From assembly GCF_963921235.1 (NCBI RefSeq), contig NC_086097.1, positions 88,910,001-88,974,000 of the forward strand: a stretch of 64,000 nucleotides of DNA, read 5' to 3'. Below the pieces are notes generated by a model. It made no database searches. It was not told where the DNA came from and saw nothing but the letters and a program-made list of their open reading frames with translations. This DNA comes from Mobula hypostoma. Its lineage: Eukaryota. Below, in pieces: positions 1 through 64,000 of this stretch (position 1 is the first letter of the stretch; every line of letters starts with the position of its first letter). The position numbers and the translations under genes are program-made.

Positions 1-2828
1 ACCAGTCCTATTTTGCGTAATTGTTGTAACATTTGTTGTCTTTCCTGTGCAAATTTCCTGCATGAAATAAGGATATGCTCTACTGTTTCAGTTTCCTGAC
101 ATAGATCGCAAAAATCTGTTGGATATTTATTTATGATGGCCAGAGTGCCATTAAGGTTGCTGTGCCCAATTCTCAGTCTACTTATAATTACTTGCTCCTT
201 CCACTTTACTCCCCTACTTCTTCCCATATCTACTCTGTTCTGAATTGAATGTAAATGTCTTCCTTTTATTGCTCTATCCCAATGTTGCTGCCACTGTTGA
301 TTTATCCCTCTCCACATTATGCTCTTCCCTTCTTATTTTGATAGTCTAATATTGACCTCTACAGATCCGTTTTTGACTGCTGCTATTGCCAGCCTATCTG
401 CTGTCTCATTTCCCATAATACCTGAATGTGCTGGAACCCACATGAATGCGATATTTTTGCCTTGTCTAGCCAGTCTTGAATTTGCAAACAGGATTTCATA
501 AAGCAGATCCTGGTGACCTCTAGCTGTACCCGTCTTAATGCTTGCAAGGGCCGATACAGAATCGTTACATATCACGATATTATTACAATCAACCTACTCA
601 CTCCATTCTAGTGCTAACAATATGGCAAACATTTCAACTGCATATACTCTCTAACAATCAGGTGTTCTCTTGCTAACTTCCACTTGATAACTTGACAATT
701 GCAGACCCTGTTGCACCTGTTTCTGGATCCTTTGATCCATCCGTAAAAATCTGTACGCCTTTATAGTTGCATTCCCTATAACTATGATATTCACTGAGTA
801 TATCAGCTGTCTTATTACTGTGTTTAATCTTAAGCGATTCCAAATCTACAGAGGGATTTTCTAATAGACAGAAAGGTCTGACAGGCCACACCACACATGG
901 ACAAAACTCTTTATCATATACACCTATATCTTTTGCTGTTTGCTGTTCTGTCCAGCCAAAACTTTCATTTCGGTCCTCTCCTTCTCTCAGCATGTCTGCA
1001 ACACCCTTTTTGTAGGATGGCTATCACCATGCCCCCTTAAATTAATCCAGTGATTGGCCTCCAGCTGTTTACGCCACAGCCCCAGTGGCATTTCATTTGC
1101 CTCAACTTGGAGTGCACACACTGGGGAAGTTCTAACCGCTCCCAAGCACACCCTTAGAGCCCGAGCTTGCACGATATCCAGTTCTGCCAGCACAGATTTT
1201 GCTGCTGACCCGTGTACAATACTTCCATAGTCTAATCTTGATCTCATTAATGCTACATAAATATACTGCAGTGATGCAAAATCAGCACCCCATTCCAATC
1301 CAGCAAGACACCTCATGACATTTATCACATTTTTACATTTAGTAACTACATATCTAACATGGTCTCTCCATGTTAATCTCAGGTCAAAGTGCACTCCCAA
1401 AACCGAAAACTTTCAACTCTCTCCAGATACTTCCATACAGCTTCAAATTAAGTCCCCTGAACTTTTTCCTTGTAAAGAACATGGCTTTTGTCTTATCCAC
1501 TGAAAATTTAGCACCCCACTTTGTCCCCCACTCTTCAACTTGATTAATTCCATCTTGCATTTTCATAACTATACGTTCAATATTTCTCCCTCTTTTCTAC
1601 AAAGCCCCATCATCTGCAAACAATGACCTCCCCACTTCTGTTGGAATATTTACGAATATATCATTTATCAAAATGGAGAATAAAGTTGGACTCACTACAC
1701 TCCCTGATGCGTCCCATTTTCTACAATATACTGGCTTGATAGCTCTGATCCTATCTTCACCTGAATAGTTCTCCCGTTTAGAAAGTCCTTAACCCAATTG
1801 AACATCGCCCCCCCCCACAATTCCCATTAAATGTAGTTTGATTAGGAGCCCCTCTTTCCATAACATATCATAAGCTTTCTCAACATCAAAAAAACTGCAA
1901 CCACTGTCTCTTTATTTACTTGAGCTTTTCTTATTTCATCCTCTAGACACAACACTGGATCCATAGTATTCCTTCCTTTCCTGAACCCGCTGTGATACAT
2001 AGCCACCATACCTCTACTTTCCAAGTAGTACACTAACATCTCATTTATCATACGTTCCATAAGTTTACATACATGTGACGTCAAGGCAATTGGCCCGTAG
2101 TTTCCTGGCCTGCTGGCATCTTTCCCAGGTTTCCTTATTGGAATAATTATTGCCTCTTTCCAGCTCCCTGGTATTCTCCCTTCATCCCAGACTTTGTTAT
2201 ACAGAAGCAGTAGTTTCTCCAGACTTCCTTCACTCAAGTGTTTTATCATACAATAACGTATTTCATCTTTACCTGGTGCTGTCTTTCCTGTTTTATCTAG
2301 TGCCTTTCTTAATTCTCCCATGCTGAAAGGGACATCCTGCACACTGTCAAGGTTAGTTTTCCTACATAAAGCCTCGATATTTTCAGCTTTTGTTCTCTCT
2401 CTACCTTTTCTTCCCTTCTCAGACAAATTATCAGAACTACGTACCATAACAAAAGTGTTTGCCAACAATTCTGCCTTTTCCTTATTTGTTACTGCAGTCA
2501 CATTTCCATTAACCAGAACTGGGTACCTCCACTCTCTCCTGTCCCCTCCCATCCTTTTTATCATCCCCCACACCTCTCATACTTGTGTTGTGTTTCCAAT
2601 TGAATCACAATACTTTCTCCAGGGGGTTCTTTTAGCATGTCTTATTGCCCTCCTTACTACTGCCTGAGCTTGTTTGTACTGAATCATATGTTGGAAGTTA
2701 TGAGTTCTTTTAACCAGTTTAAATGCCTTATTTCTATTTCTCACTGCTTCCTTACAATTATCATCCCACCATGGTATTATTCTCTTCTTTGTTCTTCCTT
2801 TACTTTTAGGGACTATTTTAGGGACTAT

Positions 2829-3523
2829 GACGGCGAGACTATTGGCGAGACCTGACGCAGACTGGGAGACCGCTTTGCTGAACACCTACACTCTGTCCGC
2901 CAGAGAAAGCAGGATCTCCCAGTGGCCACACATTTTAATTCCACATCCCATTCCCATTCTGACATGTCTATCCACGGCCTCCTCTACTGTAAAGATGAAG
3001 CCACACTCAGGTTGGAGGAACAACACCTTATATTCCGTCTGGGTAGCCTCCAACCTGATGGCATGAACATTGACTTCTCTAACTTCCGCTAGGCCCCACC
3101 TCCCCCTCGTACCCCATCTGTTACTCATTTTTATGCACACATTCTTTCTCTCACTCTCCTTTTTCTCCCTCTGTCCCTCTGAATATACCTCTTGCCCATC
3201 CTCTGGGCCACCCCCCCCCCCGTCTTTCTTCCCGGACCTCCTGTCCCATGATCCTCTCGTATCCCCTTTTGCCTATCACGGGTCCAGCTCTCGGCTCTAT
3301 CCCTCCCCCTCCTGTCTTCTCCTATCATTTTGCATCTCCCCCTCCCCCTCCAGCTTTCAAATCCCTTACTCACTCTTCCTTCAGTTAGTCCTGACGAAGG
3401 GTCTCGGCCTGAAACGTCGACTGCGCCTCTTCCTATAGATGCTGCTTGGCCTGCTGCGTTCACCAGCAACTTTGATGTGTGTTGCTTGAATTTCCAGCAT
3501 CTGCAGAATTCCTGTTGTTTGCG
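2829..3523 (+). mobile_element. 5'-truncated Penelope-like element (GIY-YIG C-terminus + terminal repeat with hammerhead) inserted in the Nimb LINE
   Basis: 2841-3092 translates IGET*RRLGDRFAEHLHSVRQRKQDLPVATHFNSTSHSHSDMSIHGLLYCKDEATLRLEEQHLIFRLGSLQPDGMNIDFSNFR*, a Penelope-type GIY-YIG tail. A pyrimidine-rich tract and the hammerhead-containing repeat follow. Confidence 0.9.
3387..3422 (+). ncRNA. Minimal type I hammerhead ribozyme motif with intact core
   Basis: AGTC (stem I) - CTGACGA (core) - AGG GTCTCGG CCT (stem II) - GAAA (core) - CGTC (palindromic ACGT stem III, GUC cleavage triplet) - GACT (stem I'). Confidence 0.85.
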
Positions 3524-4418
3524 TTAGATATCTATCACTTTTTTCCAGAAATTTCTCTCAATTGGCTTTCTCAAGGATCCATTTCCCACCTGTATTCTCT
3601 GTGACCAATGAGGCAGAAATATTTATCTTGCACCAGATTGGGTAATGATCACTCCCTACAGTTCCTTCTTGGTACACTAACCAATCACACACTGATGTAA
3701 TGGAGTTTGATACTAATGTAAGATCAAGCACAGATTCTTTACCTGTATTAACATCAATTCTAGTACTACTGCCATCATTTAGGCACACTAAATACCTGTC
3801 ATCTAGCAACTCCTCCATTACCTGACCATTGATGTCTGTTCTGTCACTCCCTCATAATACGTTATGTCCATTAAAATCACCACACCAAACAACGTTACTA
3901 CTATTCTGCCCCTCTATCTCCTCAAGCTTGTTTAACTCTAGTCTTTTGCATGGGTTATAATAATTCACAATCACCAACTCTTTCCTTTCAGCCCATACGT
4001 TTACTACCACATACTCTTGTTCACTTCCTATACCTAGTATTCTATAAGGAATACCTTGCTTTACATAAGTTGCACATCCTCCTCCTCCCCCCTCTCTCCT
4101 GTCTCACCTTACTGTCAAATAATCATATAAAACAAACTCCAAATTAGGTTTCAACCAGGTCTCCTGGATACACAGAATATCTGGTTTTTCTCTCCTACTC
4201 GCTATAAACTGCTTGAAATCTTGTCCATAAGCAATCAGGCTTCTTGCATTCCATTGAAGAAGTAGCATTATTAGTAATATCAACCCACACATACTGTCTC
4301 TTGACTTGACCGTACCCTGAGTTCATCGTTTACTTCTTCCCATTTTAATCCTATCATATCCAAATGGTGCTCTGCAGCTTTCACAATAATCTGAATCCTT
4401 TCAGTTTTAGATTTGATC

Positions 4419-5442
4419 TCATGCGTTGCGTTTACCACTCCTGCTATAAAGGTCACCAATTTCTTCTTCTCTATCCATGCATTCTTCTTGCCTTACTTTA
4501 GCTGCCATTTGCTCTTTGCTACATCCTCCCTCATTCATTTTCTTCTGTCCTGCCAACTTGACTGCCTCAGCACATGAGACTTTTTCCTTCACCCTTATTT
4601 GCTGCACCTCCACCTCTTTTTTCAACACTTCACATCCCCAGTACACTACACTATGGTTACCTCCACAATTACAGCACTTTGGTCTCACTCCCTCTCCACA
4701 TTTTCCGTATTCACGTTCCCCACCACACCTTGCACATCTTCTCTTTCCTTTGCACACTTTGGCCACATGCCCAAACTCCTGGCAATTGAAACACCTCATA
4801 GGTTTTGGTATATATTCTCTTACACTGTATCTTAGAAATCCAAAATATAACTCCTTTGGAGGCACCTTATCCTCAAATTCTACCAGAACAGTTTCAGTCT
4901 CCCTTTTCTCTGCTCCCCTTGTCATTTTTTTTCTCACACTTCACTGAACTACTCCTCAAGTTCTCCACTAACTCCTTCATATTAACACTGAGGGGAACCC
5001 CGGAGATCACCCCCTTGCAACCATTGGCCCTTTGTGCTCCAACTCTTACAACTCTGGACACTTTGACTTTCCCAACATTAGTCACCTTCATTGCCTTCTC
5101 CATCTGCTCTTCAGTTTTACATCCTATCAGCAGGTTTCCATCTCCTAAAATTCTCGCATGGTTCACTTCCCCTACTTGCCCTCTGATAATTTTTGTTAAC
5201 TTAAGCGGATTGATTTTCCTTACTCCCCCTTCCCTCTCAAAACTTACCACTACATTTAGCAATTTTGACTTTGGGCCCCTCTCCTCAACTTCTCTTCCCT
5301 CACTTTTTGATCCACCTACACTAGACCCACCTCCTTTCTTTCTCTTCTGACCCTTCACCTTCTTGTTCTCAATCCCTCTCCCCACCTCTTCCCACTCAAA
5401 CTCCGTGCTGTTGTTGTCACCATCAGTCTCCCTCCCTGCCAT
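4419..5442 (-). pseudogene. Nimb/I ORF1 gag-like nucleic-acid-binding protein, frameshifted near 4920
   Basis: ORFs 4894..5442 and 4419..4937 join across an A-run frameshift; PKPMRCFNCQEFGHVAKVC zinc knuckle followed by two more Cys/His knuckles. Confidence 0.85.
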
Positions 5443-5460
5443 CCTATTAGAGTTTGCAAG

Positions 5461-5566
5461 GAATCGGAATCGGAATCGGAATCAGCCTCAGCCCCAGCCC
5501 CAGCCCCAGCCCCAGCCCCAGCCCCAGCCCCAGCCCCAGCCCCAGCCCCAGCCCCAGCCCGCCCCC
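5461..5566. repeat. Compound hexanucleotide microsatellite (GAATCG)n then (CAGCCC)n
   Basis: About 3-4 GAATCG units followed by about 12-13 CAGCCC units, just upstream of Nimb ORF1. Confidence 0.95.
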
Positions 5567-5569
5567 ACA

Positions 5570-5728
5570 CTTGATCCCAGGGCCACTTATATTCCCAGCT
5601 CCAAGACGAGCATCAGGTGCCTATGATTAAGCCCAACTGAAATAAGGCACAGCCCGAATACCAGGATTCCAGAGTCCACGGACCGGACCGTGAACCAGAA
5701 TGCGGACTTTACGGACTGGACCATGACA
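5570..5728 (-). mobile_element. Possible LTR 5' fragment
   Basis: Minus strand starts TGTCATGGTCC, is CpG-retaining and has a TATA-like AATATAAG; no partner LTR seen. Confidence 0.3.
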
Positions 5729-6400
5729 GTAACAAATAATGCAATTAAATGAAATAGTGAATAAATTAGAACACTTCTACAGTACTATAAAACTGTGTAT
5801 CAGTCCATAGTAGTTATGGATAGTGGATTTCATCGAGTACGCTGCCGTGTTCTTTTGATTGAACAATATCAATGCATGCACCTGGTGCAGATAATGAACT
5901 ACCTTCGTACAATGTTTTCAATGATTGCATCCTCCCAATCTTCATTGTAACAGTCAAGATGATTGTTGATACCTTCAAATTTTTTGTAGTGCTTAACTTG
6001 TTGAAATAATGAATTTGTTTCACTTTTCACTCCCGGCTGTTCCTGGCATCTCCAAGCCTGAATACTTGAAACCGCAGTGAGGAAAATAGTTCTGAATTGT
6101 CTTACTGCCAATACTCAGTGGCAACACCACTGATTTTTGAATACAAACACACACACAACCGACAGTATTTAAAAGGAGTTCACTCTTAGCATGGTGTAGA
6201 GTCTAACAGCCACACAGCTGCACACAACTGACTGTAGTTGAAAACTATATGCCAACAGCCTCCTGTCCCAATTAAGTGGCATAGTGTCCCATATAAATGA
6301 AAGGAATCTTGGCTATTTTCTCAGTTTTTTTTCTTTAAGAGTTGTCCTGAATAAGTGGTTGCTCCAAATATCCGATAGCCCAATTAACTAGAATCTGCCG
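5729..6400 (-). mobile_element. Tigger/pogo-like (Tc1/mariner) DNA transposon remnant
   Basis: Acidic C-terminal-type peptide (KFEGINNHLDCYNEDWEDAIIENIV) in ORF 5899..6111; repeated GTCC(C/T)..(A)ATTAA subterminal motifs at 6265-6395. Confidence 0.45.
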
Positions 6401-7089
6401 AACATAAAAATCAATTTAAAGACGAGTTGAACTTGTTCACCAGTGCCAACCCATTATTAAAAAAAAGGAGGTATTTATTGCTCTCCCTTTTGACAGACCT
6501 TTATTATTAACTTGCTGCCCTCTTCTTGGATAGTCGCATCTCCAGAGGGAGGAACTTTCAAGCACAACCAACCCTCTGGGGCTTTCAGTAATATGTGCAC
6601 AAATACTCTTCCAATCTATTATTATGAGGGGCTGGATGAGAAACAGACCAGACCAGAGCAAGGGAGAATCAGGCAGTAAAGGCTAGCTGAGTCTCATTCT
6701 GACTATCATATTGCAGATCTGGGTCAGTAGAGACAGGAAACTCAAAGTCCTGGTTAGAAAGTCAAGCACAGACTCCAGACCACACAGCCAGTTTGGTGCT
6801 GCCAAAGTGCTGCACAGTTTCCGCTCCCTTCTTCGGGAGGTGACAAACCAAAACCCTGCCTGGGTCCTCTTGACAGCGTTTGAAAAAGAATGAGGAGCAC
6901 CCAGCATGAGTTAGAAATATACTGTTGATCCTTTATTGTCGCTGGGTCCAGATCCAGGAAATTCCAGCCCAATAACATTGTGGAAGTTGCTTCCCCACAA
7001 AGACAGCAGGAGAAGCTGGTTGCACATCACCACCTTCTCAAGGGCAGTTAGTGATGGACAATGAATTCTGACTCTCAATGGAAAAAGAT

Positions 7090-7276
7090 GAGAAGTGAGA
7101 GTAAGAAGGTGGGGGAGGAGAGGAAAAGAAGCTTCTTCTTTTTCTAGTCCTGATGAAGGGTCTTGGCCTGAAGCGTTGACCATTTACTCTTTTCCACAGA
7201 GGCTGCCTGACCTGCCAACGCATTTTGTGTGCATTGCTTAGATTTCCAGCATCTGTGGATTTTCTTGTGTTTGTGA
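7090..7276 (+). mobile_element. Penelope terminal-repeat copy with degenerate hammerhead (7146-7181)
   Basis: AGTC CTGATGA AGGGTCTTGGCCT GAAG CGTT GACC, then the shared GCTGCCTGACCTGC...TTTCCAGCATCTG tail. Confidence 0.8.
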
Positions 7277-7845
7277 CCTCAGTCAGTAATGGATTCAGTT
7301 CACATTAAGATCCATGCAACTATAAGATATAGGAGAAGGATTAGGCCATTCAGCCCATCGAGTCTGCTCTGCCATTCAATCATGGAGAGAAAGAAACAGA
7401 CTTAATGTTTCAGTTGAATGATTTTTCATGAAGAGTCAATCCTCCTTCATGAACTTCAGGATTCTACACCATGTAGACGGTGCTGTATCGATGTAAGTAA
7501 TTGTACAATGATCCAGCCAGAAATGGGTTACTTGAGCTGATCGAAGTTTATTTTCAGAGCATAGTGGTCACTTGATCGCCGAACAGAACTTGAGATGAAT
7601 AGCTGGATTGACAAACCTTCTGTCTAGCCTTCTGCTTATGTGTGTTTCTGTTGAATATACTATACTTAAAGATTTCCTGAGAACTTGAAACTTAAGGGGC
7701 TGTACGGTTCTTTGGGCTTCTTTACATTTCTACAGTTCAAGCAAAATGGTGCTGGAGTTTCACTTTCCCACTGTTATACACCATTCTTTTCCACTTGGCA
7801 CAATGTGAAATGACATATTCTAAATTACAGAAGAGCCAGGCAGTG

Positions 7846-8090
7846 TCAGCTGTGGCTCAGTGGTAGCACTTTCAGCTCTGCGTCAGATTAAGTCAAACTT
7901 CAGAGACCAGAGTGCAAAATCTGGGCTGCCACAGTACTGAGGGAGTGTTGTGCTATTTCATAGGCAATGCTTTTTTTCACATTACCACAGCAACTAACTT
8001 CAAAAGCACCTAATTAGCTGTAAAATGCTTTGGGATATCCCATGGATATGCAAGATGCAATTCAAATCAAATTTTCCTTTTTTCTTTTTG
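7846..8090 (+). mobile_element. Ancient tRNA-derived SINE (DeuSINE/SacSINE-like), degraded
   Basis: A box TGGCTCAGTGG, CAGTACTGAGGGAGTG central block, CTTCAAAAG..GCTGTAAAATGCTTTGGGA tail and T-rich end. Confidence 0.55.
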
Positions 8091-9128
8091 GCTGTGTTTA
8101 ATCCAATGTACCTTCCCTAATCCTGGAATGCGTCACTCATGTTTTGCAGGACAGATTCTGCTCTTCTGAAGTACTTTTTCCCACTCCCAAGATCTCTTTG
8201 AACATAGAAAAGGCTCTTCGGCCCACAATGCTGTGTGGAACTAATTAAATTCCGAATTAAACTAATCTCTTTTGCTCCATTCTCTGCATATTCATATATG
8301 GTATGACTGCCTAAGCCTCTTAAATGCCTCTTTCATATCTGCCTCCACCATCTTTCAATTAGATTAATGCTGATCTATATTTCACTTTGGTTTAGCGACC
8401 TTCAATCTACAACACATTGTTTGCCTACCAGCAATTGATCACTCACAGCTTTGAAGATTTTTAGCCATTTATCCTTAAGGGGAAGATAACACCCCTCCAA
8501 GTCATACTTGGTGCTGACCTGGCATTTTATTGCTGGTCCTTCATCATCCCTGGGTATAAATCCTGGTGCTCCTTCCCTAGTAGCACTGTGGGAGCACTCA
8601 CACCAGACAGCAATTCACCACCATCTTCTCTAGGGCAGCTAGAGATGAGCAACAAATGCTGGCTTTGCCAGTGATGTCTGATCCAGAGAATGAATGAATA
8701 ATGGGAAACCCATTTCCCTTTGCTTTCCAACATCACCCCAACATCAACAAGACTGCACAGCACAAATTTAGAGGGATGCAAAGCTCAGAGCTGAGCCATG
8801 AGGCAGATGAGACCCAGTTCAATGTAGACAGGGATGAGATTTCTATGGTGAACTGATGAGAACATAAATGATATAGTTAAAAGGAAGATCTTCCATAATG
8901 AGTGTTAACTGTATGCTGCTGCTAGTATATAGAGAAAATAGAAACATAGCAAACCTACAGCACAATACAGGCCCTTCGGCCCACAATGCTGAGCCAAGCA
9001 TGTACTTACTTAGAAATTACCTAAGGTTACCCATAGCCCTCTATTTTTCCAAGCTCCATTTACCGTGGAGTATTGTGTTGACAAAATGTATTGTGTTGAG
9101 AGGCATGTTATCTCAACATCATCGATAA

Positions 9129-9760
9129 CATTGGACAACAAATTTACTCTCAAGTTTTGCTTCCTCAGAATTTTTTTGTTTATGATAGACTGTTTGAAGC
9201 TGAATGTAAATATAATTTCAGACTACTTGTATCACATAGAAATTTGGAGAAACAAGAAATTAACTTTTATTTAATATAATTCATTTAATTGCATAATGGT
9301 GCTGATGCTTTGCAATAGCTCAACCAAGCTAAAAAAATGTTTTGTTAATGATTTTCATTTGTACTCAGTGTCTGAGGCTTCCCACTTAAGTGTCCCACAA
9401 TAATCAGCCAGCAGTGATGGATTCCAGTTGCCCTGATACCATTTCTCCATGACCGCAATGTCCTGGTGAAACCTTTCATCATGCTCGTCGCTGACAGTGC
9501 CAAGACATGCAGGGAAGAAGTCTAAATGGGAATGCAGACAATGAATCTTTAGCGACATGTTGCACTTCATGGTTTCAGCTTACATTGCGGGCAACATTTT
9601 AATTGACTTGAATTATGAATTGAAGTAAAAAATACAGGCAATTTGTTTTCAAAAGTTGTATGCGTTAGGGAAATTTCATGGTGATTTTCATGATCAGCAG
9701 CCCAAAGTCCATTAGATACACTATAAAGTATTCAGGAAGCAAAATCTTTGTGGTCCAGTG
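9129..9760 (-). mobile_element. Internally deleted Chapaev3 (CMC) DNA transposon
   Basis: ORF 9355..9570 CNMSLKIHCLHSHLDFFP..VSDEH.ERFHQDI..MEK.YQG.W...LADYC is the Chapaev transposase C-terminal signature. TIRs CATTGGACAACAAA / CACTGGACCACAAA match 12/14; flanks are TAA / CAA. Confidence 0.8.
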
Positions 9761-11056
9761 CAATCAACAGTCATCTATTAGTAAAGATGCCATTAATCAT
9801 CTACCTTTGGGTGGACATCAGCGTGGCTCGGGCTGATGCTCCAGTGCTGATTGGGCAATGCAGGCCTTTGATGTGCTATAATCAGCATCAGGTTTATTAT
9901 CACTGACTTAATTCATGACATTTGTTGTTTTGTGGCAAAAGTTCAACGCATAATAATTACTATAAGTAAAATAAGTAAATAAATAATAATAATAAATCAA
10001 CTGAGTACTGTGCGAAAGTCCTAGATTTTTAGGTGATTTTCAGATAGTGTGGCATTCACAGAGCCCTGATCTCAGTGTCGTCAAGGCTGTCTCGGATTAT
10101 CTGGAGAATCAGAAGCAAGTGAGATAGCCAAAGTCTGCAGAAGAATTGGCAAGTTCTCCAAAATGCTTGGAACCAGCCGAATTTCTTATAAAAACTGCAC
10201 AAGGCGAAGGGTGGTCACACAAAATATTAATTTACTGTTTATTGTTCTTTATAGTAATTTTTCTGATATTTAGAAACTTTTCAATTCACTATTTTTGAAA
10301 GTGTCTTTGCTTTACAGATTTTTTTACATAAGCTTAAGATTGTTGCACAGTACTGTAGATGAATAAATAGATAAGTGAATAGATAGACAGCACGAACAAG
10401 GAATAAGTCATTAAATGATAAAACACCTGGAACAGATAGTATACCAGTAAAAAAAAATTCATCCTGAGACATTTCTATGGTTCCAGAACAGGCTGAAATC
10501 TTCTGGTCATAGCACTATACATCAGAATAAAGGGACACATTCACCTTCCACTTACATGGCATAAACAGCCCTGTGATAGTCATCGGGGCACCACCTCGCT
10601 GGCAGTAGCTGGCAATACCCTTGCCAGAACTCTGCTGAAGCACTTTGTGCTGTACATTCAGCAAGTCTGTTGCCTGAGTATCACTGTTCCCTCGAAGTTG
10701 CGCGGGTGCTGATGAAGGCTGTGAAATAGTTGAATTATAGCCAGCCTTCAGTGGTGTAAAGGAGGACTTTGTGTTGCCTTAGTAGAATAACATCCTCTAT
10801 CAAGGTTTCAGATGCCTTTTATGATTGGTATTTAGATTGACTTGAGTTAACAAGCTGATGGCAAACTTTTCGGTGCGAGGAATCTCCTGACGAGGAAAAA
10901 GTTACTGGAGATTTTCAGACTCTAGCTGTGCACAGAGGAACTCTTTCACTCTCTCTCTCTCACTACTGGACAAACAAGGTTTTGGAAATAAGATCTGAAA
11001 CTCAATCTCACTTTCCTGCAACTTAATACCAAGAGGTCCAATTAGTTAAGAGGTTC

Positions 11057-11228
11057 TACAGATGCTAGAAATCTTGAGCAACACTCACAAAATGCTGGAG
11101 GAACTCAGTAGGTCAGTCAGCATCTATGCAGGGGAATGATGAAAAGTCTCGGCCCAAAATGCCAGCTGTTTATTTCCTGCCATAGGTGCTGCATAGTCTG
11201 CTGTGTTAATCCAGCATTTTTGTGTGTG
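11057..11228. mobile_element. Inverted pair of Penelope terminal-repeat fragments with decayed hammerhead
   Basis: CACAAAATGCTGGAGGAACTCAG..CAGCATCTATG (11086-11128) is mirrored by CATAGGTGCTG..CCAGCATTTTTGTG (11181-11224); core remnant TGATGA..GTCTCGGCCCAAAA in between. Confidence 0.75.
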
Positions 11229-11469
11229 AGGTCCCATTACTTGTCTGAAAGTTCTGATGATGAGATGTCCTGATAAGTGGCTTAGATAGTCTGCTTAGGG
11301 AACCATTGCTGGGAGAGTGATTTCACACCCAAATGCAAACTCTGCACAGAATAATCTCCACCTCACCGAACCAAAGCCACTATCATAATGTGGTCAACCT
11401 TTTTATTCTTCTGTTGAGTTTGAGCCTTATGTAGAATTAGAGGGAGACTTGATCTCCCCACTAGTTCTA

Positions 11470-11932
11470 GTTCACACGTGATGAATGATTTACACCAATG
11501 TTGCCAGGACTTGAAAGAATGAGTTATAGGGAGAGGTTATATAGGCTAAGATTTCTTTTCCTTGCAAAGTCAGAGACTAAGAAGTGATCTTATCAAAGTG
11601 TATAAAATTATAAGGTGCACAGATAGAGTGAATGCATGCAGTCTTTTTGCTGGAGTAGGGAAGTCAAGAATGAGAGAGCACAGATTTAAGGTGAGAGGGC
11701 AAATAACATGAGGGAAAACCTTTTTACACAGAGTATATGGATATGGAACAAGCTGCCAGAGAAAGCAGTTGAAGCTGATACTATAGCAACTTTGAAAGAC
11801 AGTTGGACATTTGGAAAGGAAAGGTTTAGAAGGATTTGTGCCAAACACTGGTGAATGGGACTAGCAGATGGACACCTTGGTCAGGATGGACTAGATATTG
11901 GCCTGTTTCCATGGTGTATGACTCAATGTCTC
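11470..11932 (+). mobile_element. CR1 LINE 3' fragment, old
   Basis: Decayed FT..LPGL..LSYRERL..L / R.DLI.VYKII coding remnant and CR1 3' UTR (GGCCTGTTTCCATGGTGTATGACTC). Confidence 0.75.
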
Positions 11933-12199
11933 TAATAGTAATTTTCCATTTGACAATGAACATTCCTTGGCTAGTGACAACTTTGGTCTGGCCATTTATG
12001 ACGGGAAGACAGAACCGCCTAGCACTAGAATGCTTTCCATGCAACCTACCATCAAAGTGAACTGCTATCCCCAAACTCTCAGACATTCACTTATCTCGAC
12101 AATATAATCCACATTGTTGATTAAATCAGATTTGCCAATGCAAGTGTGGCCTCCTGCAGATCACTTGCAAGCCAGTGGAAAACAGAAGGATTCATCCAC

Positions 12200-12983
12200 A
12201 AATAAATGTTAATGAAACCAAAGAACAAATCATTGACTTCAGAAAAAGATGTGAGACTACACATCAATTATCATTGGTGGGTCAGAAGTATATTCAGCAG
12301 CTTCAATTTCCTTGCTGTTAACATCAAGGAAATAAGGCATATCAGCACTTATTCTTTCTTAGAAGTTCAATGAGATTTGCCATGTCACCAAGTACTACAA
12401 CAAACTTCTACAGGTGCTCTGCACTATGGGCTCAGCACATAATCATGAAGAGGGCATGCCTGCAGCTCTACTTCATTGGGAGCTTTAGGAGATTTTGTAG
12501 GTCACATTGATTCTTGCAAATGTCAGTGGACAGCATTCCAACCGGTTGCATCACAGCCTGGTACGGAGGCTGCTATGTACAGGATCACAAGAGGCTGTGG
12601 AGAGTTGTAGACTCAGCGAACTCCACCGCGGGCACAACCCTCTCCAGCATCAAGGGCACCTTCAAGAGGCAGCGCCTCGAGAAACCGTCATCCATCATTA
12701 ATGATACTCACAGCCTGGGACATGCCATTTTTGCATAGCTACCATTCAGGAGTAGGTATGGGATCCTAAAGACCCACCCTCAATGTTTTAAGAACAGCTT
12801 TTCCCCTTCATCATCAGATTTCTGAACAGTTCATAAACCCATGAAAACTACCTTGTTACCTGCCTTTTGCATTACTTATTTATTTTGGTAACATAGAGTC
12901 ATGCACTATGCTTCTGCCATAAAACAACTAATTTCATGGCATATTATATATCAGTGATATTAAACCTGATTCTGATTCTGATT
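12200..12983 (+). mobile_element. Rex1/Babar-like LINE 3' fragment
   Basis: TKEQIIDFRK and SIPTGCITAWYGGC..QDHKRL.RVV remnants; (CTGATT)n tail at 12966-12983. Confidence 0.7.
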
Positions 12984-12989
12984 ATAGTC

Positions 12990-13598
12990 ACCTGACAAAT
13001 GGTTTCATGGCCTGGTATAGCAATCGCAATGGACAGGAAGGCAGTCGTGGATTTAGCCTGATTCATCGCGGACACTGCCCTTCCCACCATTGAAATGAGG
13101 TGCTGTTTCAAGAAGGTGGCATCTCTCATCTGAGGTCCCCATCATGTGGGTCATGACCTCTTCTCGCTGCTACTATCAGGCAGGAGGCACAGAAGCCTGA
13201 AGTTCTACACTGCCAGCTTCAGAAACGGCTAATTTCCTAAAACCAATAGATTCTTGAACAGACCTGCATCACCCTAATTCTACCTCAGCAAAGGAACACT
13301 ATGGCTGCACAACCTCTTGAACAATCATGGACTTGTCTCTGATTTTTTTGCACTAATGGCTTGTTTGGAGCAATCATTTTTTTTTCTATTGTCTAGTATG
13401 ATTTGAACATAATTTATGTTCTGTGCAGAGGCTTCCCGGTGGGAGCAGTAAATGAGGTTCCCAGAGAACCCCGATTGGAGTGTTCAGTGTGTTGTCCGGA
13501 TGTGCTGCATGTGCTTGTGACGCTGCTGCAAGCAAGTCTTTTATTACAGCTGTATCTCACTGTGCTTGTGCCGGTGACAGTAAACTTAACTTGACTCA
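12990..13598 (+). mobile_element. Second Rex1/Babar-like LINE 3' fragment
   Basis: AWYSN..DRKAVVDLA..I..T.LPTI remnant, F.LL.SGRR.RSL-like block, GTAAACTTAACTTGA tail. Confidence 0.6.
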
Positions 13599-14178
13599 AG
13601 GTCCACACAGATATTGTCCTCTCTACCATGTGATCTGAAACCCAGACACCTATAAAGGTAGTTTGGTAAAACTGAATCACTTTCACATGGGCTCGCAGCA
13701 CACAAAAGGGCCATGGTAGTCCAGCCATCCAAATTACTATAGTGTCAAATAAGTAATGACGTGTGTCAAAAAATCCTTCAAGCCATCCTTGAAGTTTTTA
13801 AAGGTTAACTCAGTCTTGGGAAAGCCTTGGACATGACAATATCACCTGGTGAAGACTCTTTCATTCTGCATTTACAACCTGAAGAGAGGAGGAATATTGA
13901 AGCAGAACAGAGGAATGTACAGGTCAACATTCACAACAGCTAGTCATGCTATAATAAGTTGCAGTTATTGTTCAATTCACCAGAGATAGGTCAAAGTAAA
14001 TATTGGTCTGCACTGTCACTCACACATCCTCAGATATCAAAGCACCATTAATGTCATGGTCATCTTACAAACTCGGGGAAAGAACTACACAACATACTCT
14101 TCCTTGATATGAACACCAAATGGGGCCGTAAACAAAGCTTCTGACCAACAATAGACCATTAACAACAGATCAATGATG

Positions 14179-14318
14179 AGTCCTGATGAAGGGTCTCGGC
14201 CCGAAACATCAACTGTTTACTCTTTTCCATCGATGCTGCCTGACCTGCTGAGTTCCTCCAGCATTTTGTATGTGTGGCTTGGATTTCCAGCATCTGCAGA
14301 TTTTCTCTTGTTTGTGAA
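14179..14318 (+). mobile_element. Penelope terminal-repeat copy with hammerhead core (14179-14214), CpG-decayed stems
   Basis: AGTC CTGATGA A GGGTCTCGGCCC GAAA CATC AACT (CGTCGACT to CATCAACT by CpG decay) plus the shared 3' tail. Confidence 0.85.
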
Positions 14319-15125
14319 TGGATCAATAATGTATGCTGTACTTTCAAGGAATGAAACTGGGCTAGAAGAGGTTAAAAGGAGTTCAAAGAATTCCATGCCT
14401 TTCTTTCCCCAAAGAGAGGGGACTTGGTTTAATTCCGGCACTATGTGACTTTTTGGATTTTATCAGAAGTCTCACTATTTTGTCTCCTGGTCATGACTGG
14501 GTTAAATTTACTCATACCCCCTCTGGTTCCAGGCACTGTGTTGACCTTCTTCAGAGTAATGTAGTCAAACCAAGAATAGCTCCTTCACTGCCATGGGTGC
14601 TGAGTAAGGGGAGCAACCCTGAATGAAATTAATTTCAAACCTCAGTCTCCTTCTCTTTCAGAACTCTCCACCTAATCCTCCAAACTGCAAACATGTACAG
14701 AAAACGTGGTGTCACTATTTTTGGAGAAAGGTGTTAAACACAAATTAATTACTTTGAAGTCATCTGTAGTAATTGGTACATATTTGGAAATGAATATGAT
14801 TGTAAGTTGGCTCCTACCTGCAGGACATTATGAACACCTTCTCGGTCTTTAGTACAGTGTGGTACAATAGAGTCATCCCCTTGACCCTCAGGAAGTTAAA
14901 AAGATTTAACCCTTAACTGTGCATACAACTCATACTTCTTCTCATAGGAGGATACCAGAGTACCTGGATGAAACCCACGCGGTCACGGGGAGATACTAAC
15001 AGCAGAGGGAATTTACCCCCAATTATATAGCTGGTAAAGCATAGCGCTAACTGCTATGCAACTGTGCCCCTCTCATAATAATGTAATGTTGTACCATTTC
15101 CCCGCCATAAATAATGGGGAATCAG

Positions 15126-15221
15126 CACACACAAAGTGCTGGAGGAACTCAGCAGGTTGAGTAGCATCTTTGGAAATGAATAAACAGTCTATGTTTTGGG
15201 CCGAGACCCTTCATCAGGACC
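15126..15221 (-). mobile_element. Penelope terminal-repeat copy with degenerate hammerhead
   Basis: Reverse complement reads GGTC CTGATGA AGGGTCTCGGCCC AAAA CATA GACT... Confidence 0.8.
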
Positions 15222-16887
15222 AATGGCACTTTGTATTTGGCACAGAGGTCTCTTTTCCACTGATTTCAATGGAGGGCAATGGATCTGAGAATAAGGTAAA
15301 TTGAATTTTGGCATATGTTTGTTTGTTTTCATTTAAGTGTGTTTTTGTTTATTTTTTCTAATTTTAATTGTTGCAGAGTCTCTAGCTTTTTAAATATTCT
15401 TGATATCTAACACCTTTGACAGCTGAACCTGAGATGTAACTAAGATCTTTCAATGATATTGTGATCGGGGTTCTACCTCATCCCTGTTTATATTGCAAAA
15501 CACTCTTGTTGCCAGGCAGAACTTCACGACAATGGACAGAGTTGGTTCCTCTATAAAAGTTCCCACTGGAGCAATCCTCAGAGTGACTGCAACCATTTTT
15601 CAGCGATCGGGAGATATTCCACTTCCAACGTGGCTTCGCCACCAACTCGAGGTTGTTGGACAATGATATTATGTTCATTAAATATAAGGAAGCTGAACAT
15701 GGAGCTTCATACTGTTCAACATTGGTAATGAAAACCTTGAACAACATTCTCCATTTTTCCTCCATAACTCAAGTGAAAGAATGTCCACACCAAGAACCTT
15801 ATATTTTAACTAATGCTCTCATTCTAGCAATTGCAATGACTTCCATTTATCTTCAGTCATTTGGATCCATCTGCAGAGTTCTCAGTTATGCCTCCTTTAA
15901 GCAATATTTAATGAGTAGGAGCTAAGAGAGTTCGAAAATAGGACATAGGAGCAGAATTGGGTCAATTGGCCCATTGAGTCTGCTCCGCCATTCAATCATG
16001 ACTGATCCTTTGTTTCCCCTCCTCAGACTCACTCCCTGGCCTTCTCCCTGTATCCTTTGATGCCGTGGCCAATTGAGAACCTTTGCCTTAAATATACCCA
16101 ATGACCCGGCCACAACTGTTGAATGTGGTCACAAATTCCACAAATTCACCACCCTCTGGCTAAAGAAATTTCTCCGCATTTCTGTTTTAAATGGACACCC
16201 CTCAATCCCGAGGCTGTGTCTTCTTGTCCTAAACTCCCCCACCATGGGAAACATCCTTTCCACATCTATTTTGTCTAGGCCTCTCAACATTCAAAAGGTT
16301 TCAATGAGATCCCCCCTCATCTTTCTAAATTCCAGCGAGTACTGACCGAGAGCCATCAAACGTTCCTCGTATGATCTTCCTTTCATTCCGGAATCATCCT
16401 TGTGAACCTCCTCTGGACCCTCTTCAATGCCAGCACATCTTTTCTAAGATGAATGGCCCAAAACTGTTCATAATACTCAAGGTGAGGCCTCACCAGTGCC
16501 TTATAAAGCCTCAGCATCACATCTCTGCTCTTGTATTCTAGACCTCTTGAAACGAATGCTAACATTGCTTTGCCTTCCTCACCACTGACTCAACCTGCAA
16601 GTTAATCTTTAGGGAATCCTGCACAAGGACTCCCAAGTCCCTTTGCATCTCAGATTTTTGGATTTTCTCCACATTTAGAAAATAGTCTGCACATTTATTT
16701 ATTCTACCAAAGTGCATGACCATGCATTTTCCAACATTGTGTGTCATTTGCCACGTTCTTGCCCTTTCTTCTAATCTGTCCAAGTCCTTCTGCAGTTTTT
16801 CTATTTCCTCAGCACTACCCACCCTTCCACCAATCTTCATATCATCTGCAAAGTTGGTAACAAAGCCATCTATTCCATCGCCTAAAT

Positions 16888-17936
16888 CAGGGATGGCCAA
16901 CCTATGGTGAATGCGCCAAAAGTGGTGCATTGGATGATTAGACGTGGCGCATTGCACCCCAGTGATAATAATAAAAAAGTAAGCCTACTCATGCAAAAAG
17001 TATTAACCAAAAACCGATTTGTAGAAAACAAAATCTATAACAGGAATTCCAGTACATAGCTTAGAGCTAAGAAATGGGTTTTACTGAGAATAAATCTAAA
17101 ACCTAGCAATTATTTTTAGCGATTTTATTATTTCATGCACATCTTTTGGCAAATGTTATCTTCTTTCACATTAATCTGTTTTCAATTAAAAAAATGTTCA
17201 ATGAGTCAAACTAGGAAAGAAGGACTTTTGTTCTGCAGTATTTACACAACTGTTCAATACACGTTTGATACTTGTTTGATCCTGAGGCGCCAGGCGTCTG
17301 CAGCAGTGGTGCGTCACAGGTTTTTGCCAGTCAGTTTACAATTGACACTCGTGCACTACGGAGTTGTGCTTTATTTGTCCTTTGTGAACATTTGCAGTCT
17401 AGTACTTTTTCGAAAATAAAGCCTTGTTTTTGCATTCAGTTACACATCACAGTGCAAAAGAAAATGAGCAAAAGAAAAGCAGAAAGTGATAGTAAGTGTG
17501 AATTCAATGAACAGTGGGAAAATTACTTCTTCTTTATAGTGGGTCCTTCAGGAAAACCGTTGTGCATTGTTTGTGAAAACACTTTCTCACATAATAGAAA
17601 ACATGAACTTAATAGACACTGTAAAACACAACATCAGACTGAAATAGAAGGAAAATTGAAGCTAGTGCTTGGGTCTGAGTTACAGAAAAAATATGTGATT
17701 AAGAAAAAGGAAGAAATCAAAAGAAGATAAAATACATTTTTTTAAAAAAGTTTCATTAAGGTAAGTAATGTTTATCTTGTTTTTATATTAAATAAATATA
17801 TCATGTAAAAATGCTAAATATGTCTATATTAACATATTTTTACAAGAATTGAATGGGGGTACAAGAGTTGTATGGTGCAGCTGAACTCGTGCATGAAAAA
17901 ATTGATGCATGGAATATAAAAGGTTGGCCACCCTTG
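16888..17936 (+). mobile_element. Internally deleted hAT (Charlie/SPIN-like) DNA transposon
   Basis: TIRs CAGGGATGGCCAACCT / CAAGGGTGGCCAACCT (14/16); 8-bp TSD GCCTAAAT / GTCTAAAT; 17464-17730 encodes MSKRKAES..FNEQWENYFFF..KPLCIVC..ELNRHCKTQH, an N-terminal BED-type zinc finger. Confidence 0.9.
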
Positions 17937-18300
17937 GTCTAAATTTTACAGCTTTAAAAAAGTGGTCCCAACACCAACTCCTGTGGAGCACCACTAGTCA
18001 CTGGCAGCCAACTAGGAAAGGATCCTTTTATTCCTACTCGCTGCCTCCTACCAAGCAGCCATTGCTGTAACCATGCCAGTAACTTTCCTGTAATACTGCG
18101 GGCTCTTAACTTGGTAAGCAGCCTCATGTGTGGCACCTTGTCAAAGGCCTTCTGAAAATCCAAATATACAAGATCCATTGCATCCCCTTTATCTATCCTA
18201 CTTGTAATCTCCTCAAAAAATTCCCAAAAAATCACCAGACAAGATTTTCCCTTGCTATGCTGATTTTGTCCTATCTTGTCCCATATCATCAAGTACTCAA

Positions 18301-18563
18301 GTTATTTTTTTTTTTCTCCAACGGCTTTCTGAGAGGCGGGACTGCGCAGGCGTGTGACGTCGGGCAGTGCAGCGCGGCAGATTTAAAAGGGCAGACATCC
18401 TGCTTCGGATTTGATTCGAAGAAGGAGTCTGAGAGTCTGAGTGGGAGTGCCGAAAAAGAGATTTTTGAAATTTTCGTTATTTTTTTTTCTCCAACGGCTT
18501 TCTGAGAGGCGGGACTGCGCAGGCGTGTGACGTAGGGCAGTGCAGCGCGGCAGATTTAAAAGG
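18301..18563 (+). promoter_or_regulatory. Tandemly duplicated CR1 5' UTR unit (putative internal promoter)
   Basis: Near-identical ~88-bp blocks at 18301-18390 and 18476-18563, each with GGCGGG, TGCGCAGGCG, TGACGT and ATTTAAAA. Confidence 0.6.
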
Positions 18564-18725
18564 AACAGAGCCTCATAGAGCGGGCAGCGTAGTTTGCGGG
18601 CGGCGGAGTGAGCCGGGAGCAGAGTGAAGACTTAAGGGCTTCGGCTCACCGGGCTTAGGCGGAAGCGGGTGAGGCGAGGAAGGTTTGACATTCATTTTCT
18701 GTTGCTATTTGAGGAGAGGGGCATT

Positions 18726-19661
18726 ATGACTGTGAGGGCAGTTTGCTGTTCTCGGTGTCGGATGTGGGAGGCCCTGGAGTCTCCAAGCCTCCCGGACGTC
18801 TACATCTGCGCCAAGTGCATCGAGATGCAGCTCCTAAGGGACCGCGTTACGGAACTGGAGCTGCAGCTCGATGACCTTCGTCTGGTCAGGGAGAGTGAGG
18901 AGGTGATAGAGAGGAGTGGAAGGCAGGTGGTCACGCCGGGGCCACGGGAGGCAGACAAGTGGGTCACGGTTAGGAGGGGGAAGGGGAAAAGGAAGGTGAT
19001 GGGGAGTACCCCGGCGGCTGTGCCCCTTAACAACAGGTACTCCTGTTTGAGTACTGTTGGGGGGGACAGCTTACCCGGGGGAAGCGACAGTGGCCCTGCC
19101 TCCGGCACAGAGTCTGGCCCTGTAGCTCAGAAGGGTAGGGCAAGGAAGAGGAGGGCAGTTGTGATAGGGGACTCGATAGTAAGGGGGTCAGATAGGCGAT
19201 TCTGTGGACGCAGTCCAGAGACTCGGATGGTAGTTTGCCTCCCTGGTGCCAGGGTCCGGGATATTTCTGATCGTGTCCAAGATATCCTGAAGTGGGAGGG
19301 TGAAGAGCCAGAGGTCCTGGTACATATAGGTACCAATGACATAGGTAGGAAAAGGGATGAGGTCCTGAAAGAAGAATATAGGGAGCTAGGAAGGGAGTTG
19401 AGAAAAAGGACCACAAAGGTAGTAATCTCGGGATTACTGCCTGTGCCACGCGACAGTGAGAGTAGGAATGCGATGAGGTGGAGGATAAATGCGTGGCTGA
19501 GGGATTGGAGCAGGGGGCAGGGATTCAAGTTTTTGGATCATTGGGACCTCTTTTGGCGCAGGTGTGACCTGTACAAAAAGGACGGGTTACACTTAAATCC
19601 TCGGGGGACCAATATCCTGGCAGGGAGATTAGCGGGGGCTACTGAGGTGACTTTAAACTAG
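18726..19661 (+). CDS. CR1 ORF1p (Cys-rich zinc motif, coiled coil, SGNH/GDSL esterase domain)
   Basis: Open from ATG 18726; CSRC..CAKC, heptad LRDRVTELELQLDDL, SGNH blocks VIGDSIVR, HIGTND and DGLHLN. Confidence 0.92.
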   Translation: MTVRAVCCSRCRMWEALESPSLPDVYICAKCIEMQLLRDRVTELELQLDDLRLVRESEEVIERSGRQVVTPGPREADKWVTVRRGKGKRKVMGSTPAAVPLNNRYSCLSTVGGDSLPGGSDSGPASGTESGPVAQKGRARKRRAVVIGDSIVRGSDRRFCGRSPETRMVVCLPGARVRDISDRVQDILKWEGEEPEVLVHIGTNDIGRKRDEVLKEEYRELGRELRKRTTKVVISGLLPVPRDSESRNAMRWRINAWLRDWSRGQGFKFLDHWDLFWRRCDLYKKDGLHLNPRGTNILAGRLAGATEVTLN

Positions 19662-22600
19662 AATGGTTGGGGGGTGGGAATCAAATTAAAGCGGCTAGGT
19701 GTGAGGAGGTTAGTTCACAACAGAGGGATGGGAACCAGTGCAGAGAGACAGAGGGGTGTAAAGTGAGCGTAGAAGCAAAAAGTACAAAGGGGAAAAGTAA
19801 AAGTGGCAGGCCGACAAATCCAGGGCAAGCATTAAAAAGGGCTAAGAGAGTTGTAAAAGAGTGCCTGAAGGCTTTATGTGTCAATGCAAGGAGCATTCGT
19901 AATAAGGTGGATGAATTGAAAGTGCAGATTGTTATTAATGATTATGATATAGTTGGGATCACAGAGACATGGCTCCAGGGTGACCAGGGATGGGAGCTCA
20001 ACGTTCAGGGATATTCAATATTCAGGAGGGATAGACACGAAGGAAGGGGAGGTGGGGTGGCATTGCTGGTTAAAAAAGAGATTAACGCAATAGAAAGGAA
20101 GGACATAAGCCGGGAAGATGTGGAATCGATATGGGTAGAGCTGCGTAACACTAAGGGGCAGAAGACGCTGGTGGGAGTTGTGTACAGGCCACCTAACAGT
20201 AGTAGTGAGGTCGGAGATGGTATTAAACAGGAAATTAGAAATGTGTGCAATAAAGGAACAGCAGTTATAATGGGTGACTTCAATCTACATGTAGACTGGG
20301 TGAACCAAATTGGTAAAGGTGCTGAGGAAGAGGATTTCTTGGAATGTATGCGGGATGGTTTTTTGAACCAACATGTCGAGGAACCGACTAGAGAGCAGGC
20401 TATTCTGGACTGGGTTTTGAGCAATGAGGAAGGGTTAATTAGCGATCTTGTCGTGAGAGGCCCCTTGGGTAAGAGTGACCATAATATGGTGGAATTCTTC
20501 ATTAACATGGAGAGTGACGTAGTTAATTCAGAAACAAAGGTTCTGAACTTAAAGAGGGGTAACTTTGAAGGTATGAGACATGAATTAGCTAAGATAGACT
20601 GGCAAATGACACTTCAAGGATTGACGGTGGATATGCAATGGCAGGCATTTAAAGGTTGCATGGATGAACTACAACAATTGTTCATCCCAGTTTGACAAAA
20701 GAATAAATCAAGGAAGGTAGTGCACCCGTGGCTGACAGGAGAAATTGGGGATAGTATCAATTCCAAAGAAGTAGCATACAAATTAGCCAGAGAAAGTGGC
20801 TCACCTGAGGACTGGGAGAAATTCAGAGTTCAGCAGAGGAGGACAAAGGGCTTAATTAGGAAGGGGAAAAAAGATTATGAGAGAAAACTGGCAGAGAACA
20901 TAAAAACGGACTGTAAAAGCTTTTATAGATATGTAAAAAGGAAAAGACTGATAAAGACAAATGTAGGTCCCCTGCAAACAGAAACAGGTGAATTGATTAT
21001 GGGGAGCAAGGACATGGCAGACCAATTGAATAATTACTTTGGTTCTGTCTTCACTAAGGAGGACATAAATAATCTTCCAGAAATAGTAAGGGACAGAGGG
21101 TCCAGTGAGATGGAGGAACTGAGCGAAATACATGTTAGTAGGGAAGTGGTGTTAGGTAAATTGAAGGGATTGAAGGCAGATAAATCCCCAGGGCCAGATG
21201 GTCTGCATCCCAGAGTGCTTAAGGAAGTGGCCCAAGAAATAGTGGATGCATTAGTGATAATTTTTCAAAACTCGTTAGATTCTGGACTAGTTCCTGAGGA
21301 TTGGAGGGTGGCTAATGTAACCCCACTTTTTAAAAAAGGAGGGAGAGAGAAACCGGGGAATTATAGGCCGGTTAGCCTAACGTCGGTGGTGGGGAAACTG
21401 CTGGAGTCAGTTATCAAGGATGTGATAACAGCACATTTGGAAAGCGGTGAAATGATCGGACAAAGTCAGCATGGATTTGTGAAAGGAAAATCATGTCTGA
21501 CGAATCTCATAGAATTTTTTGAGGATGTAACTAGTAGAGTGGATAGGGGAGAACCAGTGGATGTGGTATATTTGGATTTTCAAAAGGCTTTTGACAAGGT
21601 CCCACATAGGAGATTAGTGTGCAAACTTAAAGCACACGGTATTGGGGGTAAGGTATTGGTGTGGGTGGAGAATTGGTTAGCAGACAGGAAGCAAAGAGTG
21701 GGAATAAACGGGACCTTTTCAGAATGGCAGGCGGTGACTAGTGGGGTACCGCAAGGCTCAGTGCTGGGACCCCAGTTGTTTACAATATATATTAATGACT
21801 TGGATGAGGGAATTAAATGCAGCATCTCCAAGTTTGCGGATGACACGAAGCTGGGTGGCAGTGTTAGCAGTGAGGAGGATGCTAAGAGGATGCAGGGTGA
21901 CTTGGATAGGTTGGGTGAGTGGGCAAACTCATGGCAGATGCAATTTAATGTGGATAAATGTGAAGTTATCCACTTTGGTGGCAAAAATAGGAAAACAGAT
22001 TATTATCTGAATGGTGGCCGATTAGGAAAAGGGGAGGTGCAACGAGACCTGGGTGTCATTATACACCAGTCATTGAAAGTGGGCATGCAGGTACAGCAGG
22101 CGGTGAAAAAGGCGAACGGTATGCTGGCATTTATAGCGAGAGGATTCGAGTACAGGAGCAGGGAGGTACTACTGCAGTTGTACAAGGCCTTGGTGAGACC
22201 ACACCTGGAGTATTGTGTGCAGTTTTGGTCCCCTAATCTGAGGAAAGACATCTTTGCCATAGAGGGAGTACAAAGAAGGTTCACCAGATTGATTCCTGGG
22301 ATGGCAGGTCTTTCATATGAAGAAAGACTGGATGAACTGGGCTTGTACTCGTTGGAATTTAGAAGATTGAGGGGGGATCTGATTGAAACGTATAAGATCC
22401 TAAAGGGATTGGACAGGCTAGATGCAGGAAGATTGTTCCCGATGTTGGGGAGGTCTAGAACGAGGGGTCACAGTTTGAGGATAGAGGGGAAGCCTTTTAG
22501 GACCGAGGTTAGGAAAAACTTCTTCACACAGAGAGTGGTGAATCTGTGGAATTCTCTGCCACAGCAAACTGTTGAGGCCAGTTCATTAGCTATGTTTAAA

Positions 22601-22666
22601 AGGAAGTTAGATATGGCCCTTGTGGCTACAGGGGTCAGGGGGTATGGAGGGAAGGCTGGGTTCTGA
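19646..22666 (+). pseudogene. CR1 ORF2p (APE endonuclease + RT) with one in-frame TGA at 20693-20695
   Basis: ORFs 19667..20695 and 20720..22666 share a frame (PV*QKNK, probably TGG to TGA). Motifs NARS, ITETW, GDFN, SDH, YLDFQKAFDKV, GVPQGSVLGP, FADDTK. Confidence 0.93.
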
Positions 22667-23139
22667 GTTGGATGATCAGCCATGATCATAATAAATGGCG
22701 GTGCAGGCTCGAAGGGCCGAATGGCCTACTCCTGCACCTATTTTCTATGTTTCTATGTTTCTATGTTTCTACTCCATTATCTCATCCTTAACAATTGACT
22801 CCAACATCCTCCCAACCACTGAGATCAGGTCTATAATTTCCTTTCTTACGCCTTCCTCCTTTTTTAAAGAGTGGAGTGACATTTGCAATTTTCCAGTTCT
22901 CTGGCACCATGCCAGAGCCCAATGATTTTTGAAAAATCATTATTAATGCCTCCTCTATCTCCACCGCTACCTCTTTCAGAACCCTAGGATGCAGTTCATC
23001 TGGTCTGGGTGACTTATATTCCTTTAGGTCTTTCAGCTTTTTGAGCACCTTCTCCCTTGTAATGGTATCTGCACTCGCTTCTCTTCCCTCACACTCTTCA
23101 ACACTTGGCATACTGCTAGTGGAAATAATTTTTAAAACA

Positions 23140-23378
23140 CAAACAACAGGAATTCTGCAGATGCTGGAAATTCAAGCAACACACATAAAAGTTGCTGGTG
23201 AAGGCAGCAGGCTAGGCAGCATCTCTAGGAAGAGGTGCAGTCGACGTTCCAGGCCGAGACCCTTCGTCAGGACTGCAGGCCAGGCAGCATCTCTAGGAAG
23301 AGAAACGAAGGGTCTCGGCCTGAAATGTCAACTGCACCTCTTCCTAGAGATGCTGCCTGGCCTGCTGCGTTCACCAGC
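23140..23378. mobile_element. Inverted Penelope terminal-repeat insertion with 13-bp TSD; hammerhead motif at 23239-23274 (minus)
   Basis: AATTTTTAAAACA at 23127-23139 and 23379-23391. Minus copy reads AGTC CTGACGA AGGGTCTCGGCCT GGAA CGTC GACT; a partial plus copy lies at about 23305-23378. Confidence 0.88.
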
Positions 23379-25696
23379 AATTTTTAAAACAGTTAGTTTG
23401 ATTTTAACCCTCTCCAAAAAACTAGATGAGCTTTGCATCCCCTCATGGTTAACGATGCTGGATGTTGGAAACTTTACAGAGAAGAAATACTGGGAGAAGT
23501 CATCCTCTGTTGCCAATATCCATTAGATATACAGATTCACATGCAGTTGGTTTGATTGAGATAAGTGCAACTTCTATTCAAACAGTTTAGACACAAGTCA
23601 TACAGGTGAATTCAATTATATGGTGAATTATACAAGTGAACTCAAGCATAAATTTGACTTGGATTTAAAAGTAAAGTGCATGACCTATTGGACCAAAAAT
23701 GTACACACATTCTTTTAATGTTTATACAAATATCTCAGAGATTTCCTTCTCCTCCTGCTTCTACTTCTTAAGACCTTCATAGAGTGATTCTATAGCAAAA
23801 GAGACAGGAAGGAAGTAAATTTTGTAAATTACTGGAGACTCCTGGCCTGTCCGTTAAAGGATGGCCCGGTCATATAGTTTTAAGATGCTGCTTATGGAAA
23901 GTTCCAGTCACAGGGAGAATTACACACAGATCTTCAACCTTCAGGTCTCTAAACCAATTTTGCTGACAAATAACAATTCAAATCAAGCTTCCACCACCAA
24001 TTTTCCTGCTTTCATTTCTCATTACTTGTTGTATAACCTGCGCAGGCACTGAATGCCCAATAATAATGGACCTTGGCTGAGGAGCAGTGTCCCATTTCTG
24101 GATGCACAATTTAGGAAAGATGCCAATGTCTTGGAGTGGTATAGCAGTGATCTATCAGAATGGCACCTTTCAGAATAGGGGCTAAATTGTTTAGGGCAAA
24201 GAAGATTGAGTTCAAGATTATGAGAGCTTTTCATCAAGTAAAGTGGGAGAAAGTGTTTCTATTGATAGGAAAAACTAGCCAGAGGACGAAGGTTTAAGAT
24301 GAAGGGGGAGTGTGGAGAAATTTCCTTACAAAGCCATTTGTTGTGATCATCATTTCTGACAAATGGCTGTGTGAAAAAAAAATCTTAGAATCACAAATAA
24401 TGTTAATTGCCAGGGCTGCTGGAAGCCAATTCAATAATAAAATTCCCAAGAGGATTATGTATTTATTTCTAAAGGAATATGCAAGTCCTATGCATAAAGA
24501 GGATGAGATGGGGCCAATCAGGGAGCTCCTTCCATGAGTCATCATAGGTATAATGGGCTGAATGTGCTCTGTGTGTGTGTATTTGGTATGTATGCATTAA
24601 GAATTTCAATAAATACATAAACTTCAATAGCTATCTCAAAACACAGGAAATTCTCCAAATCCATGCAAGCCACACCACGTGCATACCCAGTTTTGAAGTG
24701 AGAACTCTACACCAAGCCTGGCATGACAAGAGATGTTTAGGAAGGAAAAAAATACTTCAAGAATATTCTCAAAACGTGCTTGCAATCCTCACCATAACCA
24801 TTCTAAATGGACAAGGAGCTCCTGGGACGGTACTGTGCCCTTCTTTTTGATGGTGCACAAAGAGGCAAGTGAAAACACGAGAAAGAACAACCCATCCATC
24901 ACATTCCAGCGGGCCCACTTGTAGAAGAGCCTGAAAGCCTTATCTAGGAATCTATAATCATCTTTGCTTCCACACGAAGCGAGCCATCCTCATTCCCAAG
25001 GGAAGAACCTCAAAGGATTCTGCCCTAGCCTCCAAACTATGTTTACTTACTTTGCCCTCTTGTGCACCTCAGATTTCCTTCACTTCATTGTTAGTGTTAT
25101 CCTCATTCTGCCTGGACCCTATGTGTCATTGTTCTCTCCTTAAACCTCCTCATTTTATCATCTCCCTCCCCATCTCCTCCTCATAACTTCATTATGCAAG
25201 CTTGTGGTGGTCTTTTGCAAGACGTGGTTGGATGTCAAATTTTAACTGATTCTGTTCTTGATAAATTCCTTGGATATTTGTACTATATTAATGGTGCTAC
25301 ATAAATGAGTGATGTTGTTGTGTACAGAGTTTGACCTTCAACTTGCTAGTAGTTTTACAAAACATAAAAGGCTGGCTCAGTGCCCAAACCTCAGTGTACT
25401 TGAGGTCTCTTACTTATTAAATTCAGCCATTATTTTAATGTATTTTATGAAGATGAAATTGTTTTCAAATAGATAGCAATGTGAACAACAGGATAATTTT
25501 ATACTTGCACTGGTCAAAAGCCAGACATTGCATTAGAATTCTCTCCATAACAACACGACTGATAAATTCTCACGGAAGGAGTTAGATAAAGTCATCAGTG
25601 TCCCAATGGTGTAAAATGTTATAAAGCACTCATACTTTACACTCACATTCATGCATGTTCATGGACACACACATATGATTTACCCTTGCCCATAAA

Positions 25697-25731
25697 GACA
25701 GACAGACAGACAGACACACACACACACACAC
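25697..25731. repeat. (GACA)n(CA)n microsatellite
   Basis: Visible directly in the sequence. Confidence 0.9.
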
Positions 25732-26739
25732 GAACATAGCTGCACATACACAAATATGCATAATTCATACAGACTGATGCACACATGTCCATGCATCCTG
25801 TCACATGCCTGTATTTCAGTTTTTTGTCCCTTCCTGCAATGGTTTAACATATAACGTTCATCAAGAACTCCAGATGTTAGCGGCACCTAGTGGCTGATTA
25901 CAGTTACTTCAATAGATATGCAAAGCCATCTTATTAAAGGTGATTAACGAAACAACATAAGGCTTGGGATAAAGTTACTACATTTGCTTTGTCCATGGAC
26001 CACACAGGAAGTTTTACAAAATTTATCGAATATATTAATTTCTTAAAGGGATTTTCTTTCTATTAATCAAAACTTTAGAACATTAATAGAAACTTACAGT
26101 AACTTTCAAACTTCAGCTGATAGATGACCTACTGAATTTCTCTTACCTCACAGTTGATAATATTGTCTGGGGATGATTGGAATAGTCATGATTCAACCAT
26201 TGCAAATATGTTGCTGTTGCTTTACCAGACTCTGGCTGTCCAAATGCAAGCCCCCAGATGTTAAAAATACTTTGGACTTGTTCTCCAATAGGGTCAGTCT
26301 CTCTCCCCACCCCCTGCCAACCTTTAGTTAGTACAGTTCTCAGAAACTGCAATCATTCTTCTTATTATAATCTATTAGTCACAGAGTAACTATAAGATTA
26401 AAAATAATGCACTTAATTTATAAAATTTCTTTCAGGATTTCAGGATATTTCAAATACTGTGCAACAAATAAAGCACTTATGAAATGGAGGCACCCTTCTA
26501 AATGATTAAAAAGCAGCATCCAAAATGGATATATTGAGGTACTGCAACAGAAATGTGATAAGGCAGGATCAACTATTAGTAATTTTGGTTAAGAGATAGA
26601 TATTGATTAGATTACCTGTCAAGCTCTTCAAAATAATATTATGTATGTTTGATATCTGTAGTGTATTCACTAATCCAGTAATATTTGAGAAATATTGTAA
26701 ATATATTGTTTGATTAAGAATTCTTTGTTTACATGATTG

Positions 26740-29700
26740 ATTGTGGGGTATGTATAAGAAGTACATGAATGGCATATTTCATCACGCTACCACATCATAT
26801 AGGAGTGCCTTTCTAAAGAAAAGGAAAGAAAATCTAAGTAGACCTGTATCACTACTCCTGTGCTTTTCTTTTGGTTAGTTTCAGGAGTTAACAAAACATA
26901 GAGGCAACAAGGAAGTTTAAAAGCAAATCCGAGATGACTACTTACCTGTGAAGCATAGTGTGTTTTCCTTCAGGAGGGGAGAGAGACACACAAGTTAAAA
27001 AAAAAAAGCACAGTATGTTTTTTCTTTGGTGGGAGAAAAGATGTTTGGATTTTTAAAAAAGGAAGAAAATGGACAAAATAAACAAGCATGAGTACTGGGT
27101 GATAATAATAATAAATAAAAATTAAGGCAGAAATAGCTGGCTACATTGGAAAGATAGACATTCAATTGTACAACAGAGAGCTGGATGATGTACATTGAAC
27201 AAATTCAGCAGTATTTTGAAGAAAATGAAATAGCTGATGAAAAAAGAGTTTCAGTGTTGCTGAGTGCATTGGGTGGTAAAGGATACAGTTTGCTTAGAGA
27301 GTTTAACTGCTCCAACCAAAACCAGCCAAAATGAGCTTTGATGATATTCTGAATGTAACACAGGAACGTTTAGAACTGAAACTGTTGTTGATTGCCGAAC
27401 CCTTTTTGTTTCATAAGTGGATTCAAAAGGAAGGGGCATCCATTTCAGCTTACGTGGCTGAATTGATGAAATTGTCTGAGCCTTATCAGTTCAGTGATAG
27501 GCTTTATGATGCACTAGGTGATCAGTTACTTTGTGAAATCTTACAAGAAGGAATTCAAAAAACGGCTCCAAACTGAAGCACAATTCACATTTAAAAGAGC
27601 ATTTTAAATGCTGTAACAATGGAAGCAGCAGCCAGAGATGGGACTGAGTTGCAGGCAGGAATGAAAGTGAGCGTGAACAGAATTGCAATGTCTAAACAGA
27701 AACCTGCCTGACTGAACCGATTGTGTTACTGTTGTGGCTGTGTCAGTGTATTACTGTATACTGAACAAATTGAGCAGTATGGAACAGCTGATAAAAAACA
27801 ACCAATACCAATACAACAACCACTCAGACCAGTACAGGTTTAGAGGCAAAACTTGCAGAAAATGCACCAAAGCAGGACACATACAAAAGAGCATGTTGGG
27901 CAGGTGAAAATAAATGCACTGCACAGGGAAGAAATAAGGATAAAAAAGTCAAGGTGCAGTCTCAAAAAGAGCACTAATCTGCTTGATGTTTATGAAAAAT
28001 CTGATAATGGTGAGAGTGACACAGGACCGAGTAGCCTTGAGATTTACCGTGTGAAAACTTATGAGACAAGAAATATGGCTTACACAAGAAATGACTAGCA
28101 AATTAATTAAAATGGAATTGGACACTGGTTCAGTTGTTTCAGTCATGCCACAAAATGAGCTTGAATGGCATTTGAAAGCTGCTGAACTGAAGCTTGCAGA
28201 TAACCAACTAAGAACTTATACTGGAGAAAAGGTAACTCCTGTGGGAATCACATGCTTTGCAGTGAAATACCACAACCAATAAGCCACATTGAGCTTGTAT
28301 GTGGTGAAAAAAAAACATGAGGACCAGGATCATAGGACCATGATTGGTTGAGACAACTACAACTTGATTGAAGATCCATCTACCATTTGCATGCCACAAC
28401 CCCTACAGTCAACTGAAAGCAAATTAAGAAAGGTACTGGATGAGGCCACAACAGTGTTCAAGGATGGCACTGGAAAAATCAAACATATCAAGGATAAAAT
28501 AGTGTTAAATTTAAGTGCCACACCCAAGTTTTACAAAGCCCATCTGGTTCCTTCTATCATCCGTGATAAAGTAGCCAATGAGCTAGATTGCATGGAGGCT
28601 GAAGGAATTCTTTCCAAGGTTGACTGAAGCCCATGGACAATGCAGTGGTCCCAGAAGCCAAGAGAATGGGTCTGTCAGGATCAGTGGTGATTTTAAGGTC
28701 ACCTTCAATCCGGTACTGAAAGTAAATCAATACCCTATGCCCTGGATAGAGGACCTCTTTGCACACCTATCCGGAGGGAACCCCTTCGGCAAAGTGGACT
28801 TAGCTGGGGCCTATATACAGATGGGGATGGCAAAAGAGTGTTTCTCACAAGGCTTGTTTTTGGTGTAGCTCTGCATCTGCATTCTGGAAGGTACTGCAAG
28901 GCTCTCCAGGCACTCACTGTTACCAGGATGACATCATTGTTACCAGCGAGGATAGCAAGGAACATCTCCAAAATCTCAAGGCAGTGTTAAAAAGATTAGA
29001 GAACATGGGTTCAGAGAATGGCACAATAAGTGTGAATCCTTTAAACCAAGCATCAGTTGCTGTGATCACCCATTGACACACAAATATTACACACCTGTGC
29101 TGAAAAAATCCATGCATTGGTGGATGCGCCAAGGTCAAAAAATGTGTCACATTTGTGATCCTTTTCAGGATTTGTCAATTACTATGACAGGTTCCTGCCA
29201 AACACAGCTCCGTGCCTCATCCCTTGAATTCATTACTACAGAACGGGAAGAAATGGCAATGGAAAAAGCAGTGTGAGGTGACTTTTCAAAAGGCAAAGGA
29301 AGTGGTGACGTCAGACACTGTACTGACACATTATGATCTACATCGCCCAGTGAAGCTTGCCTGTGATGCCGTATGGTATAGGTTTAGTCATGCCACATGT
29401 TACGAGCGATGGAAGTGAACACCCCATAGCTTTTGCATCATGTTCCCTTTCCACTGCAGAGAAAAATTACATACAGATTGGCAAAGAGTCCTTGAGTCTG
29501 GTTTGGGGCGAAAAATGTTTCAACCAATACGTGGATGGGGAAAGAGTTTACCCTCGTTTCCGATCATCAACCACTGGTTCCATTTTCAATCCACAGAAGG
29601 GTGGTCCACTAACAGCAGCAGCACGAATGCAGAGATGGGCTCTGTTTCTTGGAGGACACAATTACAAGATCGAGTTCTTGATAATTTTTCACAGAAATGC

Positions 29701-30146
29701 TGATGAATTGTCTCATTTACCCTTGGAAAAGGAAGTACCTAAAAAATTTACGAGTCTCTCTAGTATGGCAGATATTATCCAAAGGGAAACCAGAAATGAC
29801 CCCAAACTGTCTCAGGTCTACTTGGCAACCTAAAATGGCTGGAATATGCAGCAGAAGTTCCAGTTCCCTCATTTTTAACAGCACCACAATGGAATTAACC
29901 TTGACAGTGATGGCCTTATGTGGGGATTGGGAGTTGGTGTGCCATCCCAGCTGAGAGCGGAAGTGTTGGAGGAGCTACATGCTGGTCATTAAGGCATGAT
30001 CAAAATTAAAACGTAGGTCTGGGATAGATCAGCAGATTGGGCAGCACTGCTTGAGATCCCAACATGTCCAGAAGATGCAAGGATAGTGCCTCTCCATCCC
30101 TGGGAATGCCCTGGCAGAAGATTCAGTGGAGTAACAAAACATAACA
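26740..30146 (+). mobile_element. Degenerate Gypsy/Ty3 LTR retrotransposon
   Basis: Gag (WMMYIEQIQQYFEENEI), aspartic protease (MELDTGSVVSV), RT (VRISGDFKVTFNP..YPMP.IEDLF..KVDL..AY.Q, YQDDI), RNase H (LACDA, PIAFAS.SL..AEKNY), integrase start. The LTR-end motif GGAGT(T)AACAAAACATA occurs at about 26884-26900 and 30128-30143. Confidence 0.88.
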
Positions 30147-30374
30147 GTATCAAACTACATGAGTAAATGTCACCTCAGTTTAATATCCCTCCTGAATGTA
30201 TTTCTCCGTTCATTCCCACAGTGAAACCCTGGAGTGTCAGTGTGTATTATATACTCAAATCACTTACAGTACGCTACAGAGCCTTGCTCCACACTGACTC
30301 AGATGTGAGCCACGAGTCAGACTAATATCAATGAAGTAAACTAACGCCATCAGTCCTTTTACCCGTCTACTGTA

Positions 30375-30770
30375 GTTCCTTGGTTGGCAGGGTGGAGATA
30401 TGTCTCTACCAAAGGAGGTGTAAGGCATTCCTTTCTTCAGCTAGTCAGTAAGTCACCCTTGGGCAGGGTGTAGCACCTGCTTAGCCCTCCACATCTGTTC
30501 AGGATCACATGAAGCCATGGAAGCATTTGATGGATGGTCATATGAGCAACTAACTGGTGCGTATCACAAGTCCTGGTTATGCGACCACTGAAGCCAGGCA
30601 GACAGTCTCTGAAGAGTATTGATAATGGCCAGGGTCACCCGTCTTCTAAAGACATTGCCCAGAAGAAAGCAATGGCAAATTACTTCTGTAGAAAAATTTG
30701 CCAAGAACAATCATGGTCGAAGACCATGATCATTCACGTCACACGATATGACACATAATGATGATGATGA
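30375..30770 (+). mobile_element. RTE-related SINE/LINE fragment with (TGA)n tail
   Basis: GAAGAAAGCAATGGCAAATTACTTC resembles the RTE/BovB-type GGCAATGGCAAACCAC block; ends ATGATGATGATGA. Confidence 0.5.
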
Positions 30771-33700
30771 CTGTTGTTCCTTTTCTATTGCTGAACTAGT
30801 TTTCAATCCAATTAGCTAACTTGTAGTTACTTTTGTAATCCTCAATCTATACTGTGTATAATTATTGAGAAAACCATTGAATCAGATTTCTGAATGAATA
30901 TTTATGAACACATATCACAGGTATCCAAATAAAACAGATCTAATCCTTTGTTTTCTGCTGTAGTTACTTAACAAAACTTTAAATAAACTAATACATCAGA
31001 AATGAAAAAGGGACATCCCATCGTTTTATTGCCTTTAATTCCGCACTGTGAATTATGGTGAGACCATCAGACTTCATAGTCATAATGGAATAAGTTGAGT
31101 AGCAGCTTCAAATATCTGGAAGTATGCAGCTTTCTTTCTTTCTTTTTAAATCTTTTTATTGAATAAGTATACGAAAAGGTAAGCCATATAAGCACTAATA
31201 CACTGTTAGAATATAATAAAATTACAGGAAATATTAATACAAAAAAATGATACAAACAATGTAATTTAAACATAACATACTAAGGTAACATAATAGTACA
31301 CTAATTTTTATATATATATATCAATAGAGAAAAAGAAAAAAAAACCCACCGTGCAACTAACTAAAAGCAAAGCAAAGCAATGGGCTAACTTGGAATCAAG
31401 CAGAGTTAAAAAAAACTTAAAATCACGTCCTCAATCCCGACCTCCATTAAAAACAGTAAAAGGAAATATGCAGCTTAACATGAAATTAGGTGTGGGCTCG
31501 TACAATTGTGTCAGTGAATTTTTAACAGAGTCAAACTGCCTTCCAATTTCTAAAAGTTCACTTTTGTTGCTTGGACTTCCATTCCTTCAACTTTTAATTA
31601 TTGGTGAAACTTTCTTTCAATCTCTGGTTTAATTTTCTGTATACTTTATCTTTCTTTTAATTCCCATCTTTCCTTCCCTTTATTTCAATATCAGAACACA
31701 ATTTCACATTGAATTTGAAGTTCTAATATATGATTTGGCTGAGTTGCTGTAAAGATTGCACAGACTCAGAAACTCCTTAATAATGCTGAAAAATGTGGTG
31801 GCCTTGACTGGTTTTTCTGGACTGGGTTAATGATGCCCATTTCCTCAGCACTTAACAGATAGAGAAAAATTCAACCCTTAATTTTCTAACAGGATTTTCA
31901 TTATCATTGGAAATATTGTTCAGACATAAATCTTCCCTTGCTTTTATCAACAGTAGTGCAATGTCCAATAGTCATTGCCAGCATGACTTTCAATCTCGTG
32001 GTATGAGAAGTCTCAGTTCATGCTTACAAACATGAACTGGCTGATCGTTGGACCAGTTGAAGGACCAACGAATGGACCAAACTTAATTTTTTTGCCATCC
32101 TACTTCACAGCTCTCTGGTGCTTCACAAGTTCTTCTACCAACTCTTTACTCTTAAGACTGGGGCTTCCCTGGACTGAAACTCTTGCCACTTCCACCTGCC
32201 TGTCACCTTGGAAGGTTGCGGTGTCCCTCCTACACAAAGAACATGCCTCCTGTGGAAATTGTTGTTTACCAGCACCCGCTCAGGGCCTGAGAATTCCTTT
32301 ATCTATTGTGGCAGTATCCGTTCTTGAACCAACAAAACTCTCCAATAGCTAGAGGTTGCTGCTTGTGCTCTGCACATGTCCCATTATGGACTGGATCTGA
32401 TCTTGCAACAGATGAACACAATATAGGCACTGAAACTGACTTTGAGCAGCTTTACACCAACAACTTTGATCTGTCAATCTAATGTTAGATGATGGAGATT
32501 GTTTGGGACTTATAAAATTATTGTCAGCATTACACCGTTGTAGTGTCAGTAGATTCTGAGAAAGGAATTTCTAGGCTGCACGATTTCATCCTTCAAAATT
32601 TACCCTATCAACACCCTGAATATTCATTCTCTTCACCACCAATACATAAAATATAAATTACAAAGTACAAAGTACATTTATTATCGAAGTATACAACCCT
32701 GAGATTCATCTTCCTGCAGATAGCCATGAAACAAAGAAACACTAAGGAACCCATTCAAAGACAATATCTAACACTCAATATGCCAAAAAAAGACAAACCG
32801 TGTGAACGGCAAAAATATGAGTGAATAACATACAGAATATTAAACATCAAACTGCAGAGTCTTTGCCAAGTGCAGGCAGTTACCCATCTAGAATGCCCTG
32901 ACAGCGGCTCCCAAATCTTAACGTTCTATTGCCATATACAACACCATCCTAGCTTGGAAATATATCACCTGTTCTTTATGGTTGCTTGGTCTGAGGCCTG
33001 GAACTCACTGCCCTATAGGGCTCTGTAAGTACCTTCATCAGAAAGACTGCAGAGATTCAAGAAGAATGCTCCCGCCACCTTTTCAGAGGTGGAAAATGAA
33101 TGCTAGTCTTGCCCAAGAAATTAATTATTAAAACCATTTTCTCAAGTAAACAAGTTACTTGTCAAAAATCTTTCAAATGTCCCTCGGTAAATTTTCCTTC
33201 ACTGTTGACCTCAAAATCTAACCCTACAATTTCCCTAGTGTCTTTAAACTTGTTACCAGTATTCTGAGAACACCTTCTAAATGTAGAGTGCATGTTTCAA
33301 GGCCATTTCATCCTCTGCAAGGAAATGGAGAGTAATTATATGTATGTACTGTATTAGAACCAAAACTTGTCCATTCAGCTCTTCAATAAGCACATGATGC
33401 ACCTGATTTAACCTCGACTCTTGTCTACCCATAGTGAACTTTCACCCCTTTGCTTATCATAAATCAGACTACTTCAGCCTTGAAGTATTCCAAGACTCCA
33501 TTTCCACTGCTCGCTGAGGAACATAGTTAAATATTTTTCAAGTAAAAGTGTCTTTATCTTAAATGGGAAATGCCTTGCTTTTAAAATGTGACATTAATTC
33601 CAGATTCTCTCCACATCTACCAGGTCAGAATCCCTCAGAAACATATAAGTTTCGTTCAAGTTCTCTTTCACTTTTCTAAACTCCAGCAAGCTACAATCCT

Positions 33701-34397
33701 GGCCTATTGAATCTTTCCTCTTAACACAACACATGCATTTCCAAGTATCAGTTTAGTGAACTGTTTCAGTGCATTAACATCCTACCTTAAGTAAGGAGAT
33801 CAATGTACTCCAGATGAGTTCTCACCAATATCCAATCAAATTGAAGCATGAGCTTCCTGCCACTGAATACCTTAAGCAGCAGAAAATGGCATTGCTTTGC
33901 CTTTCTTAATTACTTGCTGTACATGCACACTAGCCTTTTCAAAATCATGCACAAGAAAACGCATACCCTTTTGCATCTCAGAGATCTGCTATCTCTCACC
34001 ATAATGTACTGTTTTACCATTGATCATGCCAAACTGGACACTTTCACATTATACTGTCTTGATCCCTATGAACCTGTGCACTTGAATTTGTTGATTGTTG
34101 TCTTATCTGGAGTTGTTAAACCCTTGTGCTTTCTGCTTAATCTTGTCAAATTTACTTTGACTGCCATGGGCTTTCTGCACAATGTGACTATTTAAAGTGG
34201 ACTCCTAATTAGTGCTTATCGCAGGGTCCTTGTGTTTCGAGAATGATTCATTATGCAACGTCACTTGATTGAGCCACCAAAGTACTGTTGGAATTCCTAT
34301 GAATAAACTCCGGTTTCTGTCTCTGCTTGGGAGCCTGTCATTCTTCTGCACCTGGGTTCAGTCATTGCCAGTGATCAGGGTAACATATACTCCTTTT

Positions 34398-34715
34398 CAA
34401 CACACACAAAATCCTAGAGGAGCACAGCAGGTCTGGCTGCATCCATAGAATGAACAAGCAGTCGATGTTTTGGGCTGAGACCCTTCTTCAGGACTTGAAA
34501 AGAAGGGGGAAGACGTCAGAATAAAAAGGTGGGGAGAGTGGAGGAGGATAATTAGATGGTGATAGGTGAAGCCGGGCGTGTAGGAAAGGCAAAGGGCTGG
34601 AGAGGAAGGAATCTGATAGAAGAGGAGAGTGGACCAGGGGAGAAAGGGGAGGAGGAGGTGCACCAGGGGGAGGTGATAGGCAAGTGAGAAGAGGTAAGAG
34701 GCCAGAGTGGGGAAA
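34398..34715 (-). mobile_element. Penelope terminal-repeat copy with degenerate hammerhead (34460-34495)
   Basis: Reverse complement reads AGTC CTGAAGA AGGGTCTCAGCCC AAAA CATC GACT, preceded by a pyrimidine-rich tract as in the 3093-3386 copy. Confidence 0.8.
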
Positions 34716-35449
34716 TGCTCCTTTTGCCAGATTTGTACATTCTTACTTTATCCTTCTGTAGTCTCCTTATAACCTGTTCGTTTCATTCAATTGAAAATCC
34801 TTTTCCTTCCCCAGATGCTGCTGGACCTGCTGAGGTCTCCAGCAGATTATTTGTTGCATCTATTCACAACTTTCTTATCTTTATGGTATTGAGAAAGTCA
34901 GCAACCATACCTTTGATCCTTACACCAATTATAACAAGTTGAGCCTTTAACACTGACCTCTGTGGAACACCACTCACTTACATCTTACGAAAGAGTCGGC
35001 CAGCCAGTTCTCCACACACTAATCTATTACTCCTTCACCATGAACTTCCCCTGCCTCCAAATCACCTTTGACTTGGTATCTTATGAGACATTTTCTGGAT
35101 ATCTCAGGGTTGTATGTCAATTAGTTCCCCTTATCCAAGGCAAATGTTACATCTTTTTAGAACTTCAATAGAGTGGTCAAACACAATTTCCCTTTCACAA
35201 ACCAAGTTGATGTTTACCTTGATTTTTCTATTTGTTCTGCAATAACATCTCAAAGAACAGCTTTCTGCATTTTTTCCTCGGATGGATGTTAAAGGAATGG
35301 ACTTGTAGTTTACTGATTCCTGTCTCCTTCCCTTTTTGAATAAAGAAATCGTATTTACTGTTTTTCACTCCAAAGGGACCTCCTCCAAATCTAGAGAACT
35401 TCAGAAATTTAATCAAAAATTGAAAACATGTAGTAGTTAGACATCACAC

Positions 35450-36510
35450 CAAGTGTTGGGAAATGTATGATAATGCATTTTGGTAGAAGGAGCAATGGTA
35501 TGGACTATTATCTAAATGGGGAGAGGGTTTAAACATCAAAGGTACAGAGGGACTTGGGACTCCTCATGAAAGACTCCCAGAAGGTTAATTTACAGGGTGA
35601 GTCTGTGGTAAACGAGGCAAATGCAATGTTGGCATTTATTTCAAAGGGAATAGAATACTAAAGCAAGGAGATAATGCTGAGACTTTATAAGACACTAGTC
35701 AGGCCACACTTGGAGTATTGTCAACAGTTTTGGGCCCCATATCTCAGAAAGGATATGTTGTCATTGGGGAAGATTCCAGAGGAGGTTCACGAGGATGATT
35801 CCGGGAATGAAGGGATTAACATATGAGGAACATTTGGCAGCTTTTGGCCAGTAGGAAAGGAAAGGTACGTCGCATCCGGAGTTTCTCCGGTTAGCAGACG
35901 ATTTCTCTCCACGCTTCTCTGACGTAGTGGGGAACCGTGTACGAGGCAAGTTACAGCAGTGGCTTGCCATTGCCGTCTGCCGGGTGAGTTTCTAAAGAGA
36001 TCACCAGCTCGTAACCCAGCATGGATGGAAAGCGTGCAGGGGAGCTGTCTGGATTCGAACTCCGGGCCTTTCGTCCTGAAGTCCGACGCTGATGTCACTA
36101 TGCCACCAGCAATGGAATTCAGAAGAATGTGAGGGATCTCATTGAAACCTGCTAAGTGTTGAAAGGACTAGATAGGGTGGATGTGGAAAGATTGTTTCTT
36201 ATGGTGGAGGGTATCCAGAACTAGAGGTCACAACCTCAAAATTGAGGAGCAACCTTTTAGAACAGAGGTAAGAAGGAATTTTTTTAGCCAGAAAGTTGTG
36301 AATATGTGGAATGCTCTGTCACAGACTGCGGTGGAGTTAAGGCAGAACTTGATAGTTTCCTGATCGGTCAGGGCATCAAGGGATATGGCGAAAAGGCAGT
36401 TGGGTATGGGGTTGAGTGGGATCCAAGATCAGCCATGATGGAATGGTGGAGCAGACTCGATGGACTGAATAGCTTAATTCTGCTCCTATGTCTTATGGTC
36501 TTATGGTCTT
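35450..36510 (+). mobile_element. CR1 3' fragment interrupted by a SINE
   Basis: RLYKTLVRPHLEYC.QFW and SRTRGHNLKI remnants; (TCTTATGG)n tail at 36490-36510. Confidence 0.85.
35854..36110 (-). mobile_element. Young tRNA-derived SINE with RTE-type 3' region
   Basis: Minus strand has A box TGGCATAGTG (about 36096-36105), B box GAGTTCGAATCC (36051-36062), a GGCAATGGCAAGCCAC block and a (CTTTC)n tail; many CpGs retained. Confidence 0.8.
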
Positions 36511-36699
36511 ACACGACTGATGTCTACTACTTTTGACATGGTGCAATATCTAAATATTACCTGCTGCAACAAGTGCATTGTATCATCTCTGTCTGTTCCC
36601 TGGATGCAACTATCGCATCGTGTAGTCTGTTTGAAATTATTACATCCGAAGATGTACAAGTAGAAATTGCTTGCAACTGAAGCACAGTACAAGCTATAC

Positions 36700-37275
36700 T
36701 AAGACCATAAGATATCAGAGCAGAATTAGGCCATTTGGCCCATTGAGTCTGCTCTCCCATTTCATCATGGCTGATCCAATTTTCCTCTGAGCCCCAATCT
36801 CCTGCCTTCTCCCGGTATCTCTTCTTGCCCTGGCCAATCAAGAATCAATCAACCTCTGCCCTAAATATACATAAAGACTCTACCTCCACAGCTGCCTGTC
36901 GCAAAGAGCTCCCCCGATTCACCACCCTCCGTCTAGAGAAATTCCTCCTCATTCCCATTACAAAAGGCCGCCCCTCTATTCTGAGGCTGTGTCCTCTGGT
37001 CTTGGACGTCCCCACCATAGGAAACATCCTCTCCACGACCACTCTATCAAGGCCTTTCACCATTCGACAGGTTTCAATGAGGTCACCCCTCATTCTTCTG
37101 AATTCTAGTGAATACAGGCCCAGAGCCGTCAAACGCTCTTCACATGACAAGCCGTTCAACCCTGGAATCATTTTCCTGACCCCTTCTTTGAATCCTCTCC
37201 AGTTCAGCACATCCTTTCTAAGGGGCCCACATCTCCTCACAATACACCAAGTGCGGCCCCACCAATGCTTTATAT
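36700..37275 (-). mobile_element. CR1 3' fragment just upstream of the CLEC18 promoter
   Basis: ORF 36845..37240 LYSLEFRRMRGDLIE..TRGHSLRIEG..; CR1 3' UTR follows. Confidence 0.88.
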
Positions 37276-37857
37276 TGTCTGACTGCAGAGATATGTAATG
37301 CGATATCTAACGAGACTGTCCCCAATTATTGCACACTTGCAATTAATGCACAGCAGGATGGCTGTCTGTGACCTGGGTGCGATTATTACAAGGTGCATTG
37401 TTTGACTCTCCAGTTTGCAACTGCAAGGAGCAATCTGACTACCAGTTTACAATGACCCCAAAATGATGTGACTATCTTCCACCCGTCTGCAATTGACTTA
37501 CTGTACATTGTCCATCGATTGCACGGCGCAATTATTTAATGTGCAACCTTTAATCATTCCCTTGGCAATATCTAATTGTGCCTGGGATGGATTCACTGCC
37601 TGCTGCGCGTTATGCATCTTTTTACAACGGAATACAGTGCGCGCCTTGTCGCTGGGTCAATGACTTGAAAGTACTTGCAGTGTGCGGTTGGCGGTGCGTG
37701 TAGCAACCAGTGGTTGTAGTGACGGAATTCTACCCACTAAGCTGGCTCTCTCTCGCTTTGGTTCGCCGCTGCGTGCTTCACTGCACTAGTCGCGCAAGAG
37801 AAATCTGTGCCAAACGGCTTCGCTGCAGTTTGTGCTCTGGGGACCGCTCAGACCCAG

Positions 37858-37954
37858 ATGAAACGGCCAACCGTGTTACCGATTCTTCTCGCCAGCCTGG
37901 CGGCGGCAGCAACAGCGACAGCAGGGAAAGGGGGCTTCAGCTGGGATCTGAAAG
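37858..37954 (+). CDS. CLEC18A: CLEC18 first coding exon (signal peptide)
   Basis: MKRPTVLPILLASLAAAATATAGKGGFSWDLK has a basic N-terminus, hydrophobic core and small-residue cleavage site. Donor AAG|GTAAAG is phase 1, compatible with exon 2. Confidence 0.85.
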
Positions 37955-38433
37955 GTAAAGTCAGCCGGGCTCTCCCGGAATCCCATCCCGCGAATCGTGC
38001 ATAGACAGGGTCGAGTTTCGCTTGATTTAAAGATCTGCACCACTTAAAGACCTGTTTTCATTTTAGGCGGGCAGTTCTGATTAATAATAAGGCTTTAGTT
38101 CTCTCCTGTAAAAACTCGGTGTAAGTTTGCAGCTTGCAAACATTTCCAACTGTACAGTTGGTGAGTGAAATGACTTCAGTATTTTGAAGATTATGCAAAA
38201 TAAAATTTTTAAAAGAACGTCTTTGGATTGAGGTTCCGTCTGAAAATCACCTTGAAATGTCCATGGTTTATTTGGAGTATTTAAAGTGAATAAGTAGACT
38301 AGCGGGGTTAATCTTTGCCTCATGCAAATCCACGACGCAGAATTGGACTTTTGAGACACATTCGGTCACCATGGAGATTTTAAACTATGCCTGACATTTG
38401 CATTTTTATACTTTTGCCGTTTTCTCGTTTCAG

Positions 38434-38525
38434 AGTTAGCGCCTAAAGAGCGTTTTGCCATCCTGGCTCACCACAACCGTCTCAGGAGCAAAGTGCAGCC
38501 TCCTGCAGCCAACATGCAGAAAATG
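38434..38525 (+). CDS. CLEC18A: CLEC18 exon 2 (start of CAP/SCP domain)
   Basis: Acceptor TTTTCTCGTTTCAG|, donor ATG|GTGAGT. Encodes (E)LAPKERFAILAHHNRLRSKVQPPAANMQKM, matching human CLEC18 as I recall it ([30 protein letters not shown]). Confidence 0.9.
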
Positions 38526-38689
38526 GTGAGTAGGTGCCTCTTGCCCATTCTTGCGCCAAGTCTAAGTGGTATTCTGCGCTGACTATACTGTTCAGCAGAC
38601 CTGTTACTGGTGTGATGTACACAGATAAAATGGTGGGCAGTCAGAGGTAATGAATGTAGTTGAGGTCAGTGGGTGGGAGGCACTCAGGC

Positions 38690-41592
38690 TTAATGGAGTG
38701 CTGTGATTGGGATGCATGGAGTGTAATGGAAGGCAGTGGGTGGAATGCATAATGCGTAATGGAGGGTTGTGAGTGGGATGCATAGGGTGTAACAAAGGGC
38801 TGTGCGTGGAACACACGGGATGTAATAGAGGGTTGTGGGTGGGATGCATGGGGTGTAATGGAGGGTTATGTTTGCAATAGATGGTGTGTATGGAGAGTTG
38901 TAATTGATTTGCAAGGGGTGTAACAGAGAGCTGTGGGTGGGATGCACGCAGTGTAATGGGCTGTGTGTGGGATGCAATGGATGTAAGAACTGGTTGTGGT
39001 TGTGACACAGGATGCAATGGAGGGTTGTGGATAGGACAGGATGTAATGGAGGGCTGTGGGTAGGACACGGGATGTAATGGAGGGTTGTGGGTAGGACACA
39101 CTGGATGTAATGGAGGGTTGTGGGTAGGACACAGGATGTAATGGAGGGTTGTGGGTAGGACACACGGGATGTAACGGAGGGTTGTGGGTTGGACACACGG
39201 GATGTAATGGAAGGTTGCGGGTAGGACACACGGGATGTAATGGAGGGTTGCGGGTAGGACGCACGGGATGTAATGGAGGGTTGTGGTAGGACACGGGATG
39301 TAATCGAGGGTTGCGGGTAGGACACACGGGATGTAATGGAGGGTTGTGGGTGGGACACATGCGATGTAATGGCGGGTTGCGGGTAGGACACACGGGATGT
39401 AATGGAGGGTTGTGGGTTGGATACACGGGATGTAATGGAGGGTTGCGGGTAGGACACGGGATGTAATGGAGGGTTGCAAGTAGGTCATGCGATGTAATGG
39501 AGGATTGCGGGTAGGAGCCAGGGGATATAATGGAGGGTTGTGGGTAGGACGCACGGAATGTAATGGAGGGTTGTGGGTAGGACGCACGGGATGTAATTGA
39601 GGGTTGTGGTAGGACATGGGATGTAATCGAGGGTTGCGGGTAGGACACACGGGATGTAATGAAGGGTTGTGGTAGGACACGGGATATAATCAAGGGTTGT
39701 GGGTAGGACACATGGGATGTAATGGTGGGTTGCGGGTAGGACACACGGGATGTAATGGAAAGTTGTGGGTTGGATACACAGGATGTAATGGAGGATTGCG
39801 GGTAGGACACTCGGGATGTAATGGAGGGTTGTGGGTAGGACACGGGATGTAATCAAGGGTTGTGGGTAGGACACATGGGATGTAATGGCGGGTTGCGGGT
39901 AGGACTCAGAAGATGTAATGGAGAGTTGTGGGTTGGATACACGGGATGTAATGGAGTGTTGCGGGTAGGACACGGGATGAAATGGAGGGTTGCGGGTAGG
40001 ACACGGGATGTAATGGAGGGTTGCAAGTAGGTCACGCGATGTAATGGAGGATTGCGGGTAGGAGCCAGGGGATATAATGGAGGGTTGTGGGTAGGACGCA
40101 CGGGATGTAATGGAGGGTTGTGGGTAGGACGCCCGGGATGTAATGGAGGATTGTGGTAGGACATGGGATGTAATCGAGGGTTGCGGGTAGGACACACGGG
40201 ATGTAATGGAGGGTTGTGGTAGGACACGGGATGTAATCAAGGGTTGTGGGTAGGACACATGGGATGTAATGGCAGGTTGCGAGTAGGACACACGGGATGT
40301 AATGGAGTGTTGTGGGTTGGATACACGGGATGTAATGGAGGGTTGCGGGTAGGACACTCAGAATGTAATGGAGGGTTGTGGGTAGGACACGGGATGTAAT
40401 GGAGGGTTGAGGGTAGGACACACGGGATGTAATGGAGGGTTGCGGGTAGGTCACGTGATGTAATGGAGGGTTGCGGGTAGGACCCAGGGAATATAATGGA
40501 GGGTTGTGGGTAGGACGCACGGGATGTAATGGAGGGTTGCGGGTAGGACGCACGGGATGTAATGGAGGGTTGTGCGTAGGACACGGGATGTAATGGAGGG
40601 TTGTGGGTAGGACACAGGATGTAATGGAGGGTTGTGGTAGGACACGGGATGTAATCAAGGGTTGTGGGTAGGACACATGGGATGTAATGGCGGGTTGCGG
40701 GTAGGACACACGGGATGTAATGGAGGGTTGTGGGTTGGATACACGGGATGTAATGGAGGGTTGCGGGTAGGACACACGGGATGTAATGGAGGGTTGTGGG
40801 TAGGACACGGGATGTAATGGCGGGTTGCGGGTAGGACACACGGGATGTAATGGAGGGTTGTGGGTTGGATACACGGGATGTAATGGAGGGTTGCGGGTAG
40901 GACACACGGGATGTAATGGAGGGTTGTGGGTAGGACACGGGATGTAATGGAGGGTTGAGGGTAGGACACACGGGATGTAATGGAGGGTTGTGGTAGGACA
41001 CGGGATGTAATCAAGGGTTGTGCGTAGGACACATGGGATGTAATGGTGGGTTGCGGGTAGGACACAGAAGATGTAATAGAGAGTTGTGGGTTGGATACAC
41101 GGGATGTAATGGAGGGTTGCGGGTAGGACACAGGATGAAATGGAGGGTTGCAGGTAGGACACGGGATATAATGGAGGGTTGTGGGTAGGACACAGGATGT
41201 AATGGAGGGTTGTGGTAGGACTCGGGATGTAATCGAGAGTTGTGGGTAGGACACAGAGGATGTAATGGAGGGTTGTGGTAGGACACGGGATGTAATCAAG
41301 GGTTGTGAGTAGGACATATGGGATGTAATGGCGGGTTGCGGGTAGGACACACGGGATGTAATGGAGGGTTGTGGGTTGGATACACTGGATGTAATGGAGG
41401 GTTGCGGGTAGGACACACGGGATGTAATGGAGGGTTGTGGGTAGGACACACGGGTTGTAATGGAGGGTTGTGGTAGGACATGGGATGTAATGGGTTGCGG
41501 GTAGGACACACGGGATGTAATGGAGGGTTGCGGGTAGGACACGCGGGATGTAATGGAGGGTTGCGGGTAGGATACAGGATATAATGGAGAGT
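38690..41592. repeat. G-rich minisatellite, ~29-32 bp unit GGGTAGGACAC(AC)GGGATGTAATGGAGGGTTG(C/T)
   Basis: Roughly 90 tandem variant units; degenerate at the 38690-39050 end and homogeneous distally. Confidence 0.97.
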
Positions 41593-42067
41593 AATATGAT
41601 GGCATAACTGAAGACAGTCAAGCTATAGGTTTTCAGTGAAATACATGATGATAGAGGACACTCAGGCGCACAAAGGGTGAAAATAATCTGAATTTATGTA
41701 CCCACTGTGTGGTGTGCTGCTACAGAGTCTGGCAGGGCAAACATCGTTTTGAGAGTGTCACTTCTCTTCTTGTAGTATGCAAAAAGTTCATTCATTCAGG
41801 GGAGTTGTATCAATGCTTGATGCATCCTTTGGTATCATCCCATGTTCTCAACAGCCTCATATTGGAATTTGCACAGGCAGCATGACAGGGTGGATAGTCA
41901 TTGTAACCTCCGAGTTGCTGAGTTCTGTAGTGTCACTGTGACCAGTTCTGCTGCACACCCTATTTCAGGGATTGTACTGGGACCCTGACTGCAGCAGTGA
42001 GTAAGTTTTGGATCTGCAGTATGAGATACAGGGGTTCATAACTGTATCTGTTAAATGCCCAGAGAAT

Positions 42068-42176
42068 CACGAATAAGAGAAAATCTGCAGGTGCTGGAAA
42101 TGCAAAGCAAAATGCTGGACGAACTCAGCAGGTCAGGCAGCGTCTATAGAAATAGATGCTGCCTCGCCTGCTGACT
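42068..42176. mobile_element. Penelope terminal-repeat fragment with short inversion, no ribozyme core
   Basis: CAGCAGGTCAGGCAGCGTCTAT..ATAGATGCTGCCTCGCCTGCTG palindromic remnant. Confidence 0.7.
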
Positions 42177-42764
42177 GCCCACAGAACAGCAATAATGTAG
42201 AAGAAAATGTTGCTGATCAATTTTGCAACTATTTGAGCATGAAGTTACATAAAGTGTTAATAAGGATGGATTTCTTGGTGTAGACCAGCACTGCTCCCTG
42301 ATGCTGATCACTCACCTTGATGACATAATGTGTAGGCAAAAGGGACTAGGTTAGTAAGTCACTTAATTATAGTTTAATTAATTCAGGACAACATCATGGG
42401 CTGTAGGGCCTGTTTCTGTGCTGTAATGTTGTATGTTCTGACACTTGTGTTAAAACATGAAGCAGTACAGCCCAAAATTAGTCTAGATTGTGCTTTTCCA
42501 CTACATTAGCCTGCATTGTGATTGGCATTGCTCTCTTATAAAGCAGAACGTCTTTTAATAAAGGGAAGGCTCAAATGGAATGTCATTTGAAGGTTCAAAC
42601 ATATATCTCCTTCAGGCATAGGCAGAGTTCTGCCCGACTCACTGCCAAACCTCAACTTGGATGGGCGGCTGAAAGTGCTTTCAGCAGCCTCCAAGCACAG
42701 TGTCACGTGGTGTACCTTGGTAAAAATCATGAGGCTTGTTTTGGGGAGTGAAGCTGTTCCTGCA

Positions 42765-45700
42765 CAGGAGGGGGAGGGAGAGCGGCCAGATGTCTTGGTA
42801 CATATCAGTACCAATGACATGGGAAAGAAAAGCAAAGAGGTCCTGAAGAGGGAATTTAGACAGCTAGGTAGAAAGCTGAGAAGCAGGACCTCCAGGGTAG
42901 TAATTCCTGGACTGCTGCTTGTGCCAGGCACCAGTGAGGGTAGAAACAAGATGATTTGCAGATAAATGCATGGCTGCGAAGCTGGTGCCGGGGGCAGGGC
43001 TTCAGGGTCTTAGATCATTGGGGGGTGGGGTATGACCTGTGCAAAAGGGGCTGGTTGCTCTTGAACCCGAGGGGGATTCTCACAGGTAGGTTTGTTTGAG
43101 CTGTTGGGGAGGGTTTAAACTAACTTGGCAGTGGGATAGGAACTCGAGTGAAGGGACTCAGGTTAGGATAGATGGTAAAAAAAGTAAAGATAGCATGCAG
43201 TCAGACTGTCAGGAAGAGCAGGCAGATGACAGGACAAAATCGCAGCCAGCAGTGTGACTATCAGTGCAGTAGGGTTGCAGAATCAAAATACAGTACTCAA
43301 AGTGTCATATCTCAGTGCACGGAGTATAAGAAACAAGGTGGCTAATCTTGTTGCAGAACTTTTACAGATTGCCAGGTATGATGTTGTGGCCATCACCGAA
43401 TTGTGGCTGAAGGATGGTTGTAGTTGGGAGTTGAATGTCCAAGGTTACACGTTGTATCGGAGAGATAGGAAGGTGGGCAGAGGGGGTGGCGTGGCTCTGC
43501 TGGTAAAGAATGGCATCAAATCATTAGAAGGATGTGACAAAGAGTCAGAAGAGGTTGAGTACTTGTGGGTTGAGTTAAGAAACTGCAAGGGTAAAAGGAC
43601 CCTGATGGCAGTTATATACAGGCCTCCAGACAGTAGCTGGGATGTGGACCACAGATTACAACAGAAAATAGAAAAGGCGTGTTAAAGGGGCAATGTTATG
43701 ATAGTCATGAGAGAATTTAATATGCAGGTTGATAATGGATCTCAAGAGATTGAAGTTCTTGAATGCCTACTGGATAGCTTTTTCAAGCAGTTTGTCATTA
43801 AGCCTACTAGGTGATCAGCTGTACGGGATTGTGTGTTATGTAATGAACTGGAGGTGATTAGGGAGCTGTGAAGGAAGAGAAGTGAGTGCAGTTACTATTA
43901 CAAGGAAGAACATGCTCGGAAAGCTGAAAGAACTAAAATCACCGAGTTCTGAAAGAGGTAGCGGTAGTGATTGTGGAGGCACTAGTATTGATCTTTCAAG
44001 AACCATTGGACTCTGGCATGGTCCTGGAGGACTAGAAAATTGCAAGTATCACTCCACACTTTAAGAAAGGAGGGAGGCAGCAGAAATGAAATTATAGACA
44101 AGTTCGCCTGACAGTGGTTGAGAAGATGTTGGAGTCAGTTGTTAAGGATGAGGTAATGGAGTACTTGGTGACACAGGACAAGATAGCACAAAGTCAGTGT
44201 GATTTTCTTCAGGGAAAATCTTGCCTATTAGAATTCTTTGAGGAGATTACAAGTAGGATAGATAAAGGGGATGCAGTTAGTGTTGTATATTTGGATTTTC
44301 AAAAGGCCTTTCGACAAGGTGCCACACGTGAGACTGCTTACCAAGTTAAGAGCCCATGGTATTACAGGAAAGTTAGAGCATTGGCGGATTGTTAGGAAGC
44401 AGTGAGTGGGAATAAAAGCATCCTTTTCTGGTTGACTGCCAGTGACTCGTGGAGCTCTGCAGGGGTCAGTGTTGGGACCGCTTCTTTTTATGCTGTATAT
44501 CAATGATTTAGATAATGGAATAGATGGTTTTGTTGCCCAGTTTGGTGATGGTATGAAGATTGGTGGAGGGGCAGGTGGTGTTGAGGAAATAGGAAGGCTG
44601 CAGAAGGACTTAGATAGATTACAAGAATGAGAAAATTAAGTGACAAATGAAATGCAATGTTGGAAAATACATGGTCGTACATTCTGGTAGAATAAATAAA
44701 TGTGTAGACTATGTTCTAAATGGGGAGAAAATCCAAAAATCTGAGATGTAAAGGGACATAGGAGTCCTTGTGCAGGTACTTGCAGGTTGAAGTAAGTGGT
44801 GAGGAAGGCAATTGCAATGTTATCATTCATTTCAAAGTCTATGATATAAGAGCAGGGATGTGATGCTGAGGATTTATAAGATGCTGGTGAGGCCTCATCT
44901 TGACTATTGTGAACAGCTTTGGGCTCTTTGTCTAAGAAAAGATGTGCTGGCATTGGAGAGGGTTCAGAGGAGGTTCACAAGGGTGATTCTGGGAATGAAA
45001 GGGTTATTTGAGGAACATTTGATGGCTCTGGACCTGTACTTGCTGGAATTTAGAAGGATGAGGGGGGGGATCTCATTGAAACCTTTCGAATGTTGAAAGG
45101 CCTAGACAGAGTAAACATAGAAACATAGAAAATAGGTGCAGGAGTAGGCCATTCAGCCCTTCGAGCCTGCACGCCATTTATTATGATCATGGCTGATCAT
45201 CCAACTCAGAACCCTGCACCAGCCTTCCCTCCATACCCCTTGATCCCCGTAGCCACAAGGGCCATATTTAACTCCCTCTTAAATATAGCCAATGAACTGG
45301 CCTCAACTGTTTCCTGTGGCAGAGAATTCCACAGATTCACCACTCTCTGTGTGAAGAAGTTTTTCCTAATCTCAGTCCCAAAAGGCTTCCCCTTTATCTT
45401 CAAACTGTGACCCCTCGTTCTGGACCTCCCCAACATCGGGAACAATCTTCCTGCATCTAGCCTGTCCAATCCCTTTAGGATTTTATACGTTTCAATCAGA
45501 TCCCCCCTCAATCTTCTAAATTCCAACGAGTACAAGCCCAGTTCATCCAGTCTTTCTTCATATGAAAGTCCTGCCATCCCAGGAATCAATCTGGTGAACC
45601 TTCTTTGTACTCCCTCTATGGCAAGGATGTCTTTCCTCAGATTAGGGGACCAAAACTGCACACAATACTCCAGGTGTGGTCTCACCAAGGCCTTGTACAA

Positions 45701-46545
45701 CTGCAGTAGTACCTCCCTGCTCCTGTACTCGAATCCTCTTGCTATAAATGCCAGCATACCATTTGCCTTTTTCACTGCCTGCTGTACCTGCATGCCCACT
45801 TTCAATGACTGGTGTATAATGATACCCAGGTCTCGTTGCACCTCCCCTTTTCCTAATCGGCCACCATTCAGATAATAATCTGCTTTCCTATTTTTGCCAC
45901 CAAAGTGGATAACTTCACATTTATCCACATTAAATTGTATCTGCCATGAATTTGCCCACTCACCCAACCTATCCAAGTCACTCTGCATCCTCTTAGCATC
46001 CTCCTCACAGCTAACACTGCCACCCAGCTTCGTGTCATCCGCAAACTTGGAGATGCTGCATTTAATTCCCTCATCCAAGTCATTAATATATGTTGTAAAC
46101 AACTGGGGTCCCAGCACTGAGCCTTGCGGTACCCCACTAGTCACTGCCTGCCATTCTGAAAAGGTCCCGTTTATTCCCACTCTTTGCTTCCTGTCTGCCA
46201 ACCAATTCTAACCAATTGCATGTAGATGTGGAAAGGATGTTTCCCATGGTGGGGGAGTCTAGGATAGAGCGGTGTCCATTTAAAACAGACGCAGAAAATT
46301 TCTTCAGCCAGAGAGGAGTGAATTTGTGGACTTTGTTACCACAGGCAGCTGTGAAGGCCAGGTTGTTGGGTGTATCTAAGACAGATATTGATAGATTCCT
46401 GATTAGCCATGGCATCAAAGATTACTGAGAGAAGGCTGGAAAGTGAGGCTGAGGAGGGGAAAAAAAAACGATCAGCCATGATTGAATGGCAGAGCAGACT
46501 CGATAGATCAAAAGTCCTAATTCTGCTCCTATGCTTTATGGTCTG
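42765..46545 (+). mobile_element. Degraded CR1 LINE (ORF1 3' part, EN, internal deletion, RT, 3' UTR) interrupted by a young CR1
   Basis: VLVHISTNDM esterase remnant, TTTAAAC-TAA ORF1 end at 43114-43123, ITELWL/YRPP EN, YLDFQKAF and QGSVLGPLLF RT; resumes at about 46222. Confidence 0.88.
45114..46215 (-). mobile_element. 5'-truncated copy of the young CR1 family
   Basis: ORF 45206..46201 is nearly identical to the C-terminal third of ORF2 at 20720..22666; same (TTTCTATG)n tail. Confidence 0.95.
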
Positions 46546-46854
46546 ATATCTGCAATGAGTGTAGTGTAGGAACTTCTGCAGTGTTGCTGACTGGAGCTTT
46601 GTCCAATTACCCGAGTCTTCTCCATGATATCGCCAAGAAGCCAAGGGAAGCCATCCTGGCAAAGTGCAGGAAGCTTTTCTGTATGGTAACCGGGCACTTT
46701 GGTGCTCTGAGAGAAGTTTGGCTGCACCACAGGCTCCAAATGCATAGGCATTCCAGAATGACACTCGTACTCTTATGGACACCTGTCCAGCAATTTTGTG
46801 TGATCCTCTAGGACTGTTCCCGATTCCAGAGCTGTGAGGGAAGACGCTATAGAC

Positions 46855-47590
46855 CAGGGGTCCCCAATCTTTTTCGCACTGCAGACCGGTTTAATATTGA
46901 CAATATTCTTGCGGACTGGCCGACCGGGGGGGTGTTCAAGTGGGGTTAAACTCACCTCAACATGTCTTTTACAGTTAGGGTTGCCAACTTTCTCACTCCC
47001 AAATAAGGGACAAAATTAGCAGTCAAACCCCGGGACACTTTACCCCAGGAAAGACTACCATGACCATGAAGCCTTGCGTGGTCACCTGTGGGCGAATGCG
47101 TGACGTGCGCATGTGATGTGCGCATACGCGTACGTGCCGATTTTCCCCCCCACATATCGGTTTCCCCTTCATCTTCCCGACTATACTGTACATACATAAT
47201 TTCTACTTTATATAGGCTGTGTATTTATCATATCATTCCTGCTTTTACTATATGTTAGTGTTATTTATTTTCGGTTTTATGTGTTATTTGGTATGATTTG
47301 GTAGGTTATTTTTTGGGTCTGGGAATGCTCAAAAATTTTTCCCATATAAATTAATGGTAATTGCTTCTTCGCTTCACGCCATTTCGGCACGAAAGGTTTC
47401 ATAGGAACGCTCTACCTTAGCAGGGGAAATACGGGACAAACCAATTTAGCCCAATATACGGGACAGTTGGCAACCCTGTGTTCAAGTTCAACAGTGCATG
47501 ACAGGGAATGAGGAAAGGTGCAGCTGACTCATATCGTTTCCTCGCAGCCCAGTAGCACGTGCTTTGCGGCCCGGTGGTTGGGGACTGCTG
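46855..47590. mobile_element. hAT-type MITE (MER5/Charlie-like ends) with nested internal element
   Basis: Ends CAGGGGTCCCCAA / TTGGGGACTGCTG; 8-bp TSD CTATAGAC / CTATAGAT; internal perfect inverted repeat AGGGTTGCCAACT (46977-46989, 47465-47477). Confidence 0.85.
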
Positions 47591-48449
47591 CTATAGATGC
47601 AAGAATTCTGACCAATTTAATACTTATGTAATATTCCACGAGGGAGCCCACTTCCCACAAATTAGATTATGTAAACAAAGAAAAAACTGTCAATGCTGAC
47701 AGCCTGAAATTAAAACAGAAAAGGGCTGGAAATGCTCACCAGATGGTAACAAATTTCCTAAGTTTTCTTTGGAGGGCTGCAAGCAGTGACAGGGGCTTGT
47801 AATGCTGTTTTGAATCTGTAATGAATGCAGACAAATGCCAAGGACAAGACAAGGTCAAGATTGAAGGCGCTGTAAATGCATCTGCAGTATCTCGTGCCCA
47901 TGAACCGACTTTCATTAGTCAGGGCTTGGATGACGAGCTTGAGTAGTCCTGCTGCACTTTGGGAGGTTGGGCCAGGTCATGGCTGGAATAATCCCTGCTA
48001 TTGTGGCTGCCCAGCATTCTGAAACAATGCACCCTGTACAGGTGGGAGAGACAGACAGAGAGAGAGAGCTTTGAGCCTTTCATACACCAGGAGGTTGTGG
48101 AGGAGCAGATGTTGGTGAAGTTTGCTCTAATTAAATCAATCTCTGGAATAATAGGCTTCTGCGTAACTTATCTCAGAAGCTCTTTATCTGACTGAAATTT
48201 GATATTATGTGGCATTACTAGTTAGGCCATGGCCGTGTTTGGTCTACGTTAGATTGACTGAGGCGGTAATCACTGCATGACCAATCTCTCAATGGAGTCA
48301 AAATAACAGTGAGGCATCTGCTTTCTTTGCTGAATGTGGAATGCACTCTGCAAGGCTGGGTAATACCCTGTTCATGTCTCAGAAATAGGGTTGTCCTGTC
48401 AGGCTTCCTGCTACTGCACCACCAAGATCCTGTATTTGTACAGTGGGTA

Positions 48450-50080
48450 CATAGAAACATAGAAAACCTACAGCATAATACAGGCCCTTCGGCCCACAAA
48501 GTTGTGCCGAACATGTCCCTACCTTAGAAATTACTAGGCTTACCTATAGCCCTCTATTTTTCTAAGCTCCATGTACCTATCCAGGAGTCTCTTAAAAGAC
48601 CCTATTGTATCCGCCTCCACCACCATTATCTTGTACACCTCTATCAGGTCACCTCTCATCTTCCGTCGCTCCAAGGAGAAAAGGCCAAGTTCACTCAACC
48701 TGTTCTCATAAGGCATGCTCCCCAATCCAGGCAACATCCTAGAAAATATCCTCTGCACCCTTTCTATGACTTCCACATCCTTCCTGTAGTGAGGCGACCA
48801 GAAATGAGCACAGTACTCCAAGTGGGGTCTGACCAGGGTCCTATGTAACTGCAACATTACCTCTCGGCTCCTAAATTCAATTCCACGATTGATGAAGGCC
48901 AATACACTGTACGTCTTCTTAACCACAGAGTCAACCTGCGCAGCTGCTTTGAGCGTCCTATGGACTCGGACCCCAAGATCCCTTTGATCCTCCACACTGC
49001 CAAGAGTGTTACCATTAATACTACGTTTGTATATCCTGCCATCGTAATTGACCTACCAAAATGAACCACTTCACACTTACGTGGGTTGAACTCCATCTGC
49101 CACTTCTCAGCCCAGTTTTGCATCCTATCAAAGTCCCGCTGTAACCTCTGACACCCCTCCACACTATCCACAACACCTCCAACCTTTGTGTCATCAGCAA
49201 ACTTACTAACCCATCCCTCCACTTCCTCATCCAGATCATTTATAAAAATCATGAAGAGTAAGGGTCTCAGAACAGATCCCGGAGGCACTCCACTGGTGAC
49301 CAACATCCATGCAGAATATGACCCGTCTACAACCACTCTTCGCCTTCTGTGGGCAAGCCAGTTCTGGATCCACAAAGCAATGTCCCCTTGGATCCCATGC
49401 CTCCTTACTTTCTCAATAAGCCTTGCATGGGGTACCTTATCAAATGCCTTGCTGAAATCCATATACACTGCATCTACTGCTCTTCCTTCATCAATGTGTT
49501 CAGTCACATCCTCAAAAAATTCAATCAGTCTCGTAAGGCATGACCTGCCCTTGACAAAACCATGCTGACTATTCCTAATCATATTATACCTCTCCAAATC
49601 TTCATAAATCCTGCTTCTCAGGATCTTCATCAAATTACCAACCACTGAGGTAAGACTCACTGATCTATAATTTCCTGGGCCATCTCTACTCCCTTTCTTG
49701 AATAAAGGAACAAGATCCGCAACCCTCCAATCCTCTGGAACCTCTCCTGACCCCATTGATGTTGCAAAGATCATCACCAGAGGCTCAGCAATCTCCTCCC
49801 TCGCCTCCCACAGTAGCCTGGGGTTCATCTCATCCAGTCCCGGCGACTTATCCAACTTGATGCTTTCCAGGATGCCTATCTTCCCTCTCGCACTGTCTCC
49901 AAGCTTTCTCTATTTGTGAGCCAACTGCCTCTTCCGCAGTCTCTTCAGTTCAGTTCCCACTCCCCAATCATTCCAACTTAAACGCTCCGCAGCAGCCTGA
50001 GCAAACCTCCCTGCCAGGATATTGGTCCCCCTGGGATTCAAGTGCAAACCGTCCTTTTTGTACAGGTCACACCTGCCCCA
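48450..50080 (-). mobile_element. CR1 LINE with internal deletions (ORF1 end + RT + 3' end)
   Basis: LYKKDGLHLNPRGTNILAGR at 49910..50185; RT ORF 48857..49855 (YMDFSKAFDKVPH, FADDTK); (TTTCTATG) tail at about 48450-48465. Confidence 0.9.
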
Positions 50081-51862
50081 GATTTTGTACATCCTCACCC
50101 CACCACAGATTTTGTTGCCCTCAGGATAGCTCCCCATTATAGACTGCCAAATAGTATCCCTGTGCTGGCAATTCACAACCACCACCTTCAGCTTTCACTT
50201 ACTGAATTTTTGTCGCTTCCTCTTTGTTCTCTGCTAGTTGAATCTTTTTGTTTTCATTTTTCCCTTTTTGTGCCTGACTGGACATTGATTCTGCTTCTTG
50301 CCTTCAGCCTTCCTCCTCAATTCTTTCCATGTGATTGGCATTGGCGGTTAGTAGTTCCCTTCCCCGACAGCTCTGGCCTCGGGAAGTTCCCTTAAAGGGT
50401 TACACCACATCTCCCCTAGATGGTAAACGACCTTGCAAAAGGCTGTTGGAGGTTAATTGGGTGTGGTCATGTTGGACACATGCCATTCAGTCATCAGTTA
50501 CAATAAATTCTGGACCATTGCCTGTGATTTATTGCCTTCCAGAATTAAATGAAATGGAATACTGTCCCCGCTTCAGCATTTTACAAAGCGTGCCAGTTGC
50601 TGGCTGATAATATCATCAATAGCTGCAGGTTTTACTGGGTCTGAACTTGACTCTGACGGTCTGATCTGTGGAGAACCTGACTGACAGTGTCAGACCTGGC
50701 TAAATTTGGACAATTATTTCAGGACAATCTGCAGTATTTTGTCACTGCAACCTATTTTGATACTAACCAGTTTCTCTCATCCAACCTGTGGAGAAAAAGG
50801 ATTTGCTGGTGCATGTCTTTGCTGTGTTGTATCAGTGGGGTTTGGGGCAGGTAGTGATTTGTTGAGGAATTGTGATAAGCTTAGTCAGGTTGCTATTTTC
50901 TTCCACATATGATGCAACAACTAATGATTGACTTTTTCTAGAGTTAACTTGTTTTCTTTCACTCAGATGATTCCAAGACTTTGAAGTGTTCAACATTTTG
51001 GATCTTCGTAGTTTATTAGTTACTCAGAAAATACGTTGTCCAGTTTCAAATCTATTTACAATCATATTATTTTTTGCGCCTAGCCTTTTGCTTCAGCAGG
51101 TCACAAGGAAGATGGGTACACTCAGGCCATATCCCACTTCAGCCATGTTATGTGGATACTAAAGCCTCCCATATTTGTTCCGGAAGCGTCAAAGCTTTTT
51201 CATCCTTGATTTCATTTCATCCTGGTGACAGTTTTCCTCACGTTCTGTTCCTAGGGGCAGTTGCAGCTCACATTACCAACTGTCTTTGAGTCCAAAAGCT
51301 TGAGTTTAGGATTATATAGCTGATGCTATATCCAGTGAGTTCTAATCTTTTTAAGGATAAGAGGTTAAACTGAGAACTCTCCCTGCCACTTTGGGTGGAG
51401 GAAGAAAATCGCTGTAAAGCTAAGTGAATTCTGATCCGTGTCTTGGCCAATAGTGATCCTTCAGTAGAAGAAAGTAACAGGGCATTATCCTTTTGCTAAC
51501 TTTGTGAAGGTGTATAGGACCAGATGCTGCATTTTCTGTCATCATAAGATGTGTAAAATCATGGAGGGTTCAGTCAGTGTAAATGGGAAGGTCTCATTGG
51601 GTCATATAATAAGGAAATAAGCCAAAAGTGGGCTTCCATCCATATTTTCCAGTCTTTTAGCACTTGGCCTTCTTTGCCTCGACAATTCATCTCGTCATTT
51701 AGACACTTCTTAAATGCTCTCAGCAACTCTGCTTCTTTCACTCTCTGATGGCATTTTCCAAGTCTCTTCCAGAAGAATCAGAAACCAGAGATCATAGATC
51801 ACACCAATCGGTGAAGAGATGGAGGAGAGAGGAGAATGTGCTTCCCCCACAGGGTGATAGGG

Positions 51863-52326
51863 TGACAGGGATGTGCAGTTCTGGCCCAAGGGCCGAGAGA
51901 GAGAGAGACTGTGAAGCGGATCAAAAGTTCCTTGACTTTTAATAGGAACTGGGCAGAAATAAAGGAGAAACAATAAACGCTAAGCCAATAGAGCGGTTAA
52001 CTAGAATGGTCGAGCTAAAGCTAATACCGATACAGCAGCTCGGCAGTAATAACTTCATACCAAACAAACATCACTCCTTTAAACATCAGTCTAAATGGTA
52101 GTCTTCTTTTCCGGAACCAGGACACCGGTAAGCAGGGAGCATTGACGTTACTCTACTTTTGATCAAGTCTTGACAAGGCTGAAACAAGAGGAAGGGAGTT
52201 AAATACCACCACAATGAAACAGCAATTGGTTGGAGCATGCGTACTCACGAGTGCGATTGCCAAATCCGTTTTGCCGCCTGCCTGCGAAGGCAAGCAGACC
52301 CTGTGCCAGAGTCTGTGGTTGTGACA
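51863..52326 (-). mobile_element. Possible solo LTR
   Basis: TG...CA bounded, CpG-retaining ~460-bp block with TATA-like TATTTAA and ATTAAA on the minus strand; TSD not clean. Confidence 0.45.
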
Positions 52327-53825
52327 TAGCAGTCTGGAACTCACTGTCTGGAATAATGGGGGAGGCAGAAATACTCATCAGAGTTACACAGAACTTAGGT
52401 GTCTACTTGAAGAGCCATGACATGCAGGACCCAGTGCTGGAAGGGGAGATGCAGCTGGGTAATCATTTTGGGCTAGCAGTCACAGTGGGCTGATTGGCCT
52501 GTCTTGTGAATTTGCTGTGTGAGGATTTGGAGACCGTACTTCATTGAGTGCAATGCACAAGGGGAACGTCCAAAAATCACAAACAGCAATGTATACGTAC
52601 ACACAGGTCTTTATTCTACTACTTTTACAGTAATTCTTCCTTCCAGCTCGAAACTTCACCCTGTACCTCCAGGTTAAATCAAGAGAACATAAGACTAGAG
52701 AAGCATGAGCAGGCCACTCCGCCTTTTCTACTGTTCAATATCATCATGGCTGCTCTTCCCTAGGCCTCATATCCTCTTCTGCCTCAGCTCCACAAAGTTC
52801 TGAAGTCCTTGACCTTTCAAAGGGCAAAGATTCCCCTATGAAAGGGCAGTTTAAAACCTAAATACTAAGCACATGGATTTGAAGTAGGACAGTTGGAGGG
52901 ATATTAGGGATGGAAGAGAGGAAGTTGAATCCCCATTCATCCTTCTCAGTGTGACAGCCTTACCTTTAGCTGTGTTCTAGAAAGTAAAAAGAATTACCAT
53001 GGTTACCAGTGTTCAATTCCAACCCAACAGCAGCTGAATATTTCCCAGCTCTGACCTAACCTGTGTAGCAGGGGAAGCTGTGTATGAGAGGAGAGTACTG
53101 GTTAATTAATTGACCTAATATTTGGTAATATAATCTCTAAGAATACCTGTCAATAACTCACAAACAGCTCAGTTCATTCACTTCAGATCTTTTGTTGCTT
53201 GCTATTTCAATAACTTAACAAAAAGTACTCTGCCTTCTATCTTCACTCGTGTGCAATTTATTCCCACCCCCCAGCCATGCCCCCTCCAAAAATAAAGGTT
53301 CCTATGAATGATCAAAAAGAGACTTTGTGATCTGCTGACTGTGGGTGAAGGGGGTTCAGTAGTGGGACAAGAGTACTGGAGCATTGATATCCAGTCAAAG
53401 AGCACTAATCCCTCAGATCTGTCACTCCCTGCAGATGTAAGGAGATTTCAACCTAGTTCCCACAAAGATATATTTTCAGTGGCTGGCTCGGAGAAACTTT
53501 GTCAACAATAAGCCGTAGTAAAGAAGGGAAAGTTGCAAGTTGGCGATGTATATTTTCAGTAAGGCCTGTGTACCGAAATTATTGGGCTAACAGTTATCAA
53601 GCATCTTTAGTAGAGGGAAATATCCCCTCTGGGCACTTCACTGGGGCATTATCAAACAGAACGTGGCACTGAGCTACAAACGGTGATACCAGAACACCTT
53701 GCTCAAAGCAGTGCAGTGTCTCACAGCCAGTCATCCGGGTTTGATCCTGACCTCCAGCAAGGTCCGTGTGAGATTTCCACCATGTGATGATTTCGTCTGT
53801 TCTGGCTTCCTCCCACATCTCAAAC

Positions 53826-54176
53826 AGATTAGATATGGCAAAGTTATTTCCCATGGTAGGGGATTCTAGGACAAGAGGGCATGACTTCAGGATTGAAGGA
53901 CGTCCTTTTAGAACTGAGATGCGGAGAAATTACTTTAGGCAGAGGGTGATAAATCTGTGGAATTTGTTGCCACGCGCGGCTGTGGAGGCCAAGTCATTGG
54001 GTATATTTAAGGCAGAGATCGATAGGTTCTTGATTAGCCAGGGCATCAAAGGGTATGGGGTGAAGGCAGGGGAGTGGGAATGACTGGAAGAATTGGATCA
54101 GCCCATGATTGAATGGTGGAGCAGACTCAATGGGCTGAATGGCCTACTTCTGTTCCTAAATCTTATGGTCTTATGC
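53826..54176 (+). mobile_element. CR1 3' fragment inserted in a V-SINE (about 53700-54330)
   Basis: RLDMAKLFPMVGDSRTRGH..; (TCTTATGG) tail; V-SINE sequence on both sides. Confidence 0.8.
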
Positions 54177-54649
54177 AATTGGCCACCAAAAGTTACACCT
54201 GAGTGTGGATGAATGGGGAAGAGGGGGAGTTCATGAGTATGTGAGAAATAATAGGTTGCAGGGGAGCTAGTTGGGAGGGGGGAGGGGACTAATGGGATTG
54301 CTCGACTGCGTCCCAGCAGGGACTCAATTGGAATATCCTCCATCTGCTCTAATGTGCGAGATTTTAAGCATCACCTTATGGGAGGAGAGGTAAAGATATG
54401 ATGAGAGAATGCCAGCGATAAAGGGATCTAGAAGTGAAGGCAAAGTCCTCCAGTGAATATCCTCCTTCTGTGATATAATAAGTAAATAAAATAGATTTTA
54501 TGGGGCGAGAGGTAAAGAGATAGTGAGAAAATTCCAGAGATAAAGAGACTTAGGACTGAAGAAAGTCCCCAGTGGATAAGCATTAATTGCTGCTAAAGGC
54601 TGTGGAAAAGCTCTCTTCAGGGCAGATGACTCACAGCAGTGCCTTCTGT

Positions 54650-55095
54650 ATGTTTTTCAGAGATTGTTGGTAATTGATGTATCATTGACACATGGACCAA
54701 GATACAGATAAAATCTGCATTGCATGCCATCCGTACTGATCATTTCAAAACATAATGACACTGAGGTGTTACGAAAGGAAAAACAACAACAGAGTGCAAA
54801 ATATGTCATGACAGAGAGTGCGGCTCAGGCAGGCAATAAGCCGCAAGGGTCACAGCGCGGTGGACTGTGAGAATGAGTTCATCTTTACTGTCAAGGGATT
54901 GATAATATTGGCTGCTTCCCCAAGGCGGCAGGACGTGTAGAACACGTCAATGGAAGGGAGGCTGATTTCCCTGATAGACTGAGCTGTGTCCACGACGACA
55001 GACTCTTGCAGTCTTGGGCAGAGCAGTTGCTGTACCAAGGCATGAAGCTTTCAATGGTCCACCAATAATAATTGGTGAAGGTCAACAGGCTTTGC
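54650..55095 (-). mobile_element. Rex1/Babar-like LINE 3' fragment
   Basis: TNYYWWTIES..WYSNCSAQDCK and DTAQSI..SLPSID.FYTS remnants. Confidence 0.65.
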
Positions 55096-55555
55096 AGTTA
55101 CTCTCAGCTTAAATTCCCAGCTCCTTCTTTTGTCAGGGACTGATGGGGTCATATGGTGAAGAATGCATCGACAGCAAGCCACCTCCACTATGCCTTCAAA
55201 CCCTGACGGTATCAATAGTTTAAGTTCTAAAATCAACTTCTCCTTTTTCTGGACTGTGGCAGTCTCCACACATCTCCAGTGACTCAGAGTCAATCCTAAC
55301 CTTGGGAGGTGCTGAATGTATGCAGTTTGCATGTTCTCCCATTTTCCCTCAGGTTCCGTAGATGTGCTGGTAGGTTTATTGTCCACCGTATGTTGGCCCC
55401 CCCCCCCCCACTGAGTGTAAATGGCAAAAGAACAAAAGGAGAGATGATGGATATTGTAAAAGTACAAGCTTCAGGACTATGGGGAGGCAGGGAGAGGGCA
55501 ATGGGACTGACAGGTTACTTCACTGGGAGTCAACATTGAATGGCTAAGGAAATGG

Positions 55556-55793
55556 AGGCACGGTAATGTAGTGGTTAGCATAACACAATTACAGCATCAG
55601 TGACCCAGGTTCAATTGACTGTAAGGAGTGTGTACGTTCTCCCTGTGACCATGTGGGTTTTCTCCAGGTGCTTCCGTTTCCTCCCTCTTTCCAAAAGCAG
55701 ATGGGTTAGTAGGTTAATTGGTCACATGGGTATAGGCGTCGTGGGCTCGTTGGGCTGCAAGGGACTGTTACCATATTTATCTGTAAATTGAAA
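55556..55793 (+). mobile_element. tRNA-derived V-SINE (HE1-like)
   Basis: A box TAATGTAGTGG, B box GGTTCAATT, V-domain-like GTACGTTCTCCCTGTGACCATGTGGGTTTTCTCCAGGTGCTTCCGTTTCCTCCC. Related fragments at about 14950-15070 (-), 53700-53825, 55260-55540 and 56750-56880. Confidence 0.8.
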
Positions 55794-56929
55794 GGAATAT
55801 TTAATAACAGCCTGTGTTTTTAAACAAACCAGGTCAGACTATAACAGCAACACAGGAATTGCAAGGGAGAAGGTTTTAGTTTCTGCCTGAAAAATGTGTC
55901 CAAGGCTCCACACCAAAAAGCTAGGTTCAAAGCCTAGGCCAGCCCTCTGGTGAAGTAATGAGGAGAGGTGGATTATCAGCAGAGTGGCCCTTTAGCTGAG
56001 GGTAAACCATTGGTCTCATTGGCACTTCTGCAGGGTTCCACAGAACTGTTCTAAGAGAAAACTAATGATAAAACTAATGGTTAGCACTCAACTATCGGCA
56101 CACGAGTGGAATATTAGGCTCTTCATTCCATTGCTTTCCTTGGGATCTTGCAATGTATGGAATATCTAAGCAAAGTATTTTCCCTTCACTCCTATGTTTA
56201 GTCAGAGCAGAGGCAATGTTTAACCTTGAATTCTTGAAAAAAAATTGGACTATTCATGGGCTTGTGTGACCTTACCTTCAACTGAATGCTTTTCTGTGGC
56301 CTGTAACAGCCTTTTGCCCGCAGCATTGTTTAAGTTGCTGTTTGAAGTGCCTCGCCCTAGCTGAGTTTTGCAAGGGCATCTGACCTCAAATCTTGTTTCA
56401 TATTTAGGTTGTTTTTTATTACCAGCTCGAGGCTGAATACTGCCAGTCAGGACGAGAAGGTAGGGGAGGGTAGTTGTGTTATTTAGTGACTTAGGAGGCA
56501 TTGGGAACACTAGCCTCGTCTGTATGGGACATCCCAAAGTTTGTGTTACTTGAAAATTTGTTCTGGGAAAATGACCAGAAGTTGTATGGTTGACTCAATG
56601 GTTATAGGAAGAGCAGAAGACCATATCAGCCTGCTCCACCTTTCAGCTTAAGCTCCTGAACTGTAGATCCCATGAGAGGCTCCCATCATCGATAGAGGTG
56701 AAGGCAGGTAGATATTATGGTGGCATGATGGCTTCAGTTGTCAATTTTTGTTTTGTCCCACATCCCAGGGATGTGCAGGTTGGTAGTTAATTGGCTGATG
56801 TAAATTGCTAATCGTATGTAAGCAAGTGGTAGAATCTGAGGGAGCTGATGAAAATAAAGAGAGAACAAGTTGGGAAGGAATTGCAGGTCAAGGAGGAGGT
56901 ACAGAAATTTGAGATCGCACAGCACCAGG

Positions 56930-59660
56930 AATTAGCACACCGTTGCCATTTGTGGGACTTGGTTGCGGGAGGGGCATGACTGGCAGCTCAGTGTTCCAAG
57001 GTTCTGTTGTTTTAGACTTGATAGGCCGGGAAGAATTAAAGGGGGAGCGGTGCCATTGCTAGTCAGGGAAAATGTCACAGCAGTGCTCAGGAAGGATAGA
57101 CTGGAGAGCTCATCTACTGAGGTTATATGGGTAGAACTCTGGAATAAGAAAGGGATGACCACATTAATGCAATTATCTTATGGACCATCCAACAGTCTGC
57201 GAGAATTAGAGGAGCAAATTTGCAGAGAAATTGCAAGGTGTTGCAAGAAACATAAGGTTGTGATAGTAGGTGATTTTAACTTTCAACATTTTGACTGGGA
57301 CTCCCAAACTGTAAAAGGGCTGGATATGATATGATTTCCTTTATCAGTACACAGAGATCCCTATTAGAGTGAGTACGATACTGTATCTCTCATTTAGGAT
57401 GAGACAAGGCAGGTACAGAAGTTTGTGTAGGGAGTCATTTTGCATCTAGTGATCATAATGCCGTTAGTTTCAAGATAATTATGGAGATGGATTGCTCTGC
57501 TCCGCAGGTTGAGATTCTGACTTGGAGAAAGGCCAGTCTTGATGGTATCAGAAAGGATCTGGCAGGTGTAGATTGGTACAGGTTGTTTTCTGGAAAAGGT
57601 GTGCTTGGTAAGTGGGAGGCCTTCAAAAGTGAAATTTTGAGAGTACAGAGTTTGTGTGTTCCAGTCAGAATAAAAGGCAAGGATAATGGGTTTAGGGAAT
57701 CTTGGTTTTCAAGAAATTTTGAGGCCCTGGTTATGAAAACGAGGGAGGTACACAGCAGGTATAGGCAGGAAGGAGCAAATGAGGTAATTGAGTATATGAA
57801 ATGCAAGAGACACTTAAGGAAATTAGGAGGGCTAAAAGAAGGCATGAGTTTGCTCTAGTAGACAAGGTGAAGGAAAATCCCAAGGGCTTCTAAAGACATA
57901 GTGAGAGAAATAGGGTAGCAAGGGACAAAATTGGTGCTCCTGAGGATGAAAATTTTCATCTATGAGTGGAAGAAATGGGGGAGATGTTAAATGTTTTTTT
58001 TTCCATCTGTATTTACTCAGGAGATGAACACAGAGTCTATAGGTGAAGCAAAGCCGCAGTGAGACCATGTACCATATACAGATTACAGAGGAGGATGTTT
58101 CTGCTGACATGAGGCAAATTAAGGTGGATAAATCCCCATGGCCTGACAAGGTGTTCTCTTGGACCCTGTTGAAGGCTAATGCAGGAACTGCAGGGGCAGT
58201 TGAAGTGATACTTAAAATATTCTTAGCCACAGACAAGGAGGCGGATGATTGGAGGAAAGGTAAATTAGTTCCATTGTTTAAGAAGGTCTAAGAATAAGCC
58301 AGGAAATTATAGGCTGATGAGCCTGACATCAGTTGTGGGTGGGTTACTGGAAAGTATTCTAAGGGGCCAGATATACAGTATACGTATTTATATAGACAGG
58401 GACTGATTTGGAATAGTCAACATGGTCTTGTGTGTGGTAGGTCATGTCCAACAAATCTCTTAGAGTTTTTTGAGGAAGTTACCAGAAAAGTTGATGAAGG
58501 TAAGGCAGAGGATGTTATCTACATGGACTTTAGCAAAGCATTTGACAAGGTCCTTCATGGGAGGTTAGTCAAGAAGGTTCAATCGCTCGGCATTCAAGAT
58601 GAGGTAGTAGGATTAGACATTTGGCTTTACAGAAGAAGCCAGAGAGTGGTAGTAGATGGTCGTTTCTCTGACTGGAGGCCTGTGACTAGTGGATTGCTGC
58701 AAGGACTGCTGCTGGGTCCATTGTTGTTTGTCATCTATATCAATGACCTGGATGATAATGTGGATAACTTGATCAGCAAATTTCTGGATGACACTTTGAT
58801 TGGGGGTGGAGTTAACAGTGAAGAAGGCAATCAAAGCTTGCAGTGGAATCTGGACAAGCTGGTAAAATGGAAGAGGAAATTTAATACAGACAGGTGTGAG
58901 GTGTTGTACTTTTAGGTGGACAAACCAGGGTGGGACTTACAAGGTGAGTAGTAGGGCACGGAGGAGTGCAGTAGAGCAGAGGGATTTGGGAATACAGATC
59001 CTTGAAAGTGGCGACGCAGGTACATAGGATTGTAAAGAGACCTTTTGGAACATTGGCCTTCATAAATCAGTGTATTGAGTACAGGAGTTGGGATGTGATG
59101 TTGAAGGTGTACGAGATATTGGTAAGACCTAATTTGGCATATTGTGTGCAGTTTCGGTCTCCTACCTGAGGGCCAGATGTCAATAAGTTTGAAAGAGTAC
59201 AGAGAGAATTTATGAAGATGTTGCCGGGACTTGAGAACCTGATTTATAGGGAAAGTTTGAATTGGTTTGGACTTCACTCCCTAAAGCTTGTAAGAATGAG
59301 GGAGATTTGATTGAGGTATACAAAATTATGAGGGGTATAGATAGGGTAAATGCAAGGAGGCTTCTTCAACTGAGGTAAGGTGACACTAGAACTAGAGGTT
59401 ATGGGTTAAGGATGAAAGGTGAAATGCTTAAGGGTGAATGAGGGAGAATTTCTTCACTTAGAGGGTGGCGAGAGTGCGGAACAAGCTGTCAGTGGAAGTG
59501 GTGGATGCAGGCTCAGTTTCAGCATTTAAGTGAAATTCAGATGAGAGGGATACGGAGAGCCATGGTCGATGCGACTAGGCAACTTAATAGTTTGGCAAGG
59601 ACTAGATGGGCTGAAGGGCCTGTTTGTATGTTGTAGTGTTCTATGACTCTATGACTCTGC
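56930..59660 (+). mobile_element. Degenerate 5'-truncated CR1 (EN, RT, 3' UTR)
   Basis: GGAVPLLVRE, VGDFNF, SDHN, YMDFSKAFDKV and FLDDT fragments; (CTATGACT)n tail. Confidence 0.9.
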
Positions 59661-59820
59661 CTGATACCCTTTCTCAGCAATGGAACACCTCAGATCACCT
59701 CTTGCACGACTCTGCACATGCTGTCAATTGTGTCTTTTTTTTTACATCTGTGGTTCTCTAATCTTTTGACTTCCACACTTCCTTACTCTGCCCACCCCTC
59801 TCCCTTCACCAGTGTGTACA

Positions 59821-59823
<3 letters not shown>

Positions 59824-59862
<39 letters not shown>
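59824..59862. repeat. (CA)n microsatellite
   Basis: About 18 CA units. Confidence 0.95.
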
Positions 59863-59865
<3 letters not shown>

Positions 59866-61039
59866 AGTGACCTTACACTCCCTCTGCAAACATCCACCTC
59901 TCAACCACGGTCTCTTCCTTCAGGAGGATTTTTAAATTTCGCACTTCTGCTTGCTTGTTCTGTTAACCCTATCTTTATGGTTTGGTGTAATTTTCTCATC
60001 TGATCATTGATCCCATGACATTCATTGAGGCACCTTATAATATTTATGGATCATGTTGCCCGGGGTTAGGTGTAGCAAGCAGACAAATTGTTCAGTAGAG
60101 GAGAATGAAGTAATTAGAGAGCTGGAACAGAATTGTCACCATGTGCGCTGGCAATATCGGAACCCAAATGTGGAGGAATGACAGACTCCAATTTAGGGAT
60201 GACGACGAAAGTTCATTGATAATATTTCCAAAGAACATCAGGGACTCAGCCGAGTGACACCGCAAAAAAGTAACATTCTCAAAACTAGGACCCTACGTTT
60301 AGCGCTAATTGGGCATCCACTTAAATACTGCAAGTAACTCAGAATCCCTGAGCCTATCAAAATGAATTTAGCACGCTTAAACAGATGGCACCAGGAGACC
60401 GCATTACAAAGAGCGAGTTGCTCGAGAAAAAACACAAAGAATGATTAAATGATTAATAGCTGTCATTAAACAATAATTAACCAATCCAGGTGCTCTAACA
60501 AGCTTGGAGCCCGACACTCTCCAGCGTCCTGCACAGGCCTGAGGAACTCATTACATGAATTGTGTGCTATCACTAGGAGGATAATCAGTGAGACCTCTCG
60601 TGGGGAAAAGCTATAAACGTGGTTGAAGGACAGTGGATTGTCACTGTTATCACATCTTATGTTTTTCATTTGTTCTCTGCAAAGATAACAAGAGATTTAT
60701 GAAGATTTTGCCAAGAATGGTCTAGCTGTAAGGAAAGATCAGTTAGACTGGGTTGTGGTTATATTCTGGAATAGTAGCGGCTAAGGGGAGATTAAATTGA
60801 AGCATTAGGTACCTGTACAGGGTGTGTAGAAGGATTTATTTTCCTTAGTGACAGGTCAAGAAACTCCTTCTGAACAGTTAGGGTAAAGTTGAAAGTTATT
60901 GGAAGCAGGACCCTGGGGTTTGCTAGTCTGCTGATTCCGGGTCAGCTAGAATTTCTTCACTCTTCATCCAATTTTCTAAGATTCTAATTTTTTACTACTC
61001 CTCAGAGCACATGTAATTCATTCCATTCAGTAATAAGTA

Positions 61040-61986
61040 AACATAGAAACATAGAAAACCTACAGCATAATACAGGCCCTTCAGCCCACAATGCTGTGCC
61101 GAACATGTACTTATTTTAGAAATTACCTAGGGTTACCCACTGCCCTGTATTTTTTGAAGCTCCTTGTACGTATCCAGCAGTCTCTTAAAAGACCCTGTAG
61201 TTTCCGCCTCCACCACCATCGCCAGCAGCCCATTCCACGCACTCACCACCCTCTGTGTAAAAAACTTAGCCCTGACATCCCCTCTGTACCTACTTCCAAG
61301 CACCTTAAAAGTGTGCCCTCTCGTGTTAGCAATTTCAGCCCTGGGAAAAAGCCTCCGACTATCCACATGATCAATGCCTCTCATCATCTTATACACCTTT
61401 GTCAGATCACCTCTCATCCTGTCGCTCCAAGAAGAAAAGACCGAGTTCACATAATCTGTTTTCATAAGGCATGCTCGCCAATCCAGGCAACATCCTTGTA
61501 AATCTCCTCTGCACTCTTTCTACAGTGTCCACATCCTTTCTGTAGTGAAGTGACCAGAAATGAACACAGCACTCCAAGTGGGGTCTGACCAGGGTCCTGT
61601 AACATTACCTCTCAGCTCTTGAACTCAATCCCACGGTTGATGAAGGCCAATGCACCATATGCCTTCTTAACCACAGAGTCAACCTGCGCAGCAGCTTTGA
61701 GTGTCCTATGGACTCGGACCCCAAGATCTCTCTGATCCTCCACATTGCCAAGAGTCTTACCATTAATATTATATTCTGCCATCATATTTGACCTACCAAA
61801 ATGAACCACCTTATACTTATCTTGGTTGAACTCCATCTGCCACTTCTCAACCCAGTTTTGCATCTTAACGATGTCCCACTGTAACTTCTGACAGCCCTCC
61901 ACACTGTCCACAACACCCCCAATCTTCGTGTCATCAGCAAATTTACTAACCCATCCCTCCACTTCCCCATCCAGGTCATTTATATA
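61040..61986 (-). mobile_element. CR1 3' fragment
   Basis: YINDLD..FADDTKIGG ORF 61612..62100, 61133..61465, and (TTTCTATG)n tail. Confidence 0.9.
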
Positions 61987-62164
61987 GGTTTTACTGTGCT
62001 CCAGTCCTTGTGTCAGACAGAGGATGATAACCAAAAGACAACGATTTAAAGTAATCTGTGAGGAATTAAAGGGAAGCTGGGGAAAATACTCGGCTGGCAT
62101 CTAGCACTTTGTGCTTGGAAGAGTGGTGGAGGCAGAAGCCTTCATCATATTTAAACCAAGATTG

Positions 62165-62966
62165 GGGGTGTGGTGGACAGCAAGGAGACTATCAAAGCTT
62201 GCAGCAGATCTGGACCAGCGGGAAAAATGGGCTGAAAAGTGACAGATGGAATTTAATGCAGACAAGTGTGAGAATTCCATGCAGACAAGTGCGAGGTGTT
62301 CACTTCAGTAGGAACAACCTGGGTAGGTCCCACACAGTGAATGGTAGAGCACTGAGGAGTGTGGTAGAACAAAGGGATCTGGGAATACAGATACATAATT
62401 CATTGAAAGTAGCAACACAGGATGATAGGATCATAAAGAAAGCTAATTTGGAGTTTCTTGTGCAGTTTTGATCATCTACCTACAGGAAAAATGTAAATAG
62501 GGTTGAAAGAGTACAGAGAAAATTTACAAGATGTTGCCGAGTCTGGAGGGCTTGAGTTACATGGAAAGATTGAATAGGGAGGACATTATGCCTTGGAATG
62601 TAGAAGATTGAGAGGAAATTTGATAGAGATATACAAAATTATGAGGAGTATAGATAGGCAGGCTTTTTCCACTTTGGTTGGGTTGGACTAGAACTAGAGG
62701 TCATGGGTTAAGGATTAAAGGTGAAAGGTTTAAGGGGAACATGAGGGGAAACTTCTTCATTCAGAGGATCATGAGGGTGTGGAATGAGCTGCCAATGCGA
62801 GCTCGATTTCAACATTTAAGAGAAGTTTGGATAGGTACATGGATGGTAGGGGTATGGAGGGCTATGGTCCCAGGGCGGATCACTGGGAGTAGGCAATTTA
62901 AATCTGTGGCACAACAAGGTCTGGATGGGCCAAAGGGCCTGTTTCTGTGCAGTACTTTTCTATGAC
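62165..62966 (+). mobile_element. CR1 3' fragment
   Basis: QRDLGIQIH.SLK and TRTRGHGLRIKGERF remnants; CR1 3' UTR. Confidence 0.85.
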
Positions 62967-62997
62967 TGTAAACAGTGTCAGTAAGAAATTTAAACCA

Positions 62998-63160
62998 TCA
63001 GCTGGAGGAACTCGGCTGGCCAAGCAACATCTGTGGGAGGAAAGGAATTGCTGACATTGCTGGTCAGAGGATCCTGTTACAGGGTGTCAACCCAAAACGC
63101 CAACAGTTCCTTTTGCCCCCTCGGATGCTGCTTGACCTGCTGAGTTTCTCCAGCAGTCTC
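62998..63160. mobile_element. Old inverted pair of Penelope terminal-repeat fragments
   Basis: GCTGGAGGAACTCGGC..CATCTG is mirrored by GGATGCTGCTTGACCTGCTGAGTTTCTCCAGC. Confidence 0.65.
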
Positions 63161-64000
63161 TTGTGTCAGTTTGAACACTTCAGTACTGTAAACAGTGAGG
63201 CTAAAAACTGTGGGGTGGGAAAGTGAGGTTAAACTCAACAGTCTGGCATCAACATGAAGGGCCAAATGGCCTCGCAGGCACTGTAACTGTCGCCCTGCTC
63301 CATGAGCACCTAAGATCAGATCATGTGGCAGCCCGCTTCCTAGGGTTGACACAAGCTGCGGAGTGCTTGTGTGCTAATGTCAGCTGTCCCCGTCTCTGTA
63401 ACCTTGTGCTTATAATATCCCTCCATGATATCGTATCTGGGATTCTGACACTCAGAGTGAAGGATGTTCCCAGGAGTGCTGCCGATTCCTTCAGAGTCTG
63501 GAGAGTTCCCTCCTGCTTGGGATCATTTTCTGCTGATTGATAGATAGATAGATACCTACCAGGAAGAGACGTGGCGGCTTTATTTCAGCCAAGTCGTTTA
63601 AGCCATAAGCAATGTGTGCAATTTCCTCCTGGGTTATCACTTTGAGATCCTGATTTGATCTACTTTAATGCAACTTAAGCCTTGGCTCTAACCCATGTAT
63701 TTATAACTTGGAGGCATTGACTTAGCATCAGTGCTCTTTCCAGCTGTTGTTTCTCTTCACACGAGCAGATTTAGGCACTGGGTATTAACAATTAGGGTTA
63801 GAAAAATATTCAAACGTGAACTGTTACAGCCCTCAAATCCTGACGAGGTCAGGACCACGTCATTGTCCTCCGTGCCTCCTTTAAGCAGGTGGCTTCCTGG
63901 TGCAGCAATACGTCTCCCAAGTTCAGTGATACCCTGGTAAACAACGGACATCTGTCTTCCAGTGGCTGTTGCCTCACGCAGCAGTGTGGGAATTTTGTTG

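What the first reader, a model, noticed from the sequence alone, without database searches (positions are those of the whole stretch)
19640..19690. Candidate -1 programmed ribosomal frameshift (U_UUA_AAC) fusing CR1 ORF1 to ORF2
Seen in sequence: ORF1 ends ACT TTA AAC TAG, so TTTAAAC (19652-19658) is phased exactly as an X_XXY_YYZ slippery site. ORF2 is in the -1 frame and open from 19646 across the heptamer. Its first in-frame ATG is at 20270, deep inside the endonuclease (after the NARS and TETW motifs), and the nearby ATG at 19663 is out of frame. A G-rich block GGTTGGGGGGTGGGAA starts 6 nt after the heptamer. A different CR1 family repeats the layout (GGT TTA AAC TAA CTT GGCAGTGGGATAGGAAC, 43114-43143), and a third copy has a decayed version (about 49955-49982, minus). 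Established: U_UUA_AAC is the coronavirus ORF1a/1b slippery site, and -1 frameshifting is typical of retroviral gag-pol, whereas L1 ORF2 uses termination-reinitiation. Inference: these CR1s make an esterase-ORF1/EN/RT fusion by frameshifting. I cannot check whether this has been published.
Basis: partly seen in the sequence, partly recalled or inferred. Interest (0 to 1): 0.8.

Follow-up and report, generated by a model that had tools for sequence, protein, structure and literature searches.

The report
Ancient frameshift site in CR1 LINEs
A jumping gene (CR1 LINE) in this ray-like genome ends its first gene with the seven-letter slippery sequence that coronaviruses use, and relatives in birds and invertebrates keep it, so its reverse transcriptase is likely made when ribosomes slip back one base.

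Summary
Observation confirmed. ORF1 of a very young CR1 family ends T TTA AAC TAG. ORF2 is open in the -1 frame, and 0 of 30 sister copies have an AUG before the endonuclease. Across 21 lineages (9 from this genome, 8 bird-like, 4 invertebrate-like), TTA AAC is fixed in 21 and the preceding T in 20, while the residue before it and control Leu/Asn codons vary. A G run at +11 to +15 is nearly invariant; no stimulatory fold or shared long-range partner was found. Distant esterase ORF1s end Q-G-N or S-K-N, which fits two other classic slippery heptamers (protein only, no DNA). Best reading: -1 ribosomal frameshifting giving an ORF1-ORF2 fusion (0.8, untested). Against: no RNA structure, and 11 of 17 lineages have some in-frame AUG in the linker. 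Ten literature searches found no such report for CR1, but the primary CR1 papers were not held, and a review states -1 frameshifting for Dictyostelium TRE5-A. This scan noted the same signal before on other DNA (e1-8041403, e1-9568866).

The parts
18726..19661 (+). CR1 ORF1, 311 aa: N-terminal Cys motif and C-terminal SGNH esterase, ending V-T-L-N-stop
   Evidence: Lipase_GDSL_2 E 7e-16; PDB 4c1b ORF1 esterase, E 9e-44 with the profile
19652..19658 (+). Slippery heptamer T TTA AAC in X_XXY_YYZ phase
19659..19661 (+). ORF1 stop directly after the heptamer (lineage-majority stop is TAG, TAA or TGA in all 21 lineages)
19669..19678 (+). G run at +11 to +15 after the heptamer (10-nt spacer), and a weaker second G tract at +18 to +20; candidate stimulator
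19646..22666 (+). ORF2 in the -1 frame: linker to 19882, AP endonuclease from Asn codon 19883, then RT; premature TGA at 20693-20695 in this copy
19663..19665 (+). Out-of-frame ATG (+1 relative to ORF1); cannot start ORF2
20270..20272 (+). First ATG in the ORF2 frame, 129 codons after the endonuclease's first conserved Asn
19721..19735 (+). Displaced remnant of a second family's junction (R5 type), left by an in-frame recombination
22740..22769 (+). 3' tandem 8-nt repeat tail of the element
43114..43143 (+). Junction of an older CR1 family (R2): heptamer, TAA, G tract partly decayed
49955..49982 (-). Decayed junction of a third family (R8 type)

Best explanation
ORF1 of this CR1 LINE ends in a phase-locked U_UUA_AAC heptamer plus stop, and a small share of ribosomes likely slip back one base there and continue into the -1 frame, which would make an ORF1-linker-endonuclease-RT fusion of about 1313 aa instead of a free ORF2 protein. 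Shown: sequence, phase, frames, and conservation at silent sites. Inferred: the slip, its rate and the fusion. Most ribosomes would stop and release ORF1p, giving the large ORF1p excess that LINEs are thought to need. The pause is predicted to come from the adjacent stop and from a single-stranded G5 run 10 nt downstream, possibly bound by a protein. Predicted junction: ...EVTLN then LEWLGGG...
For: (1) 21 lineages: TTA 21/21, AAC 21/21, preceding T 20/21. The one exception is G_UUA_AAC; G_UU(A) is a listed natural variant. The residue before Leu is T, G, D, A, S, C, Y or H. Control conserved Leu, Asn and Gly codons in the same ORF1 tails use 2 to 6 codons each; local usage gives about 0.01 per lineage. 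(2) ORF1 proteins of sharks, rays, coelacanth, frogs, turtles, squamates and birds end L-N: 84 of 120 hits, or 84 of the 94 that reach the last helix; 74 of 94 in a second, annelid-centred search. The solved zebrafish L2 esterase and L2-like relatives lack this end, so the fold does not need it. (3) The endonuclease lies in the -1 frame in 17 of 18 lineages where it was located, over family linkers of 114-330 nt. The window family's two linker rearrangements (+54, -27 nt) both keep frame. (4) The -1 frame is closed 1-5 codons upstream in most lineages, and 5 lineages, including this young family, have no AUG before the endonuclease. (5) A supported clade of distant esterase ORF1s (100/96) holds 8 Q-G-N, 1 S-G-N and 1 S-K-N ends, compatible with G_GGA_AAC and A_AAA_AAC (which placed 7 of the 8 Q-G-N rows). 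With U_UUA_AAC these are the three Asn-ending shifty heptamers named in PMC5009743. (6) G at +11 to +15 in 21, 21, 20, 20, 20 of 21 lineages, two of these at third positions, against a 29% baseline.
Against: No experimental product. No hairpin or pseudoknot 3' of the site (mean z -0.16, none below -1.8) and no shared long-range partner. A structure-less control in a reporter with the same heptamer and UAG gave only 0.4% (PMC3919603). 11 of 17 evaluable lineages have an in-frame AUG in the linker; 5 of 21 have it within 8 nt of the stop, one as an overlapping UAAUG. 10 of 21 have ATG, TTG or GTG two bases after the stop. Lineages share ancestry and 10 of 21 rest on one copy. Five old single copies with 1-2 junction mismatches were left out of the 21, and three copies with more than 2. 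No DNA was obtained for the Q-G-N group, which also holds members with other ends. No recurrent natural in-frame ORF1-ORF2 fusion turned up among 9 longer hits (a weak search).
Confidence: 0.8

Rival explanations
1. Termination-reinitiation: ribosomes stop at the ORF1 stop and restart a few bases on, at an AUG or any other codon, as proposed for L1 and shown for SART1, giving free ORF2p. The heptamer and G run would then serve pausing or restart.
For: One lineage has an in-frame overlapping UAAUG and four bird-like lineages have stop-NN-ATG; 10 of 21 have NTG at that place. L1 ORF2 initiation is described as AUG-independent (PMC5009743), and SART1 uses UAAUG (PMC3708506).
Against: It does not explain a fixed wobble T seven bases before the stop, the fixed TTA and AAC codons, or the apparent swaps to other slippery heptamers. 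The young window family took its ORF2 from the UAAUG family but not the UAAUG, and has TGG at the candidate start.
Confidence: 0.12
2. The terminal Leu-Asn is a protein constraint, and the nucleotide motif is a non-translational RNA or DNA element (packaging, RT recognition, palindrome); ORF2 is made some other way.
For: TTTAAA is palindromic. The protein-only test is weak: residues lacking T-ending codons are rare at position -3 (2 of 84), but also at -6, -7, -9 and -10 (3 to 7 of 84).
Against: The motif is locked to the ORF1 reading phase and to the stop even where the ORF1 tail is 5 or more codons longer. The base that would extend the palindrome varies, and other esterases lack L-N.
Confidence: 0.05
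3. ORF1 and ORF2 are joined at the RNA level: splicing at the CTAG as an acceptor, editing, or polymerase slippage.
For: The window family reads CTAG at the stop, which resembles a 3' splice site.
Against: 6 of 21 lineages have TAA or TGA, so no AG acceptor, and there is no pyrimidine tract. Runs of three T or A are too short for known polymerase slippage (recalled).
Confidence: 0.03

Closest known systems
Coronavirus ORF1a/1b and retroviral -1 frameshift sites (IBV U_UUA_AAC; SRV-1 G_GGA_AAC)
   Same: Same heptamer class and phase, with a polymerase in the -1 frame (PMC5009743; PMC3203594).
   Different: No pseudoknot or hairpin was found downstream; instead a position-fixed G5 run. The host is a non-LTR retrotransposon.
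Arterivirus (PRRSV) nsp2 -2/-1 frameshift
   Same: No downstream structure; a short single-stranded motif after a 10-nt spacer (PMC4937337).
   Different: That motif is C-rich and bound by nsp1beta/PCBP; here it is G-rich and no factor is known. The heptamer differs.
Dictyostelium TRE5-A and TRE3-A (L1-clade LINEs)
   Same: A review figure legend states that both need a -1 frameshift for ORF2 (PMC5911963).
   Different: Different clade and ORF1. The cited primary paper was not held, so I could not see its site or evidence.
SART1 UAAUG coupling and L1 AUG-independent ORF2 initiation
   Same: Bicistronic LINE RNA with a low-level ORF2; one CR1 lineage here also has UAAUG.
   Different: These give free ORF2p. 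The window family has no AUG near the stop.
CR1 subgroup 7 with type IVB esterase ORF1 (Metcalfe and Casane)
   Same: Same ORF1 and ORF2 architecture (PMC4120745).
   Different: That paper has no occurrence of 'frameshift' or 'overlap' and found esterase ORF1s only in vertebrate groups; here close relatives are named from an annelid.

Membership tests
CR1 LINE with esterase ORF1 | ORF1 with SGNH esterase | tested here: met
CR1 LINE with esterase ORF1 | ORF2 with AP endonuclease then RT | tested here: met
CR1 LINE with esterase ORF1 | 3' end in short tandem repeats, not poly(A) (feature recalled) | tested here: met
CR1 LINE with esterase ORF1 | RT phylogeny inside the CR1 clade | not tested
   Only an esterase tree was built; the CR1 label rests on architecture and recall.
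Canonical -1 programmed frameshift site | X_XXY_YYZ heptamer in the phase of the upstream ORF | tested here: met
Canonical -1 programmed frameshift site | Downstream ORF open in the -1 frame across the site | tested here: met
Canonical -1 programmed frameshift site | Conservation at synonymous sites | tested here: met
Canonical -1 programmed frameshift site | Stable hairpin or pseudoknot 5-9 nt downstream | tested here: not met
   (21 lineages, MFE against shuffles; pseudoknots not modelled, but no local C-rich partner seen)
Canonical -1 programmed frameshift site | Transframe product shown | not testable with these tools
   needs reporter, ribosome profiling or mass spectrometry
Protein-transactivated frameshift (arterivirus type) | Short conserved unstructured motif after a spacer of about 10 nt | tested here: met
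Protein-transactivated frameshift (arterivirus type) | Trans-acting protein binds the motif and is required | not testable with these tools
   no binding data
UAAUG termination-reinitiation (SART1 type) | AUG of ORF2 overlapping or adjoining the ORF1 stop | tested here: not met
   Window family 0 of 30 sisters; overlap in 1 of 21 lineages, AUG two bases after the stop in 4 more.

The most novel reading that the evidence does not exclude
Esterase-type CR1 LINEs from annelids to birds make their reverse transcriptase only as an ORF1 fusion, by a structure-free -1 frameshift switched on by a protein (a host G-tract binder or ORF1p itself) that binds a G5 run 10 nt downstream. The signal has travelled with the esterase module and swapped heptamers. 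This would be a host-genome counterpart of arterivirus trans-activated frameshifting, conserved across bilaterian lineages.
Probability: 0.35. Interest if true: 0.87.

Novelty: new variant of a known kind. Interest (0 to 1): 0.72.

Why it matters
How LINEs translate ORF2 is called an open and important question (PMC3894237). CR1 is the most abundant interspersed repeat of chicken (PMC11835228). A conserved frameshift would redefine the CR1 replicase as an esterase-EN-RT fusion, tie the RT covalently to the lipid-binding ORF1 domain, and explain the missing start codon. It would also tell people who annotate or engineer CR1 elements where the protein starts. It gives a 30-nt, directly testable candidate for a frameshift stimulator that is not a fold.

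Tried and rejected
RNA evidence: no RNA holder listed. Contigs of 4 of 24 runs, RNA status only guessed, were laid; the joints shown were single-contig and none recurred at the junction (4 more not shown). Contigs cannot show expression or splicing, so this was not used. Local structure: none. Long-range pairing of the G run: 12 records scanned, one matched at a wrong site; best hits differed between families and often lay outside the element; a 3' UTR hit was among the five best only in R1 and R5. No C-rich silent-site conservation in the first 500 codons of ORF2 in 13 lineages. Universal G-quadruplex rejected: several invertebrate-like lineages have a single G tract. Natural in-frame fusion families: none recurrent among 9 longer hits, all single-member clusters. 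DNA for the Q-G-N group was not found in viral contigs (one weak hit not examined), plasmids or this genome (best hits 32-39% identical; the 8 loci were not inspected). Viral and prokaryotic collections gave no CR1. Atlas look-ups gave only taxon leads. Literature searches gave no paper proposing frameshifting for CR1; most hits were seen only as listings. Six papers were not held, meant to be Kajikawa 1997, Haas 1997, Alisch 2006, Kojima 2005, Marschalek 1992 and Kapitonov and Jurka 2003. The supplements of PMC4120745 gave 16,992 characters of text and no matching sequence; alignments in its zip files may not have been read.

Full report
1. Observation. ORF1 (18726-19661, 311 aa, SGNH esterase) ends ACT TTA AAC TAG. 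The -1 frame is closed at 19643-19645, open from 19646, and encodes a linker, an AP endonuclease (first conserved Asn at 19883) and RT. Its first ATG is at 20270. The nearest named protein is 99% identical and comes from a devil ray.

2. The family. It is very young: the 40 best of 1709 candidates are all 100% identical over 19450-19950 (selected for identity). Of 30 sisters fetched, none has Met in the first 77 codons of the -1 frame. 29 read TGG where the window has a premature TGA (20693), and the 4 that were extended have 1004 open codons. So the junction is the family's working form, not damage in one copy.

3. Other lineages. Junctions were located with a profile of the esterase tail that left out the last columns, then by best match to heptamer plus stop within 77 nt. 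This gave 144 junctions from this genome and from host DNA in metagenome contigs. I grouped them by blastn and by eye. Two L2-like rows, five old single copies with 1-2 mismatches and three copies with more than 2 were left out of the tally. That left 21 lineages: 9 from this genome, 8 bird-like (by resemblance to named bird proteins) and 4 invertebrate-like (one 76-77% identical to Ridgeia proteins). Mean ORF1-tail identity between the three groups is 26-33%.

4. Silent-site test. TTA is used in 21 of 21 lineages and AAC in 21 of 21. The wobble base before them is T in 20, under eight different amino acids, and G in one. Control conserved Leu, Asn, Gly, Asp and His residues nearby use 2 to 6 codons each; local usage predicts about 0.01 per lineage for the full pattern. 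The lineages are related, but even three independent groups would give about one in a million. At copy level, 100 of 125 and 14 of 17 junctions have the exact heptamer.

5. Protein level. 84 of 120 homologues end L-N, from sharks to birds, and 74 of the 94 that reach the motif in the annelid-centred set of 120. On an esterase tree of 50 hand-picked rows, the named vertebrate L-N proteins fall in one group (support 93/90) that broadly follows host relationships. Of 150 representatives at 50% identity, 104 reach the last helix: 58 end L-N, 8 Q-G-N, 1 S-G-N, 1 S-K-N and 36 otherwise. The Q/S-G-N and S-K-N ends sit in one clade (100/96) and fit G_GGA_AAC and A_AAA_AAC. No DNA was found to confirm this.

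6. The linker is read from the junction. The endonuclease is in the -1 frame in 17 of 18 lineages where it was located; the exception is one decayed copy. Family linker lengths run from 114 to 330 nt. The window family arose by recombination between two families, and both the 54-nt gain and the 27-nt loss keep frame. This fits a frameshift, and also a restart right after the stop. Five lineages have no AUG before the endonuclease; 11 have one at codon 3 to 38; one is too decayed to call. Five of 21 have it within 8 nt of the stop, which is the main support for the reinitiation rival.

7. Downstream element. G is fixed at +11 to +15 (21, 21, 20, 20, 20 of 21) and common at +8 and +18 to +20. 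Two of the five are third positions, against a 29% baseline. In 13 lineages with at least 200 open codons, 4 of 60 conserved residues use one codon only, and three of these are at the junction. The 70 nt downstream fold no better than shuffles, and no shared distant partner was found. The 10-nt spacer equals that of the protein-stimulated PRRSV site (PMC4937337), a geometric resemblance only. A laboratory reporter vector happens to carry UUUAAAC UAG (PMC3203594); a structure-less control built on that vector gave 0.4% (PMC3919603). A low rate may be enough for a LINE (inference from PMC3894237).

8. Mechanism. Most likely (0.8) a -1 slip on U_UUA_AAC at the ORF1 stop, giving about 1313 aa (311 + 1002) in intact copies. 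A heptamer directly followed by a stop also occurs in some viruses (recalled). Rivals are reinitiation (0.12), a non-translational element (0.05) and RNA-level joining (0.03). Frameshift and reinitiation may coexist in the lineages with a nearby AUG.

9. What is known. Ten searches found no report of frameshifting for CR1. Seen as passages: PMC5009743 (first 300,000 characters; no 'CR1'), PMC3708506, PMC11835228, PMC5911963 (states -1 frameshift for TRE5-A and TRE3-A), PMC5006619, PMC5405496 (+1 shift, reinitiation or readthrough suggested for Paramecium LINEs), PMC3905857 and PMC4120745 (no 'frameshift'), PMC4937337 (abstract and passages), PMC3203594 and PMC3919603. PMC3894237: parts 1 and 2 of 3, which list no frameshift option. 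PMC8665684: term search with no hits. The original CR1 descriptions were not held, so prior mention cannot be excluded. Earlier notes of this scan describe the same signal in other genomes. They are not independent support; one gave the TRE5-A lead, which I checked only in a review.

10. Verdict. A real, deeply conserved recoding-type signal in a known element. New variant of a known kind; interest 0.72.

Noticed in passing
window 19652-19882: The young family is a recombinant: the ORF1 tail is 85% identical to an R8-type copy and 72-74% to R5, but the endonuclease region is 93% identical to R5 and 61-63% to R8. The join adds 54 nt and a later deletion removes 27 nt.
   Followed up: yes
L144 1917-1995: An element with an esterase-like ORF1 and an RT ORF that looks Penelope-like (label recalled; Pfam gives only RVT_1) has an AUG-less ORF2 in the -1 frame and an in-phase T TTA AAC at 1956-1962, without adjacent stop or G run. 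One locus only.
   Followed up: partly
L126, L141, L143, ORF1 ends: L2-like esterase elements lack the heptamer. ORF1 ends TGA CTG, and in L143 the downstream frame is the same as ORF1; possible readthrough context (recalled).
   Followed up: no
proteins P0113, P0305, P0306, P0331-P0333, P0342, P0343, P0365, P0318: Esterase ORF1s ending Q-G-N, S-G-N or S-K-N, compatible with other slippery heptamers; all but one cluster unnamed. Two rows of the same clade end in F-F plus one residue.
   Followed up: partly
window 19883-19885: The first conserved endonuclease Asn is AAT in 13 of 13 lineages, which creates an out-of-frame ATG; the only non-junction residue of 60 with a single codon. May be chance.
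   Followed up: no
window 18300-18570: The 5' UTR holds a tandem duplication of about 90 nt, each unit starting with a T run.
   Followed up: no
window 17954-18301 and 22788-23171 (minus): The young element sits inside an older RT fragment of opposite orientation.
   Followed up: no
P0021, P0082: Vertebrate-type CR1 ORF1s filed under a bacterium and a flatworm parasite on short contigs; probably host contamination.
   Followed up: no
window 38600-41700: Long degenerate tandem repeat that gives spurious long ORFs on the minus strand.
   Followed up: no
window 987-5481 (minus): Fragments of a different LINE with a zinc-knuckle ORF1; junction not examined.
   Followed up: no
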